Source: an uncultured Thermoplasmatales archaeon
Lineage (GTDB): Archaea; Thermoplasmatota; Thermoplasmata; Thermoplasmatales; GCA-001856825
Assembly (NCBI GenBank): GCA_964541025.1
Contig: CAZIOW010000003.1
Coordinates: 1 to 57,338, forward strand
DNA: 57,338 bases
Reading direction: 5' to 3'
The notes beneath the pieces were generated by a model. That model worked only from the letters and a program-made list of their open reading frames with translations. It had not been told where the DNA came from and did not search any database. Below are positions 1 through 57,338 of this stretch, in pieces; position 1 is the stretch's first letter, and each line of letters opens with the position of its first letter. The position numbers and the translations under genes were made by a program.

Positions 1-98
1 TGCTTCTCAATCAAATGTATCATAGACCAAAGAGGCAGATAATGGATGTTATTGTATGACGGAATATGGGACACCCTAGATAATAAGAAAAAAGCCGA

Positions 99-455
99 TT
101 AAAGGTGAGCCATTACATATTCTTTTAATGCAACTGCATTGTTGAAATCCTTTTCTTTGGACGAATATAAAAATACAACATCTCTTTCTCTCCTGCATAT
201 ATCTATTAATTCTTGAACAGAGGAATTTCCATCTAATTCCTTGAAATATCTTATTTTGAAATCATTCCATTTAGATGGTTCGTGGGAAAACCATTTCCTC
301 AGTTCATTCGATGGGGCCACTTCTTTCATCCAACTATCTAATTTTAGTTTATCTTTTGTGACCCCTCTTGGCCAGAGACGATCTACCAGAACTCTGTAAC
401 CTTCCCGAGGGGATGTTTCATCATACACCCTGATTAATGTTATCACGTTCAACAT
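99..455 (-). CDS. DUF488 family protein
   Basis: 118-aa ORF. The motifs 'YRVLVDRLWPRGVTK' and 'APSNELRKWF' are typical of DUF488/YeaO-like proteins. Confidence 0.75.
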   Translation of the reverse strand: MLNVITLIRVYDETSPREGYRVLVDRLWPRGVTKDKLKLDSWMKEVAPSNELRKWFSHEPSKWNDFKIRYFKELDGNSSVQELIDICRRERDVVFLYSSKEKDFNNAVALKEYVMAHL

Positions 456-712
456 ATACCAATAGTGATTATTTAATCATTCTCCAATTTTAACACTTTT
501 TAATTTAGGATTCCAGATTGATAAGTCTATTGGGTTTCATAGATATAGTAAGCATTTTTTTAAGTAAATGACTCAGGTAAAATACATCTTATAATTGGGG
601 CAAAGGGATAGGATGGATACGAAAAGAAGATTAAGTGAAACCTCCATACAAAAATGGAGTCGGTTATTTCATAAAAATGCAATATAAATGAGTTATTTTG
701 AATTTACAACAA

Positions 713-1153
713 TTAATCTTTAATACTATCAATACAATATTTACATTTCCATTGATTTAAAACATCCTTTCCATCTAATAAGCTTTCATCCAACGAGCTA
801 TAATAATCATAGACAAATGATTCCTCGAATCCATTGTGTTCAATGAGTAAATTCAGAAGTGATTGTGTTGTGTTAATCTTTGTATTAATATCAATGATTC
901 TATCCTTGAGTTGCTTTAAAAGGCTAAATATTTTAGAATGTTCAATTTCTAAATAGGTTATATTATCATAATTGGCCTTATCCAGTAGAGGGAACAAAAT
1001 TCTTTCTTCTACAAAAGTGTGCCAACTTAATCTATCACCAATTTTAGCCAAGAGATCAGTATCAAATATGTTCTCTTTGAGTAATTTAATAAAATTTTCT
1101 ATAATTTCATTAATTTCCCTGTGATCTTCCGTCATCTTGAATGCAATATCCAC
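713..1153 (-). CDS. hemerythrin-like (HHE cation-binding) domain protein
   Basis: 146-aa helical ORF with spaced His/Glu ligand-like residues ('EDHREI', 'WHTFVEERILFP', 'EIEHSKI', 'LIEHNGFEE'). Confidence 0.55.
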   Translation of the reverse strand: MDIAFKMTEDHREINEIIENFIKLLKENIFDTDLLAKIGDRLSWHTFVEERILFPLLDKANYDNITYLEIEHSKIFSLLKQLKDRIIDINTKINTTQSLLNLLIEHNGFEESFVYDYYSSLDESLLDGKDVLNQWKCKYCIDSIKD

Positions 1154-1665
1154 ATGTCAATACAGAAATCTTAATTTAAAATTTATTTTGTAGTGAAATT
1201 CTTAACCCGTAATTTATTTTTCTGAAAATTAGGGATAAGTGAGGAAAATGTTGATAAAGAAATCTGGGTCTATACATTTGAATGATTGAATGATTTATCA
1301 AGGGGGGGGTTGACGTTTTATATTGACAGGTCAAATGTGTATCATTATAGATCTATACTTGTTTAAGCCACATTTGGAGAATTTTTAGCGTAATAAAGCT
1401 GAAAAGGGAACTCAATCCATTAGAATTAAGAACGTAAGGGAAAAAGTATATGATACAAGATTTGATAAGCAAAGGCGAATAAATATTAATAAGCAGATGT
1501 TTGAATGTGTTATCGAAGTCAAATTAAATGCTGCGTTTTCTTAATTAAGAAGTTGAGTCATCATTAAATGAAAATGGGCCTAAAGAATTTAAATAAGAGA
1601 GGAAATGAGAATACGCAGACATAAAATGAGTGAAAAATTTATAAGTAATCGAAAAATCACAAATT

Positions 1666-2007
1666 ATGGCATATAAAAGAATAAGCATATCTACGAAAAT
1701 TTTTGAAAAGAGCAATCATTTCATAACATGGATCAACCAGAGACCAGTGCTGATCACCAAATACGAAGGGAAATATTACGGAATGGATGCGGTATGCGGG
1801 CATATGGGTTGTGCACTTCTTGATATTGTCTCAGGTAATGTTGCTGAATGCCCTGCTCATGGAGCTAAGTATGATGTAACTAACGGAAACAGGATAGCCG
1901 AACCAAGGATCAGACCTGAAAAGGGTTGTGAGTACGATAATATAAATAATCCTTTGAAAACTTATGCAATAAAGGAAAACGAAGGATTTCTAGAAATAGA
2001 TATATAA
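1666..2007 (+). CDS. Rieske [2Fe-2S] domain protein
   Basis: 113-aa ORF with the Rieske ligand pattern C-x-H-x15-C-x-x-H ('CGHMGCALLDIVSGNVAECPAH'). Confidence 0.8.
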   Translation: MAYKRISISTKIFEKSNHFITWINQRPVLITKYEGKYYGMDAVCGHMGCALLDIVSGNVAECPAHGAKYDVTNGNRIAEPRIRPEKGCEYDNINNPLKTYAIKENEGFLEIDI

Positions 2008-2200
2008 TTATTAACTATAATTAAGAATCCGATTTTGGGATACTATCGGGTTATATTTATTTCATTACTGTCAAATCTAATAAATTTAATTTTCAAGAGT
2101 CACTAAGGTTGGAATGCAAAAACTTTGTTTATGCAAAAATACTGATTCTCCCTATATCACAATTAGGCAGTACTATAAAAGCAGATACACGTTTTTGGTA

Positions 2201-2290
2201 TGCCGGGGACGGGAATCGAACCCGCGGCCTTCGGATTTCCCAGTTTTATTCCCTATGAGTCCGACGCTCTACCGACTAAGCCACCCCGGC
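2201..2290 (-). tRNA. tRNA-Met (anticodon CAU), elongator-type, with a 17-nt intron at 37/38. It could alternatively be the CAU tRNA-Ile2.
   Basis: Manual cloverleaf fold. Acceptor GCCGGGG/CCCCGGC plus discriminator A. D-arm GCTT-AGTCGGTA-GAGC. Anticodon stem TCGGA/TCCGA. Loop CTCATA..A. T-arm GCGGG-TTCGATT-CCCGT. Anticodon CAT at 2255-2257. Confidence 0.9.
2237..2253 (-). other. tRNA intron (GGGAATAAAACTGGGAA) at the canonical 37/38 position
   Basis: Removing these 17 nt restores a 7-nt anticodon loop. A 4-bp helix (C32-G52, U33-G51, C34-G50, A35-U49, pre-tRNA numbering) is flanked by 3-nt bulges UAG and AAA, which is bulge-helix-bulge-like. Confidence 0.75.
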
Positions 2291-2944
2291 ATCAGTCTGC
2301 TCTTCCTCATCTATTTCTGTTTCAGGCTGAGCCTGCATTTGCTTCTTAATATTTTTGATGATTTCCGATTTCCTGATCTCTATTTTCCTTGTGGGATATA
2401 TTGTCTTTATTTCTTCATAAATATCATTTGATATCTGCGGTGAAAACATGTAAACTATGAACTGATCTGATGGCAACGAGGCCGCTTTTGTTTTGACAAA
2501 TTCGTCCACTTTATTTCTCAATTTTGTCTCAATTCCGCTTATTATCTTTCTGTCAACAACCAAAAGTGGCTTTACTCTAAGATTGAAATTATCTGAGGTG
2601 GTTACATCCACAACAGAATCAATTCTTGTCTTTCTTCTCCTTATCATCCTTCTGATGTAGTCCTGATTAATCTCGTGCCCTTCAAATTCTGTAAAAGCTT
2701 TATCTCCTTCCACCTTAGTAATCCTGAACATCAATTTTACGTGGGATTGCTTGAAATCTCCTGTGACATCTGATAGGGAAACTTCAGAAATTCTCCCGAT
2801 CATATCTTCAGGAGACTGGGCAGGAGACGATCCTATCTCTTTCTTTCCAAATGAATCGTTAGCAAGTATAGTATACCAGGTCTTGGTCTTCCACTTGTCC
2901 TTGATCTTCTTCGCTGCTACCCTTGCGGACTTTTCCTTACTCAA
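2276..2944 (-). CDS. rps3ae: 30S ribosomal protein S3Ae (eS1)
   Basis: 222-aa ORF. The N-terminus 'KKIKDKWKTKTWYTILA...FGKKEIG' and the 'VKLMFRI...GHE' core are typical of S3Ae. The acidic C-terminal tail runs into the tRNA-Met gene. Confidence 0.9.
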   Translation of the reverse strand: MSKEKSARVAAKKIKDKWKTKTWYTILANDSFGKKEIGSSPAQSPEDMIGRISEVSLSDVTGDFKQSHVKLMFRITKVEGDKAFTEFEGHEINQDYIRRMIRRRKTRIDSVVDVTTSDNFNLRVKPLLVVDRKIISGIETKLRNKVDEFVKTKAASLPSDQFIVYMFSPQISNDIYEEIKTIYPTRKIEIRKSEIIKNIKKQMQAQPETEIDEEEQTDAGVA

Positions 2945-3053
2945 TCTATATCATCCCGTTGCACGTGAATATTTAAATTAATAAAAACTTTGTTAATCTA
3001 ACTATTGAAAAGATTGGCAAATAAAAATATAGTGAATGTAGATAGGGGTTTAA

Positions 3054-4628
3054 ATGGTGTTAGTAAGATTCAAAAAAGAAGTAATGAAGGAATATTCAGG
3101 ACTTGATGATAAGGATATTTTGGAAATTCCATGGTTGCTGGGTGGAGAAGCCAGGATAGAGGAAGATGCATTCATAATGGAATTCAACCCGGACAGACCA
3201 GATCTATATTCTATTCAGGGAGTAACAAGGGCCATCAGGCTATTCAAGGGGATTGAAGTATATAAAGATCCAAAGATAGTTGATTCAGAATTTGTCATAG
3301 AGAGCCGATCGCCATCTCAGAGACCATATTTTGAGGCAGGAATAATTAGGAATGTGGACGTAAAAAAATTGCTTCCAAATATAATAGATTTCCAGGAGAA
3401 GCTACACAAGACAATTGGAAGGGACAGAAAATTATCTGCAATAGGATTGCACGACCTTTCAAAGGTAAAGTTCCCTCTTAAATATATGGAAGTGGACAGA
3501 GATCATAGTTTCATTCCACTGGGCGAAGATAAGGAAACAACCTTAAGGGATTTCATGGAGAATAATGAGAAGGCAAAAGAATACGGAGACCTCGTTGGTG
3601 AAAGCATACCGGCAATAATTGATAGGGAAGGAAATATAATTTCTTTACCTCCAATATTGAATTCAAATATTACTGTAATAGATGAAAACACCAAGGATAT
3701 TTTCGTTGATGTAACAGGTACTTATGAAAACATAGTCTATAAAACGTTGATCCTTATATTATCTTCACTATCTTATCCAAATGGTACTATAGGCACTTTA
3801 ACCATAAACGGGAAAAAATCGCCTCAAATTAAGAATAAAATAACAAGAATACCTGAGAAAGAGCTGAAAAATATACTTGGCTATAAAATCCCGATGGAAG
3901 AAATAGAATCATCTCTCATCAGGTTGGGATATGGAATAGAGGGTAACGGGATCATAGTCCCGGAATACAGATTTGATATTTTGCATAACGTGGATATTGT
4001 AGAAGATATAATCAAGGGTATAGGATTTGACAAGGTTAAATTGAAGGATGAAGAATTTGTAACATATGGAAGGCCTAACAATTTAAGATATTTTGAAAAC
4101 AGGCTGAGATTCCTGATGATAGGATACGATATGTCTGAAGTTGTGAACAATGTACTCACAAATAAATCATTCAATAAAATATATGGTTTCGGGGATGATG
4201 CTATTGAAATTCTCAATCCCCTAAGCGGGGAGCAGGATTATATTAGGACAAGAATAGCACCATCTTTAATGCAATCTCTATTGAACAATTACAGAAACCC
4301 ATATCCTCAGAGAATATTTGAGATCGGTACCGTTCACAGGGAAGGCAAGGAGATAGAAAGCATGGGAATTGCAATTGCTCATAAGGAAGCTTCATTCTCT
4401 GAAATAAAGGGTATCTTTGTTGGAATCCTGGAAGATATGGATGTAAAACACTATGATATAGAAAAGTATTCTCTCCCAATGTTTGTGAATGGGAGGCTTG
4501 CAAAAATATTAGTAAATGGAAAAGAGAGTGGATTCTTCGGAGAGGTGAATCCCTTGATACTAAGGAACATAGGTCTCAAAATGCCAGTAGCATTGGGTGA
4601 AATTGATATTTCAGAGGTATTACTGTGA
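3054..4628 (+). CDS. pheT: phenylalanine--tRNA ligase beta subunit (archaeal type)
   Basis: 524-aa ORF with an archaeal PheRS-beta layout: B3/4-like N-terminus ('NPDRPDLYSIQGVTRA'), a B5 region and a C-terminal class II-like core ('RIFEIGTV'). Confidence 0.85.
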   Translation: MVLVRFKKEVMKEYSGLDDKDILEIPWLLGGEARIEEDAFIMEFNPDRPDLYSIQGVTRAIRLFKGIEVYKDPKIVDSEFVIESRSPSQRPYFEAGIIRNVDVKKLLPNIIDFQEKLHKTIGRDRKLSAIGLHDLSKVKFPLKYMEVDRDHSFIPLGEDKETTLRDFMENNEKAKEYGDLVGESIPAIIDREGNIISLPPILNSNITVIDENTKDIFVDVTGTYENIVYKTLILILSSLSYPNGTIGTLTINGKKSPQIKNKITRIPEKELKNILGYKIPMEEIESSLIRLGYGIEGNGIIVPEYRFDILHNVDIVEDIIKGIGFDKVKLKDEEFVTYGRPNNLRYFENRLRFLMIGYDMSEVVNNVLTNKSFNKIYGFGDDAIEILNPLSGEQDYIRTRIAPSLMQSLLNNYRNPYPQRIFEIGTVHREGKEIESMGIAIAHKEASFSEIKGIFVGILEDMDVKHYDIEKYSLPMFVNGRLAKILVNGKESGFFGEVNPLILRNIGLKMPVALGEIDISEVLL

Positions 4629-5569
4629 TACCAGATAAGATTCCACCTGTGCTAACATCCAAGGAGATTATTGAAAAGAGCTTCCGGAATACAAATAAGA
4701 TACAGGATATTTATAAGCCTGATTTTGTAGATAAGGTCAAGATAGTCTCAGTGCAGAAGATTCAGATAATGGAGGCTACCTCCAGGAGAATAATCAATAG
4801 AATTTACAAGGGATTCCCAAAAATAGAGGATCTTGATAATTTTGAAAAGGATATGCTTTACATACTTGTCAATGCAAGAGATTATGATAGGTCCCTTAAT
4901 AATCTAAAATGGTCAGCTAAAAAAATTTCTGAATTTGCAACAAATTCCATAAGGGGAATAAAGAAGGCAAGGGATGAAAAGGTCGTTGCAAGGTTCAGGT
5001 CTTCATTCTACGGAAGGTTTTCATCAGTTATTGAAAATCTTGATGAATCTTTGAGCATATTGAGAGATGCGAGAGAAAAGTTAAGAAAAATCCCCTTTAT
5101 AGATAAACAGGAAAAGGTCATAATCATAGCAGGTTTTCCAAACGTAGGAAAATCCATGCTCATATCAAGACTAACTAATTTAAGGCCAGAGATAGCTGAA
5201 TACCCATTCACTACGAAGGATATTAATGTAGGAATTCTTGTACACAATAATAGAAGATATCAGGTGATTGATGTTCCAGGCCTGCTGAACAGGAATAAAA
5301 TAAATCCCATTGAAAAGAAGGCGCTTGCTGCGATTGAAAATATAGGTGATCTCATCATCTATCTTTTCGACCCCACAGAGCAATGCGGCTTCAGCCTGAA
5401 GGAACAGGAAAACCTCTATCATGAATTGAAGGAGCAGGGGAAAAAGATAATCCCTGTTGACAACAAGGCAGATATAATTAAAATGGAAAACGATCATATC
5501 AAAATTTCAGCACTAACTGAAGAGGGTATTGAGGATCTGTTGAAGGTAATAGAGGTGGAAGCAAAATGA
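4625..5569 (+). CDS. Nog1-family GTP-binding protein
   Basis: 314-aa ORF. A Nog1-like N-terminal helical domain is followed by G motifs 'GFPNVGKS', 'YPFTT', 'DVPGLL' and 'NKAD'. The GTG start overlaps the pheT stop. Confidence 0.8.
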   Translation: MIPDKIPPVLTSKEIIEKSFRNTNKIQDIYKPDFVDKVKIVSVQKIQIMEATSRRIINRIYKGFPKIEDLDNFEKDMLYILVNARDYDRSLNNLKWSAKKISEFATNSIRGIKKARDEKVVARFRSSFYGRFSSVIENLDESLSILRDAREKLRKIPFIDKQEKVIIIAGFPNVGKSMLISRLTNLRPEIAEYPFTTKDINVGILVHNNRRYQVIDVPGLLNRNKINPIEKKALAAIENIGDLIIYLFDPTEQCGFSLKEQENLYHELKEQGKKIIPVDNKADIIKMENDHIKISALTEEGIEDLLKVIEVEAK

Positions 5570-7221
5570 AGGAAAAAATTAAGGCGCTGGCTGCTTACAA
5601 TGCCATGGAGCATGATGGAAAGGCTGATTTCAATTCAGTCATGTCTAAAGTCATAGCATATTTCCCTGAGGTCAAGAAGAATCTCAAGGCAATAATACCA
5701 CAAATAAGAGAAGCTATAGAGGAGGTTAACTCCATGACTTTGGATGAACAGAAGTCTCTTGTGTTAAAAGAATACCCGGAACTTCTTGAGAAAAAGAAGA
5801 AGGAAGGAGAGAGAAAGCTTCCTGATCTGCCAGACATTCCTGCTTCAGGGGTAGTGATGAGGATGGCACCATCGCCATCTGGTCCACTTCACATAGGGCA
5901 TGCAAGGATGGCCATTCTCAATGATGAATATGTCAAAAGATATGGTGGGAAATTAATACTAAGAATTGAGGACACCAATCCAGCAAATATAGATCCTAAT
6001 GCATACGATATGATAGCGGAAGACCTTAGATGGCTAGAAGTCAACGTCACAGATACAGTAATACAATCTGACAGGTTTGAACTTTACTACGATGTTATGG
6101 AAAGGCTTATACGAATGGGCAAGGCTTATGTAGCTATAAGTCCAACTGAGGAATTCAAATCAAAGAGGCAGAAGGGTCTCCCAATAAATGAGAGGGAAGA
6201 ATTACCTGAAATAAATCTTGAAAGATGGAAAATGATGCTCAACGGCGAAATAAAAAAAGGTGAGGGATATGCTGTCATAAAAACAGATCTTTCTCATCCA
6301 AATCCTGCAATAAGGGATTTCATAGCATTCAGGATACTGGAAATAGATCATCCTCTGAAGGGTAACAAATACAGGGTTTATCCGATGATGAATTTTTCAG
6401 TTGCAGTTGATGACCATTACCTTGGTCTTACCCATGTAATTCGAGGGAAAGATCATCTTGCAAATACAGAAAAACAAAAGTATATTTTCAATTACTTCAA
6501 CTGGAAAATGCCTTATTATATACATTACGGAAAGGTATCCATCGAGAATTCAATTCTAAAAACCTCAATAATAAAGAAAGGAATAAAATCAGGGGAATAT
6601 TCCGGATGGGATGACCCAAGACTTGGTACGCTCGTTGCACTGAAGAAGAGAGGTTTTAATCCCGGAGCAATAAGGCGCTACTGGATAGAGACTGGAATAG
6701 GGGATGTTGATATTCTATTCTCATGGGAGAATTTTTATGCATTCAACAGACAGATAATAGATAAATTCTCTCCAAGGCATTTCTTCGTGAAGGATCCAAT
6801 ACCTCTCAAATTCAAATACGAGGGAATTCTGAAATCAAGGATACCAGTATACCCAGGGAATGAACACACATCATACAGGGAATATGATGTGAGGGGAGGC
6901 GAAATATTCATAACAAAGGACGATTACGAAAAATTCATGGGAAAGGAGATAAGGCTGAAGGACCTTGGAAACTTTGTGATTAAGGAAAACGCAATAGAGT
7001 ATATTAACAACGATACCGATGCCATTAAGAATGGAATACCTATAATACATTGGTTACAGGATAAATTTGTGAATTTTGAGATTATTAAACCAGATGGACA
7101 GAAAGATAGCGGTTACCTGGAGTCACACGCACTAAACGAAACTGGTAAAGTCCACCAGCTAGAAAGATATGGATACGTCAATATCATAAATGAAAAAGAG
7201 GGAGTTTTCACGCATCCCTGA
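5566..7221 (+). CDS. gltX: glutamate--tRNA ligase (archaeal type)
   Basis: 551-aa ORF. Class I 'HIGH' motif ('PSGPLHIGHARMA') and 'LRIEDTNP'. The start is in an ATGA overlap with the upstream gene. Confidence 0.9.
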   Translation: MKEKIKALAAYNAMEHDGKADFNSVMSKVIAYFPEVKKNLKAIIPQIREAIEEVNSMTLDEQKSLVLKEYPELLEKKKKEGERKLPDLPDIPASGVVMRMAPSPSGPLHIGHARMAILNDEYVKRYGGKLILRIEDTNPANIDPNAYDMIAEDLRWLEVNVTDTVIQSDRFELYYDVMERLIRMGKAYVAISPTEEFKSKRQKGLPINEREELPEINLERWKMMLNGEIKKGEGYAVIKTDLSHPNPAIRDFIAFRILEIDHPLKGNKYRVYPMMNFSVAVDDHYLGLTHVIRGKDHLANTEKQKYIFNYFNWKMPYYIHYGKVSIENSILKTSIIKKGIKSGEYSGWDDPRLGTLVALKKRGFNPGAIRRYWIETGIGDVDILFSWENFYAFNRQIIDKFSPRHFFVKDPIPLKFKYEGILKSRIPVYPGNEHTSYREYDVRGGEIFITKDDYEKFMGKEIRLKDLGNFVIKENAIEYINNDTDAIKNGIPIIHWLQDKFVNFEIIKPDGQKDSGYLESHALNETGKVHQLERYGYVNIINEKEGVFTHP

Positions 7222-7223
7222 AT

Positions 7224-7478
7224 TTATTCTGTAGTAGAAACAGATACGAACGTTGGGAATCTTTTGAGAAGGATCACATCTCCTACTGCCCTGACCCATC
7301 TGTAGGGTACAAGAACAGGGACTCCATCTTCGACCAAACCACCCTCAGTCCTTTCAATGTATAATCCATATATGGTCTGAGTGTCAACATCCATCATTAC
7401 GTCATCTACGCTCCCAAGCCTGTATCCTTTATCGCTATAAACATCCAGTCCGATGAGATTTGTAACATCTGTTTCCAT
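7224..7478 (-). CDS. PRC-barrel domain protein
   Basis: 84-aa ORF with 'LIGLDVYSDKGYRLGSVDDVMMDVDTQTIYGLYI', typical of small archaeal PRC-barrel proteins. Confidence 0.7.
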   Translation of the reverse strand: METDVTNLIGLDVYSDKGYRLGSVDDVMMDVDTQTIYGLYIERTEGGLVEDGVPVLVPYRWVRAVGDVILLKRFPTFVSVSTTE

Positions 7479-7606
7479 AATTTATCCTTTTAAATATTTA
7501 GAGCGAGTATTTAATCCTTTATCTTTGAATTGCTTCCTGAAAAAATACTGTCAGAAATTCTGATACAAAATAAATTTCTAATCATTGCAGATAAGGGTAA
7601 GAAAAA

Positions 7607-8272
7607 ATGAGGAGACCGGCTGAACACGGGAATGTAGTTTCATCTATAGTACTGGGAGTAACAGCAGTTATTAATGGAACTCTTCTGGGAAAGAATATTT
7701 TCTCACTGATTTACTGGATTCCCATATGGACGGGTCTTTTCATCTTTGATGTGCCAGTATCACGATTGTTAAAAGATAGAGAGAACTTGGTACCGATTAT
7801 TATCATAGGATTTTCCGCCATAATCGCACTTCTTAAAAATGTATGGATATTACTGCCATACGCACTGTTTTTCACAGCTTATATAACAAGAATATTCCTT
7901 GTGAGAAAAAGGATGAATTTTCTTTCTGTCGCCTTGGGTATTCTTGGTTATGTTTTGCTATTCTCTCTTAGCTGGCTGACAGTAGGACGTGAATTTGTAA
8001 TTATATCAATAACTCTTTTCCTCTTCATGCTAGGTTCAGAATTTCTTGTGAGGTCTGTGATACAAAAGAGACCTTATCTTTCCCTTTACAATCTGGTGAC
8101 CGTACTCTTCGTTCTCATAAATCCATTATTTCTATTATATACTACCTCTTTGATTAGGATATTTGCAGGCTTGAAAATTAAAAAGATAAAAACAATAGGA
8201 ATCATTGAATCATTATTGTTGCTAATCACCGTAATGCTATTGGAAATGTTTATTGTTTATAAAATATTTTAA
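7607..8272 (+). CDS. integral membrane protein (possibly YwiC-like)
   Basis: 221-aa ORF with about 7 hydrophobic helices. The N-terminal 'RRPAEHGN' resembles the YwiC-like 'P.QHGAW' start. This is a weak assignment. Confidence 0.4.
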   Translation: MRRPAEHGNVVSSIVLGVTAVINGTLLGKNIFSLIYWIPIWTGLFIFDVPVSRLLKDRENLVPIIIIGFSAIIALLKNVWILLPYALFFTAYITRIFLVRKRMNFLSVALGILGYVLLFSLSWLTVGREFVIISITLFLFMLGSEFLVRSVIQKRPYLSLYNLVTVLFVLINPLFLLYTTSLIRIFAGLKIKKIKTIGIIESLLLLITVMLLEMFIVYKIF

Positions 8273-8286
8273 AATAATATAAAAAA

Positions 8287-8946
8287 TTATTTCTGGACTT
8301 TTTTCATTGCGAGGAACCAGTCCATTACCTTTAGAGAATTGTCCTTCATCCTCTCCTTTGCTTTTTCAACGGTTGAAGGCGACGGAACTATAACATCTTC
8401 ACCAGGTTTCCAGTTTGCAGGCGTAGCAATCATGAAAGAATCAACATATGTCAAGGAATCAAGTACTCTCAGGACCTCATCGATGTTTCTTCCGGTACTT
8501 GCTGGATAATATATCAGTGCCCTAACAATTCCATCAGGGTCTATGAAGAATACTGCTCTGACTGTACTCGTCGTGCTTGATTTCTCATGAATAAGGCCAT
8601 AGAGCTTTGAGACTTCCATGCTCAGGTCTGCAATTATGGGGAATTTTATCTCTACTCCTGTCATTTTTTCAATCTGCAGCGACCACGCGATGTGGGAATA
8701 GACAGAATCTATACTTAGTCCTATCAGTTGGGCATTTCTCTTTTCAAAATCAGGCAACCTCTTTGCAAACTCAATGAATTCAGTTGTACACACTGGGGTG
8801 AAATCCGCCGGGTGGGAAAAGAGGATTACCCATTTTCCCCTAAACTGTTTCAATGTTATTGTTCCCTGAGTACTAACTGCCTGAAAATCTGGTGCTTTTT
8901 CCCCAATTTTAGGTATAGAACCTACTGTTTCATCCATTTTAATCAC
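8287..8946 (-). CDS. peroxiredoxin (Prx6/1-Cys-like, archaeal type)
   Basis: 219-aa ORF with the active-site block 'WVILFSHPADFTPVCTTEF'. Confidence 0.9.
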   Translation of the reverse strand: MIKMDETVGSIPKIGEKAPDFQAVSTQGTITLKQFRGKWVILFSHPADFTPVCTTEFIEFAKRLPDFEKRNAQLIGLSIDSVYSHIAWSLQIEKMTGVEIKFPIIADLSMEVSKLYGLIHEKSSTTSTVRAVFFIDPDGIVRALIYYPASTGRNIDEVLRVLDSLTYVDSFMIATPANWKPGEDVIVPSPSTVEKAKERMKDNSLKVMDWFLAMKKVQK

Positions 8947-9005
8947 TGATGAGTAATGATTTAAGCGTATTTAATAATTTTTTATCCGTTCAAATCTAAA
9001 TTCAT

Positions 9006-9368
9006 CTATCTGCCAATTATTTTTTTAATAGGCTCTCTCTCGACCCTCATCTTTACCCGAAGCATATGGGACCTGGGAAATTCATAATCAATAACTGAGC
9101 TGATTGATGAGAACAATTCCTTTTCATTCAATATAACCTCTCTGTTGGTGTATCCGACTTCTTTCATCACATATTTATCATCTGATCTTTTGATTTCAAG
9201 CCACCTATCATTTTTATGATTTTCTATCCTGATCACATATCCCTCCTTCAAATTATGTATGTTCTTAATTATCCATCCATCTACATTCCTAACATTCATC
9301 AACCCCATTGGAAAATGAATTCCTGATGGTTTAAAAATTGAACGAATATATTTCTGCATCTCTGTCAA
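9006..9368 (-). CDS. hypothetical protein
   Basis: 120-aa ORF that fills an otherwise empty interval. No motif recognised. Confidence 0.4.
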   Translation of the reverse strand: MTEMQKYIRSIFKPSGIHFPMGLMNVRNVDGWIIKNIHNLKEGYVIRIENHKNDRWLEIKRSDDKYVMKEVGYTNREVILNEKELFSSISSVIDYEFPRSHMLRVKMRVEREPIKKIIGR

Positions 9369-9488
9369 ATATGCTCTTAAAATAATCTTTTGAAATTAAA
9401 TAGAAATCATTTATTTTTCAGGCAATGGCACACATTGTTTAGAAAATTGAATTCAAAAAATAAAATTTTAATAGGGAATCTAACGAAA

Positions 9489-9869
9489 TTAATAAGTGAA
9501 CGTGGAAAAAACTGATTCGATCTCCTTTTGATAGAAATAAATTTTTTCTTTGATATTAGGAAATGCAGCAGAGGCCATATCCTCTATTAAAAGTAGTCTA
9601 GCCTTAAGTTTAGTTCCTGACGATGATAAAAGAATTTTGCACGGCAGATAGAGACCTATTCTTTCATCAATCTCTATCAATTCCTTTGCAGCGATTGGTT
9701 TGCAGACTTCAAGTATTCTGTAATAACCGATATCTTTTTCAAAATTTTTAATTAATATTTTCTGAACATCCACTTCAGCAACAACGAAAAAACCATTTCT
9801 CTTCATATGTTCTATCAATGCAAATTCAATATCCTCCTTAGAACCTTCAAACTCCCTTTCTGTATACAT
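9489..9869 (-). CDS. DUF302 domain protein
   Basis: 126-aa ORF with the pattern 'GFFVVAEVDVQKIL...YRILEVCKP...IGLYLPCKILL', typical of DUF302. Confidence 0.7.
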   Translation of the reverse strand: MYTEREFEGSKEDIEFALIEHMKRNGFFVVAEVDVQKILIKNFEKDIGYYRILEVCKPIAAKELIEIDERIGLYLPCKILLSSSGTKLKARLLLIEDMASAAFPNIKEKIYFYQKEIESVFSTFTY

Positions 9870-9951
9870 ATATCTATATTTGCGAAGATGTTAATTAACT
9901 ATATGTCATATAACTAGACTGCTAGAATTATTTCTTAATTATTCTCTGCTA

Positions 9952-10022
9952 TGCGAGTGCCGGGATTCGGACCCGGGTTAGAAGCTTGGGAAGCTCCTGT
10001 GATACCGCTACACTACACTCGC
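9952..10022 (-). tRNA. tRNA-Gly (anticodon CCC)
   Basis: Manual fold. Acceptor GCGAGTG/CACTCGC plus A. Anticodon stem GGAGC/GCTTC. Loop TTCCCAA. T-arm CCGGG-TCCGAAT-CCCGG. Length 71 nt, no intron. Confidence 0.88.
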
Positions 10023-10040
10023 TCAAAGGTAAAAAGTGTT

Positions 10041-10051
10041 TCAATATATGT
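10041..10051 (-). promoter_or_regulatory. putative TATA box for tRNA-Gly
   Basis: The A/T element 'ACATATATTGA' (minus strand) is centred about 24 nt upstream of the tRNA 5' end. Confidence 0.35.
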
Positions 10052-10057
10052 AATTAT

Positions 10058-10081
10058 CCTTTAATTACATTTAATTAAAGG
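10058..10081. repeat. perfect 10-bp inverted repeat (CCTTTAATTA-catt-TAATTAAAGG)
   Basis: Read directly from the sequence. It lies between the divergent tRNA-Gly and atp promoters. Confidence 0.6.
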
Positions 10082-10100
10082 AAACTGCCCCCAAAACACT

Positions 10101-10118
10101 TTTATTTAAATAAATATA
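10101..10118 (+). promoter_or_regulatory. putative TATA/BRE region of the atp operon
   Basis: 'TTTATTTAAATAAATATA' ends 15 nt upstream of the atpK ATG. This spacing suggests a leaderless or near-leaderless transcript. Confidence 0.35.
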
Positions 10119-10132
10119 ACCCCCCGATACCT

Positions 10133-10360
10133 ATGGTAACTTTAATTGGTGCTTACCTTGCCATTGCCGCATCCATCGCAATGGCTGGAGGGCTTATCGG
10201 TACAGGTATGGCTCAAAGCGGAATAGGAGCATCCGGCATGGGAGTGATTGCAGAAAAACCTGAAAAATTCGGTCAGGTACTGTTTTTCTTCGTTATACCT
10301 GAGACGCTGTGGATAATCGGGTTTGTCCTTGGACTGATTCTGCTCTTAGGCATACTGTGA
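10133..10360 (+). CDS. atpK: A-type ATP synthase subunit K (proteolipid c)
   Basis: 75-aa two-helix hairpin with a Gly-rich helix 1 ('GLIGTGMAQSGIGASGMG') and the carboxylate motif 'IPETLWI' in helix 2. Confidence 0.9.
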   Translation: MVTLIGAYLAIAASIAMAGGLIGTGMAQSGIGASGMGVIAEKPEKFGQVLFFFVIPETLWIIGFVLGLILLLGIL

Positions 10361-10364
10361 GCTT

Positions 10365-10931
10365 ATGCCCCTCAATGAAATTTTGCAGAAAATAGAGGAA
10401 GATACCAGGAAGGAAGAGGAGAATATAATCAGCGAAGCTAGGAAAAGAGCCGAGGCTATAATAAACGAAGCCACCAAGAAGAGCGAATTGATATACGATC
10501 AATTCAATAAGAAGGCAAAGGAAGACATCGAAAACATAAGAAGAGAAAAGATCTCCTCGTTAACTTTAGAGGGAAGAAACCTGGTAGAAAAGGAAATTGA
10601 AAAAATCGAGAAAAAATACGAGGAAAGCCTGAGGCAGGAGATTGAGGAATTCAAGAAAACAGAGGGATATAAAAAATTCCTTGTAGATGCAGTTGAAAAC
10701 TCTTGGAAAAAACTAGGACCGGGAGCAGTGGTATACGTTAATCCCCAGGATGCTGAGAAAATTAAGGGTAGCAACATACCAGTGACAGTTATAACAAAGG
10801 ATATAGACCCTATCGGCGGAGTAATTGTAACTTCAGGCGACGGCAAGATCTTCATTGATTCAACTTTGACAGAGATAATGAAGGAAAAAAGAGAAAGAAT
10901 CCTCAAGATAGCCAGGAATTACATCAGGTGA
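10365..10931 (+). CDS. atpE: A-type ATP synthase subunit E
   Basis: 188-aa ORF with a long charged N-terminal coiled coil and a globular C-terminus. Its position follows atpK. Confidence 0.85.
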   Translation: MPLNEILQKIEEDTRKEEENIISEARKRAEAIINEATKKSELIYDQFNKKAKEDIENIRREKISSLTLEGRNLVEKEIEKIEKKYEESLRQEIEEFKKTEGYKKFLVDAVENSWKKLGPGAVVYVNPQDAEKIKGSNIPVTVITKDIDPIGGVIVTSGDGKIFIDSTLTEIMKEKRERILKIARNYIR

Positions 10932-10935
10932 GAAT

Positions 10936-12000
10936 TTGCAAAGTGTGTATGGCCTTCCCTATGGAACATTGAAGGTTCAGAAAACTCAGTTCCTGCACAG
11001 GAACGACTATGAAAACATGCTTAGATTATCTTCGACATCAGATTTCATAAATTTTCTGAATGATAGGGGGTACAGAGAAGATTTCTCAGCATATTCACAG
11101 ACCTATCAGGGACTGGAACTGATGGAAGCTGCTAATAACAGACACTTGGCCAGACAAAACAGATTTGCTCTAACGGTAACTCCCCAGAATGGGAAGGACC
11201 TAATAGTATCTTATCTTACAAAATGGGACATTCAGAATCTTAAAACAATAATGGTCTCAAAAAATCTAAATTACAAGGTTGAGCAGACTGAAATGTACCT
11301 CGTATCCGAAAACAACCAGCCACTGGGATTGTTTGCAGGACTTATGGATTCAAATGATTATAAGAATCTCCTGAGCATGGACAGGATTGAGGATATAGTA
11401 TCATACACACTAAAATTCGGTTATGGTAAGGCTCTATTAACCTATCTTGATGATTTCAGGAAATCAAATAATTTATCTACTCTTCTTCTCTCTCTTGACT
11501 TATATTATTATGATATAATGAAAGAAAAATTTAGATTTTATACTGGTTCTGAAGGTCCAATTTACAGGTTCATAAAAAGGACAATTGATATAAAGAACAT
11601 AATGACAATTCTTAGGTTTCTGGAGTATTCAACTAATCAGGATCCAAAAGATTATCTCCTCTCTGGCGGAGGTCTTTCTTCTCAGATTTTGGATGATATA
11701 TCTAAAAGTCAGTCAGTGGAAGAAGTTACACAGAAATTGAAGGGATATTTCGATCTTACAAAGGGATTGGATTTTTACAAGAGAAGGGGTTCGCTTGTTG
11801 GAATTGAAGGTGAATTGAATAGAAATATATATTGGGAATTCCTTGAAATATTTGAAATGAGCTCACTCTCCCTGAATAATATAATGGCTTTCCTAATGAG
11901 AGTTGAAGCTGAATGGAAGGACGTGAGAACCATTGCAATGAGCAAGTTCTACGGAATAGATGAGGAAACAATAAAGATGATATCGATAAATCTGGGGTGA
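10936..12000 (+). CDS. atpC: A-type ATP synthase subunit C
   Basis: 354-aa helical ORF with a TTG start. Size and operon position (between E and F) fit subunit C. Confidence 0.8.
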   Translation: MQSVYGLPYGTLKVQKTQFLHRNDYENMLRLSSTSDFINFLNDRGYREDFSAYSQTYQGLELMEAANNRHLARQNRFALTVTPQNGKDLIVSYLTKWDIQNLKTIMVSKNLNYKVEQTEMYLVSENNQPLGLFAGLMDSNDYKNLLSMDRIEDIVSYTLKFGYGKALLTYLDDFRKSNNLSTLLLSLDLYYYDIMKEKFRFYTGSEGPIYRFIKRTIDIKNIMTILRFLEYSTNQDPKDYLLSGGGLSSQILDDISKSQSVEEVTQKLKGYFDLTKGLDFYKRRGSLVGIEGELNRNIYWEFLEIFEMSSLSLNNIMAFLMRVEAEWKDVRTIAMSKFYGIDEETIKMISINLG

Positions 12001-12005
12001 TCTAA

Positions 12006-12341
12006 ATGGATGATAAAAATAAATTTGGAAAGATTGCGTTTCTCGGAGAAAGGGAGCTTGCAATTGGATTCAAGCTCGTGGGGGTTGAGGATGTTTTCAT
12101 AGTCTCAGAGAATAACCTCTCTGATAAACTCAAGGAACTTTATTTTTCAGGGGCGTATGGATTGATTCTGGTTTCAAACACTTTTATGGACTCAATTGAC
12201 AGGAAATTTTTGAATATTTTGAATACCAGTGTGAGTCCACTGGTCGTATTTATTCCTGTATCGGAGCAGGAAAAGGAAGAAAATATTTCCGAGCTAGCGA
12301 GAAGAGTACTTGGAATTAAATTAGATTTGGGAGGTTTTTGA
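12006..12341 (+). CDS. atpF: A-type ATP synthase subunit F
   Basis: 111-aa ORF with '[22 protein letters not shown]', typical of subunit F. Confidence 0.85.
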
Positions 12342-12342
12342 A

Positions 12343-14097
12343 ATGGGAAAAATTTTGAGAGTAGCAGGGCCAGTAGTTACAGCAGAGAATATTGAAGACG
12401 CAAAGATGTACGATGTGGTCAGGGTAGGCGAAATGGGACTGGTAGGAGAAATAATAAGAATGGAGAACAATGTTTCAACTATTCAAGTTTATGAGGATAC
12501 GAGCGGCATAAAACCGGGAGATCCTGTCGAATCAACAAAGAGACCTCTTTCAGTGCTCCTTGCGCCAGGAATACTTAAATCCATCTACGATGGTATTCAG
12601 AGGCCACTCGACGTTATTAAATCACAGGGAGGGGATTTCATAAGGAGAGGACTGTACCCTGATCCTGTGGACATGCAGAAGACATGGGAATTCAAGCCCA
12701 CGGTGAAAAAAGGAGATAAAGTAAAATCAGGTGATATTGTAGGTATAGTAAAGGAGACATCCATAATAGACCACAAGATTATGGTACCCCTTGGAGTCGA
12801 GGGAGAAATAACTGATATAATGGATGGTAAATTCAAGCCTCTGGAAACAGTTGCTTATGTTTCAACATCCTCCGGTGTCAAGGAGATCACCCTTGGGCAG
12901 TACTGGCCTGTCAGGATGCCGAGACCAGTTAAGGGTAAACTCCCTCCAAATATTCCACTGATAACAGGACAGAGGGTTATTGATACATTCTTCCCGGTAG
13001 CAAAGGGCGGAACCGTTGCAGTTCCTGGTCCATTCGGATCAGGTAAAACTGTAGTGCAGCATCAGCTGGCAAAATGGGCAGATTCTGATATTGTAGTCTA
13101 TGTGGGATGCGGTGAGAGAGGGAATGAGATGACTGAAATACTCACAACATTCCCGGAATTGACCGATCCGAGGACGGGAAGTCCATTGATGGAGAGGACT
13201 GTGCTGATAGCCAACACCTCGAACATGCCTGTGGCGGCAAGGGAAGCCAGTATCTACACTGGAGTTACAATAGCTGAATATTTCAGAGATATGGGGTACA
13301 ATGTTGCCCTGATGGCTGACAGTACCTCAAGGTGGGCAGAAGCACTAAGGGAAATATCAGGAAGATTGGAAGAAATGCCAGGAGAGGAAGGATATCCAGC
13401 ATACCTTGGAAGGAGGCTTGCTGAATTCTATGAAAGATCAGGAAATTCAACAATTGTAAGCAGCCAGAGCAGAACAGGATCCATAACAATAATAGGTGCT
13501 GTATCGCCTCCAGGGGGAGATATATCAGAGCCTGTCTCTCAGAACACCCTCAGGGTGACAAGGGTTTTCTGGGGACTCGATGCCTCCCTGGCACAGAGAA
13601 GGCATTTTCCATCTGTCAACTGGTTAACAAGTTATTCGCTGTACTCAGGAGACCTCAGGAAATGGTATGAGGACAATGTGTCCCCAGAATGGTTCATTGC
13701 TTACACAAGGAGCATGGAGATTCTGCAGAAGGAAAGTGAACTGCAGGAGGTGGCACAACTGGTGGGATATGATGCACTACCTGAGAACGAAAAGGAGGTT
13801 CTTGATATTGCAAAGTCAATAAGGGAGGATTTTCTCCAGCAAAGTGCATTCGATGAAATAGATACATACTGCTCACTAAAGAAGCAGTTCCTAATGCTCA
13901 GCAGTATTCTTAGAATGGATGAGATGGAAAAATACGCTGTCTCCAAAGGCGTGACAGTTGCAGACCTTCAAGCAATGCCGTTCAAGGAGAAACTGTCCAG
14001 ATTCAAGGAAGTGAAGGAGAAGGATATAGATGCTTATTTCAATGATCTATTGAAAGAGATGGAAAGTGAGATAAAGGGGAGGGCTGATAAACAATGA
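12343..14097 (+). CDS. atpA: A-type ATP synthase catalytic subunit A
   Basis: 584-aa ORF with P-loop 'GPFGSGKT', 'GCGERGNEM' and '[10 protein letters not shown]'. There is no intein insertion. Confidence 0.97.
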
Positions 14098-15476
14098 ATG
14101 AGAACGTTACCTATAAAACAGTTTCAAGAATAGCAGGGCCCCTCATGTTCGTGGAGAAGGTAGATAACGTTGGATACAACGAACTTGTGGAGATAAGGCT
14201 GTCAAACGGCGAAAGGAGAACCGGCCAGGTTCTTGAGGCAAGGAAGGGACTTGCAATCGTTCAGGTATTTGGGCAGACAACGGGACTTGACATAGAGAAT
14301 ACGTCGGTAAAATTCCTTGGAGAGACAGCAAGGGTATCAGTATCCGATGAGATGATAGGCAGAATATTCAATGGTCTTGGGGAACCAAGAGATGACATGG
14401 GTCCTGTTGTATCATCTGAAAAGGTAGAAATTGTAGGCGATGCAATCAATCCATATTCCAGGGAGGAACCATCTGAATTCATTCAAACGGGTATCTCCAC
14501 AATAGATGGAATGAACACATTGGTAAGAGGACAGAAACTACCTATATTCTCTGGATCAGGTCTTCCGCATAACAGGTTGGCTGCCCAGATAGCAAGACAG
14601 GCAAAGGTTTTATCATCAAGTGAAGGTTTCTCAGTGGTATTCGGTGCTATGGGTATAACATCTGAAGAGGCAAACTTCTTCATAAATGAATTCAGGAGCA
14701 CCGGGGCACTTATGAGGTCAGTGCTATTCCTCAACCTTGCATCCGATCCTTCAATGGAAAGAATAATCCTTCCAAGAGTGGCGCTTACCACAGCTGAATA
14801 CCTGGCATATGAAAGGGGAATGCATGTTCTTGTAATTCTCTCAGATATGACAAATTATTGCGAGGCTCTGAGGGAAATATCTGCTGCGAGGGAGGAAGTC
14901 CCAGGCAGGAGGGGATACCCTGGATACATGTACACTGATCTTTCAACAATATATGAAAGAGCTGGGAAGATAAAGGGAAGGAATGGATCAATAACCCAGT
15001 TCCCAATTCTTTCGATGCCTTCTGATGATATGACGCATCCCATTCCTGATCTCACAGGATACATCACTGAGGGGCAGATTGTTCTGAGCAGGGATATTCA
15101 CAGAAAGGGAATTTACCCACCAATAAATGTTCTGCCTTCGCTTTCAAGATTGATGAACCAGGGAATTGGTAATGGAAGGACAAGGGAGGACCACAGAGGT
15201 GTCGCAGATCAGCTTTATTCCGCTTATGGAAGAGGAATGGATCTAAGAAGCCTCAGTGCGATAGTGGGACAGGAGGCTCTGGGGAAGGAAGACAGGCAAT
15301 ATCTAGAATTTGCCTCCCTCTTTGAGGAAAAATTCGTCGGTCAGGGATACTACGAGGACAGATCCATAGAAAAGACGCTGGACCTTGGATGGGAATTGCT
15401 CTCTACGCTCCCTGAAAGGGAAATGAAGAGGGTGAAGAGGGAACACATACAGAAGTATGGAAAATGGGTGAAATAA
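14094..15476 (+). CDS. atpB: A-type ATP synthase subunit B
   Basis: 460-aa ORF with '[18 protein letters not shown]'. The start is in an ATGA overlap with atpA. Confidence 0.97.
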
Positions 15477-15477
15477 A

Positions 15478-16122
15478 TTGGAAACATCCAACATAAGGCC
15501 AACCAGAATGGAATTGCTCCGAACAAAAGCAAGGATAAGGTTAGCCAGGAGAGGACTTGAACTTCTCAAGCTCAAAAGATCTTCACTGATAATGGAATTC
15601 TTCAAAATAGCCAAGGATGTAAAGGGAATGAAAGCAGACCTTTCAAAATCAATCAGGACTGCAATGGAAAGTGAAAGATTGTCAGAGATAATTGCCGGCG
15701 GGATTATGATAGAAAATGCTGCTTATATGCAGCCAGATCTGATGGTGGGAGTAAGTTCCAAGAACGTTATGGGTGTGAAAATACCTGAGGTGAATATAAG
15801 GAAGGGGGAATCATTTTTGAATGAACTTTACGAGACAGTTTCACTTCCCACTTCTCTAATGGAAACAAGAAAATACTTTACATCTCTCATGGATTCAATT
15901 CTGACGATTGCAGAGAAAGAAATATCCATGAGAAAATTGCTCATTGAAATTGATAAGACAAAGAGGAGGACAAATTCGATTGAAAATGTCCTGATACCAA
16001 GACTGGTGGACACTTCAAATTATATTAAGATGAGGCTAGACGAGATGGATAGGGAGATATTCATCACATTGAAAATGATCAAGGGAAAAATGGAGGAGAG
16101 GGAGGAGGTTAAAGTTGAGTAA
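15478..16122 (+). CDS. atpD: A-type ATP synthase subunit D
   Basis: 214-aa coiled-coil ORF with 'IRPTRMELLRTKARIRLARRG', the typical N-terminus of subunit D. TTG start. Confidence 0.9.
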   Translation: METSNIRPTRMELLRTKARIRLARRGLELLKLKRSSLIMEFFKIAKDVKGMKADLSKSIRTAMESERLSEIIAGGIMIENAAYMQPDLMVGVSSKNVMGVKIPEVNIRKGESFLNELYETVSLPTSLMETRKYFTSLMDSILTIAEKEISMRKLLIEIDKTKRRTNSIENVLIPRLVDTSNYIKMRLDEMDREIFITLKMIKGKMEEREEVKVE

Positions 16123-16230
16123 TTTCATAAATGAGAGCCAAAAGAAATTTTTCCTTCTTACAAGATTGTTTTACCTGACAAACATTGCCATTTTTATGGT
16201 AATGCTGGCACTTGTGCTGAGGATGGTATT

Positions 16231-16542
16231 ATGACAGAGGATAATATAGAAATTTTGAAGAAAATAAAGGAAAAGGAAATTGAATCAGAATCAAGGCTAA
16301 GGAAGGCCAATGAGGAAGCTAAGAAGATAGTAGAAGATGCCAATCTCAGGGCATCACAGATCATAAAGAATGCAGAAGAAAATGCCAAAAAAATGTATGA
16401 GGAATACCTGAAAAAAGAAACTGAAAAACTGGAGATTGAACTGATTTCAATGAGGAAGAAATTTGATGAAGAAATTGGTAAACTACATGCAGAAGTATCT
16501 GATAAAGCAATCCAGGAAATGATGAAAATAATACTGGAGTGA
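16231..16542 (+). CDS. atpH: A-type ATP synthase subunit H
   Basis: 103-aa all-helical, highly charged ORF lying immediately upstream of atpI. Confidence 0.7.
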   Translation: MTEDNIEILKKIKEKEIESESRLRKANEEAKKIVEDANLRASQIIKNAEENAKKMYEEYLKKETEKLEIELISMRKKFDEEIGKLHAEVSDKAIQEMMKIILE

Positions 16543-16548
16543 GAATTA

Positions 16549-18486
16549 ATGCTGACCCCTTTAAAAATGATAAGAACAAGGATCATAAGCACCAAGGAGA
16601 ATGAAGAGATAATTCTCTCTGCACTGCACGACATGGGGATAATGCAGATAGAACCAGTGACAATAAGTTCAGAATATCTCAAAAGCTTAGTTCCAGGTGC
16701 ATCATATAACAGAATAAATGAAGTAGCCAGGAAGATAAGGGGTCTTGAAAATATGCTGATTCCCGTGGAGGTGAAGGAAAGGAGATCATTCCCGACGGTA
16801 GCATCGCTCATGGATGCGATTGACAGAATAGATATATTTGAACCAGCGAAAGACCTGAGAGATAAAGAAAATATTATAAAATCAAAGATGAAACTGCTAG
16901 AGATAAAGAAGAGCACGCTGGAAAAAATGGCATTTTACAGCGGGGATGTTTCATATCTGAATGGGAAAAGGGTTGTATCTTTCCTGATAAGGAACAGCGA
17001 AGATTTTAATGAAAAAATAAAATCACTGAACCCAACAGTAATAAAGGGAAATGATTATTCAATAATAATAATTGAAAAATCACTTGAAGGAAAGGCAGGT
17101 GAAATATTCAGGAATTACAGCGGAGAAGTATTATCAATTCCTGAAGAAAATGGAAAGGTAAACGATGTTATTGCCAGAATTGAGAATGAAATGAAAGAGC
17201 TCAATTCAGAATTAAATTCAGTGAATTCTGAACTTAAAAAAATATCTGAAAAATTTTATCCTGAGGTAGTTGCGATAAGGGAACAGCTAGATATTGAATT
17301 AAGGAAAATGGATGTGGTTTCTAAACTTTCTGGGACGGAAAAGACAATGGTTCTCGAGGGATGGGTTCCTGACGTTGACTTCAACCCGATGTTAAAAGTT
17401 TTAAATGATATAACAGACGGTGCTGTTATTATAGAGAAAGTGAAATCAGATGAAACTCCACCCACTGCCCTGAATAATCCAAGAAAAATCAAATTCTTCG
17501 AATTTTTCATAAGGTTCTACTCTTTACCACAGTCCACAGAAATAGATCCAACACTTGTATTCGCCCTAATATTCCCAATTTTCTTCGGGTTGATGATAGG
17601 GGATGTTGGGTACGGGGTGGTAATACTTGGGATATCCCTGTGGTTGATCCACAGGGTTGATCATCCTCCAAAAAGATCCAGGGTTCCAAAGGCAATAGGG
17701 AAATTTGTACTCAGCATGATGAGCCTCAGGAGTTTGAAAACTCTGGGAAGGGCAATGATACCTGGATCTGTAATTGCAATAGTGCTTGGAGTGCTCTTCG
17801 ACAACTATTTTGGTTTCACACTGCCATATCCTCATTTCAATGTCCTTGCAGCTGCTGGCCTGAAACTGCTTCTCTTGATAAGTGGTTACATAGGCGTCCT
17901 AATGGTAAGCGTAGGTCTTGTATTTGGCTTCATAGTAAATGCAAAGCACGGCCACAAGAAAGAGGCCATAGGAAAGATAGGCTGGCTGATGCTTGCATAC
18001 GGAATAGTCATAATAGGCCTCGGAGTCCTGAGGAGGCAGAATATAAATCCAATGGTTAATCACGTCTCTCTGATATCATTCATTCTTCTTTTCGCGGGAC
18101 TGGCTATAGTGGTTTATGCAGAGAAAGCTCAGGCCCTTCTTGAAGTGACAACCATAATAAGCCACATACTTTCATACACAAGGCTTGTAGGCATATTACT
18201 ATCATCTGTCATTCTGGCCCTTGTATTCGATGATATTTTCATGGGTACCTTAAAACACTCAATATTCATGGTCATATTTGGAATAATCATCCTCATAATA
18301 GGGCAGCTCTTGAATCTTGTAATAGCAATATTCGAACCGGGTATACAAGGTGCAAGGCTGATATATGTTGAATTCTTCAGTAAATTCTACAAGGGAAATG
18401 GTAAGGAGTTCAGGCCTTTTTCTTCACCAAGAAACTATACAATAAAACAATTCTCTTTAGAACCTCTGGATCAAAAGAAACCGTAA
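16549..18486 (+). CDS. atpI: A-type ATP synthase subunit I (stator a-subunit)
   Basis: 645-aa ORF. A soluble N-terminal half is followed by a polytopic C-terminal half containing the conserved 'SYTRL' arginine motif ('ISHILSYTRLVGILL'). Confidence 0.9.
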   Translation: MLTPLKMIRTRIISTKENEEIILSALHDMGIMQIEPVTISSEYLKSLVPGASYNRINEVARKIRGLENMLIPVEVKERRSFPTVASLMDAIDRIDIFEPAKDLRDKENIIKSKMKLLEIKKSTLEKMAFYSGDVSYLNGKRVVSFLIRNSEDFNEKIKSLNPTVIKGNDYSIIIIEKSLEGKAGEIFRNYSGEVLSIPEENGKVNDVIARIENEMKELNSELNSVNSELKKISEKFYPEVVAIREQLDIELRKMDVVSKLSGTEKTMVLEGWVPDVDFNPMLKVLNDITDGAVIIEKVKSDETPPTALNNPRKIKFFEFFIRFYSLPQSTEIDPTLVFALIFPIFFGLMIGDVGYGVVILGISLWLIHRVDHPPKRSRVPKAIGKFVLSMMSLRSLKTLGRAMIPGSVIAIVLGVLFDNYFGFTLPYPHFNVLAAAGLKLLLLISGYIGVLMVSVGLVFGFIVNAKHGHKKEAIGKIGWLMLAYGIVIIGLGVLRRQNINPMVNHVSLISFILLFAGLAIVVYAEKAQALLEVTTIISHILSYTRLVGILLSSVILALVFDDIFMGTLKHSIFMVIFGIIILIIGQLLNLVIAIFEPGIQGARLIYVEFFSKFYKGNGKEFRPFSSPRNYTIKQFSLEPLDQKKP

Positions 18487-18527
18487 TGAATTTAAACTAA
18501 TAGTTATAATGATAATTGAAATAAATT

Positions 18528-18998
18528 ATGCATCGTATAGAAAGCACCGGAGTAGGCAGCCTGCTTGGACTGATGGAGATACTTGAGGATATGGATAAAC
18601 CTGTTGATATAGCGAAGCTTGACGACTCGCTTGATGAGGAAAGAACAACTCTAATGAATCTTCTTGATGATGCGGAAAGCCTTGGATTGATATCAGTGGC
18701 AAACGGGGATGTGATAATAACGGACCTTGGAAAGAAATTCCTGAATTCAAATGTTTCCGACAGGAAGAAAATATTGAAAGAATCTTTGAAAAATGTAGAG
18801 CCTTTCAATTCAATCATCAATTATTTGAAATCTTCTGGTACTAATGAAATACAGAAGGAAGACCTTGAAAGATTCTTGGAAGATAATTTCCCATCAGGAA
18901 ATAATGAAGATATAATGAGAGTGGTACTGAACTGGGGAAGATATGCAAAATTAATGAACTATGACAGCGACGAGGGCAAGCTTATATTACTGAATTAG
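18528..18998 (+). CDS. stand-alone AAA-associated (NitT/TauT ATPase C-terminal-like) domain protein
   Basis: 156-aa ORF. 'LLGLMEIL...PVDIAKLDD...LMNLLDDAESLGLI...GDVIITDLGKKFL' resembles the domain usually fused to the C-terminus of NitT/TauT-type ABC ATPases. Recognised from memory only. Confidence 0.5.
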   Translation: MHRIESTGVGSLLGLMEILEDMDKPVDIAKLDDSLDEERTTLMNLLDDAESLGLISVANGDVIITDLGKKFLNSNVSDRKKILKESLKNVEPFNSIINYLKSSGTNEIQKEDLERFLEDNFPSGNNEDIMRVVLNWGRYAKLMNYDSDEGKLILLN

Positions 18999-19750
18999 GC
19001 GGATGACATTAGTTTTACAACATCATCAACTGTCTTGTAAAAATCATCAGATCTGGTATTCCTCGGTCTTGGCAGTTCAATTTTCATCTCTCCAAGCACA
19101 GTGCTCGGTCTTGCACTCAGGACTACAATTCTGTCACTCATCTGGACTGCTTCATCCACATTGTGCGTCACCATAAGAATTGTATTTGGCGGAAGATCGG
19201 GGGAACCCCATAGGTCCAGAAGCTCTTCCCTTATAGCCTGTGCCGAGAAAACGTCAAGCCCTACGAAAGGTTCATCGAGGAGCAGAAGTTCCGGTGAGGT
19301 TGCAAGAGCCCTAGCAATTGATACTCTCTGCTTCATGCCTCCGGAAAGTTCCTTGGGATAGGCCTCTTCAAACCCATCTATACCAACTATTTTGATGTAT
19401 TTTAGAGCTATTTCCTCCCTCTTATCCTGATCTTTTATAAATGGTTCAAGAGCCACCTCTATATTTTTCTTAACATCCAGCCACGGAAACAATGCAGGAT
19501 TCTGGAAAACAACTGAAATTCTCTCATCGCTTTCACCGAGTTTCCTTCCATTCATGTATATTGAGCCCCTCGTGGGTTTAATCAGTCCAAGAAGCATCTT
19601 TATTATGCTGGACTTTCCACATCCAGAAGGTCCTATAAGTGATACAAACTCATTTCTCTTTACAGAGAAAGAAACGTCCTTTATTGAGATCAATTTCTTC
19701 CCTTCTGTATCGTATTCCATCCCTATATGATCGAGGTAAAGGAAGTCCAT
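18995..19750 (-). CDS. ABC transporter ATP-binding protein (NitT/TauT-like)
   Basis: 251-aa ORF with Walker A 'GPSGCGKSS', signature 'LSGGMKQRVSIARAL' and Walker B 'LLLDEP'. Confidence 0.9.
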   Translation of the reverse strand: MDFLYLDHIGMEYDTEGKKLISIKDVSFSVKRNEFVSLIGPSGCGKSSIIKMLLGLIKPTRGSIYMNGRKLGESDERISVVFQNPALFPWLDVKKNIEVALEPFIKDQDKREEIALKYIKIVGIDGFEEAYPKELSGGMKQRVSIARALATSPELLLLDEPFVGLDVFSAQAIREELLDLWGSPDLPPNTILMVTHNVDEAVQMSDRIVVLSARPSTVLGEMKIELPRPRNTRSDDFYKTVDDVVKLMSSA

Positions 19751-19859
19751 TTAGAAGCTCAGTAAATAATGTTATTAAATTTTTTTGGATTATGTTAAAT
19801 ATAAAAATAAAAATACAAAATAGTTTTTTAGGATTATATAATAAGCGTGAGGAATCCAC

Positions 19860-21482
19860 ATGGTCTCACTATCCCTGATAATTCTGATACTCGAGGCTAT
19901 TTCTGTGACATTTGTGAGACTGTGGTATCTGATGTTTGTGTCCATAATTCTTGCCATTATATTTGGAATACTTGCAGCAAGGGTTAGGATTGCGGAGATG
20001 ATAATCATCCCGATAACAGATGTTCTTGAGGCAGTACCTGTAATTTCATTCTTTCCAATAGTACTCGTTCTGTTTCTGGTGGATATAGGCGGTCCAATTG
20101 GAATTGAACTAGCTGTGGATTTCCTAATAATAACTGCTCTATTATGGAATATAATCCTGGGTGTTTACCAGGCGGTCACCCACATACCATCCGAATTGGT
20201 AGATGCTACAAAGGTATTCAAATTAGGGTTCTGGCAAAGGATAAGATACCTCTATGTTCCTGCCAGTTTCCCGAAAATAGTTGCAAATATGATGCCAAGC
20301 TTCGCAAGCGGATTATTCTATATCACGCTCAGTGAAGTAATATACCTCGGCCCAAAAAATTTTCACGTATTTGGTATAGGTGAGGTAGCGTTACAGCTTG
20401 CTTCCCAGGATAATATAATAGGAGAAATAATAATGCTCATAATCCTTGTGGCTGGAATTTTTCTCAATTTTTACCTTATAATAAACCCGCTGATACGCTA
20501 TTCCGAGAAATACACCATAGAGCAGGAGAAAAGCCAGGAAGAATCTGAGAGAACAAGGGGCAGAAATTACTTGATAAATTCAATGGCCCAGAGGACAAAT
20601 CAGCTCGTCATGGCTGGAGTACAGGGATTTGCCTCAGTAAATAGAATTTCCAAGTATATTCCGAGCAGGAAAATAAGGGAGAAATTCAGATTATCTGTGA
20701 GGGCAGTCAATGCAGTCGTGGGCCTTATTCTTATACTAATGCTTGTCATAAGTATTTATGTAATTGCACAGTCAGGTTTTTCGCGTGCTTTTGTTATATA
20801 TGTTATAAATAGAACATTTCTCATAGACGCCACCCTTGGCACCCTCTATGACCTTCTCAGGATTTTCATTGTGTACCTGGTCTCCCTTCTTACAATGGTT
20901 CCTCTGGCAATAATAGCAGCCACTAGAGGTAGGAAAGGTGATACACTTAATGGGCTGATGCAGGTTCTATATGCAATACCAGCTCCAGTTTTCTTCCCTT
21001 TGATAGTTGTGTATCTCACACCATCTCTCACAAGGTTCATGAATTTTGATTTAGCATTCAATTTTGACGTATTCATAATAACATACCTTGCAGCTGCCTC
21101 CTACATATTCTTCAATGTATACGGGGCGGTAAGAAGCATACCATCGGAACTCGCAATGGTAGCGAAAACATTCAAATTTAAAAGGATTGGGAGGCTTAGA
21201 TACCTCATATTCCCATCAATCATCCCGGCCCTGATAACTGGCTCAATGTCAGCAGTTGGAAGCTACTGGGCAGGGTTGATGGTGGGAGAATACATTGAGG
21301 TCAGCGGAAAGACATATTCTGTATCGTTCGGGCTCATGAAAATGATAGATATGGCTATAGCCAATGGGAATCTTCTTTATGCAGATGCTGTGGATATATA
21401 CATGGTGATAATAATAGTGATAATCTCTTATTTACTCTGGATAAGACTTTATGATTATTCGAAGAAGCGATATGCACTTTAG
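19860..21482 (+). CDS. ABC transporter permease, duplicated (two fused permease domains)
   Basis: 540-aa polytopic ORF. Two halves each end in an 'IPSEL..A.K.FK' EAA-like loop: 'IPSELVDATKVFKLGFWQRIRYLYVP' and 'IPSELAMVAKTFKFKRIGRLRYLIFP'. Confidence 0.8.
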   Translation: MVSLSLIILILEAISVTFVRLWYLMFVSIILAIIFGILAARVRIAEMIIIPITDVLEAVPVISFFPIVLVLFLVDIGGPIGIELAVDFLIITALLWNIILGVYQAVTHIPSELVDATKVFKLGFWQRIRYLYVPASFPKIVANMMPSFASGLFYITLSEVIYLGPKNFHVFGIGEVALQLASQDNIIGEIIMLIILVAGIFLNFYLIINPLIRYSEKYTIEQEKSQEESERTRGRNYLINSMAQRTNQLVMAGVQGFASVNRISKYIPSRKIREKFRLSVRAVNAVVGLILILMLVISIYVIAQSGFSRAFVIYVINRTFLIDATLGTLYDLLRIFIVYLVSLLTMVPLAIIAATRGRKGDTLNGLMQVLYAIPAPVFFPLIVVYLTPSLTRFMNFDLAFNFDVFIITYLAAASYIFFNVYGAVRSIPSELAMVAKTFKFKRIGRLRYLIFPSIIPALITGSMSAVGSYWAGLMVGEYIEVSGKTYSVSFGLMKMIDMAIANGNLLYADAVDIYMVIIIVIISYLLWIRLYDYSKKRYAL

Positions 21483-21484
21483 TT

Positions 21485-23446
21485 TTGGACCTTAAGAAGA
21501 GTTTAAATTCAAATATAAATGCGCTCACAATGAAGGGAAATAATTTTATTAGAAGTCCATATCTTGAACTTCACAATAATGATGCCATAAAATGGAATAT
21601 CTGGACAGAAGAAATATTGAAAAAGGCCAAAAAGGAAGATAAACCTCTTTTCATATCCATTGGATATTATTCATGTCACTGGTGTCATGTAGAACAGGAA
21701 CTGTCTTTCAACGATAGTGAAATTGCCGAGGTTGTGAATGAGAAATTCATTCCTATTATAGTCGACAGGGAAGAGAGGCCCGATATAGATGACCTCTACA
21801 TGAAAGCATCGCAGATAATTAATGGATCTGGAGGATGGCCATTGAATGTTATCGCAATGCCGGACGGAAGACCATTCTTTGTATCCACATTCCTTTACCC
21901 AAGGTCATCTGGAGATCAGCCAGGCCTGCTTGAAATATTGCAGTCAGTATCTAAAATATGGAATGAGGAAAGGGGGAGAATTATAGAAACATCAGATGAA
22001 ATATTGTCACTGATTGCTAATACACCAAAATCCAAAGAAGGAAGCATATCTTATCAGGAAATCAATGAAATTATAGGGAGCATCTATGATAGAAAATACG
22101 GAGGATTTGGTTCATCTCCGAAATTTCCAAATTTCAATTATCTTCATTTTCTGATGGTTTACGACCAGTATAAAAAGAAAAATTCAAACAGAAACAAGGT
22201 TGAGAGAACAATTAGAGCGATGCTCAACGGCGGAATATATGACCATGTGGGTTCAGGCTTTCACAGATACTCAACCGATGAGAAATGGGAAATTCCGCAC
22301 TTTGAGAAGATGCTTTATGATCAAGGGTTGCTTATTGACACGCTGATCCAATTCTCTGAAACATACAAAGATCAAGTGTTCGTGAAGAGGACGGGAGACA
22401 TTTTAAATTTTCTTATGAGGGAGATGGAAATTGATGGATTATTCCTAAGCGCCATTGATTCAGATTTCAATGGAGAAGAAGGGCTATACTATCTTTGGGA
22501 CATGAGAGAAATATCCGGAATTTTGAATGAGGATGAAATAATGTATCTGAGAAATTTCTTCGATTTCAGTGTAAAATACAACGGAAAGACAGTCATAAGG
22601 AGGAGAGACGTAAGTTATTCTGAAGAGGACGATCAAAAAATAAGATATATTGTCAACAAGCTCAGAGAAGCAAGAGAGAAAAGAGGGGAAATCAGGAAGG
22701 ACGATAAGATTATTCTATCATGGAACTGCCTGACACTTAAAGCCATTATTCACTACTCCTATTATGATAATAACTACATTCCATTCTTGATAAGGGCAGT
22801 GGAAAGTATAGAAGAGAAATTCATGGATGGGAGGGATCTTTACAGGACAATGAGAAAAGGTGAAAGGGGAGTGAAAGCACAGCTGGAAGATTATGCTTAT
22901 CTTTCCGATCTCTTCCTTGAAATGTATGAACTGACAATTGATGAATCGTATCTTAATGAAGCCATAAAAATTGTAAATGATATAAAGGAAAAATTCTTTG
23001 ACCAGAATACTGGAAGTTTATTCAATACTCAAAAGGAATGGGATACATCTATAGTCAAAACAAAGGTAGAATATGATACCATATTCCCATCAGGCAAATC
23101 TTTACTTTTTTCAGTCCTGAATAAATTGTACCTACTTACTGGAATAGAGGAAATGATGGTAATGTCAAACTCCATCAAGAATGATGCAGAAACATCATTA
23201 AAGAGGAATCCAGTTTCACAGATCTCCCTTGTAACATTTATGATGGCTTCAGAAATGATATATAAAGTGGAGATCAGAGAGGAAGATGTAGCACGGTTCA
23301 AAGAGATTAGGAATGAATTAGAAAGAAGAAATTATTTCATACCAATAGTGGCAGACAACTTGAACCTTTGCAACAAAAATTCATGTCTTTCTAATTTTAA
23401 AAACGTGGAAGAGATGATAGAATACATAAAAAAATTGAGCATTTAA
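21485..23446 (+). CDS. thioredoxin-domain protein, DUF255/YyaL family
   Basis: 653-aa ORF with 'SPYLELHNNDAIKW', 'GYYSCHWCHV' and 'VDREERPDIDDLY', followed by a long alpha-toroid-like C-terminal region. The start is probably ATG 21530 rather than TTG 21485. Confidence 0.85.
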   Translation: MDLKKSLNSNINALTMKGNNFIRSPYLELHNNDAIKWNIWTEEILKKAKKEDKPLFISIGYYSCHWCHVEQELSFNDSEIAEVVNEKFIPIIVDREERPDIDDLYMKASQIINGSGGWPLNVIAMPDGRPFFVSTFLYPRSSGDQPGLLEILQSVSKIWNEERGRIIETSDEILSLIANTPKSKEGSISYQEINEIIGSIYDRKYGGFGSSPKFPNFNYLHFLMVYDQYKKKNSNRNKVERTIRAMLNGGIYDHVGSGFHRYSTDEKWEIPHFEKMLYDQGLLIDTLIQFSETYKDQVFVKRTGDILNFLMREMEIDGLFLSAIDSDFNGEEGLYYLWDMREISGILNEDEIMYLRNFFDFSVKYNGKTVIRRRDVSYSEEDDQKIRYIVNKLREAREKRGEIRKDDKIILSWNCLTLKAIIHYSYYDNNYIPFLIRAVESIEEKFMDGRDLYRTMRKGERGVKAQLEDYAYLSDLFLEMYELTIDESYLNEAIKIVNDIKEKFFDQNTGSLFNTQKEWDTSIVKTKVEYDTIFPSGKSLLFSVLNKLYLLTGIEEMMVMSNSIKNDAETSLKRNPVSQISLVTFMMASEMIYKVEIREEDVARFKEIRNELERRNYFIPIVADNLNLCNKNSCLSNFKNVEEMIEYIKKLSI

Positions 23447-23529
23447 TATTATTTTTCTTAATAATTTCAGTTCTTTGAGTAAAGATTTTAATGGACATTT
23501 CCTTATAGCTTGACATTTAGGTGGAATTG

Positions 23530-26500
23530 ATGGCTTCACTACCCAGAGCAAATAAACTATTCAGTACTGCAAGAGACATAGGAATAGAGGTCAAGACGGG
23601 CATAGTTCTTGTACTGACCTTCTTTCTATCCCTTTTTCTAAGTTCCTATTTCATCATAGGAGTTGCGATTAAGGGAAATTATGCAGTATCAGGAGGATCG
23701 GATGCTTATTACAATATGAGAATTATTCAATACATATTATCAACCCATCACCAGCTTCTGTTCGACCCTTCGCTTAATTATCCAATAGGATTGGAAAATC
23801 CGAGACCACCATTCTTCCACTGGTTTGCTGTGCTGTTAGGCTATGCTTTCTCTCCATTTCTTGGGGGAGTTTATGCCTCCACAATGACCATGTTTTTAAT
23901 GAGCACAGCTATAGGGGGTGCCCTCATAGTATTTCCAACATATTTCCTCGGTAAGGAATTATTTGGAAGGAAAGTAGGTATAATAGCGGCAATTCTTGTA
24001 GCATTATCACCATTGACCATGATGAAGAGCATTGCGACAATTGGGCTGTTTGATATATTTACTGCGCTTTTTGGATTGATGTTTATATATTATTATCTGA
24101 GGGCAGTCAATACATTCAATTTCGCATTAAGCGATAAAAGCTCTTTCTCAAATATCATATCAACGCTCAGGAAGAACCAAATATCTATAGTTTATGCATT
24201 GCTCGCTGCAGTATCTCTAGCAGCTTCTATGCTTACTTGGGACGGTTCAATTTCCCTAGTCCTTATACTTGCTGGTGCAGGTCTGGTTCAATTATTCATA
24301 TATGCAATAAGAAAGAAGAGTGCTCTTTCCATATTTACAGCGACATTATTTTTCGGTGCAGGATTCATAGTAGCTTTTCCGTGGTATTACGTTGCGGGAT
24401 TCATAGCTGTAAGGTTCGATTATCCACTGATAATATGGGGGGCTCTACTTATTTCTTCAATATATTTCATATTGTTAGAAAGGAAGTCTTGGGTACTCTC
24501 AATCTCCGTTTACATAGTAATAGCCATAGCAGCCATATTTGCAATAGATAAGATTAATCCAAACATTATACAGTCCATACTTTCTGGGCAGCATTATTTC
24601 ATAAAAAATAAAATATACAATACCATAGCTGAAGCACAGGCTTTGCCACTTGGCGAAGATATAATGGAATTTGGACCAATGCAGTTCTTTGCTTCCATCA
24701 TAGGAATTGGAGCCCTGATTTATTACTGGATAAAGAGAAAGGACTTCAACATGACGCTAGCACTTCTTTACTTCGCTGGAATTATTTTCATAAGCATGAT
24801 AGCTTCCAAATTCCTGTACTTCGGTGCCACGGCCACATCAATTCTGACAGGGCTTGTACTTGTTAGAGTATTTGAAATGCTTCAATTCAAGGAAGTAATT
24901 GAAAAATCCCGCGACAGACCGGTAAAACATATACTGAGAAAGGAATTCAAATTTGCTCATTATGTAACTATACTTATAGTGGTGTTCTTGTTGGTAGTAC
25001 CAACCACTTTTTATGCTGTTGACTCTGGGATACCATTCAATAATAAAACAACCTATGACCGTGAGATTTATAACGCAACCCCATCCATATTGAGACCGCA
25101 GAATTACACTCCACCATATTATCTAGGAGCATTTGGTGTATCTCTTGATCTTCCGAACAGTCCATGGGTCAGAGCATTGGATTGGTTTAAAAATCAGGAT
25201 ACATCACAACCTCCAGCTGACAGACCGGCCTTTGTCTCATGGTGGGATTACGGTTTTCAGACTCTTGAACAGGGTGATCATCCTGTTATGGCCGATAACT
25301 TCCAGGATGGCATTTTTCCAGCAGCCCAGATACTGATGGCGCAGAATGAGAGTCAGATAGTTTCAATTTTCATTTCAAGAATTCTTGATTATTATGTTGC
25401 AAATCACGACCTGAATAATGCAACAATAGACTCAATAATATCTCAATATCTAGGAGCGGGAGCCATGAAAAATATAACTAATTACGAATTGAATGGTTCC
25501 AATCTCATCTCCCAGATATATGCAAATCCCAGCTATTATGGACCCAGGGAGGGAATTCAGGCTGGGGATGCGAAATACATTCTTATGGAAGGGTATCTAT
25601 CAAATACATTCTCACTGAATACTCTGATAAATCTGAATACAGCGTTGGTTCAGGCAACTGGATTCAATATGAGTTATATAGCCGTGGATTACAGGCTGTT
25701 TCCATTCTCAGGAATTAACACTGGAATATTTTACGCTCCTGCCTATTTAGGGGATTATCCATATGTGGATGTGCAGGGGGAAATAGTTCCTACGACATTC
25801 TTTAATATAACTGTTACAGATGCAAGCGGCAATACCTATCCGCTGCAGGATTTCCCTCCAGGAGATACAGCGGTGAATTATTCAATAAATTATCTCCCAA
25901 TGTTTTACAATTCCACAATATACAGAATGTTCATAGGTTATCCTCCAAGCGTCGCAGGAGTAAATTCCGGAATTCCGGGAATAACCAGCAATATGCAATA
26001 TTATATCCCAATGCAGGCATGGGGCGAGCCAAACTTTGAACTTGCGTATAAAACAGTGTTCTGGAATCCCTATACAGATTATCAGAACCATACGAATGCC
26101 TGGCAACCAGTTTCACTGGAACAGGGATATTACTACCTTAAGCATAAAATTGGAACTGTGGATATGACACCTCCGGCATCTCAGGTACTACCAAGTGATG
26201 TAGTGTTTGTACAGTATTTTCCGGGAGCAATAATTCATGGCAGAGTTCTCGATACATTGGGAAAACCAATACAAGGTGTCAGGGTAACCCTGACAGACCA
26301 GTACGGAATTCCTCACGATACTGCAGTTACAAATTCATCCGGATATTATTCATTATATGCGGTAGCTGGAAATGATACCGTCACTCTATCATCTGGAAGT
26401 TACAATTCACTCTTCATGGTGGATTCAACTACACTAAATACGTTCAATATCAGCATTTCTGAATCTCAGGCAGACAGGACCAGCTATACTGCAACAGGCC

Positions 26501-29500
26501 AACCCACATGGAATATAACCCATAATTTCGTTATTGCATCACATTCAGTTACCGGAGTAACATATCTTAACCTAGCAAATACCAATTTCTTTATTCCTAA
26601 TACAGATCTATCGGTAAATGGAACCCTTGTATTCTACAACAAAACATACAAGAATGAGGTTGTTGTAAATACAACAGCCAATGGAAGTTACAGCATACCA
26701 GACATACCCCCATATTCTTACAATGTCTCAGCCTTTGTGTATGGCGAATTTTACGGTAATATTACAAATATCACTGTATCATCGTCCCAGGTATCAAAGG
26801 ATATTGCCATTCCATTTGGAAAGCTGAAGCTCAACATTTCCAACAATATTGATATGAGTGGTGAAAATTACATAACTCTAAGCAGGAATAATTTTTCAAT
26901 GAATATAAGCACTAACTCAAATAATGAAACATTAAATATCCCTGCAGGTACTTACAATCTGCTCGCGAAAAAGGGAACGTATTCCGATAACATTTCTGTG
27001 AGTGTCGCCCAGAATGGAAATAGCAGTTATACAATTGAATATACGAAATATTACGATCTGAAAATTGCGACATATGTGAACGGACAACCCGTTCAATCTG
27101 CTATTAAGTTTGAAAATGAATTGAATTACAGTCAGTCTGGAGTTTTATTCTCAAATCAGGCTGGAATCCTATCCACAAATCTTACAGCATCTGTTTATTC
27201 AATTTACATAAATGCTTTTTATGATGGGCAGCATTATTCTTATCTCGAACTGTTAAATATTTCAAATAACATGGATCAGAGGATTAATCTTCTTCCCGCC
27301 ACCTTAGTAAAGGGAACAGTCGTGTACAATGGCCAAGCAGCCGCACTCTCGCCTGTAGATATTTTTAATCAAAGTGGGCTTCTGCAGATAGTTTCAAACT
27401 CTACTGGCTTCTATTCAGTTTATCTGCCAAATGGAGAATACAGGTTCTACTCATATTTCACCCTTAATTCTTCGCTTTATGTTGCATCTGATGTTTATTA
27501 TGTATCCGGTTATGTTGATAACATAAGCCTTCAGGGATTGCCCGGATACACATATGTAGGAAACGTATCATATAACAGTCAGACCGTTAAAGGCCTTGCA
27601 GTTGCAATTGTTGATAACCAGCCCTACTTTGAGTACCCTGTTACGACTGGAGAGAAGTACAACCTATTCCTTCCAGATGGTGTGGCTCCTCAGTATGTGA
27701 ATTATATTGCACCCGGCTATTCTGTCAGCAGCATCAACAGTAAGAATATATCTCTGAAGCTTCTTCCTGTGAATGTCACAGTGGAAATGAATTATACAGG
27801 TGACTATAAAATAACAATGATAATGTCCGGGGCGCAGAACTATGAACTCAACGTTTCCCATATTATGAATATCAGCGTGCTCCCAGGAGTATACAAGATA
27901 TCATTCAGGGCCGATAATCTATCTGTGACATCTTCAATAAATGAAATCGGGATCCAGTCTGTTCTCAACGGGCAGTACATTTCAATTGACCTTACACTGA
28001 AGGCAATGCTATTTGTCGGAACTGGGGGGATTGTGGAAATATTCAGTGGGAAAAATTTGGTATCATCCTCTCCAATGTCTTTCCTTCCACCTGGAAATTA
28101 CACGATATATGAGGTTTCGAATGGCATGGCTGCAATTGAAAATATTAATCTATTTGAGAATACAACAGTATACCCGGTACTTCAGCAGGCATATTTAGTT
28201 AGCGTAAATTCAAATATAAATTCTAAAATAATGATAAGCTCCCAATACGGCTCAATATATTGGAGTCAGTTGCAGGGTTATCTGCCTGCTGGCTTTTACA
28301 ACTTCTCCGTAAGCACCTACCTCAATAGTTCCTTTGAATTTTATGCCTCGTATTCTGCTTACATCTCTTCAAACTCCAATATATTCCTAAATGCAACAGT
28401 TAAGGAGCTGAAATCACAGATATATCTTAACTCATATGTGAATGGGACATTAGTTTCAGGAGCCAGATATATAGTCCAGGGACCCGAGAATGCCAGTGGG
28501 ATAGTTACAAGGAATCCACTCACTCTAAGATATGGGTTGTACGCATTGTACATTAATTATGGCAGCAACTCTTTCATAGGATATATGAACGTCAATTCTC
28601 AGAGACTATACCTTAATATCACGTTACAAAGGGCTTATCCCCTATCTTATGGTACCTATCTCAATAATTCAAGCTACAGCGGGAATATTGCAATAGAAGG
28701 CAAGATTAATTTTGCCATTCCATCTTCTGGTATAATTTACCTTCCAAATGGAACATACAATTTCACCGGATCAGCGAAGGGTATTTATTATGGCACAATA
28801 AACAATTATTCCTTCGTACAGCCGGTAACGGTAAATGGAATATCATCTGCTACTTTTGATCTCGAAATAAATCAGAATGTCAAGGTAAGTCTGATCTCAA
28901 TGGCGGGAAGCCCAACCATTTCACCTAACCAGAATTACAGTTTCCCGCTCATCATTCAGAGCAATTCAAACATACCGCTAACATTCACAATTGAAAATGC
29001 TTCCAACTTTGAAATCTCTGGAGCATCTATGACACTTCTACCTCATTCAAATGGGGTTGATACAGTATACATAAAAGTTCCAGCCGGCCAGCCAAGTGGC
29101 AGCTACTCACTTGATGTGAGAGTCATGTATGCTTCCACTTATCAGGATATTTACGTTAATGTAACTGTGCCGACTATCAATAATATAGAGATTGCAGTTA
29201 ATGATACCAGCGGCAGGATAGCGAATGGAGCTGTTTATTTGCCACTTAAAATAACCAATGCTGGTAATTCCAACATGAATGTCACGCTATCAATACTGAA
29301 TTCACCATATCTTATAAAAACAGGTCTGAACGTAACAATTGATGGAATGAATTATTATAATATCACCCTGAAACCATCAAATTTCAATAACACGACACTC
29401 GTCATAAAAGGATCATCTGTAAATGATATAAATGGTGCCACAATTTATGTGGCAGTCAACTACATGAACTATAGCAAGGTGATAAAGGTAGTACCTTCAT

Positions 29501-29658
29501 TACCAGCATTGTCCATTAAATATGCAAATGTTCAGGGAACAGGGCTTCAGAACTTTTCTGCCACTGTACAGGACTATTATATTTACGGTTTCTCAGCATT
29601 CATAGTGCTTGCAGTAGGAATTTCTATGATTCTTTTCAGGAGGCGAGCAAGGGCATGA
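23530..29658 (+). CDS. aglB: giant AglB/STT3 oligosaccharyltransferase fused to a sequon-rich multi-domain ectodomain with a C-terminal TM anchor
   Basis: Uninterrupted ORF. From GTG 23521 it is 2045 aa, but ATG 23530 is preceded by 'AGGTGG' and is the likelier start. Motifs found: 'SDAYYNMR', 'TIAE' and 'WWDYG' (25240-25254). There is a CarboxypepD_reg-like module from about 26233 and a terminal TM helix plus 'RRRARA'. Confidence 0.9.
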   Translation: MASLPRANKLFSTARDIGIEVKTGIVLVLTFFLSLFLSSYFIIGVAIKGNYAVSGGSDAYYNMRIIQYILSTHHQLLFDPSLNYPIGLENPRPPFFHWFAVLLGYAFSPFLGGVYASTMTMFLMSTAIGGALIVFPTYFLGKELFGRKVGIIAAILVALSPLTMMKSIATIGLFDIFTALFGLMFIYYYLRAVNTFNFALSDKSSFSNIISTLRKNQISIVYALLAAVSLAASMLTWDGSISLVLILAGAGLVQLFIYAIRKKSALSIFTATLFFGAGFIVAFPWYYVAGFIAVRFDYPLIIWGALLISSIYFILLERKSWVLSISVYIVIAIAAIFAIDKINPNIIQSILSGQHYFIKNKIYNTIAEAQALPLGEDIMEFGPMQFFASIIGIGALIYYWIKRKDFNMTLALLYFAGIIFISMIASKFLYFGATATSILTGLVLVRVFEMLQFKEVIEKSRDRPVKHILRKEFKFAHYVTILIVVFLLVVPTTFYAVDSGIPFNNKTTYDREIYNATPSILRPQNYTPPYYLGAFGVSLDLPNSPWVRALDWFKNQDTSQPPADRPAFVSWWDYGFQTLEQGDHPVMADNFQDGIFPAAQILMAQNESQIVSIFISRILDYYVANHDLNNATIDSIISQYLGAGAMKNITNYELNGSNLISQIYANPSYYGPREGIQAGDAKYILMEGYLSNTFSLNTLINLNTALVQATGFNMSYIAVDYRLFPFSGINTGIFYAPAYLGDYPYVDVQGEIVPTTFFNITVTDASGNTYPLQDFPPGDTAVNYSINYLPMFYNSTIYRMFIGYPPSVAGVNSGIPGITSNMQYYIPMQAWGEPNFELAYKTVFWNPYTDYQNHTNAWQPVSLEQGYYYLKHKIGTVDMTPPASQVLPSDVVFVQYFPGAIIHGRVLDTLGKPIQGVRVTLTDQYGIPHDTAVTNSSGYYSLYAVAGNDTVTLSSGSYNSLFMVDSTTLNTFNISISESQADRTSYTATGQPTWNITHNFVIASHSVTGVTYLNLANTNFFIPNTDLSVNGTLVFYNKTYKNEVVVNTTANGSYSIPDIPPYSYNVSAFVYGEFYGNITNITVSSSQVSKDIAIPFGKLKLNISNNIDMSGENYITLSRNNFSMNISTNSNNETLNIPAGTYNLLAKKGTYSDNISVSVAQNGNSSYTIEYTKYYDLKIATYVNGQPVQSAIKFENELNYSQSGVLFSNQAGILSTNLTASVYSIYINAFYDGQHYSYLELLNISNNMDQRINLLPATLVKGTVVYNGQAAALSPVDIFNQSGLLQIVSNSTGFYSVYLPNGEYRFYSYFTLNSSLYVASDVYYVSGYVDNISLQGLPGYTYVGNVSYNSQTVKGLAVAIVDNQPYFEYPVTTGEKYNLFLPDGVAPQYVNYIAPGYSVSSINSKNISLKLLPVNVTVEMNYTGDYKITMIMSGAQNYELNVSHIMNISVLPGVYKISFRADNLSVTSSINEIGIQSVLNGQYISIDLTLKAMLFVGTGGIVEIFSGKNLVSSSPMSFLPPGNYTIYEVSNGMAAIENINLFENTTVYPVLQQAYLVSVNSNINSKIMISSQYGSIYWSQLQGYLPAGFYNFSVSTYLNSSFEFYASYSAYISSNSNIFLNATVKELKSQIYLNSYVNGTLVSGARYIVQGPENASGIVTRNPLTLRYGLYALYINYGSNSFIGYMNVNSQRLYLNITLQRAYPLSYGTYLNNSSYSGNIAIEGKINFAIPSSGIIYLPNGTYNFTGSAKGIYYGTINNYSFVQPVTVNGISSATFDLEINQNVKVSLISMAGSPTISPNQNYSFPLIIQSNSNIPLTFTIENASNFEISGASMTLLPHSNGVDTVYIKVPAGQPSGSYSLDVRVMYASTYQDIYVNVTVPTINNIEIAVNDTSGRIANGAVYLPLKITNAGNSNMNVTLSILNSPYLIKTGLNVTIDGMNYYNITLKPSNFNNTTLVIKGSSVNDINGATIYVAVNYMNYSKVIKVVPSLPALSIKYANVQGTGLQNFSATVQDYYIYGFSAFIVLAVGISMILFRRRARA

Positions 29659-30416
29659 ATAAAACGTTATCATTCATGATAATTGGACTGATAATTATCA
29701 GCGTATTTTCTGGTTTTGCAAGTGCAAGCAACGTAAGCATAGCTTCTGGTTCAATAACTATTAGCGGGCCATCTCAGGTTGCAGAAGGGTCCAATTTCAC
29801 ATATACAGTGGATGTGAATCACATATTCACTCAATATGAATTGGTAATGATACCAACAGGATACAATTTGACAGGAGCATCACCTGTTAGTCCACAATAC
29901 ATAAATGGAACATTTGCACCAATTACATTCAATATGACAGCTCCATCAGTGCCAACTACACTTCTCCTATTCTTCCAGGTAAGAGCATCTCTAGATGGTG
30001 CAGTGTTCTATTATAACGAGACAGTACCAGTTAACGTTGTGAAGTATACCCTGCTTCATGCAGTAATAAAGAATCCATCCAAATTTGCTGTGGAAGGACT
30101 TAATGTTTCATTCTATGTCAATGGTAAATACGTCGGCGCATCTGAGGTAAATTTGACCGCGAACTCCACTCAAAATGTTACATATAAGTGGCTCTCAGGA
30201 ACTTTGTCACCGGGTGTGTACACAGTATCAATAAATATCAATAATCCAATAGTTAAATTTGTAAATGGCCCGGAGTACAGCATTAAAATTCAATCAGGAA
30301 ATCCAAACATGAATTACATATATGCAGGTATTATTGCTTTTCTAGTAATAATAATCGTCGTCATTTTCATAGGAAGCTATTATTCGAGGAGGAACAGGCC
30401 AAAGTGGAAGAAATAG
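29655..30416 (+). CDS. secreted, membrane-anchored, sequon-rich surface protein
   Basis: 253-aa ORF in an ATGA overlap with aglB. Signal-like N-terminus 'IIGLIIISVFSGFASA'. About 10 N-X-S/T sites. Beta-rich CARDB-like body. C-terminal TM helix plus 'RRNRPKWKK'. Confidence 0.7.
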   Translation: MNKTLSFMIIGLIIISVFSGFASASNVSIASGSITISGPSQVAEGSNFTYTVDVNHIFTQYELVMIPTGYNLTGASPVSPQYINGTFAPITFNMTAPSVPTTLLLFFQVRASLDGAVFYYNETVPVNVVKYTLLHAVIKNPSKFAVEGLNVSFYVNGKYVGASEVNLTANSTQNVTYKWLSGTLSPGVYTVSININNPIVKFVNGPEYSIKIQSGNPNMNYIYAGIIAFLVIIIVVIFIGSYYSRRNRPKWKK

Positions 30417-30419
30417 AAA

Positions 30420-30962
30420 TCACATTATTTTATCACTCATTGCTATATTAATTGCTGCTTCCCAATCATTACCTCTTTTTATTGTTTTTGAACTACCTTT
30501 TTCATTTACAAGAAAGTAGTGAAACCCCCTCAGCGCCTTTATTATTTTATCCCTGTTCATTCTGTCTCCGTTTCCAACCTTAATTTTGAAATCTTTGTAT
30601 CTGCACTGGCTGTGAACATCCTCAACATATTTCCTGATCTCCTCAAAATTGTATATGTTTCTTTTATCTATGACATAATTATCGGCCAGAGTTGCAATAC
30701 CTGGAGTTGGCCCGGGATCAATACCTACAACTATTTCTTTTGTGTTCGATTTATATATGACCTGCCTGATCCTGAACTCATCAGATCCGTCTGTAACAAT
30801 TACATTTTTCTCTTCAATGAACTCATCAGAAAAAACAATATCATATGCCTTGAGATCGGCACCTTCTGTAATGGAAGAAAATGGGATTTCCATCTTCTTG
30901 AAAAGGGATATCATCCTGTAATAAACCCTGAAATTTTTTGTGTAAATGGCAATCCTCAACAT
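30420..30962 (-). CDS. hypothetical protein with a possible YqgF/RuvX-like RNase H-fold domain
   Basis: 180-aa ORF. 'VVGIDPGPTPGIATL', 'KVGNGD', 'VNEKGSSKT' and 'DWEAAINIA' echo the RuvX motifs G.D.G...G.A, VDE..TT and D..AA..I. This is a weak call made by eye. Confidence 0.35.
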   Translation of the reverse strand: MLRIAIYTKNFRVYYRMISLFKKMEIPFSSITEGADLKAYDIVFSDEFIEEKNVIVTDGSDEFRIRQVIYKSNTKEIVVGIDPGPTPGIATLADNYVIDKRNIYNFEEIRKYVEDVHSQCRYKDFKIKVGNGDRMNRDKIIKALRGFHYFLVNEKGSSKTIKRGNDWEAAINIAMSDKIM

Positions 30963-31030
30963 TTCTTAAATAGAATATCATAAAAAAATTTTATGCCATT
31001 TCCTTCCAGTGTATTAATTCTATCCCTCGA

Positions 31031-31276
31031 TCATACGAGATAATCCATCTTTTTACTATTTTCCACCTTTTCAAGAGTATTGTCTGTTTCAATATATATT
31101 ATGTCAAGCATATTGATAAGAAAATTTTTGTTACCGCTTTTCACGTAAACCAGGGGCTGCATGGAATCGGACACTCCCATAAATGTTCCTTCCAGAGTCT
31201 TAATTTCGTTACCTGCTCTCAAATAAATTATAACATGAGACCCTTCATTAAGGCTAAAATTTGTAAATTCCTTCAT
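31031..31276 (-). CDS. hypothetical small protein (possible Sm-like fold)
   Basis: 81-aa ORF. 'VIIYLRAGNEIKTLEGTFMGVSD...FLINMLDIIYIE' loosely follows the Sm1/Sm2 pattern. Confidence 0.3.
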   Translation of the reverse strand: MKEFTNFSLNEGSHVIIYLRAGNEIKTLEGTFMGVSDSMQPLVYVKSGNKNFLINMLDIIYIETDNTLEKVENSKKMDYLV

Positions 31277-31306
31277 GAATTAATAATGATATCAGATATA
31301 AAAAAA

Positions 31307-31777
31307 TTATTTAACTACCAGGACAGCACATTCTGAATTTGCTGCCACCCTCTGGCTCACAGAACCGAGGAATACCCCTCTGATGAATCCCCTTCTTCTA
31401 TTCCCTATAACAATCAGATCTGGATTTTTATCCTTCGCAAGTTCCAGAATTTCCTTTGCCGGGTCCCCCTGCCTAAGGAAAATGTGAACATTCATCACTC
31501 CATTTGAAACCGCATAATCTTTTGCCTGATTCAAAATGCTCTCGCCCTTTTCCTTCAGGGTCGTAAGGCGTTCAAGGAGAGTCATATCTCCTGTGGGGTT
31601 TTCACCTGTTATATACTGAACAGGGTAAGGAACAACAAGAATAATATTCAGCTCCATGTCCTTCATCAATTTAGCAATGCTGATGGCCATATCAAGTGCC
31701 CTCATAGAAGGTTTGGAACCATCAATCGCTGCCAGTATTTTGGAAATTGGAAGAACTCCCCTGTTTTTCATTTCCAT
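31307..31777 (-). CDS. universal stress protein (UspA family)
   Basis: 156-aa ORF with 'ILAAIDGS' at the N-terminus and 'DLIVIGNRRRG...GSVSQRVAANSECAVLVVK' at the C-terminus. Confidence 0.9.
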   Translation of the reverse strand: MEMKNRGVLPISKILAAIDGSKPSMRALDMAISIAKLMKDMELNIILVVPYPVQYITGENPTGDMTLLERLTTLKEKGESILNQAKDYAVSNGVMNVHIFLRQGDPAKEILELAKDKNPDLIVIGNRRRGFIRGVFLGSVSQRVAANSECAVLVVK

Positions 31778-32038
31778 AAATACATATAGATGATATCTTA
31801 TAAAAATATTTCTTCAATTTTTTTATCTTAAGAAATAAATCTAGACTTAAATTTTTACATTGTAACGAAAAATAATCATTTGTTTCTGATTTGTCCCTAT
31901 GGTTTGATAAGATGAATAGGGGAATTCTTATTCAGTATAGAAGAGATGATATGATTGCTGAGTGGAATGTAGAATTTCTCTTGCATAAAAAAATACTAAA
32001 TTGAGGAACATCTAGTTTTAATATTCCATTAAATTCAG

Positions 32039-32668
32039 ATGGCATTGAAGGACATCATAGATGTGATTGATAAAATAAAGAAAATGGCATCACCACACAT
32101 TGGATTATGGGATGATCCTTGGCGAATTCTGATAACAGGTATACTTTCAACGAGAACAAAGGATGAAACAACAGACAGGGCAAGCATGAGGCTTTTCTGC
32201 AAGTTTTCAAATCCGATAGAACTTTCGAGAGCGGATGAAAAGGAAGTGGAATCATTAATTAAACCTGTTGGTTTTTACAGACAGAAGGCCAAGAATGTAA
32301 TAAGAGCTTCAAGAATGATTGTTGAAGATTTCGGCAATGAGATTCCTGACAAGATGGAAGAATTACTCAAGATCCCCGGGGTGGGGAGGAAAGTAGCAAA
32401 CATTGTTATTTCGTATGGTTTTAAGGGCTATGGGCTTGCTGTAGATACCCACGTATTCAGAGTGTTTAACAGGATTGGGGTAGTCAGAGCTAAAAATCCA
32501 GAGGAAATGGAATTTAAATTAAAGTCAAAACTGCCGCAAGATAGGTGGAATGAAGTAAATTCATATCTTGTGGAATTCGGTAAAAACATATGTAAACCAT
32601 TGAAACCGAGATGTGAAATATGCCTGTTGAGAATAGAATGCGATTACTTCAGGGGAAGAGAAAAATGA
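32039..32668 (+). CDS. nth: endonuclease III (HhH-GPD glycosylase with 4Fe-4S cluster)
   Basis: 209-aa ORF with HhH 'LLKIPGVGRKVANIV', catalytic 'VDTHVFRV' and the Cys cluster 'CKPLKPRCEICLLRIEC'. Confidence 0.9.
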   Translation: MALKDIIDVIDKIKKMASPHIGLWDDPWRILITGILSTRTKDETTDRASMRLFCKFSNPIELSRADEKEVESLIKPVGFYRQKAKNVIRASRMIVEDFGNEIPDKMEELLKIPGVGRKVANIVISYGFKGYGLAVDTHVFRVFNRIGVVRAKNPEEMEFKLKSKLPQDRWNEVNSYLVEFGKNICKPLKPRCEICLLRIECDYFRGREK

Positions 32669-33147
32669 AAATTGTAGTTGATTCTTCATCATTTTTCAAT
32701 GGTTTTCTTCCTGATTCCCACAATGAATATTACACGACCAATTCCGTGATGCAAGAAGTCAGAGGTAAAAAAATGAGGGATGAATTGGAGTTGAGATCAA
32801 CTTTTCTAAAAATATTATCACCCAGTCCTGAGAATATAAAGGTGGCAAAGGATGTTGCAAAAAAAACAGGAGACAGCGAACAGCTAAGTGATACTGATGT
32901 GGAAGTAATTGCTCTTGCAATACAGATTTCAGCATCCATTCTGACAAATGACCTGGCAATACAGAATGTTTGCAGAGTAATTGGAATAGATTATGAATCA
33001 TTTAAATCAAAGAAGATCAAGAATGAAATAGTGTGGAAATATAAATGCACAGGCTGCCGAAATGTTTATGATATCAATTACACCGAATGCCCGCACTGCG
33101 GAAATAAACTTAAAAAATTTCCAGTTAAAATAAAACCTATACGGTGA
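32665..33147 (+). CDS. nob1: Nob1-type endoribonuclease (PIN domain plus zinc ribbon)
   Basis: The start is taken at ATG 32665, in an ATGA overlap with nth. PIN motifs 'KIVVDSSSF' and 'DTDVEVIALA'. C-terminal ribbon 'CTGC...CPHCG'. Confidence 0.8.
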   Translation: MKIVVDSSSFFNGFLPDSHNEYYTTNSVMQEVRGKKMRDELELRSTFLKILSPSPENIKVAKDVAKKTGDSEQLSDTDVEVIALAIQISASILTNDLAIQNVCRVIGIDYESFKSKKIKNEIVWKYKCTGCRNVYDINYTECPHCGNKLKKFPVKIKPIR

Positions 33148-33907
33148 TCCATTTAATAACTAGAAATTTCAATCCAGATTTTTCATATCCTTGAACATAT
33201 GTCTTTTTAACGGAATGAGCGACCCTAACTCTTGCTACAAGGTCCTTGGTGCTCAGCTTATTCTCTATGTTCAGAAGGTACTTTGCATGGGTCTTTTCAT
33301 CCTCATAAATCCTGTAATCAGAGCCATATTTTGATCCAGATTTAATGGTGAGTTCTTCCTGCTTCAATTTTTTAAGAAAATCACCAGTATCCTTAAGTTT
33401 TTGCATTTCTTTACTATTGAAATTGAATTTTTCCATCTGATAAAGAATGCAATCTCCATCATCATCGACCACAATCACCAGAGTTGGAAACCTTTTAAAA
33501 TCACTGAAAACAATGAATTCTGGATATCTTATCACAGGAATTTTCTTACCTTTAACGTATATTGAATTATTTTTGATTATTGGTTTATATCCTTTCTCTC
33601 TCAAAAATCTGTAGGCGTGAAAGAGGAAAATATTGCTTCCAATTGATGACAATATCTCCTTTTCAGTCAATTTCCTGCTTCCAGAATATATATCAATCTT
33701 CCTCTTTGAATAGAGATAGTAAGAAGAAATCAAATCCAATGATAACTTTTCTCCGTGGTTAATGCCTTTGAAACCCTTATTTCTCAAAGTTGAGGATGCT
33801 TTTTCATCATCTATTATAATTCTTTTGCCTCTTTTGTGCCCAGTATACATTTCAAGATACCACCAATTTGGCCGCTGCTTCTTGAAGCTGTTTAATATTC
33901 TCTCCAT
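33137..33907 (-). CDS. endA: tRNA-splicing endonuclease
   Basis: 256-aa ORF. The C-terminal catalytic block is 'GSKYGSDYRIYEDEKTHAKYLL...RVAHSVKK' (Tyr/His/Lys triad pattern). An alternative start at ATG 33850 would remove the overlap with the upstream GTPase gene. Confidence 0.8.
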   Translation of the reverse strand: MERILNSFKKQRPNWWYLEMYTGHKRGKRIIIDDEKASSTLRNKGFKGINHGEKLSLDLISSYYLYSKRKIDIYSGSRKLTEKEILSSIGSNIFLFHAYRFLREKGYKPIIKNNSIYVKGKKIPVIRYPEFIVFSDFKRFPTLVIVVDDDGDCILYQMEKFNFNSKEMQKLKDTGDFLKKLKQEELTIKSGSKYGSDYRIYEDEKTHAKYLLNIENKLSTKDLVARVRVAHSVKKTYVQGYEKSGLKFLVIKWITV

Positions 33908-34322
33908 TCTTAGCGGATACAGGTATCACCTGGATTTTTCTATTTCCAAGCAATTTTATAACATCCTCCACCCAGAATGATGCACTGTAGTGAAGGTCAG
34001 ATTTATTGATTGCTATGATGATCTTCCTATCTCCAACCATTTCCAGTATTCCTGGAAGCTGGTTATAATCGAGCTCATTATTTGAATCTAGAACAATTAT
34101 AAATCCAGCAGTTTTTTCGGATGTAGGAAGGGTATTCACTTCCTTCAGCAATAATGTGACTGGTTTCCCATTAAGATTTATCGGATTAGTTCTATAAAAC
34201 TGTCCGGTACCGATAGAGCAATCCCCGTATGAATCGAAAACTATCCTGCAAAGGAGACTTGATTTGCCTGAACCCCTTGGTCCAACAATCAAGATTTTGA
34301 ATAGGCTGGAAAGTACCGGCAT
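33852..34322 (-). CDS. small Ras-superfamily-like GTP-binding protein (atypical G3)
   Basis: 156-aa ORF with G1 'GPRGSGKS', G4 'NKSD' and G5 'SAK'. No DxxG is found at the G3 position, which reads 'LLLKEVNT'. Confidence 0.7.
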   Translation of the reverse strand: MPVLSSLFKILIVGPRGSGKSSLLCRIVFDSYGDCSIGTGQFYRTNPINLNGKPVTLLLKEVNTLPTSEKTAGFIIVLDSNNELDYNQLPGILEMVGDRKIIIAINKSDLHYSASFWVEDVIKLLGNRKIQVIPVSAKNGENIKQLQEAAAKLVVS

Positions 34323-34495
34323 TTTAGTTTTAATATTACCGCCTATAAAATACTTTTTTTAATCCACATTTATGATAAAATTGATAATGGAATTTCTGTT
34401 AAATTTCAAGAAGAAGAAATTTATAGAGCTTATGGAACTTATTTTCCTTTTTAAAAAATAGTAAAGAATTAAAGTGAGATAATCATAACCTTCCA

Positions 34496-35041
34496 ATGTC
34501 CAACATGATCCCCCGCAAAATATTCTTCACGAAGGGAATTGGCACACATAAGAGCCAGCTTGGTTCCTTCGAAAATGCTCTCAGAGATGCAGGGATAGCG
34601 AAGTATAATCTAGTGGAAGTGAGCTCAATTTTTCCTCCTTACGCTGAAATAATAGATAGAGAAGAGGGGCTTAGTGAACTGAAGGCGGGTCAGATATTAT
34701 TTCTTGTCCTTGCCAGAAACAGCTCCAACGAGCTTTCAAGGTTGATAACGGCGTCAGTCGGCCTTGCAATACCAAGAAACAGGACTATGTATGGCTATCT
34801 CAGCGAGCATCACAGTTATGGAGAGACAGCAGAATCAGCGGGCAAATTTGCGGAGGAACTGGCGGCAGAAATGCTGGCCAGTACAATGGGCCTTGATTCT
34901 TATTTGGAAACAGACAAGGAAACTGGAAAGTTCAAGCTAAATGACGCTATATTGATGACAAATAATATAACAGCATCTGCTGTCGTAAAGGGTGTAAATG
35001 AATGGACAACAGTAATAGCGGCCGCAGTTATGATAATATAG
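34496..35041 (+). CDS. pdaD: pyruvoyl-dependent arginine decarboxylase
   Basis: 181-aa ORF with '[12 protein letters not shown]...SFE.ALRDAGI..YNLV.VSSI', typical of PdaD including the self-cleavage Ser-Ser site. Confidence 0.9.
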
Positions 35042-35049
35042 GTGATATT

Positions 35050-37761
35050 ATGGAATATGACTATCAGTCCATTGAGGATAAATGGCAGAGATTATGGGAC
35101 CAAGGGAAAATTTATGAGCCAAGCATGGGGGGTAAAAAATTTTTAATTACGGTACCATATCCATACTGTAATGGTGCCCTTCATATAGGTCACGGGAGAA
35201 CATATACCATAGCCGACATATTTGCCAGATTCAAGAGAATGAGCGGCTACAACGTCCTCTTTCCAATGGCATTCCACATTTCAGGTACACCCATCCTTGC
35301 ATTCAGCAAAAAAATTGAAAAGGGAGATAGGGCGACAATAGACCTTTACAAATCCTATATGGAATTATACGGAGACGATCCAGAAAAGGTTTATGAATTC
35401 TCTAAACCTGAAAATATTGCAAATTACTTTGCAAATAAAATTATCCTTGATTTTAAAAATCTTGGGCTGTCCATAGACTGGACAAGACAGTTCAACTCAG
35501 GAGAAAATATATACAACAAATTTGTGGAATGGCAATTCAGGAAGCTGATGGAAAAGGGATATCTCAAGCAGGGCGATTATCCATTGCTATACTCACCAAG
35601 CGACGGTAATCCTGTAGGCGAAGATGATATTCAGGAAGGGGACACAGATAAGGTATCTATCACAGAATTCGTCTCTGTCATGTTTGAAATGAAGGATTAC
35701 AATCTTCTAGCTTCATCGCTCAGACCGGAAACGCTGGAGGGTGTTACAAATTTATTCGTGAATCCTGAATCAAATTATTCTATTTTCACATTCAACAATA
35801 AAAAATTCGTGGCTAGCAATGAAGGTTTCAACAAGCTCAGGTACCAGCTCAAAGTGGAAAAGACTGGCGAGATAAAGGGAAGGGAATTGATTGGCAAGGA
35901 AGCAACTGAGCCTCTGCACAGGAGATCTATACCAATAATTGAAGGAAAATTTGTTGATCCGGACAATGCAAGCGGCATAGTCTACTCAGTTCCATACCAC
36001 TCGATATGGGATTATGTCGCTCTAAAGGATGCCGGGGTTAATCTGGAAACGATCAAGGTCATTGAGATGGATGAGGAGGAAAGAATGGATGAGATAATGA
36101 AAAAGTTCAACATATCCAGCCTCAGTGACAGGGAAAAACTTGAAGAGGCAACAAAATACCTTTATGAAAAGGAATTCTACCACGGAAAGATTGCAAAGGG
36201 GGAGTACAAGGGGAAATATATCAGGGAGATAAAGGATCAGATAGTGGAAGATTTCATATCCAGGGGAATAGCGATCAAATTTTATGAGACCTCCAGAAAA
36301 GCGTTCACCAGAGAAGGCGATAGGGTAATAGTGGCAATAATAAATGGACAGTGGTTCATTGACTATTCAAAGGCTGAATGGAAAGAGAAGGTGAGAGAAC
36401 TAATAAATAGAATGGAACTCAAACCTGAACCTCTCAAATCTCAGTTTCTGCAGATGGTTGACTGGATAAGGGAAAGGCCATGCGCGAGAAGGAGAGGACT
36501 GGGGACAAGATTGCCAATGGACAGGGAATGGATCATTGAAAGTCTTAGTGATTCGACAATTTACACCTCACTATATCCAATCATCAGATACCTCAGGAAA
36601 ATAGGTTATGAGAATATTGATGACTCAATATTCAATTTCATTTTCCTCGGCGAGGACTCAATTGATGGGAAGAATGAACATATAATGGAAATTGCGAAAA
36701 AGGCAAGGAAGGAATTTGAATTCTGGTATCCAGTTGATTTGAGGCACACAAGCTATCCGCACATTTCAAACCACCTTACATTCTACCTTTTCCAGCACGT
36801 AGCAATCTTTCCCGAAAAATACTGGCCTGTTGGTATTTCAACTGGGGGAATAGTGATCTCAGAGGGGCAGAAGATGGCAAAAAGCAAGGGGAACGTGATC
36901 CCTCTGCTCACTGTAAAGAGAAAATATGGAGCAGATCTGTTCAGGCTTTATCTTGCTTCTAATGCGGATGTTTGGTACGATGTAGACTGGAGATCAAATG
37001 AAGCAGATAATTATACTAAGAAGATGGAGCGCTTCTTTGAGCTTGTCTCTGATGCTTCTAAGGTAAATGGGGAGCCAGAGGAAAGGGACCTATGGCTCAT
37101 AGCCAGATTCAACAGGAGATTGGCGAAGGCAAAGCAGTCTTTCGAGTCAATGAAGATAAGGGATGCATCAGTTGAGCTGTTCTTCAACACTCTAAACGAT
37201 ATCAGGGATCTTGAGAATTTTGCCGGGACAGAAAGGACACTTAGGGTCGTAAGAAAAATTGCTGACAAGTGGGCTCTTTCACTATCCCCTATCATCCCAT
37301 ACATATCAGAGGAGGTCCACAGCATCTATGGAGGGAATAATTTCGCAAGCCTCCAGAATTACCCTGAACCAGATAATTCTTATGACGATTATGAAAGGGA
37401 GTGGATGTTTATTGAATCTGTGATCGAGGATTACAGGAATATAGTGAAAATATCGCAGGATAAACATTCCAAGCTGACAATAAATACTGCAGAAGACTGG
37501 AAATGGGATATTCTGGAAAGATACAGGAAGGAGGGGAAGAATATTATGAGGGAACTGAACAGTGAAGAGAGAGAATTTGTACTGCAACTGATAAAAAAGG
37601 GTGATATGAAAACAGGTGTAAGGAATGAAACTGAAATCCTCCAAAAGTACAGGGAAGACCTGAAAAAAATGCTGAATGTAGAAATTGAAATCAACGGAGA
37701 GATTCCCGCAGGAAGAATGAAGAAAGCTTATCCTGGAAAACCTTCACTCACTTTATCTTGA
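35050..37761 (+). CDS. leuS: leucine--tRNA ligase (archaeal type)
   Basis: About 903 aa from ATG 35050, which is preceded by a GGTGA Shine-Dalgarno-like element. 'HIGHGRTY' and 'KMAKSKGN' are the class I motifs. The N-terminus is 'IEDKWQRLW'. Confidence 0.93.
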   Translation: MEYDYQSIEDKWQRLWDQGKIYEPSMGGKKFLITVPYPYCNGALHIGHGRTYTIADIFARFKRMSGYNVLFPMAFHISGTPILAFSKKIEKGDRATIDLYKSYMELYGDDPEKVYEFSKPENIANYFANKIILDFKNLGLSIDWTRQFNSGENIYNKFVEWQFRKLMEKGYLKQGDYPLLYSPSDGNPVGEDDIQEGDTDKVSITEFVSVMFEMKDYNLLASSLRPETLEGVTNLFVNPESNYSIFTFNNKKFVASNEGFNKLRYQLKVEKTGEIKGRELIGKEATEPLHRRSIPIIEGKFVDPDNASGIVYSVPYHSIWDYVALKDAGVNLETIKVIEMDEEERMDEIMKKFNISSLSDREKLEEATKYLYEKEFYHGKIAKGEYKGKYIREIKDQIVEDFISRGIAIKFYETSRKAFTREGDRVIVAIINGQWFIDYSKAEWKEKVRELINRMELKPEPLKSQFLQMVDWIRERPCARRRGLGTRLPMDREWIIESLSDSTIYTSLYPIIRYLRKIGYENIDDSIFNFIFLGEDSIDGKNEHIMEIAKKARKEFEFWYPVDLRHTSYPHISNHLTFYLFQHVAIFPEKYWPVGISTGGIVISEGQKMAKSKGNVIPLLTVKRKYGADLFRLYLASNADVWYDVDWRSNEADNYTKKMERFFELVSDASKVNGEPEERDLWLIARFNRRLAKAKQSFESMKIRDASVELFFNTLNDIRDLENFAGTERTLRVVRKIADKWALSLSPIIPYISEEVHSIYGGNNFASLQNYPEPDNSYDDYEREWMFIESVIEDYRNIVKISQDKHSKLTINTAEDWKWDILERYRKEGKNIMRELNSEEREFVLQLIKKGDMKTGVRNETEILQKYREDLKKMLNVEIEINGEIPAGRMKKAYPGKPSLTLS

Positions 37762-37765
37762 ATTT

Positions 37766-38491
37766 TTATTTTGATCTGTTCAAAAATTTTTGAACCAGTT
37801 CCCTGGATTTTTCTGACTCTATAACTTCCCCGAAAAACCTGCTTTCCATATCTCCTGAATATATGTCCTGAGAAAGGAGCTTCTTTATCCTCTTGACGCT
37901 TTCTTCTGATTTATCTGCAAGGGACTGAGCAAGATCCATGGAATCCCTTTCAACATTTTCAGATAGTATCTGAGCTATTCCCCTCTCGTATGCCTCCCTT
38001 CCAGTCAGTACCTTTCCGGTGAGAGCCATATACCTCGCGAACCCCTTATTAACAAGTGCACTTACCCTCTTTATTCCTCCCCATCCAGGGAAAATGCCTA
38101 GATTTATCTCCGTTAGCCCCAACTTTGTATCTGGAGAAATTATCCTGATGTCGCAGCTGAGGGCAAGCTCAAGACCTCCTCCGTAGGCTCCACCCATGAC
38201 AGCCGCTATCGATATTGCATTATTGTTCTGTATCATATCCATTATTTCATTGCCTCTCTTAGAAAATGATTCAGCATCCTTCCCGCTGAGATCTTTGAAT
38301 ATTGAAACATCTGCACCGGCAGAGAAGAATCCTCCCTCTCCTTTAATGAGAATAACTCTATATCCATTATTTTCCCTGAGAGCCTTGTATATTTCCTCCA
38401 CGACCTCCATAGTAAGAGAATTTTTCTTCTCTGGTCTGTTTATTGTAAGTAAAAGGACCTTACCATCCAGTGAAGATTTCAGAACAGTCAT
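37766..38491 (-). CDS. enoyl-CoA hydratase/isomerase (crotonase) family protein
   Basis: 241-aa ORF with 'FFSAGADV' and 'GGAYGGGLELALSCDIRI', the crotonase oxyanion-hole motifs. Confidence 0.9.
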   Translation of the reverse strand: MTVLKSSLDGKVLLLTINRPEKKNSLTMEVVEEIYKALRENNGYRVILIKGEGGFFSAGADVSIFKDLSGKDAESFSKRGNEIMDMIQNNNAISIAAVMGGAYGGGLELALSCDIRIISPDTKLGLTEINLGIFPGWGGIKRVSALVNKGFARYMALTGKVLTGREAYERGIAQILSENVERDSMDLAQSLADKSEESVKRIKKLLSQDIYSGDMESRFFGEVIESEKSRELVQKFLNRSK

Positions 38492-39165
38492 TCTTGATCC
38501 TTCTCTCCAAGAGTGAATTTGTAAACTAATTCATTCTTATCCATTTTCTTATCGGAAACAGTCATAGACTTATTGAGCTGATCAAGAACGGCGGTGATAT
38601 AACCGTCTGCGACCTGGAGAAAATTCTCTCCATTCTTTCTCGCGGTAACCCTTAATATTATGATATGCTTTGAAATTTCCTGAACTGAAGATTTAACATA
38701 CGGGATTTCAGTTATCAATCTGTCCTCCAGGATCTTTATTACCTGCTTTGCTGTGGATAATTTTGCTACGAATCTTGTCATTTTAGCCCTGTCACCCAGA
38801 GCATATCCTATTTGGTTCAGTCTCGTGTTCATGTCACCTCCAAGGGCAACTGCAGCTGCCTCTATTACCTTTTTGAAGATATCCTCCGAATAACCTGCGG
38901 TAGATCCAATCTCATCAATATCTGATAAAAGCACAGATCCTGAATTTATATTCTTCAGCATTGCTTTTATCCCTACCATACCTCTTTTTCCTTTCACATA
39001 ATTTATTATGAATTTTAAATCTGAGCCACTGGCCTCTTGCATGGGAATCCATTTCATTATAATAAACTGATTATTATCTTTTTTCATCAAAATTTGATTA
39101 CCATTGATATTGCACTGAAAAATGAAGAAATCAAGAAGGTTAAAAGCTGAAAGAATAGAATGCAA
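38488..39165 (-). CDS. hypothetical protein
   Basis: The ORF runs up to 225 aa from a TTG. The real start is probably ATG at 'MKKDNNQ' or 'MKWIPMQ'. Its stop is in an ATGA overlap with the crotonase start. No family recognised. Confidence 0.5.
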   Translation of the reverse strand: MHSILSAFNLLDFFIFQCNINGNQILMKKDNNQFIIMKWIPMQEASGSDLKFIINYVKGKRGMVGIKAMLKNINSGSVLLSDIDEIGSTAGYSEDIFKKVIEAAAVALGGDMNTRLNQIGYALGDRAKMTRFVAKLSTAKQVIKILEDRLITEIPYVKSSVQEISKHIIILRVTARKNGENFLQVADGYITAVLDQLNKSMTVSDKKMDKNELVYKFTLGEKDQE

Positions 39166-40050
39166 TTATATGAAATCTGTAACAGATTTTATCTCACCGG
39201 TGAACCCATCCATGACAAGGGCAGATGAACTATAGATGGGGTAAAGGTAGGTGCTGTTATATTTTATCTTGATTGTTTCGTCTAAAGGCTTCACCTTCTT
39301 CCTCGAAAATACGATGAAAAATTTAGATTCCTCTTCCACCATAATTTCCCTCTCCATATTCTCCTGAATCCATCTTCTCACTTTTTCCATTGAAGAGTTT
39401 ACCTCCCACTTTGGCTCTATCTCCCTGAATTTCGTGGGCCATCCATCAATGACCTCATATCCATTTATAGATTCGCTGATATTTCCATTGACAGAGTTTA
39501 CCATAAGTATCCCCTCCTTCTTTTCATAAAGCCCCCCTTCCAGTACATTGAGTGAATAGGAGAAGAAATAGTAGGGTATGAACAGCAGTTCAGCCTTTAA
39601 ACCTATTGCCTTTGAAACATCTTCCCCAGTAATATTAGGTTTTATGAATTTTGGATTGTTCCCCTCCTCCAGATAAACGTAAATTGAGTCCTCTCCCTCC
39701 TCTTTCTCAACAATTCTATCCTTGCCTCTTGTCAGATGCATATCGATTATGCTTCTTCCGACGAGTGAAGCAACGGCATCCTTTCTTATTCCTATTAGGC
39801 CCTTGCTCTTGCAGTATGAAAGTATTTCCCTGTCATCATCAATTAGAATAAAAACATATTTTTCTCCCGGGTAATTCAGCGTGGAAGAATAGAACTCTCT
39901 GAGCTTCTCAATATCATTGTTTTCCATTAAAAAGACAACCTCTCCAGTATTATCTCCGTGATCTATCCAAATGTATTCAGGTGGGTACCCTGGATATGTT
40001 CTGTAACCCATCCTCCTGATTATCTCTTCCATGAAAAAGCGTAAATCCAT
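39166..40050 (-). CDS. hypothetical protein
   Basis: 294-aa ORF that abuts the next gene with no spacer. The N-terminal ~100 aa faintly resemble an Mrr-like fold ('FMEEIIRRMGYR') but show no clear (D/E)xK catalytic motif. Confidence 0.5.
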   Translation of the reverse strand: MDLRFFMEEIIRRMGYRTYPGYPPEYIWIDHGDNTGEVVFLMENNDIEKLREFYSSTLNYPGEKYVFILIDDDREILSYCKSKGLIGIRKDAVASLVGRSIIDMHLTRGKDRIVEKEEGEDSIYVYLEEGNNPKFIKPNITGEDVSKAIGLKAELLFIPYYFFSYSLNVLEGGLYEKKEGILMVNSVNGNISESINGYEVIDGWPTKFREIEPKWEVNSSMEKVRRWIQENMEREIMVEEESKFFIVFSRKKVKPLDETIKIKYNSTYLYPIYSSSALVMDGFTGEIKSVTDFI

Positions 40051-40148
40051 CTATTTCTCATATTATCAATCGGGTTAATATTGATTTTCCCCAAAGTTAC
40101 TTCAAATAATCTTTTATACGATCTTGCGATTCCGGAATGGTGTAAGGA

Positions 40149-40694
40149 ATGTATGAAATCCGGTTCCACGGAAGAGGTGGACAGGGAGCTGTAACTGCAT
40201 CAAAAATGCTAGCTATGGCCGCTTTTAAGGAGAATAAATGGGTAACAACATTTCCTTTTTATGGGACGGAAAGAAGGGGTGCACCCGTAACCGCTTTCAC
40301 AAGAATTGATAGTGTAAAGATAGAGCTCAGAAGCCAGATATATGAGCCTGATGCTGTCATCCTCCTTGATAAATCTCTGTTAAAACTGGTGAATGTGACA
40401 GAGGGATTGAAACCGCATGGCCTGGTTTTGATAAATGGAAAGCAGGGCGATTTCGAGAGCAGCAATGGTTTCAAGGTGGCTTATGTGGACGCAACGAGCA
40501 TAGCTCTGAAAAACCATCTCGGCGATCCTTCTCACCCAATAGTTAACACTGCAATACTTGGAGCATTCGCAAAGGTAAGTGGAATAGTATCAGTGGATTC
40601 AATGAAGGGTGCAGTCAGGGATATATCACCTTCAAAGATAAATGAGAATGTAAATGCAATTGAAGAGGCATATGAAGAAGTGGAGGTGGTCTAA
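40149..40694 (+). CDS. porG: pyruvate/2-oxoacid:ferredoxin oxidoreductase, gamma subunit
   Basis: 181-aa ORF with 'IRFHGRGGQGAVTASK'. It is the first gene of a gamma-delta-alpha-beta cluster. Confidence 0.85.
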   Translation: MYEIRFHGRGGQGAVTASKMLAMAAFKENKWVTTFPFYGTERRGAPVTAFTRIDSVKIELRSQIYEPDAVILLDKSLLKLVNVTEGLKPHGLVLINGKQGDFESSNGFKVAYVDATSIALKNHLGDPSHPIVNTAILGAFAKVSGIVSVDSMKGAVRDISPSKINENVNAIEEAYEEVEVV

Positions 40695-40991
40695 ATGGTC
40701 ATGACTCCAACTGCATATTATCCCACAACCAACATAAAAACATCATCCTGGAGAACATCAAAACCAGTCATAGATTACTCAAAATGCACAAGATGCATGA
40801 TATGCTGGAAATTCTGTCCGGATGTGGCTATTGATATAAATGAGAATCCTGATTATGATGCCCCAGCTGATAGAATTAAGAAGATGGAGGCTCCATTCAT
40901 AGATTATGACCACTGCAAGGGGTGCGGAATTTGCGCAAACGAATGCCCGTTTGATGCTATAGAAATGGTGAGGGAGGGCGAGGATAAATGA
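40695..40991 (+). CDS. porD: pyruvate/2-oxoacid:ferredoxin oxidoreductase, delta subunit (2x[4Fe-4S])
   Basis: 98-aa ORF with two ferredoxin Cys clusters, 'CTRCMICWKFCP' and 'CKGCGICANECP'. Confidence 0.85.
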   Translation: MVMTPTAYYPTTNIKTSSWRTSKPVIDYSKCTRCMICWKFCPDVAIDINENPDYDAPADRIKKMEAPFIDYDHCKGCGICANECPFDAIEMVREGEDK

Positions 40992-42163
40992 AATCTCAGA
41001 ATATTACAAGAGAGATAATGACAGGTAATGAGGCTGTCGCCACAGGTGTTAAGCTGGCAAGGGTGAAATTCATATCCGCTTACCCGATAACTCCTCAGAC
41101 AGCAATAGTCGAAAAACTGGCTGATATGGTTGCCAATGACAAGATTAAAGCCAAATTTATAGAGGTGGAAAGTGAGCACAGTGCAATGGCTTCAACAATG
41201 ACAAGTGAAGTGACTGGGATTAGATCTTTCACTGCATCATCATCCCACGGAGTTCTTTATATGCACGAGATGCTCCACTGGGTCGCGGGCTCAAGGCTAC
41301 CCGTTCTTATGGCCGTAGTGAACAGGGCAATTGGTCCTCCTTGGAACATATGGGCTGATCAAACTGACAGCATCACGCAGAGGGATACAGGATGGATGCA
41401 GGTTTATTGCGAATCAAACCAGGAGGCTATGGATAGCATACTACTCGGTTACAAGGTTGCGGAAAATAAGAATGTGATGCTTCCAATAATGAGTATGCAG
41501 GATGCATTCACTCTTTCACATACTTCAGAACCTGTCATAATAAGGGATGAGAGCGATGCTTATGACTACGTTGGTGATCTAAATTTACCGTTCAGCATAG
41601 ATCTGAAGAATCCACTGGGATACGGCTCACTGATGCCTCCTGATGGTCCATTCATGGAGCTGAAGAAGGATATGAGGGATTCAATGTATAAAGCCCTGGA
41701 CGTGGTGAAAGAGGAAACAAAGAAATTCAATGATAAATTCAATGCAGATTTTCCTGGATTGATTGAGAATTTCATGATGGAGGATGCGGATTATGCCCTC
41801 ATAACTATGGGAAGCATGTCCTCAACAGGAAAGTATACAGTGAGAAAACTCAGGGAAAGGGGTATGAAGGTCGGGCTCATAAGAATACTCTTTTACAGGC
41901 CATTCCCGGCAGAGGAAATTCTGAAATCAATTAAGGGGCTCAAGGGAATAGGGGTTCTTGACAGGAGTATAACGTTCGGCCAGAGAGGAGCGGTATATGA
42001 GGATGTGGTGACATCGGTTTACAACAAGACTGACGTTCCAATGAAGAATTACATTATAGGTCTCGGAGGCAGGGACATAAGGGTAAAGGATTATGAGAGG
42101 ATGTATGAGGGGCTGATTGATGGAGGGGATTCGATGGAATGGATAAATGTGGGAGGTAAGTGA
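40988..42163 (+). CDS. porA: pyruvate/2-oxoacid:ferredoxin oxidoreductase, alpha subunit
   Basis: 391-aa ORF with 'MTGNEAVATGVKLARVKFISAYPITPQT'. The start is in an ATGA overlap with porD. Confidence 0.88.
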   Translation: MKSQNITREIMTGNEAVATGVKLARVKFISAYPITPQTAIVEKLADMVANDKIKAKFIEVESEHSAMASTMTSEVTGIRSFTASSSHGVLYMHEMLHWVAGSRLPVLMAVVNRAIGPPWNIWADQTDSITQRDTGWMQVYCESNQEAMDSILLGYKVAENKNVMLPIMSMQDAFTLSHTSEPVIIRDESDAYDYVGDLNLPFSIDLKNPLGYGSLMPPDGPFMELKKDMRDSMYKALDVVKEETKKFNDKFNADFPGLIENFMMEDADYALITMGSMSSTGKYTVRKLRERGMKVGLIRILFYRPFPAEEILKSIKGLKGIGVLDRSITFGQRGAVYEDVVTSVYNKTDVPMKNYIIGLGGRDIRVKDYERMYEGLIDGGDSMEWINVGGK

Positions 42164-42164
42164 A

Positions 42165-43046
42165 ATGCCCACCTCAATACCAAAGGAAGAATTCATGATG
42201 TCAGGACACGCAGCCTGCGCAGGATGCGGTGCAGTGCTAGCAATGCGTTATGTTCTCAAGGCTTTAGGAGAGAAAACAGTGGTATCTGTACCGGCATCGT
42301 GCTGGGCAGTTATCCCTGGAAATTATCCTGCTGAGGTTCTCAAGGTTCCCATGGTTTACACTCCATTCGCTGCAACAGGAGCATCAATATCAGGTATAAG
42401 GGAGGGACTTGACATAGAAGGCAAGGAGGATTACAACGTGGTAGGTTTTGCAGGAGATGGCGGAACCGCAGATATAGGCCTCCAGGCTCTGAGCGCAGCC
42501 ATGGAAAGGGGTCACAACGTTTTCTACATAATGTATGATAATGAAGCCTACATGAACACCGGGATACAGAGAAGCGGGAGCACTCCATTCGGTGCATGGA
42601 CAACAACCACTCCAATTGGTAAGGACAGGACTTTCAAGAAGGAAAATAAAAAGGTTGTAGCGGATATAATGATGGCCCAGGGTGTCCCATACGTGGCCAC
42701 TGCCTCAGTGGCTTTTCCAGAAGACCTCATAAGGAAAGTCAAGAATGCAAAGGAAATCAAGGGCCCAAAATTCATTCAGATTCTTTCTCCCTGCCCACCA
42801 GGATGGTATCACAATTCCGAAGATACCATAAAAGTATCAAGGCTTGCTGTGGAAACAAGGGTATTTCCCCTTTATGAATATAAGAATGGGCAGTTCAGCC
42901 TTTACAAGACAAATAAATTTGTGCCTGTTGAGGAATATCTCAAAATACAGGGGAGGTTTGCCCACCTGAGGGATGAAGAGATAAAGGAAATACAGAATTT
43001 TGTCAATGAGAGATGGGAGCTCCTCCTTAAAAAGGAAGGTAATTGA
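42165..43046 (+). CDS. porB: pyruvate/2-oxoacid:ferredoxin oxidoreductase, beta subunit (TPP-binding)
   Basis: Start taken at ATG 42165, just after the porA stop and preceded by GGAGG. 'GHAACAGCG' and the TPP motif 'GDGGTADIG...NEAYMNTG'. Confidence 0.88.
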   Translation: MPTSIPKEEFMMSGHAACAGCGAVLAMRYVLKALGEKTVVSVPASCWAVIPGNYPAEVLKVPMVYTPFAATGASISGIREGLDIEGKEDYNVVGFAGDGGTADIGLQALSAAMERGHNVFYIMYDNEAYMNTGIQRSGSTPFGAWTTTTPIGKDRTFKKENKKVVADIMMAQGVPYVATASVAFPEDLIRKVKNAKEIKGPKFIQILSPCPPGWYHNSEDTIKVSRLAVETRVFPLYEYKNGQFSLYKTNKFVPVEEYLKIQGRFAHLRDEEIKEIQNFVNERWELLLKKEGN

Positions 43047-44881
43047 ATTTGAAGGAAGAAACACTCCTCGGGAAAGAAGGGGAAATTCAGTTCCTGCTTG
43101 GAAATGAGGCTGTAGTCAGGGGTCTTTACGAGGCTGGAGTTGGAGTCGCAGCCACCTACCCTGGTACTCCAAGTTCTGAAATAGGTGACATACTCTTTAA
43201 AATTTCAAACAAGATGGGGATAAAATTTGAGTTCTCCACAAACGAGAAGGTTGCTCTTGAGGTCGCAGCAGCAGCTTCTGAGTCAGGGCAGAGATCTTTT
43301 GTATTCATGAAGCACGTGGGCCTGAACGTAGCGATGGATTCCTTTGTATCCTTGGCAGGCACAGGAGTTAGAAACGGTATGGTCATACTCTCTGCGGATG
43401 ACCCATCGATGCATTCTTCCCAGAATGAGCAGGATAACAGGTTTCTGGGAAAATTTGCCAAGATGATAGTGCTGGAACCATCCAGTCCTCAGGAACTGAA
43501 GGATTTTGTTGTCGCAGCATTTGACATTTCAGAGGAGATAAAACATCCTGTGCTCATAAGAAGCGTTACGAGGGTTTCCCACGTAAGGGCGCCAGTGAAA
43601 TTTTCCAAACCTAAGGAGAAGAAGAATGGAAAATTTGAAAGGGATCCCGCGTCACTGGTTCTTCTTCCAGAAAATGCCTATGCAGCCCAGAGGAAAATAA
43701 AGGAAAGACTGGATCTTTTCATAAAAAAGGGGTATTCGAAAGTTTTCAACAGAATTGAAGGTGAGGGAAAGGACCTTATCATTACCTCAGGCTCTTCCTA
43801 CAATTATATAGAGGAAGCCGGAGGGAATATTGGGAAACAATTCAGAGTAATGAAAATAGGGGCGAGCTTTCCCCTGGATTTGGATGCGTTGGAAAGGGAA
43901 ATCACAAACTCAGAAAAGATAATATTCCTTGAAGAAGGCGGCCCTCTCATAGAGGAACAGGTTCTATCACGGATGGCTGTAAATCATATAGTTAAAGAGG
44001 TATATGGCAAGCTCAACGGAAAAGTGCCTGAATCGTATGAGATGAATGTTGATCGTGTCTCAAAGATCCTTGCTGGTATTTATGGAATTAACTATATAGA
44101 GAAAGGTAAAAATTATGATATGCCCCAGAGGCCACCGGCCTTGTGCCCAGGGTGTCCTCACAGGGCCACGTACTACGTAGCGAAAATAGCACTTAGGCAG
44201 AAGGGAATCAGGAATTTTGTGGCACCAACTGATATAGGATGCTATACCCTTGGATACTATGAACCTTATTCCCTGGGGGATTTTTTGCTTTCAATGGGGT
44301 CTTCCATAGGATCAGCCAATGGATTCACCTACAACGTCGATGGAAAGGTTGTGGCATTCATAGGAGACAGCACGTTTTTCCACGCAGGAATTCCTGCCCT
44401 CATAAATGCATATCACAACAATCATAATTTTCTCCTTGTAATCCTGGACAATTCAACAACTGCCATGACGGGTGGACAGCCAACCCCTGAACACACAGAG
44501 GGAATGAAAAGGGTTGACATAAAGAACATAGTTCGGGCAATAGGAATAGAGAATATCTATGAAATGGACCCATATGACCTCAATAATTCACTTGCAACAT
44601 TCAGGAAGGCGTTAGACTCAAAGGAGCTTTCTGTCATAATAAGCAAGAGGGACTGCGCTCTTGAGGCAGACAGGGTTAAAAGGCAGGATGAGATGAAAGT
44701 CTATGAAGTCAATCAGGACAAGTGCAAATTGTGCTATAACTGTGTCAAGAACTTTGCATGTGCAGCTTTTTACATAGAGGACGGCAGAGTGAAGATAGAC
44801 CCTGAATTGTGTGACGGATGTTCAGTTTGTTCAGAGCCACTTGTGTGTCCGTTCAATGCAATAGAGGTGAAACAGCAATGA
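43043..44881 (+). CDS. iorA: indolepyruvate:ferredoxin oxidoreductase, alpha subunit
   Basis: 612-aa ORF with a TTG start. 'LLGNEAVVRGLYEAGVGVAATYPGTPSSEI', a TPP motif 'GDSTFFHAG...NSTTAMTGGQ' and C-terminal Cys clusters. Confidence 0.88.
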   Translation: MNLKEETLLGKEGEIQFLLGNEAVVRGLYEAGVGVAATYPGTPSSEIGDILFKISNKMGIKFEFSTNEKVALEVAAAASESGQRSFVFMKHVGLNVAMDSFVSLAGTGVRNGMVILSADDPSMHSSQNEQDNRFLGKFAKMIVLEPSSPQELKDFVVAAFDISEEIKHPVLIRSVTRVSHVRAPVKFSKPKEKKNGKFERDPASLVLLPENAYAAQRKIKERLDLFIKKGYSKVFNRIEGEGKDLIITSGSSYNYIEEAGGNIGKQFRVMKIGASFPLDLDALEREITNSEKIIFLEEGGPLIEEQVLSRMAVNHIVKEVYGKLNGKVPESYEMNVDRVSKILAGIYGINYIEKGKNYDMPQRPPALCPGCPHRATYYVAKIALRQKGIRNFVAPTDIGCYTLGYYEPYSLGDFLLSMGSSIGSANGFTYNVDGKVVAFIGDSTFFHAGIPALINAYHNNHNFLLVILDNSTTAMTGGQPTPEHTEGMKRVDIKNIVRAIGIENIYEMDPYDLNNSLATFRKALDSKELSVIISKRDCALEADRVKRQDEMKVYEVNQDKCKLCYNCVKNFACAAFYIEDGRVKIDPELCDGCSVCSEPLVCPFNAIEVKQQ

Positions 44882-45465
44882 CAAGCATAGTATTCGCAGG
44901 AATAGGAGGGCAGGGTGTTATCACTGTTTCGAACATAGTAGGCAGGGCTGCTGTTATAGAGGGAAAGAATGCTATGATGACAGAGCTTCACGGAATGGCA
45001 CAGAGGGGTGGCAGAATATCAGTTGACCTGAGAATAGGGGACTACAGGAACGCAATCATTCCAAACGGAAGTGCGGATGTTATAGTGGCATTTGAGGAAA
45101 TGGAAGCAGTGAGGAATATAGGGAAGATGAAGGAAGATGGGATAATAATAATAAATCAGAGAAAGATACATCCAATCACGCTAATAAGAAATGCTCAGGA
45201 TTATCCGGAGAAGGATATAGAGGAAATACTTTCTAAATACAGAGTCATCAGGATTGAGGCAGATGACATCGCTCTTAAACTTGGTAACAAGAAGAGCGTG
45301 AATATGGTTATGCTCGGAGCACTTTATGCATCCGGGCTTCTGGAACTTAGGGAGGAAAGCATTATGAGAGCAGTGGAAGAATCATTTGGTTCCAGATTCA
45401 TGGAAATAAACAAGAGGGCATTCCTGGAAGGAAGGAATGCTCTGAATTCAGCAGCGATCCAATGA
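44878..45465 (+). CDS. iorB: indolepyruvate:ferredoxin oxidoreductase, beta subunit
   Basis: Start taken at ATG 44878, in an ATGA overlap with iorA. 'IVFAGIGGQGVITVS' and 'MTELHGMAQRGG'. Confidence 0.85.
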   Translation: MTSIVFAGIGGQGVITVSNIVGRAAVIEGKNAMMTELHGMAQRGGRISVDLRIGDYRNAIIPNGSADVIVAFEEMEAVRNIGKMKEDGIIIINQRKIHPITLIRNAQDYPEKDIEEILSKYRVIRIEADDIALKLGNKKSVNMVMLGALYASGLLELREESIMRAVEESFGSRFMEINKRAFLEGRNALNSAAIQ

Positions 45466-46322
45466 AAATAAATATCATCGGTCCAGGAGCAATTGGTTTA
45501 ATTCTCTATTATTACCTCCATAAGAAAAATGATGTTCTGCTGATCGTCAGGGAAGAGGATGTGGAAAAATATAGATTCATAAGAGTGAGGGAAGGTGAAA
45601 GGGAAGAGAAAATTCCTGTTCTGGTTTCAAGTGGACTGGGGGAAGCGGAACTGACAATAATTGCAGTAAAATCTTACGATCTGGAAAGTGCACTTGATGA
45701 ATACAGGCCCAAGGGAAAAGTACTCTTCATGCAGAATGGCCTTAAACATCTTGCAATTGAAATGGAGGGAATGGAGAAATTCTATGCAGTGACAACATGG
45801 GCCGGGAGAAGAATTGAAAAGGGAACCGTTGAGATAACAGGAAGGGGATACTTCAAGGTTGGTGGAAAGGGTAACCTGGATATCTCAGTATTCAAGGAGG
45901 CTGGAATAAATGCGGAATGGAGTGATGACATAATCAAAGAAATTTACAGAAAGGCATCAATAAACTCTGTTATAAATCCTCTGACAGCAATATTCAGAGT
46001 TAAGAATGGAACCATAATAGATAATCCTTATCTTTGGTCAATTGCAGGAATGATATCCTCAGAAAATTCAGAGCTGATGAAGAAAAATGGATACGATTTT
46101 AAAGTTGAGAATGATGTTCATGAAACGTGCACTGTGACTTCAAGGAATGTCAGCAGCATGCTTCAGGATATTCTAAATGGAAAGAGGACGGAAGTAGAAT
46201 CAATATCTGGAGAAATTGTTAGACTGGGGGAGAAGTATGGTATGGAGATGCCTTTGAATAGGATGATGCTGAATGCAGTTCTCTTTCTGGAAAATACATC
46301 ATCCGGTAAAATGACTTTGTGA
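45462..46322 (+). CDS. 2-dehydropantoate 2-reductase (ApbA/PanE) family oxidoreductase
   Basis: 286-aa ORF with the Rossmann motif 'INIIGPGAIG' and the C-terminal 'SSMLQDILNGKRTEVESISGEIV' block. The start is in an ATGA overlap with iorB. Confidence 0.75.
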   Translation: MKINIIGPGAIGLILYYYLHKKNDVLLIVREEDVEKYRFIRVREGEREEKIPVLVSSGLGEAELTIIAVKSYDLESALDEYRPKGKVLFMQNGLKHLAIEMEGMEKFYAVTTWAGRRIEKGTVEITGRGYFKVGGKGNLDISVFKEAGINAEWSDDIIKEIYRKASINSVINPLTAIFRVKNGTIIDNPYLWSIAGMISSENSELMKKNGYDFKVENDVHETCTVTSRNVSSMLQDILNGKRTEVESISGEIVRLGEKYGMEMPLNRMMLNAVLFLENTSSGKMTL

Positions 46323-46405
46323 AGTAAATTTGAAATATTATTTTCAGAGTTAAAAAAGGTGACCAAAATTAATGTAGTATTTCTGCATATAAAATAGGTG
46401 AAAAA

Positions 46406-47698
46406 ATGGAACCGGTTTTGCAGGTGGCCTTGGATTTTGAAAATCTGCACAGGGCATTACAGGTTGCAAGGGAGGCTGTTGAAGGAGGGGCTGATTGGAT
46501 AGAGGCGGGAACCCCTCTGATAAAGAGCGAGGGAATGAATGCGATCAGGGAAATAAAGAAAAATTTTCCGGATAAGATTGTAGTCGCTGATATGAAGACT
46601 GCTGATGTTGGAGGTTTTGAAACTGAACTTGCTGCTAAGAGTGGTGCACAGATAGTTACAATATTGGGAATAAGCGATAATCCAACGATCACAGAAGCTG
46701 TAAAGGCTGGAAAAAAATATGGAGCAGAAATAATGATAGATCTACTCCAGGTGGAAAATGTGGAGGAAAGGGTGAGGGAACTAGAAAAACTTGGAGTGAA
46801 ATACTTCTGCGTCCATATTGGAATAGATATGCAGATGATCGGGAAGAATCCACTGGATGAGCTTGAAAGGGTTGTGAAGGCTACCAAATTGCCAGTTGCT
46901 GTAGCAGGAGGGCTGAACAAGCAATCCATACCCGATGTTCTGAGAAGAGGGGCTTCAATAGTGATTGTGGGAGGTGCAATCATAAAGGCACCCAATGTGA
47001 CCGAAGAGACAAGGGGCATTAAGAAGGTCATGAAAACATTGGAACCAGAAGTTAGCAATCTGTACAAAAAATATTCAAGCAGCGAGATAGTAGATGCTCT
47101 TTCCAAGGTATCAAGCTGCAATGTATCTGATGCAATGCACAGAGGAGGTGCAATTCACGGTCTCGTCCCTCATATACAAGTTGGTACAAGGATTGCCGGA
47201 AGGGTCCTGACTGTAAAAACAGTAAACGGGGACTGGGCAAAACCTGTAGAAGCAATAGACAAGGCAAGGGAAGGGGACATAATTTTCATAGATGCTGACG
47301 GGGGGGAGGATGCCGTCTGGGGGGAGCTGGCAACCTGGAGTGCTGTTTCCAGGAAACTTAAGGGAGTGATAATATGGGGTGCTATAAGGGACCTCGATGA
47401 TATCATGAAAATACCTTTTCCAGCATTTTCAAAGAATGTTGCCTCTAATGCCGGAGATCCGAAAGGGTACGGAGAGATAGGTGGGGAAATTGAGATAAAT
47501 GGAAGAAAGATCAGGACAGGGGACTACGTTGTGGCTGACTACTCTGGAGTTGTTGTAATCCCGGAGGAAGAAGCCCAGGAGGTAGCAAACAGGGCAATTG
47601 ATGTGATGGAAAGGGAAAACAGAGTGAGGGAGGAAATAAAGAGGGGGAGTACCCTTTCTGCTGTCCAGAAATTAGAGAAATGGGAGAAGGTTGGATAG
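46406..47698 (+). CDS. bifunctional 3-hexulose-6-phosphate synthase / RraA-like domain protein
   Basis: 430-aa ORF. The N-terminal half is HPS/OMPdecase-like ('LQVALDF...ADWIEAGTPLIK...VADMKTADVG'). The C-terminal half is RraA-like ('NVSDAM...GDII..DA.G...AVWGELA...GVIIWGAIRD'). Confidence 0.8.
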   Translation: MEPVLQVALDFENLHRALQVAREAVEGGADWIEAGTPLIKSEGMNAIREIKKNFPDKIVVADMKTADVGGFETELAAKSGAQIVTILGISDNPTITEAVKAGKKYGAEIMIDLLQVENVEERVRELEKLGVKYFCVHIGIDMQMIGKNPLDELERVVKATKLPVAVAGGLNKQSIPDVLRRGASIVIVGGAIIKAPNVTEETRGIKKVMKTLEPEVSNLYKKYSSSEIVDALSKVSSCNVSDAMHRGGAIHGLVPHIQVGTRIAGRVLTVKTVNGDWAKPVEAIDKAREGDIIFIDADGGEDAVWGELATWSAVSRKLKGVIIWGAIRDLDDIMKIPFPAFSKNVASNAGDPKGYGEIGGEIEINGRKIRTGDYVVADYSGVVVIPEEEAQEVANRAIDVMERENRVREEIKRGSTLSAVQKLEKWEKVG

Positions 47699-49676
47699 AG
47701 TCAGTAAAATTCTCCTTCTTTTCATATAAATACTCAAAATACGATAGATTGCCCATTCCCTTTGAATTCATGTAATTATTTATGTATGACCAGTTCACAG
47801 TGAATAGATAGCTGGAAATATTCTGAGTTAGTGAAGAATTCTCATACAGCAGGCCGAACGGCTGAATGAAGAATTTCCCGAATGTAGTTCTGTTGAGATA
47901 TATGGGTGGCTGATCTGGATTATTGGAGCCGTTGTAGCCCCAAACCCCATACTGGATCATATATGTGGAAATGAGAACGTATCCCACAGGCATATAACTG
48001 CCATTTTCTCCGGCTATTTGCCATATTGCCTGTGTCCAGTTTGTGGAGTTCCAGAAAATGGACAGATTGTTGAAAGGAGAGGTGAAGCCATAGGATTTCA
48101 GCAGAATTCCAATTTGATGATCTGTGGCTACTGAAAGCGATCTGTTCCCCGTTGCATTGAGATATTGAATAACGGCCTCGTCCTCAAATGTCAAGGCCTC
48201 TGTATGGGAAGGAATAAAGTCAGAAGTTATAGGATAGCTGAAAACACCCATTAACAGGACAACTGATACTATGACTATGAGTATAACATTCTCAACTGCA
48301 ACAGACTTCTTTATTGAATAACTCTTCCCGGAAGAATGGATTACCTGTTTTCTGACAAAGAAGAATGATCTTCCCTTAGAATCTATAATTGGAGAGGGAA
48401 GGAGCCTGACCTTATCATTTGCGTAATTTTCTGAAAATATATTTTGAGTCCCTTTATCCTTGTAATGGTAATACCATTTATTCACCACATATGCAGAAAT
48501 TATTGAAAAGGGTCCTGCAAGGTATTCGAAATGCCTTGCCGGTAGCAGGACGGTATTCTTTGAAATTATGCTGTAGAGCAGGGACCCTATAATTGCCATG
48601 GACCAGCCAAAGACCTCAGAAATATTTCTCTCCGTCAGGAAATATTTCAATCCTACAACGGAAACCGCCAGAAAGAGAATGAATGGCAGGGAAATTGCAA
48701 CTGCGCTGAGGGTTATATATTTTGGAACATAACCGACTGCCATGAATAATAGAAGTACCAGTACTATCGATACCGTTGCAAATGCAGTTAAGTAAATATC
48801 TCTTCTAGGATCTATATTCAGCCTCAGGAGAACAAGGAAATGATCGACCCTCTTCTTGAAAGCATCGCTGTCCCATTTCTGAAGTATTGCGAATAGTATT
48901 ATGGAAAACGCATAGAACAGGGCTAAAACACCACCGTATCCAAGACCAAGAAGTGCCTTGGAGAAGAAATGCACCATAGATGGTATCCTGAGAAGAAGAT
49001 ATGATATCATCGCGGTTCCAGTGAATTCAATCATCAGGAAATCATAGAGAATATAATCTTTCCATTTATTGCTCAAAAGATTCACCGATATTACCATACC
49101 TATGATTGATATCAGAAAGAAATACGTGGAAAGCTGATGGCTCAGTATAAGAAGGATTATGGATGCAATTAGAGGTATGGCATACTTAAGATTTTTATGG
49201 AATTTAAGGAAAAAGAGTATGCTGAGGAGGAGGAAGAAATGTCCAGTTGTGAGATAGTTGGCCTGGGAAGTCTGGTAAACCTGCACGGGATTCACGGCAA
49301 GGAGGAAACCTGCCAATGCTGATATGTTCCTGCTGAATCCCAGTTCCCTTGAAATGAGGTATAGCAGAAATGGTGTCAATCCTCCAAGAATCGGTATTGA
49401 ATAGCTGAGTGAGACATTCAATGGAATATTCAGAAGATAATGAACACCTATGACAATAACATAAGTTACAGGAAAATACTGGTAACCATCATTTCCCCAC
49501 GGAGAATTAGGAGGATATAGCAATGATTTTCCCGTGAGGAAAGACTGGCTGAGGTAATAGTATATACCGTAATCATTGCCCCAGGCATAATACAGAATAT
49601 TCGGGATGAGGCGTATGGTCACCCCTGATGCAATTATAGCAAGAGCAATGATTATCTCTAAATTCCTCCCCTTCAT
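47511..49676 (-). CDS. polytopic GT-C-like membrane protein (putative glycosyltransferase) with a sequon-rich extracytoplasmic C-terminal domain
   Basis: 721-aa ORF. It has about 12 N-terminal TM helices with an acidic first loop ('WGNDYGIYYY'), a further TM helix, then a ~230-aa domain with many N-X-S/T sites. No WWDYG motif. The last ~62 codons are antisense to the preceding gene. Confidence 0.55.
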   Translation of the reverse strand: MKGRNLEIIIALAIIASGVTIRLIPNILYYAWGNDYGIYYYLSQSFLTGKSLLYPPNSPWGNDGYQYFPVTYVIVIGVHYLLNIPLNVSLSYSIPILGGLTPFLLYLISRELGFSRNISALAGFLLAVNPVQVYQTSQANYLTTGHFFLLLSILFFLKFHKNLKYAIPLIASIILLILSHQLSTYFFLISIIGMVISVNLLSNKWKDYILYDFLMIEFTGTAMISYLLLRIPSMVHFFSKALLGLGYGGVLALFYAFSIILFAILQKWDSDAFKKRVDHFLVLLRLNIDPRRDIYLTAFATVSIVLVLLLFMAVGYVPKYITLSAVAISLPFILFLAVSVVGLKYFLTERNISEVFGWSMAIIGSLLYSIISKNTVLLPARHFEYLAGPFSIISAYVVNKWYYHYKDKGTQNIFSENYANDKVRLLPSPIIDSKGRSFFFVRKQVIHSSGKSYSIKKSVAVENVILIVIVSVVLLMGVFSYPITSDFIPSHTEALTFEDEAVIQYLNATGNRSLSVATDHQIGILLKSYGFTSPFNNLSIFWNSTNWTQAIWQIAGENGSYMPVGYVLISTYMIQYGVWGYNGSNNPDQPPIYLNRTTFGKFFIQPFGLLYENSSLTQNISSYLFTVNWSYINNYMNSKGMGNLSYFEYLYEKKENFTDSIQPSPISLISGQQKGYSPSLFPPSLCFPFPSHQLPCLLPPGLLPPGLQQLQSSQPQRSPLS

Positions 49677-49805
49677 ATTTTATACAATAATCATCCTATT
49701 ATATTTTCAATTTTTGGTGCATTCTTTTAATCCTGCTCAAGGAAGGAATAAAGATATATTAAGGAATACATTATTTGAAAAGAATAATGGAGATGATTTG
49801 CCTCA

Positions 49806-50612
49806 ATGAAGATCGGTTTCGTATCCAGACCTGAGTGTCCAAGATGCATAGACGTTATTTCCTCACTTAGAGATTATTTGATAAAAGAGGGGAATGACAT
49901 TGTTCTGGAGAAATCAACAGCTGATGAAATGAAGCTTGATGGCCAGAATATAGAGGATCTGGATGCAGAAATAATTATCACGGTTGGAGGAGACGGGACA
50001 GCCCTGTGGACCCTCAATAGGGTGAAGGCAGCAATTCTACCCATAAATCTAGGTAGTTTGGGATTTCTTTCAGAGGTTAATCCAAACAACGCACTCCAGG
50101 CCCTCAGCAGGCTAATGAGGGGGGAGTTCAAGATAGAGGAGAGGGCAAGGATAAAGACTGTTCTCAATTCAAGGAGGATGGCCGATTCAGTGAATGAGGT
50201 GGTTATAAAAACAATCAAAACCTCCAAGATAAGGTGGTTCGGCATATACCTTGACAACGATTTCATTCATAACATCAGGGCGGATGGCATTATAATAGCA
50301 ACACCCACAGGATCAACCTCATATTCACTTAGCGTTGGAGGTCCAATTCTGGATCCAAGGGTCAAGGGCCTCATAATTTCCCACATAGCCCCGTTCAGCC
50401 TCAATGTCAGAAGCATAGTGGTCCCATCTGAATCCACAATCAGGGTTAAAATACTTGATAAGAACAAGAATCTCGAAATGAGCATGGATGGGCAGGAGGC
50501 AATCGAAGTGGGCTATCACGATGAGATTACATTTACGGAAAGCGAGAGGCCTGCCAGATTTGTCAGGTTCAGCTCAGATTTTTATAAAAATATGAGAGAA
50601 AAGATGCCATGA
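49806..50612 (+). CDS. nadK: NAD kinase
   Basis: 268-aa ORF with 'ITVGGDGTALW' and 'IIATPTGSTSYSLSVGGPILDP'. Confidence 0.92.
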   Translation: MKIGFVSRPECPRCIDVISSLRDYLIKEGNDIVLEKSTADEMKLDGQNIEDLDAEIIITVGGDGTALWTLNRVKAAILPINLGSLGFLSEVNPNNALQALSRLMRGEFKIEERARIKTVLNSRRMADSVNEVVIKTIKTSKIRWFGIYLDNDFIHNIRADGIIIATPTGSTSYSLSVGGPILDPRVKGLIISHIAPFSLNVRSIVVPSESTIRVKILDKNKNLEMSMDGQEAIEVGYHDEITFTESERPARFVRFSSDFYKNMREKMP

Positions 50613-50971
50613 AGATAAGAAGGGGAGTCGTGGAACTGATTATGGAAAGCAGCAAGAGTTCGCTTCCAAACGAATTCGCTGCAATTCTCAAGGCAAAGAG
50701 AGGAGTGATTTACGAAATTGCACTTCTCCCTGGGACAATATCGGGGGAAACAAGCGCAATAATGCAGATATTTCTCAGGCCTATAGATCTGAATTATGTT
50801 GGCACGGTGCATTCCCATCCTTCAGGTCTGATTTATCCAAGCGATGAGGACAAAAGTTTGTTCTCAAAGTTCGGTCAAATTCATATAATAGTCGGTTATC
50901 CATTCAAAATTGATTCATGGAGGGCCTTCAACAATGAGGGTGTCGAAGTCGAACTGGAGATGATTGAATGA
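50609..50971 (+). CDS. JAMM/MPN+ metalloprotease-domain protein
   Basis: 120-aa ORF with an upstream Glu ('NEFAAIL') and the JAMM motif 'HSHPSGLIYPSDED' (H-x-H-x7-S-x2-D). ATGA overlaps on both sides. Confidence 0.85.
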   Translation: MKIRRGVVELIMESSKSSLPNEFAAILKAKRGVIYEIALLPGTISGETSAIMQIFLRPIDLNYVGTVHSHPSGLIYPSDEDKSLFSKFGQIHIIVGYPFKIDSWRAFNNEGVEVELEMIE

Positions 50972-51600
50972 TCAGGATAACAGACGGGAAGTATATCAGG
51001 AATATTTACGGTGTTCCAGTGGTTGCTGATATTTTCAGGGCTACAACAAACATAGTTGTAATGTTCATGAGAGGTGCGGAGGAAGTGATACCTGTTAAGA
51101 GCTATGAGGATGCATTCTCCCTGAAGAAAGAGGGGTACCTGATATTCGGGGAGGAGAATACCGAAAAGATAGAGGGATTTGACTTTGGCAACTCCCCCTC
51201 TGAAACATTCTCTCTGGATCTTGAAGGCAGGAAGACAGCAATAAAGACAACAAATGGAAGCGATGCCATAATCAAGGCAGGTGAAGGTGCACTCATAGGT
51301 TCATTTCTCAATATAGATGCCCTTGCAAGGTACCTCAGGAATAAGGAAGTGCATATTTTTCCAGCTAACATAAAGGGGGGGAAAGCAACGGAGGACAATG
51401 AATTCGCCTATGCCCTCTCCAAACTAATACTGGAACCTGGAGCGGATATAAGCGTTAACATAGAGATGTCCAGAAAGGGAAATGGTGCAGAGAGGCTCAA
51501 AAATCATAAAATGGAAAATGACATAGAATTCTCCCTGCAGAGAGGAATTACGGATATCATACCAGTGTATACAAAAGGCAGGATTGTGAAAATGCAGTGA
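50968..51600 (+). CDS. 2-phosphosulfolactate phosphatase (ComB) family protein
   Basis: 210-aa ORF with 'VVADIFRATTN' and 'GEEN...GFDFGNSP', typical of the ComB family. Confidence 0.75.
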   Translation: MIRITDGKYIRNIYGVPVVADIFRATTNIVVMFMRGAEEVIPVKSYEDAFSLKKEGYLIFGEENTEKIEGFDFGNSPSETFSLDLEGRKTAIKTTNGSDAIIKAGEGALIGSFLNIDALARYLRNKEVHIFPANIKGGKATEDNEFAYALSKLILEPGADISVNIEMSRKGNGAERLKNHKMENDIEFSLQRGITDIIPVYTKGRIVKMQ

Positions 51601-52842
51601 TCATTTTCCTTTTATTCCCATGAATATGAAGAGGCCTATAGCACTGACAGTTGAAGCTATTATGAAGTTTATATCATAACCAGCTTTGCTCACTATGATT
51701 CCTGTGGCTATGGAACCCACTACCACCCCGAAACTCTGAACAGCGTTGTAAGTTCCTGAAACCCTCCCCCTTTCCTCAGGCTTAGATAGATTGGACACAA
51801 GGGTAGCAGTTCCTACTGATATGAATGACCAGAGGGCGCCTAAAACTGAATATACAAGCAAGAGCATTATGAAAAGGAGGGGCCTGGACTGTATCAGGGA
51901 TATGATAAGTATGACAGATGGGAATATGAATATCCTTGCCATTACGGAGATGAACGTCATCCTCTTGTTCCCGAACTTTGCATTGAGGCCGCCAGAGAAA
52001 TTGAACGTTATTGCAGCAAAGATGTAATTTCCAAGGTATATGAGAAAGAATACTGTATTGTTTACACCGAGGTCTTTCAAAAGTATTGGATAGGCAACAA
52101 AGAAAAGCTGGAATCCTGTCATCATTATGAAAAATCCTATCAGTATTTTCTTCAGATCAGCATCGAGTTCTCTGAAATGAAGGTTGAAATGTAGTATCTG
52201 GGAAGGGAAATATCTTATCTTCTCTATGACACGGAATGTCCTGAGGTCAATGTCATCCCTCTTCACAGTACTCTTCGGCTCAGGTATCAGTACGTAGCTC
52301 ATAATCGCTGAAATAACATAGAAAAGAAATGCAGCTATGTAGAGATACCTCAAAGTTTGCATATTATAGCTGTATCCAGTGAAAAGGGCAGCGAATATCA
52401 CACCAACAATCTGTCCATAAGATGAGTACTGGGAGAATTTTGAAATTTTGTAAACCCAGTCCTTCCTGTCCGTCAGTTCCATTATAAGAACAGAGGCGAT
52501 CGGTGATGCTGCGCTTCCGAAGAGTCCAGATAGAAATGATATTGAAATGAAGTAGAGAACGCTGAATGAAAATGATAGCAGGAGACTTGTTATGGCAAGG
52601 GAGATGAATCCAAGGATGACGAATATTTTCCTTTTGCCGAGCCTGTCTGATAGGTAGCCCCAAAGGAACAGGCCTATTATTGTGGCCACGGATGAAAATA
52701 TTGTGAACAGGGAATAATCAACAACCCCACCCCCAAGTATCTCTGTTATGAATAGAGGGGCCAGTGGGGATGACAACCCACCCGCTGTGTTGACAGGAAA
52801 GTATGAAAAGAACCACCTGTCACCCTTGGTGCTGATTTGCAT
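51601..52842 (-). CDS. MFS transporter
   Basis: 413-aa ORF with about 12 TM helices in a 6+6 arrangement and a loop 2-3 motif 'GYLSDRLGKRK'. Confidence 0.85.
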   Translation of the reverse strand: MQISTKGDRWFFSYFPVNTAGGLSSPLAPLFITEILGGGVVDYSLFTIFSSVATIIGLFLWGYLSDRLGKRKIFVILGFISLAITSLLLSFSFSVLYFISISFLSGLFGSAASPIASVLIMELTDRKDWVYKISKFSQYSSYGQIVGVIFAALFTGYSYNMQTLRYLYIAAFLFYVISAIMSYVLIPEPKSTVKRDDIDLRTFRVIEKIRYFPSQILHFNLHFRELDADLKKILIGFFIMMTGFQLFFVAYPILLKDLGVNNTVFFLIYLGNYIFAAITFNFSGGLNAKFGNKRMTFISVMARIFIFPSVILIISLIQSRPLLFIMLLLVYSVLGALWSFISVGTATLVSNLSKPEERGRVSGTYNAVQSFGVVVGSIATGIIVSKAGYDINFIIASTVSAIGLFIFMGIKGK

Positions 52843-52865
52843 TTTCAGGACATTAAAAACTCATA

Positions 52866-54062
52866 TTAGTAATTTCTAATCAGGTCGACGAACACCTCAG
52901 CGTCCCCGAATATATTGGAAATCTTGGCGTATTCATTTGGCATGTGTTCCACTTCGTCCAGCGTTCCCCAGACTATTGTATCATAGCCCATTCTCCTGAA
53001 GAAGGCCCCGCAGGTTCCACCGCCTATTCCAATGCTCTTCACATCAAGACCCCTGAGCTTTTTAACAGAATTGATGAATTTATCAACGAAATCCTTGCTC
53101 TCCTTGCTGTTGAATGACGGGTCATCCTTCTGTATGGGTTCAAGTATCACCTCAACTCCAAACTCCTTCCTGAACTCATCAACTATTTTGTTTATCTCGT
53201 TGAAAACATCATCCGTCCTGTATTCAGGAATTATCCTCATGTCAAAGTAGAAAGATTCCTTTCCAGGGATTATGTTTATGGATGTTGTTCCCGATTCAAC
53301 CTTCGTCGGTTCAAATGTGCTGTATGGAGGATTGAATAAAGAATCGTTATGATTGAAATTCCTGTGAAGAATTGCATCCATTCTTCCCTCGAGCACCCTT
53401 GCAAGTCTGTGAGCATTCTTACCCTTTTCTGGCGTTGAACCGTGGCACTGCTGTCCAATGACTGTCGTCTTCAACCAGAATATCCCCTTCTCTGCGACTT
53501 CAACCATCGATCCATCGGGAGTACCAAAATCAGGCACTATGAACTTGTCACCTGCATTGAATTTCCTCTTCTCGAGAACATATCTAATCCCATATTTGCT
53601 TCCGGCTTCCTCATCTGAAACAAGTATTATACCAACATTTGTCTTCATTTCAGATCTGTGGTCTATGAAATATTTCAGGACAATCAGGGAAGAGAGAAGC
53701 CCCTGTCCATTGTCGCATGTCCCCCTCCCATATATTTTATCTCCCTCTATAGTGGCCTTGAATGGAGGATATTTCCAGAGGTTCAGATCGCCCTCGCTGA
53801 CTGTATCCATATGCGCAACAAACCATACTGTCATAGCCTTTCCAGCATTCAGTTGAAAAAGAAGGTTTGGTCTTCTTAGCCCGTCAGATGATGCAACATA
53901 TTCTTCAAATTTCAGGTCTCCGGACCATTTCAGTATTTCTTCTTTTAAGAAATTTGCCCTTTCCTCCTCTCCCTTACCACCGCCAGATGGATTCACTGCA
54001 TTTATCTCAATCATCCTGGAAAAAAGGTTCAGCATCTCTTTTTTGTATTCATCAAACATCAT
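52866..54062 (-). CDS. M20 family metallopeptidase (ArgE/DapE-like deacylase)
   Basis: 398-aa ORF with 'FVAHMDTV', 'RGTCDNGQG' and 'VSDEEAGS' metal-ligand motifs. Confidence 0.85.
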   Translation of the reverse strand: MMFDEYKKEMLNLFSRMIEINAVNPSGGGKGEEERANFLKEEILKWSGDLKFEEYVASSDGLRRPNLLFQLNAGKAMTVWFVAHMDTVSEGDLNLWKYPPFKATIEGDKIYGRGTCDNGQGLLSSLIVLKYFIDHRSEMKTNVGIILVSDEEAGSKYGIRYVLEKRKFNAGDKFIVPDFGTPDGSMVEVAEKGIFWLKTTVIGQQCHGSTPEKGKNAHRLARVLEGRMDAILHRNFNHNDSLFNPPYSTFEPTKVESGTTSINIIPGKESFYFDMRIIPEYRTDDVFNEINKIVDEFRKEFGVEVILEPIQKDDPSFNSKESKDFVDKFINSVKKLRGLDVKSIGIGGGTCGAFFRRMGYDTIVWGTLDEVEHMPNEYAKISNIFGDAEVFVDLIRNY

Positions 54063-54834
54063 TATCTTCGCACAATGATCTCCAGTTTATTAAATCTAAC
54101 GACCTTTCATTATCCACATAATAACCTGCAACAATGTTGGCGCATTCGCATGCATCCAGCATATCCTTCCCCCTGAAAAGAGAAGCATATAATCCAGCCC
54201 TGAATGCATCACCAGCCCCCACTGTGCTCTTCTCAGATTTTATCCTGCTATTCACCATTTTTCCGTTGAAAGAGCATCCCTCTTTTCCCAGTGTAACTAT
54301 TAGCTCTTTCCCAACGGGGATTAGGTTACTTGCAAATTCATACTCCTTCTTGTTCAGTATTATGAGATCACTCTTCTTAATCGCCTTTTCAAGATCCTCC
54401 CTTTTCCAGCGGTAAGAAATCTCCTGGCCTGGATCAAAGACCTTTACGCCTGAGCATTTATCCATCAGATTGAGAATCCACTGTGGATTGGAGGTTGCGA
54501 AATGGCAGTATTCGCTTTTTATCTCATATGAATTTCCAGGCGAATTCATGGGTCCTTGGAACATGAAAGCTATCTGTTCATCCTTTGAATCTACGATGTA
54601 GCATACTGGGCCTTCCTCATCACTGATTTCAAGTTTCAAATTAATATTAGGGTGGTGTAGTGGAGACAATATATCATCTGGGAATTTTTTTGAAATTCTG
54701 GAGAGGAGTGTGAGAGGTAACCCTAATCTTGAAGCAACCAGGGCTATATTGGCTCCAGTTCCTCCCAATTGAATTTTTAAATTCCTGACTTCTGTGCTTC
54801 CAAATTTAGGGATATTATCTATCCCAATTATCAC
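54052..54834 (-). CDS. PfkB/ribokinase-family carbohydrate kinase. The conserved N-terminus appears to extend upstream to about 54879.
   Basis: 260 aa from GTG 54834, with 'GGTGANIA' and C-terminal 'GAGDAFRAGL'. The 16 in-frame codons upstream encode 'GISKDFLTVVGHINQD', which looks like the family's first beta-strand. Confidence 0.8.
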   Translation of the reverse strand: MIIGIDNIPKFGSTEVRNLKIQLGGTGANIALVASRLGLPLTLLSRISKKFPDDILSPLHHPNINLKLEISDEEGPVCYIVDSKDEQIAFMFQGPMNSPGNSYEIKSEYCHFATSNPQWILNLMDKCSGVKVFDPGQEISYRWKREDLEKAIKKSDLIILNKKEYEFASNLIPVGKELIVTLGKEGCSFNGKMVNSRIKSEKSTVGAGDAFRAGLYASLFRGKDMLDACECANIVAGYYVDNERSLDLINWRSLCEDNDV

Positions 54835-54882
54835 GTCCTGGTTGATGTGTCCGACAACAGTGAGGAAATCCTTTGAGATCCC

Positions 54883-55890
54883 TTACCACCCTCTTCCCTG
54901 TATCTTCTCGCTTTCGTCCATCTTCTCGACGTTCCTGCCCTTCATGCCTCCAAGTCCTTTTGATACTTCGACTAGTATCTCCGGATCGTCCCATGCGGCT
55001 GTTGCCTGGACAACTGAACTTGCCATTTTCTTTGGATCCTGACTCTTGAATATCCCGCTTCCGACGAATATGCCGTCAACACCATGTTCCATCATAAGTA
55101 CTGCATCCGCAGGACTGGCCACACCTCCTGCAGCAAAATTTACCACTGGAAGTCTTCCCGCACTCTTTATCTCTTTTAGGACATCGTACATTCCCTTCTT
55201 GATCTCCCCGTAGGTGAAATTGGCAAATATAACATCCTCATCTGATATTACTGCCTTTCCGTGGAGCATCTCCCTTGTCTGTGTTATAAGATTCTCGTAG
55301 CTTTTAGCAATATGTACGGCCATATCCCATATCTCATTGTCATCAGACATCTTGACCTCTGCTATGCCCTGATTCATCATTCTCACGTGTCTCACTGCCT
55401 CAATTATATCTCCTGTCCCTGCTTCACCCTTAGTCCTGATCATGGCAGCGCCTTCCCATATTCTTCTCACAGCCTCTCCGAGATTCCTGGCACCGCACAC
55501 AAATGGAATCTTTATCTCTCTTTTGTTCACATGGAAGAAAGGATCTGCAGGAGTGAGAACCTCTGATTCATCGATCATATCAACTCCCAGTGCTTCCAGG
55601 GCCTTTGCCTCGGCCAGATGCCCTATCCTGACCTTTGCCATCACCGGTATTGTGACAGCATCCATTATCTCCTTGATTTTCAGCGGATCTGCCATCCTTG
55701 CAACTCCCCCTTCAGCTCTGATATCAGCAGGCACCCTCTCAAGGGCCATAACTGAAATTGCCCCTGCTTCTTCCGCTATCTTCGCCTGTTCCGCTGTTGT
55801 AACATCCATAATGACACCCCCTTTCGTCATCTTGGCAAATCCCTTTTTCAGGAGGTCAGTACCGTATTTTACATTCAATTCGTATGACAT
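54883..55890 (-). CDS. pdxS: pyridoxal 5'-phosphate synthase, synthase subunit PdxS
   Basis: 335-aa ORF with 'GGVIMDV...[29 protein letters not shown]' and '[13 protein letters not shown]'. Confidence 0.95.
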
Positions 55891-55969
55891 AGGGGAACAT
55901 TACAATCTTAGAAATATATATTTCCAAAGTATATAGGCAACTTTTTTTTATGTGTTTTTATAGGGAATC

Positions 55970-56857
55970 ATGAAATTGCTGAGGAAGGGCAAGGTCAAGG
56001 AAGTTTATGACAATGGAGAAAATCTCCTGTTTGTATTCACGAACCAGATATCAGTTTTCGATAAAATAATTCCATCACTTGTTCCTGACAAGGGTGCCTC
56101 TCTAGCGAGAACGTCAGCATACTGGTTTTCCCTTGCAGAGAGAATGGGAATAAAGAATCATTTCATTTCACTGGAAGGGGGAAACAGAATGATAGTGAAA
56201 AAGTTCAAAATAATTGAAGGGAAAGTAAGCTCCAATGAAAGAAATTATCTTATCCCACTGGAATTTGTGATGAGATATTATGTCGCGGGTTCCCTAAATG
56301 ACAGGATAGAAAAGGGGAAGATTGATTACAGGAATATAGGATTCAAAAATAAGCCAAGATATGGAGAAAAGCTTCCTGTGCCTGTCTTTGAAATGACCAC
56401 CAAATTTGAAAAGACAGACAGACTTCTTGATGAGGTGGAGGCAATGGAAATCGCTGGAATATCAAGACATGATATTGAAAATATAAGGGAAATGATATTG
56501 AAAATGGATGATAAAATAAATTCTGAGGTATCAAAGAGGGGGCTCATACACGCTGACGGTAAAAAGGAATTTGCACTGGATAATGAAAGAAATCCTGTGA
56601 TAGTTGATACTTTCGGGACAGCGGATGAGGACAGATTCTGGGAAAGAGATGAATATGAGAATGGAAATATAGTGGAAAAGAGCAAGGAATCTGTCAGGCA
56701 GTATTACAGGGCAATAGGATATTACGATGATCTGATGAAGGCAAGATCCTCAGGAATCACTGAACCTCCCATCCCAGCACTTCCTGAGAAAATGATAGAG
56801 GAAACATCTTCACTTTACAGGTCACTTTATGAGAGGATAACTGGTATGAAATGGTAA
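55970..56857 (+). CDS. purC: phosphoribosylaminoimidazole-succinocarboxamide (SAICAR) synthase
   Basis: 295-aa ORF with 'GKVKEVY', 'TNQISVFD' and 'LIPLEFVMRYY..GS'. Confidence 0.85.
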   Translation: MKLLRKGKVKEVYDNGENLLFVFTNQISVFDKIIPSLVPDKGASLARTSAYWFSLAERMGIKNHFISLEGGNRMIVKKFKIIEGKVSSNERNYLIPLEFVMRYYVAGSLNDRIEKGKIDYRNIGFKNKPRYGEKLPVPVFEMTTKFEKTDRLLDEVEAMEIAGISRHDIENIREMILKMDDKINSEVSKRGLIHADGKKEFALDNERNPVIVDTFGTADEDRFWERDEYENGNIVEKSKESVRQYYRAIGYYDDLMKARSSGITEPPIPALPEKMIEETSSLYRSLYERITGMKW

Positions 56858-56865
56858 TGGATATC

Positions 56866-56874
56866 AATATATAG
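56866..56874 (+). promoter_or_regulatory. putative TATA box for tRNA-Leu
   Basis: 'AATATATAG' is centred about 27 nt upstream of the tRNA 5' end. Confidence 0.35.
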
Positions 56875-56896
56875 TATGTTTTTTTCACATGTCAGA

Positions 56897-56981
56897 GCGG
56901 AGGTTGCCGAGCCAGGTCAAAGGTGCCAGATTGAGGGTCTGGTTCCGTAGGGATCCGAGGGTTCAAATCCCTCCCTCCGCA
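56897..56981 (+). tRNA. tRNA-Leu (anticodon GAG)
   Basis: Manual fold. Acceptor GCGGAGG/CCTCCGC plus A. Anticodon stem CCAGA/TCTGG. Loop TTGAGGG. Long variable arm. T-arm GAGGG-TTCAAAT-CCCTC. Length 85 nt. Confidence 0.9.
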
Positions 56982-57270
56982 TATTCCTTTTTGGTTAAAT
57001 GCGTATCATAATCTTAAAGCCTTAAACTCTTGGAGTTTGCTCTAAACTTGACAAATGACTTGAACTTAATGTTTCTTTCCTTCTTTCGTCAATCTTTTCA
57101 CAAGAAACCCCTCTGGAAAGTTTCACCCGTATTCGCGGAAACAAACCATACCGTGCCTCGGACAACATAACAGAGGACGGCAGTCGCATATTTATTTTCC
57201 GCCATTCTAATGAGCGGTCTCAATTCGCTTGAAAATCTTCTGGAATCCATTTCCATTTTTCTAGTGTATT

Positions 57271-57338
57271 TTACTTGAATAAACCAGCTGACCTCCTCTC
57301 GATCTCCTTCTCCTCCCTGAGCCTTGCAACGTTTACCC
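57271..57338 (-). CDS. 3' end of an unidentified CDS entering from beyond the window
   Basis: The open frame reads '...VNVARLREEKEIERRSAGLFK' then TAA at 57273-57271. It is too short to identify. Confidence 0.2.
   Translation of the reverse strand, partial: VNVARLREEKEIERRSAGLFK

Follow-up and report, generated by a model that had tools for sequence, protein, structure and literature searches.

The window analysed here is a 57,338-nt stretch of DNA from an uncultured Thermoplasmatales archaeon. On its forward strand lies a giant gene for the oligosaccharyltransferase AglB, overlapped at its stop codon by a gene for a second membrane protein (Table 1).

The locus

The giant reading frame extends to 29658 from either a GTG (23521) or an ATG (23530), with no internal stops. 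The ATG is the likely start, preferred over the in-frame GTG because GGTGG sits just upstream of it. Only the unusual length of the protein hints at an artefact, in which an overlooked stop codon, a frameshift or a chimeric contig would have run a normal AglB gene into the gene of a distinct surface protein. Against such an artefact, zero stops occur in 2,042 codons at a GC content of 39%, and the continuous architecture, including the junction motif YYPGAI and the domain that follows (D1), recurs in hundreds of independent assemblies and also in complete genomes. Furthermore, no stretch is better conserved in distant homologues than D1, which lies immediately after the junction (about residue 898). 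An artefact is thus vanishingly improbable and effectively refuted. The gene is real and intact, and the fusion of AglB to its extension is genuine.

The downstream gene encodes a type-I membrane protein (253 aa here, roughly 255 aa in general) with a signal peptide, Ig-like and CARDB domains and 11 sequons; it ends in a TM helix followed by ...PKWKK. CARDB is matched at E 2.8e-4 here and also in 46 of 47 orthologues. Of 62 loci with a complete giant AglB, 61 have this partner gene 3′ of it, in most cases positioned between -4 and +5 nt relative to its stop codon and mostly with an ATGA overlap; the gene is absent beside the short relative P0119.

Table 1. Features of the giant AglB gene and its partner (positions in the window)
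Feature	Position	Strand	Basis
Shine-Dalgarno-like GGTGG	23520..23524	+	Read from sequence; 5 nt 5′ of ATG 23530
Giant AglB gene	23530..29658	+	Uninterrupted ORF, 2,042 codons plus stop; full-length homologues, 26-86% identity, >250 clusters
13-TM GT-C catalytic core, aa 1-500	23530..25029	+	Hydropathy; AF2; Foldseek
GGSD, first acidic motif	23692..23703	+	D58 aligns with D47 in GGND of AfAglB-L; invariant in alignments
TIAE (TIXE motif, external loop 5), E368	24622..24633	+	Aligns with TIAE of AfAglB-L
Canonical extracytoplasmic globular domain, aa 501-898	25030..26223	+	Structural alignment to AfAglB-L covers domain; 10 sequons
WWDYG motif, aa 571-575	25240..25254	+	Invariant alignment columns (17- and 66-sequence sets)
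D1, CarboxypepD_reg (transthyretin-like) beta-sandwich, aa 899-985	26224..26484	+	Pfam PF13620
D2-D11, about ten transthyretin/prealbumin-like beta-sandwich domains, aa 986-1792	26485..28905	+	AF2; (L)PxGxY; boundaries approximate
D12-D13, two CARDB/NEW3-like beta-sandwich domains, aa 1793-1990	28906..29499	+	AF2 strands; conserved NxGN motif, aa 1910
Low-confidence linker, aa 1991-2010, with sequon NFS at aa 2008	29500..29559	+	pLDDT <50 at model residues 1119-1131
C-terminal TM helix (aa 2011-2036) and cytoplasmic RRRARA tail	29560..29655	+	Hydropathy; AF2
Translationally coupled partner gene, 253 aa	29655..30416	+	ATGA overlap with giant AglB stop; translation

The enzyme

The protein is an AglB/STT3 with all checkable sequence signatures. 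About 13 TM segments are apparent from hydropathy in residues 1-500, and both Pfam STT3 (50.4 bits, cut-off 24.5) and NCBIfam archaeo_STT3 (E 8.5e-55) are matched. Foldseek searches with the AF2 core model (pLDDT 88, pTM 0.83) returned AglB-L of A. fulgidus (7e9s/3wak, E 2e-20) at the top, followed by STT3A/B and PglB. The phmmer alignment to AfAglB-L (E 2.6e-13) places D58 opposite D47.

The three catalytic motifs, GGSDAYYNMR (aa 55-64, nt 23692-23721), NTIAEAQ (aa 364-370, nt 24619-24639) and WWDYG, lie exactly where a preliminary description had placed them. D58, the presumed metal/acceptor-binding Asp, is invariant in alignments of 17 and 66 family sequences, as are T365 and E368, and I366 is nearly so; WWDYG was found in 120 of 120 homologues inspected. 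The second acidic motif (D161/H163 in AfAglB) is reduced in this clade to a single Asp in 'GLFDIF', so that full catalytic competence appears likely, short of proven. The globular domain that follows is matched by phmmer to the isolated AglB C-terminal domains 3vgp and 3vu0 and shares 39% identity with distant homologues. The preliminary description was thus borne out in proposing one uninterrupted frame with a polytopic STT3/AglB core and then a soluble domain, which is the canonical AglB globular domain and reaches about residue 898.

By sequence and fold, the best match among known systems is AglB-L, the characterised 'long' archaeal oligosaccharyltransferases of 868-970 aa (GT66/STT3) from A. 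fulgidus and Pyrococcus. Common to both are the 13-TM GT-C core, the first acidic motif, TIXE, WWDYG and the external globular domain. The window protein has over twice the length of AglB-L, with about 13 additional beta-sandwich domains and a 14th TM helix after the globular domain. It also has an obligate partner gene downstream, and in its clade the second acidic motif is cut to a single Asp. Among described AglBs, the largest additions are the peripheral units P1 and P2 (PMC3703281).

The extension and its distribution

The extension is all-beta and multidomain. Its AF2 model reaches a pLDDT of 86, and a pTM of 0.47 gives the domain arrangement (rod, arch or compact) low confidence. D1 matches Pfam CarboxypepD_reg at residues 901-960 (E 2.6e-14, 53.8 bits, cut-off 32.3), as had been anticipated for the region after the soluble domain. 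In D2-D11 (L)PxGxY motifs recur, and the Pfam families matched in 40 homologues include CarboxypepD_reg (40/40), NOMO_5th (15/40), SdrD_B (14/40) and bMG3 (14/40). The CARDB/NEW3-like modules previously read near the end stand in part: homologues match CARDB (PF07705) and PF10633, but the last two domains of the window protein itself give no Pfam CARDB/NEW3 match at E <= 1, and the CARDB, NPCBM_assoc and FixG_C matches seen in homologues do not occur in its sequence. Foldseek returned only generic chains of beta-sandwich domains for the extension model.

The chain ends in a membrane anchor. A hydropathy peak at residues 2018-2036, directly followed by RRRARA, agrees with an AF2 helix at residues 2011-2041, and practically every full-length homologue likewise has a TM helix with a basic tail. 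The earlier picture of an ectodomain of more than 1,100 aa, fused to AglB and anchored at both ends with a final TM helix plus RRRARA, is therefore correct.

In alignments with distant homologues, D1 is as conserved as the enzyme core (43% identity, against 32% for the TM core). D2-D13 retain only 16-23% identity, with gaps of just 0-5%: their sequence evolves fast, but their number is conserved. Among the full-length homologues listed, almost every extension measures about 1,130-1,290 aa, and a few are longer (to about 1,730 aa). Acidiplasma-type proteins have a shorter arm (1,425-1,442 aa in total), and therefore a fixed arm length is not absolutely required.

The architecture is widespread. 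Homologue searches gave 137 matches at E <= 1e-5 and 281 at E <= 1e-50, and nearly all of the 120 matches listed from each are 2.0-2.8 kaa long. The form of about 2.0-2.2 kaa occurs in more than 250 protein clusters of Thermoplasmatota, and relatives are found in at least 583 species-level genomes of the phylum, including Thermoplasma volcanium, Oxyplasma, Cuniculiplasma, Aciduliprofundum/DHVE2 and Methanomassiliicoccales. The long arm thus appears, across the genomes surveyed, to be the standard form of AglB in Thermoplasmatota, neither a one-off fusion nor, given Aciduliprofundum/DHVE2 and Methanomassiliicoccales, a peculiarity of a lineage with a reduced or missing wall, as had been supposed. 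Cultured carriers include T. volcanium (TVG1271204, 2,076 aa), O. meridianum (2,113 aa), Caldiplasma and Cuniculiplasma. C. divulgatum and O. meridianum belong to genera or species among the carriers.

Automatic annotation labels the homologues STT3, AglB or 'carboxypeptidase regulatory-like'. A literature search found no paper describing the giant-arm architecture, in line with the preliminary description; it is present in databases and apparently undescribed. The extension profile matches only 187 of 1.84 billion representative proteins, among which no free-standing homologue was found. Six shorter matches, on inspection, proved to be AglB gene calls that are truncated and lack a signal peptide. 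In these searches the extension occurs only fused to AglB.

Glycosylation and role of the arm

The protein contains 68 sequons: 3 in residues 1-520, 10 in 521-900 and 55 in 901-2042. The 65 that follow the core agree with the 65-70 estimated previously, at a spacing of about one per 24 residues where 22 had been given. Composition-preserving shuffles of the extension predict 23.5 +/- 4 sequons against the 55 present (z about 8; about 7-8 overall), and the density of 4.86 per 100 aa compares with 0.52 in the other ORFs of the window. Among homologues of 35-60% identity, 48% of extension sequons occupy the same alignment column (background 4.8%), and sequon Asn are conserved at 54%, against 28.5% for other Asn. 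N948 in D1 is a sequon retained in 82% of distant homologues. These alignments show that selection acts on the extension sequons; since the sequon positions are conserved, the arm is very probably N-glycosylated.

Dense, conserved sequons exceeding the compositional expectation would also suit an arm that is the enzyme's dedicated substrate, a self-made glycocalyx or cell coat replacing the wall in wall-less Thermoplasmata. In C. divulgatum and O. meridianum, an 'exterior protein layer' of roughly 20 nm, probably of glycoprotein, is present in place of an S-layer (PMC12448462), and AglB (CSP5_1323, 43 peptides) ranks near the top of the C. divulgatum proteome when proteins are ordered by number of peptides. 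For a main coat protein, however, its normalised abundance there of about 2-4 is moderate; the thermosome reaches 45-55. Across 63 loci, the sequon density of the extension rises and falls with the densities in the AglB globular domain (rho 0.85) and the partner protein (rho 0.74). Moreover, the architecture is equally conserved in lineages (e.g. L037, L045, L066, L051 and L068) whose arms have about 0.6-1.5 sequons per 100 aa, at or near the background of neighbouring genes; the cytoplasmic background is about 1 per 100 aa. Because density tracks the other exposed domains and falls to background in some lineages, sequon saturation is a lineage-wide property of the exposed proteome, and would not be the reason for the arm's existence. 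The fusion in Aciduliprofundum/DHVE2 and Methanomassiliicoccales and the lack of a free-standing ancestor of the 'substrate' further weaken the preliminary proposal of an enzyme joined to its own substrate, which we now regard as unlikely. S-layer and other surface glycoproteins of thermoacidophilic archaea (e.g. the S. acidocaldarius S-layer protein and surface glycoproteins of T. acidophilum) are similarly Asn/Ser/Thr-rich, sequon-dense, beta-rich and anchored at the C-terminus. The arm differs from them in being a covalent part of an enzyme, having two anchors, being moderately abundant in a related species and persisting where sequons are sparse; it is not known to form a lattice.

A parallel in domain type is NOMO (nodal modulator), which ends in a single C-terminal TM helix. 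In the PDB, the extension profile finds its strongest sequence match in NOMO2 (E 3e-17), and Pfam NOMO_5th and NOMO1-like_9th are matched by 15 and 3 of the 40 homologues. NOMO is, like the extension, a chain of 12 or so prealbumin/CarboxypepD_reg-like domains that lies across the membrane from the cytoplasm, and is proposed to be a spacer between ER sheets (PMC11186639). This parallel, the core-like conservation of D1 and the obligate, translationally coupled type-I partner with its conserved cytoplasmic ...PKWKK tail could indicate built-in accessory subunits, analogous to the lumenal beta-sandwich subunits of eukaryotic OST or to translocon NOMO. Arm and partner would then dock the enzyme at SecYEG/YidC, or hold or scan unfolded exported polypeptides before folding. 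However, NOMO, from the BOS complex of the eukaryotic ER multipass translocon, is an independent polypeptide that has a signal peptide of its own, binds Nicalin/TMEM147 and is not fused to STT3. The likeness appears to lie at the level of domain type, homology beyond it being unproven: several NOMO domains match the same region of the profile, non-collinearly, and NOMO is not within the top 50 Foldseek matches of the extension model. Furthermore, the partner profile matched no eukaryotic OST subunit in the PDB, a Ribophorin_II match reached only E 0.03, below threshold, and the sequence of D2-D13 changes too rapidly to maintain a conserved surface for docking. An accessory function of this kind is thus quite improbable.

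The probable explanation is that the locus encodes the phylum's standard AglB, in which a glycosylated structural arm forms part of the chain, together with a partner subunit. The core would move a lipid-linked glycan onto Asn-X-Ser/Thr of exported proteins, like characterised AglBs. The extension would be extracellular, pinned to the membrane at both ends and heavily N-glycosylated, in cis or via neighbouring AglB molecules, like all exposed proteins of these acidophiles. No enzyme or lectin family occurs among the Pfam matches of the extension in the 40 homologues, all of which are beta-sandwich families, and the arm would be neither a second catalytic nor a substrate module. Instead, it would serve as a structural unit whose length is fixed, an arm or arch resembling NOMO that sets the spacing of the enzyme, shields it or organises it in the protein layer of the cell surface, and would probably work with the co-translated 253-aa CARDB protein. 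We infer this spacer or scaffold role from the conservation pattern and the absence of anything else, and also infer physical contact between arm and partner.

The C-terminal TM helix followed by a basic tail is shared with the PGF-CTERM substrates of archaeosortase A. Among NCBIfam models, the core fits best to the 'archaeosortase A system-associated' STT3 subfamily (TIGR04154), with a score of 186, far below the cut-off of 450. At the C-terminus of the window protein (...YYIYGFSAFIV...), a PGF motif and a match to the PGF-CTERM model are absent, and NCBIfam gives only Loki-CTERM (E 0.39). A distant homologue, P0111, ends in a PGF-CTERM-like signal.

Reading frame and enzyme core

The giant AglB gene forms, as the preliminary description held, a single open frame, which runs from 23521 (GTG) or 23530 (ATG) to 29658 in the window. 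Because a GGTGG, read from the sequence, sits 5 nt 5′ of the ATG, the product is taken to be 2,042 aa. Hydropathy places ~13 TM segments upstream of aa 500 and an additional one near the C-terminus, followed by RRRARA, so the final helix and basic tail noted earlier are present. The three motifs read in the core likewise lie exactly where they had been placed (see the table). The DUF255/thioredoxin-like (Thioredox_DsbH) gene on the 5′ side keeps its placement only in the closest relatives (6 loci).

Positions of the giant AglB gene, its parts and the adjacent genes
Feature	Window position	Strand	Residues of giant AglB	Remark
DUF255/thioredoxin-like gene	21485-23446	+		653 aa; immediately 5′ of AglB
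Giant AglB gene	23530-29658	+
GGSDAYYNMR			55-64
Second acidic motif region	~24031-24087		168-186	varies by clade
NTIAEAQ			364-370
TIAE			365-368
WWDYG			571-575
D1, start			901	first domain of the arm
Terminal helix			2011-2041	AlphaFold2
C-terminal TM segment			2018-2036	hydropathy
Partner ORF	29655-30416	+		253 aa; overlaps AglB stop (ATGA)
Convergent ORF	30420-30962	-		180 aa; 'GIDPGPTPGIA' motif

The assignment of the core to AglB/STT3, first made from its GGSD, TIXE and WWDYG motifs, is upheld by profiles, pairwise alignment and modeling. The Pfam STT3 match, at 50.4 bits, clears its cut-off of 24.5, and the NCBIfam archaeal STT3 model covers aa 26-640 (E 8.5e-55); the threshold of the narrower NCBIfam subfamily TIGR04154 is missed (186.5 vs 450). 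In a phmmer search with giant AglB, the long AglB of Archaeoglobus fulgidus (AfAglB-L) was found with E 2.6e-13, aligning GGSD58 to GGND47, which holds the catalytic D47, and TIAE to TIAE. The AlphaFold2 model of aa 1-900 (pLDDT 88, pTM 0.83) is closest to AfAglB-L (Foldseek E 2e-20, TMq 0.57), followed by STT3A/B and PglB. Alignments of 17 and 66 family members show no variation at D58, E368 or WWDYG. Within TIAE, T365 is invariant as well and I366 almost so, and WWDYG was found in all 120 homologues inspected. As judged from sequence and model, the core carries the marks of GT66, namely a 13-TM fold with an external C-terminal globular domain, the first acidic motif, TIXE, WWDXG and a Pfam STT3 score above threshold. 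The sequence gave no confident placement for a DK or MI motif on the central core's kinked helix.

The one soft spot in this assignment, at the level of sequence, is the second acidic motif. AfAglB-L uses D161 and H163 (DxD/DxH) at this position. The window clade carries 'GLFDIF' with a lone D175, in an alignment whose register is uncertain; most distant homologues have 'ADHD', and the Thermoplasma/Cuniculiplasma type reads 'SDGRMHTPE'.

Composition and distribution of the arm

The arm (aa ~899-2042) is modeled by AlphaFold2, from aa 880 onward, as wholly beta up to its terminal helix, with a per-residue pLDDT of 86 and a domain arrangement that is not confident (pTM 0.47). Strand patterns and recurrent (L)PxGxY motifs resolve three groups of domains: the CarboxypepD_reg domain D1, about ten more transthyretin-like sandwiches (D2-D11), and two CARDB-like sandwiches (D12-D13). 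The carboxypeptidase-regulatory-like sandwich seen earlier is real, PF13620 matching from the start of D1 with 53.8 bits against a cut-off of 32.3 (E 2.6e-14). PF07705 (CARDB) and PF10633 (NEW3) have no match in the window AglB at E ≤ 1; they match in a minority of homologues, and the window protein shows an NxGN motif and predicted beta-sandwiches. Across 40 homologous extensions, Pfam returns sandwich families only: CarboxypepD_reg in all 40, DUF1416 in 23, NOMO_5th in 15, and SdrD_B and bMG3 in 14 each. A Foldseek search against the PDB for a specific structural relative of the arm gave only generic multi-sandwich proteins (TM < 0.13).

D1, 43% identical to distant homologues, is conserved like the enzyme; D2-D13 share only 16-23% with them, with gaps almost absent. 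Such retention of domain number with freedom of sequence is the hallmark of an outward-facing structural module with a fixed length. The giant AglB ends in ...QDYYIYGFSAFIVLAVGISMILFRRRARA; neither a PGF motif nor a match to the NCBIfam PGF-CTERM models was detected at this C-terminus, and an archaeosortase signal was rejected for the window protein. A 2,357-aa homologue from a Thermoplasmata MAG (P0111) closes with the PGF-CTERM-like archaeosortase signal MPGFEALGLVSSLAAAALLLGRRRRWAG, which suggests that some lineages could process the second anchor to a lipid anchor.

The giant form is not peculiar to the window genome, to judge from its homologues. Among 5.8 billion protein clusters searched, 137 matched at E ≤ 1e-5; of the 120 listed, nearly all measure 2,020-2,760 aa and cover the full query. 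A second search with a Thermoplasmataceae member as query gave 281 matches at E ≤ 1e-50. In a scan of one genome per species, at least 583 genomes hold a relative, and the best 80 of these are all Thermoplasmatota, comprising I-plasma, DHVE2/Aciduliprofundum, Cuniculiplasma, Ferroplasma, Methanomassiliicoccales and many MAGs. An assembly or frameshift artefact is therefore excluded, since the same architecture recurs in these species and in hundreds of assemblies. Carriers in culture include Thermoplasma volcanium (TVG1271204, 2,076 aa), Oxyplasma meridianum (2,113 aa), Caldiplasma, and Cuniculiplasma, whose homologues are 2,111 aa. In all full-length members inspected, WWDYG lies at ~570-600 and the chain ends in a TM helix and a basic tail. 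The extension measures 1,130-1,290 aa in nearly all of them, a few reaching up to ~1,730 aa. Database names for the family are inconsistent ('GT39', 'peptide transporter', 'carboxypeptidase regulatory-like', 'hypothetical').

A shorter variant is seen in P0363 (Acidiplasma sp., 1,425 aa) and in P0364 and P0209 (1,442 aa), whose arm is about half as long; the C-terminal TM helix and basic tail are still present, and the helix appears by eye to be preceded by a CARDB-like NxGN module. The MAG SRP271791_co2_51 yields two matches (L010 and L005), one a full-length copy at 48% identity and the other a contig-end fragment at 65% over aa 1-697, which could reflect a second paralogue or a mixed bin.

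When 1.84 billion representatives were scanned exhaustively with HMMER, only 187 matched the arm, most of them proteins > 2,000 aa with the match starting near residue 900. None of the six shorter ones inspected has a signal peptide, and all start inside the globular domain of AglB, so they are read as truncated gene calls. A stand-alone extension protein was accordingly rejected, and the capture of a pre-existing substrate protein by fusion finds no support. A split version beside the short 1,194-aa relative P0119 was likewise rejected, its downstream gene being a GT4 glycosyltransferase on the opposite strand. An 852-aa ORF without Pfam match also lies near P0119 (L081, 16182-18740, minus strand).

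Sequons and the partner gene

Of the 68 sequons in giant AglB, 65 follow the core, within the ~65-70 estimated by hand. The 55 in the extension compare with 23.5 ± 4 in composition-preserving shuffles. Among 16 homologues of 35-60% identity, 48% of extension sequons are matched in the same column against a background of 4.8%, sequon Asn is conserved at 54% vs 28.5% for other Asn, and 28 of the 55 sequons are kept in at least half of the homologues. This positional conservation makes it very probable that the arm is glycosylated at many sites.

The only conserved neighbor of AglB is a CARDB type-I membrane protein, encoded directly downstream. The partner combines a signal peptide with a CARDB domain and carries 11 sequons; at its C-terminus lies a TM helix with a ...PKWKK tail. 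Among the 62 loci whose giant AglB gene is complete, 61 carry an equivalent ORF 3′ of it, usually sharing the 4-nt overlap, and this extends across DHVE2 and Methanomassiliicoccales; CARDB was detected in 46 of 47 orthologues. Its presence beside the giant form and its absence beside the short P0119 argue for a two-gene unit. No relationship to a eukaryotic OST subunit was detectable when its profile was compared with PDB sequences, which gave CARDB-like and Ig domains only; such homology was rejected, the Ribophorin_II_2nd match (E 0.03) being at noise level. Across the related loci L001-L080, the ...PKWKK end (or PKWKR/PKWRK) is conserved in most lineages, and high-GC lineages carry an RRRR-type tail. 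The ORF convergent with the AglB operon turns up nearby at 39 of the 80 related loci, as a rule immediately past the partner gene; it shows a weak DUF460 match (E 0.0036) and is probably cytoplasmic with an RNase-H-like fold.

The window arm carries 4.86 sequons per 100 aa, the partner 4.35, the globular domain 2.54 and neighboring ORFs 0.52. Over 63 loci, arm density correlates with that of the partner (rho 0.74) and of the AglB globular domain (rho 0.85); the value for neighboring ORFs is 0.07. Methanomassiliicoccales-type and some other loci have arms at ~0.6-1.1 per 100 aa, which is background, with the architecture intact. Judged from these counts, sequon saturation is a lineage-wide trait of exposed protein that is strongest in acidophiles. 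Since the arm persists where sequons fall to background and its density co-varies with that of the partner, saturation is not the arm's purpose. The earlier reading, in which a wall-less lineage has an enzyme joined to its own substrate, is thus retained in part: the fusion stands and its sequons are conserved, but their density is lineage-wide and no free ancestor was found. The tie to wall-less cells does not hold, as DHVE2/Aciduliprofundum and Methanomassiliicoccales carry the same fusion.

Comparison with known systems and possible roles

Textbook archaeal N-glycosylation relies on a single-subunit AglB of 600-1,000 aa. The 'long' AglB of structural work has 868 aa, with the extra units P1 and P2 (PMC3703281), and papers on Thermoplasmatales mention AglB as present and no more (PMC3750248, PMC5155288, PMC10354927). 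No description of a 2-kaa AglB was found in the open-access literature searched. The comparisons presented here indicate that giant AglB is the standard oligosaccharyltransferase of Thermoplasmatota, its activity being predicted. It consists of the core and a built-in, doubly anchored arm of ~13 predicted beta-sandwich domains that is very probably glycosylated, together with a membrane partner that would be co-translated. A whole phylum, to which the classic wall-less acidophiles Thermoplasma, Cuniculiplasma and Oxyplasma belong, uses an AglB of 2,000-2,200 aa that adds ~13 domains and a second anchor and has an obligate partner gene. This suggests that an OST of archaea can take the form of a surface machine with several components.

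To judge from its conservation pattern, the arm most plausibly has a structural role and would act as a spacer, shield or scaffold in the surface layer. A weaker alternative, drawn by analogy, is that it forms an accessory platform comparable to those found around eukaryotic OST. With a profile of the 40 extensions as query, the best match among sequences of solved structures is NOMO2, from the eukaryotic BOS complex (E 3e-17). The five matching NOMO2 stretches fall mostly on the same profile region (positions 164-356), and collinear orthology with the ~12-domain NOMO chain was not found in this comparison. Because several NOMO domains map to one part of the profile, the likeness is one of domain type only. 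Giant AglB offers a tractable system for the role of long prealbumin-like domain chains, as in NOMO, beside an oligosaccharyltransferase; Cuniculiplasma, Oxyplasma and Thermoplasma can each be grown in culture.

Cryo-ET of C. divulgatum and O. meridianum revealed a dense, unordered layer of ~20 nm, probably glycoprotein, whose components are unknown (PMC12448462). Giant AglB is a concrete candidate for part of this exterior protein layer. A bolder and rather unlikely proposal is that the arm and the CARDB partner are building blocks of the ~20-nm layer on Thermoplasmatales that lack an S-layer. The enzyme would then also serve as an arch, anchored twice and coated with glycans, that determines how thick the cell coat is. 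A related version would make the arm an archaeal equivalent of NOMO, the eukaryotic spacer, joined physically to the STT3 homologue. The 'Oligosaccharyltransferase AglB' CSP5_1323 of C. divulgatum, putatively the giant form, is represented in that species' proteome by 43 peptides at moderate abundance, which bears indirectly on a role as an S-layer or main coat glycoprotein.
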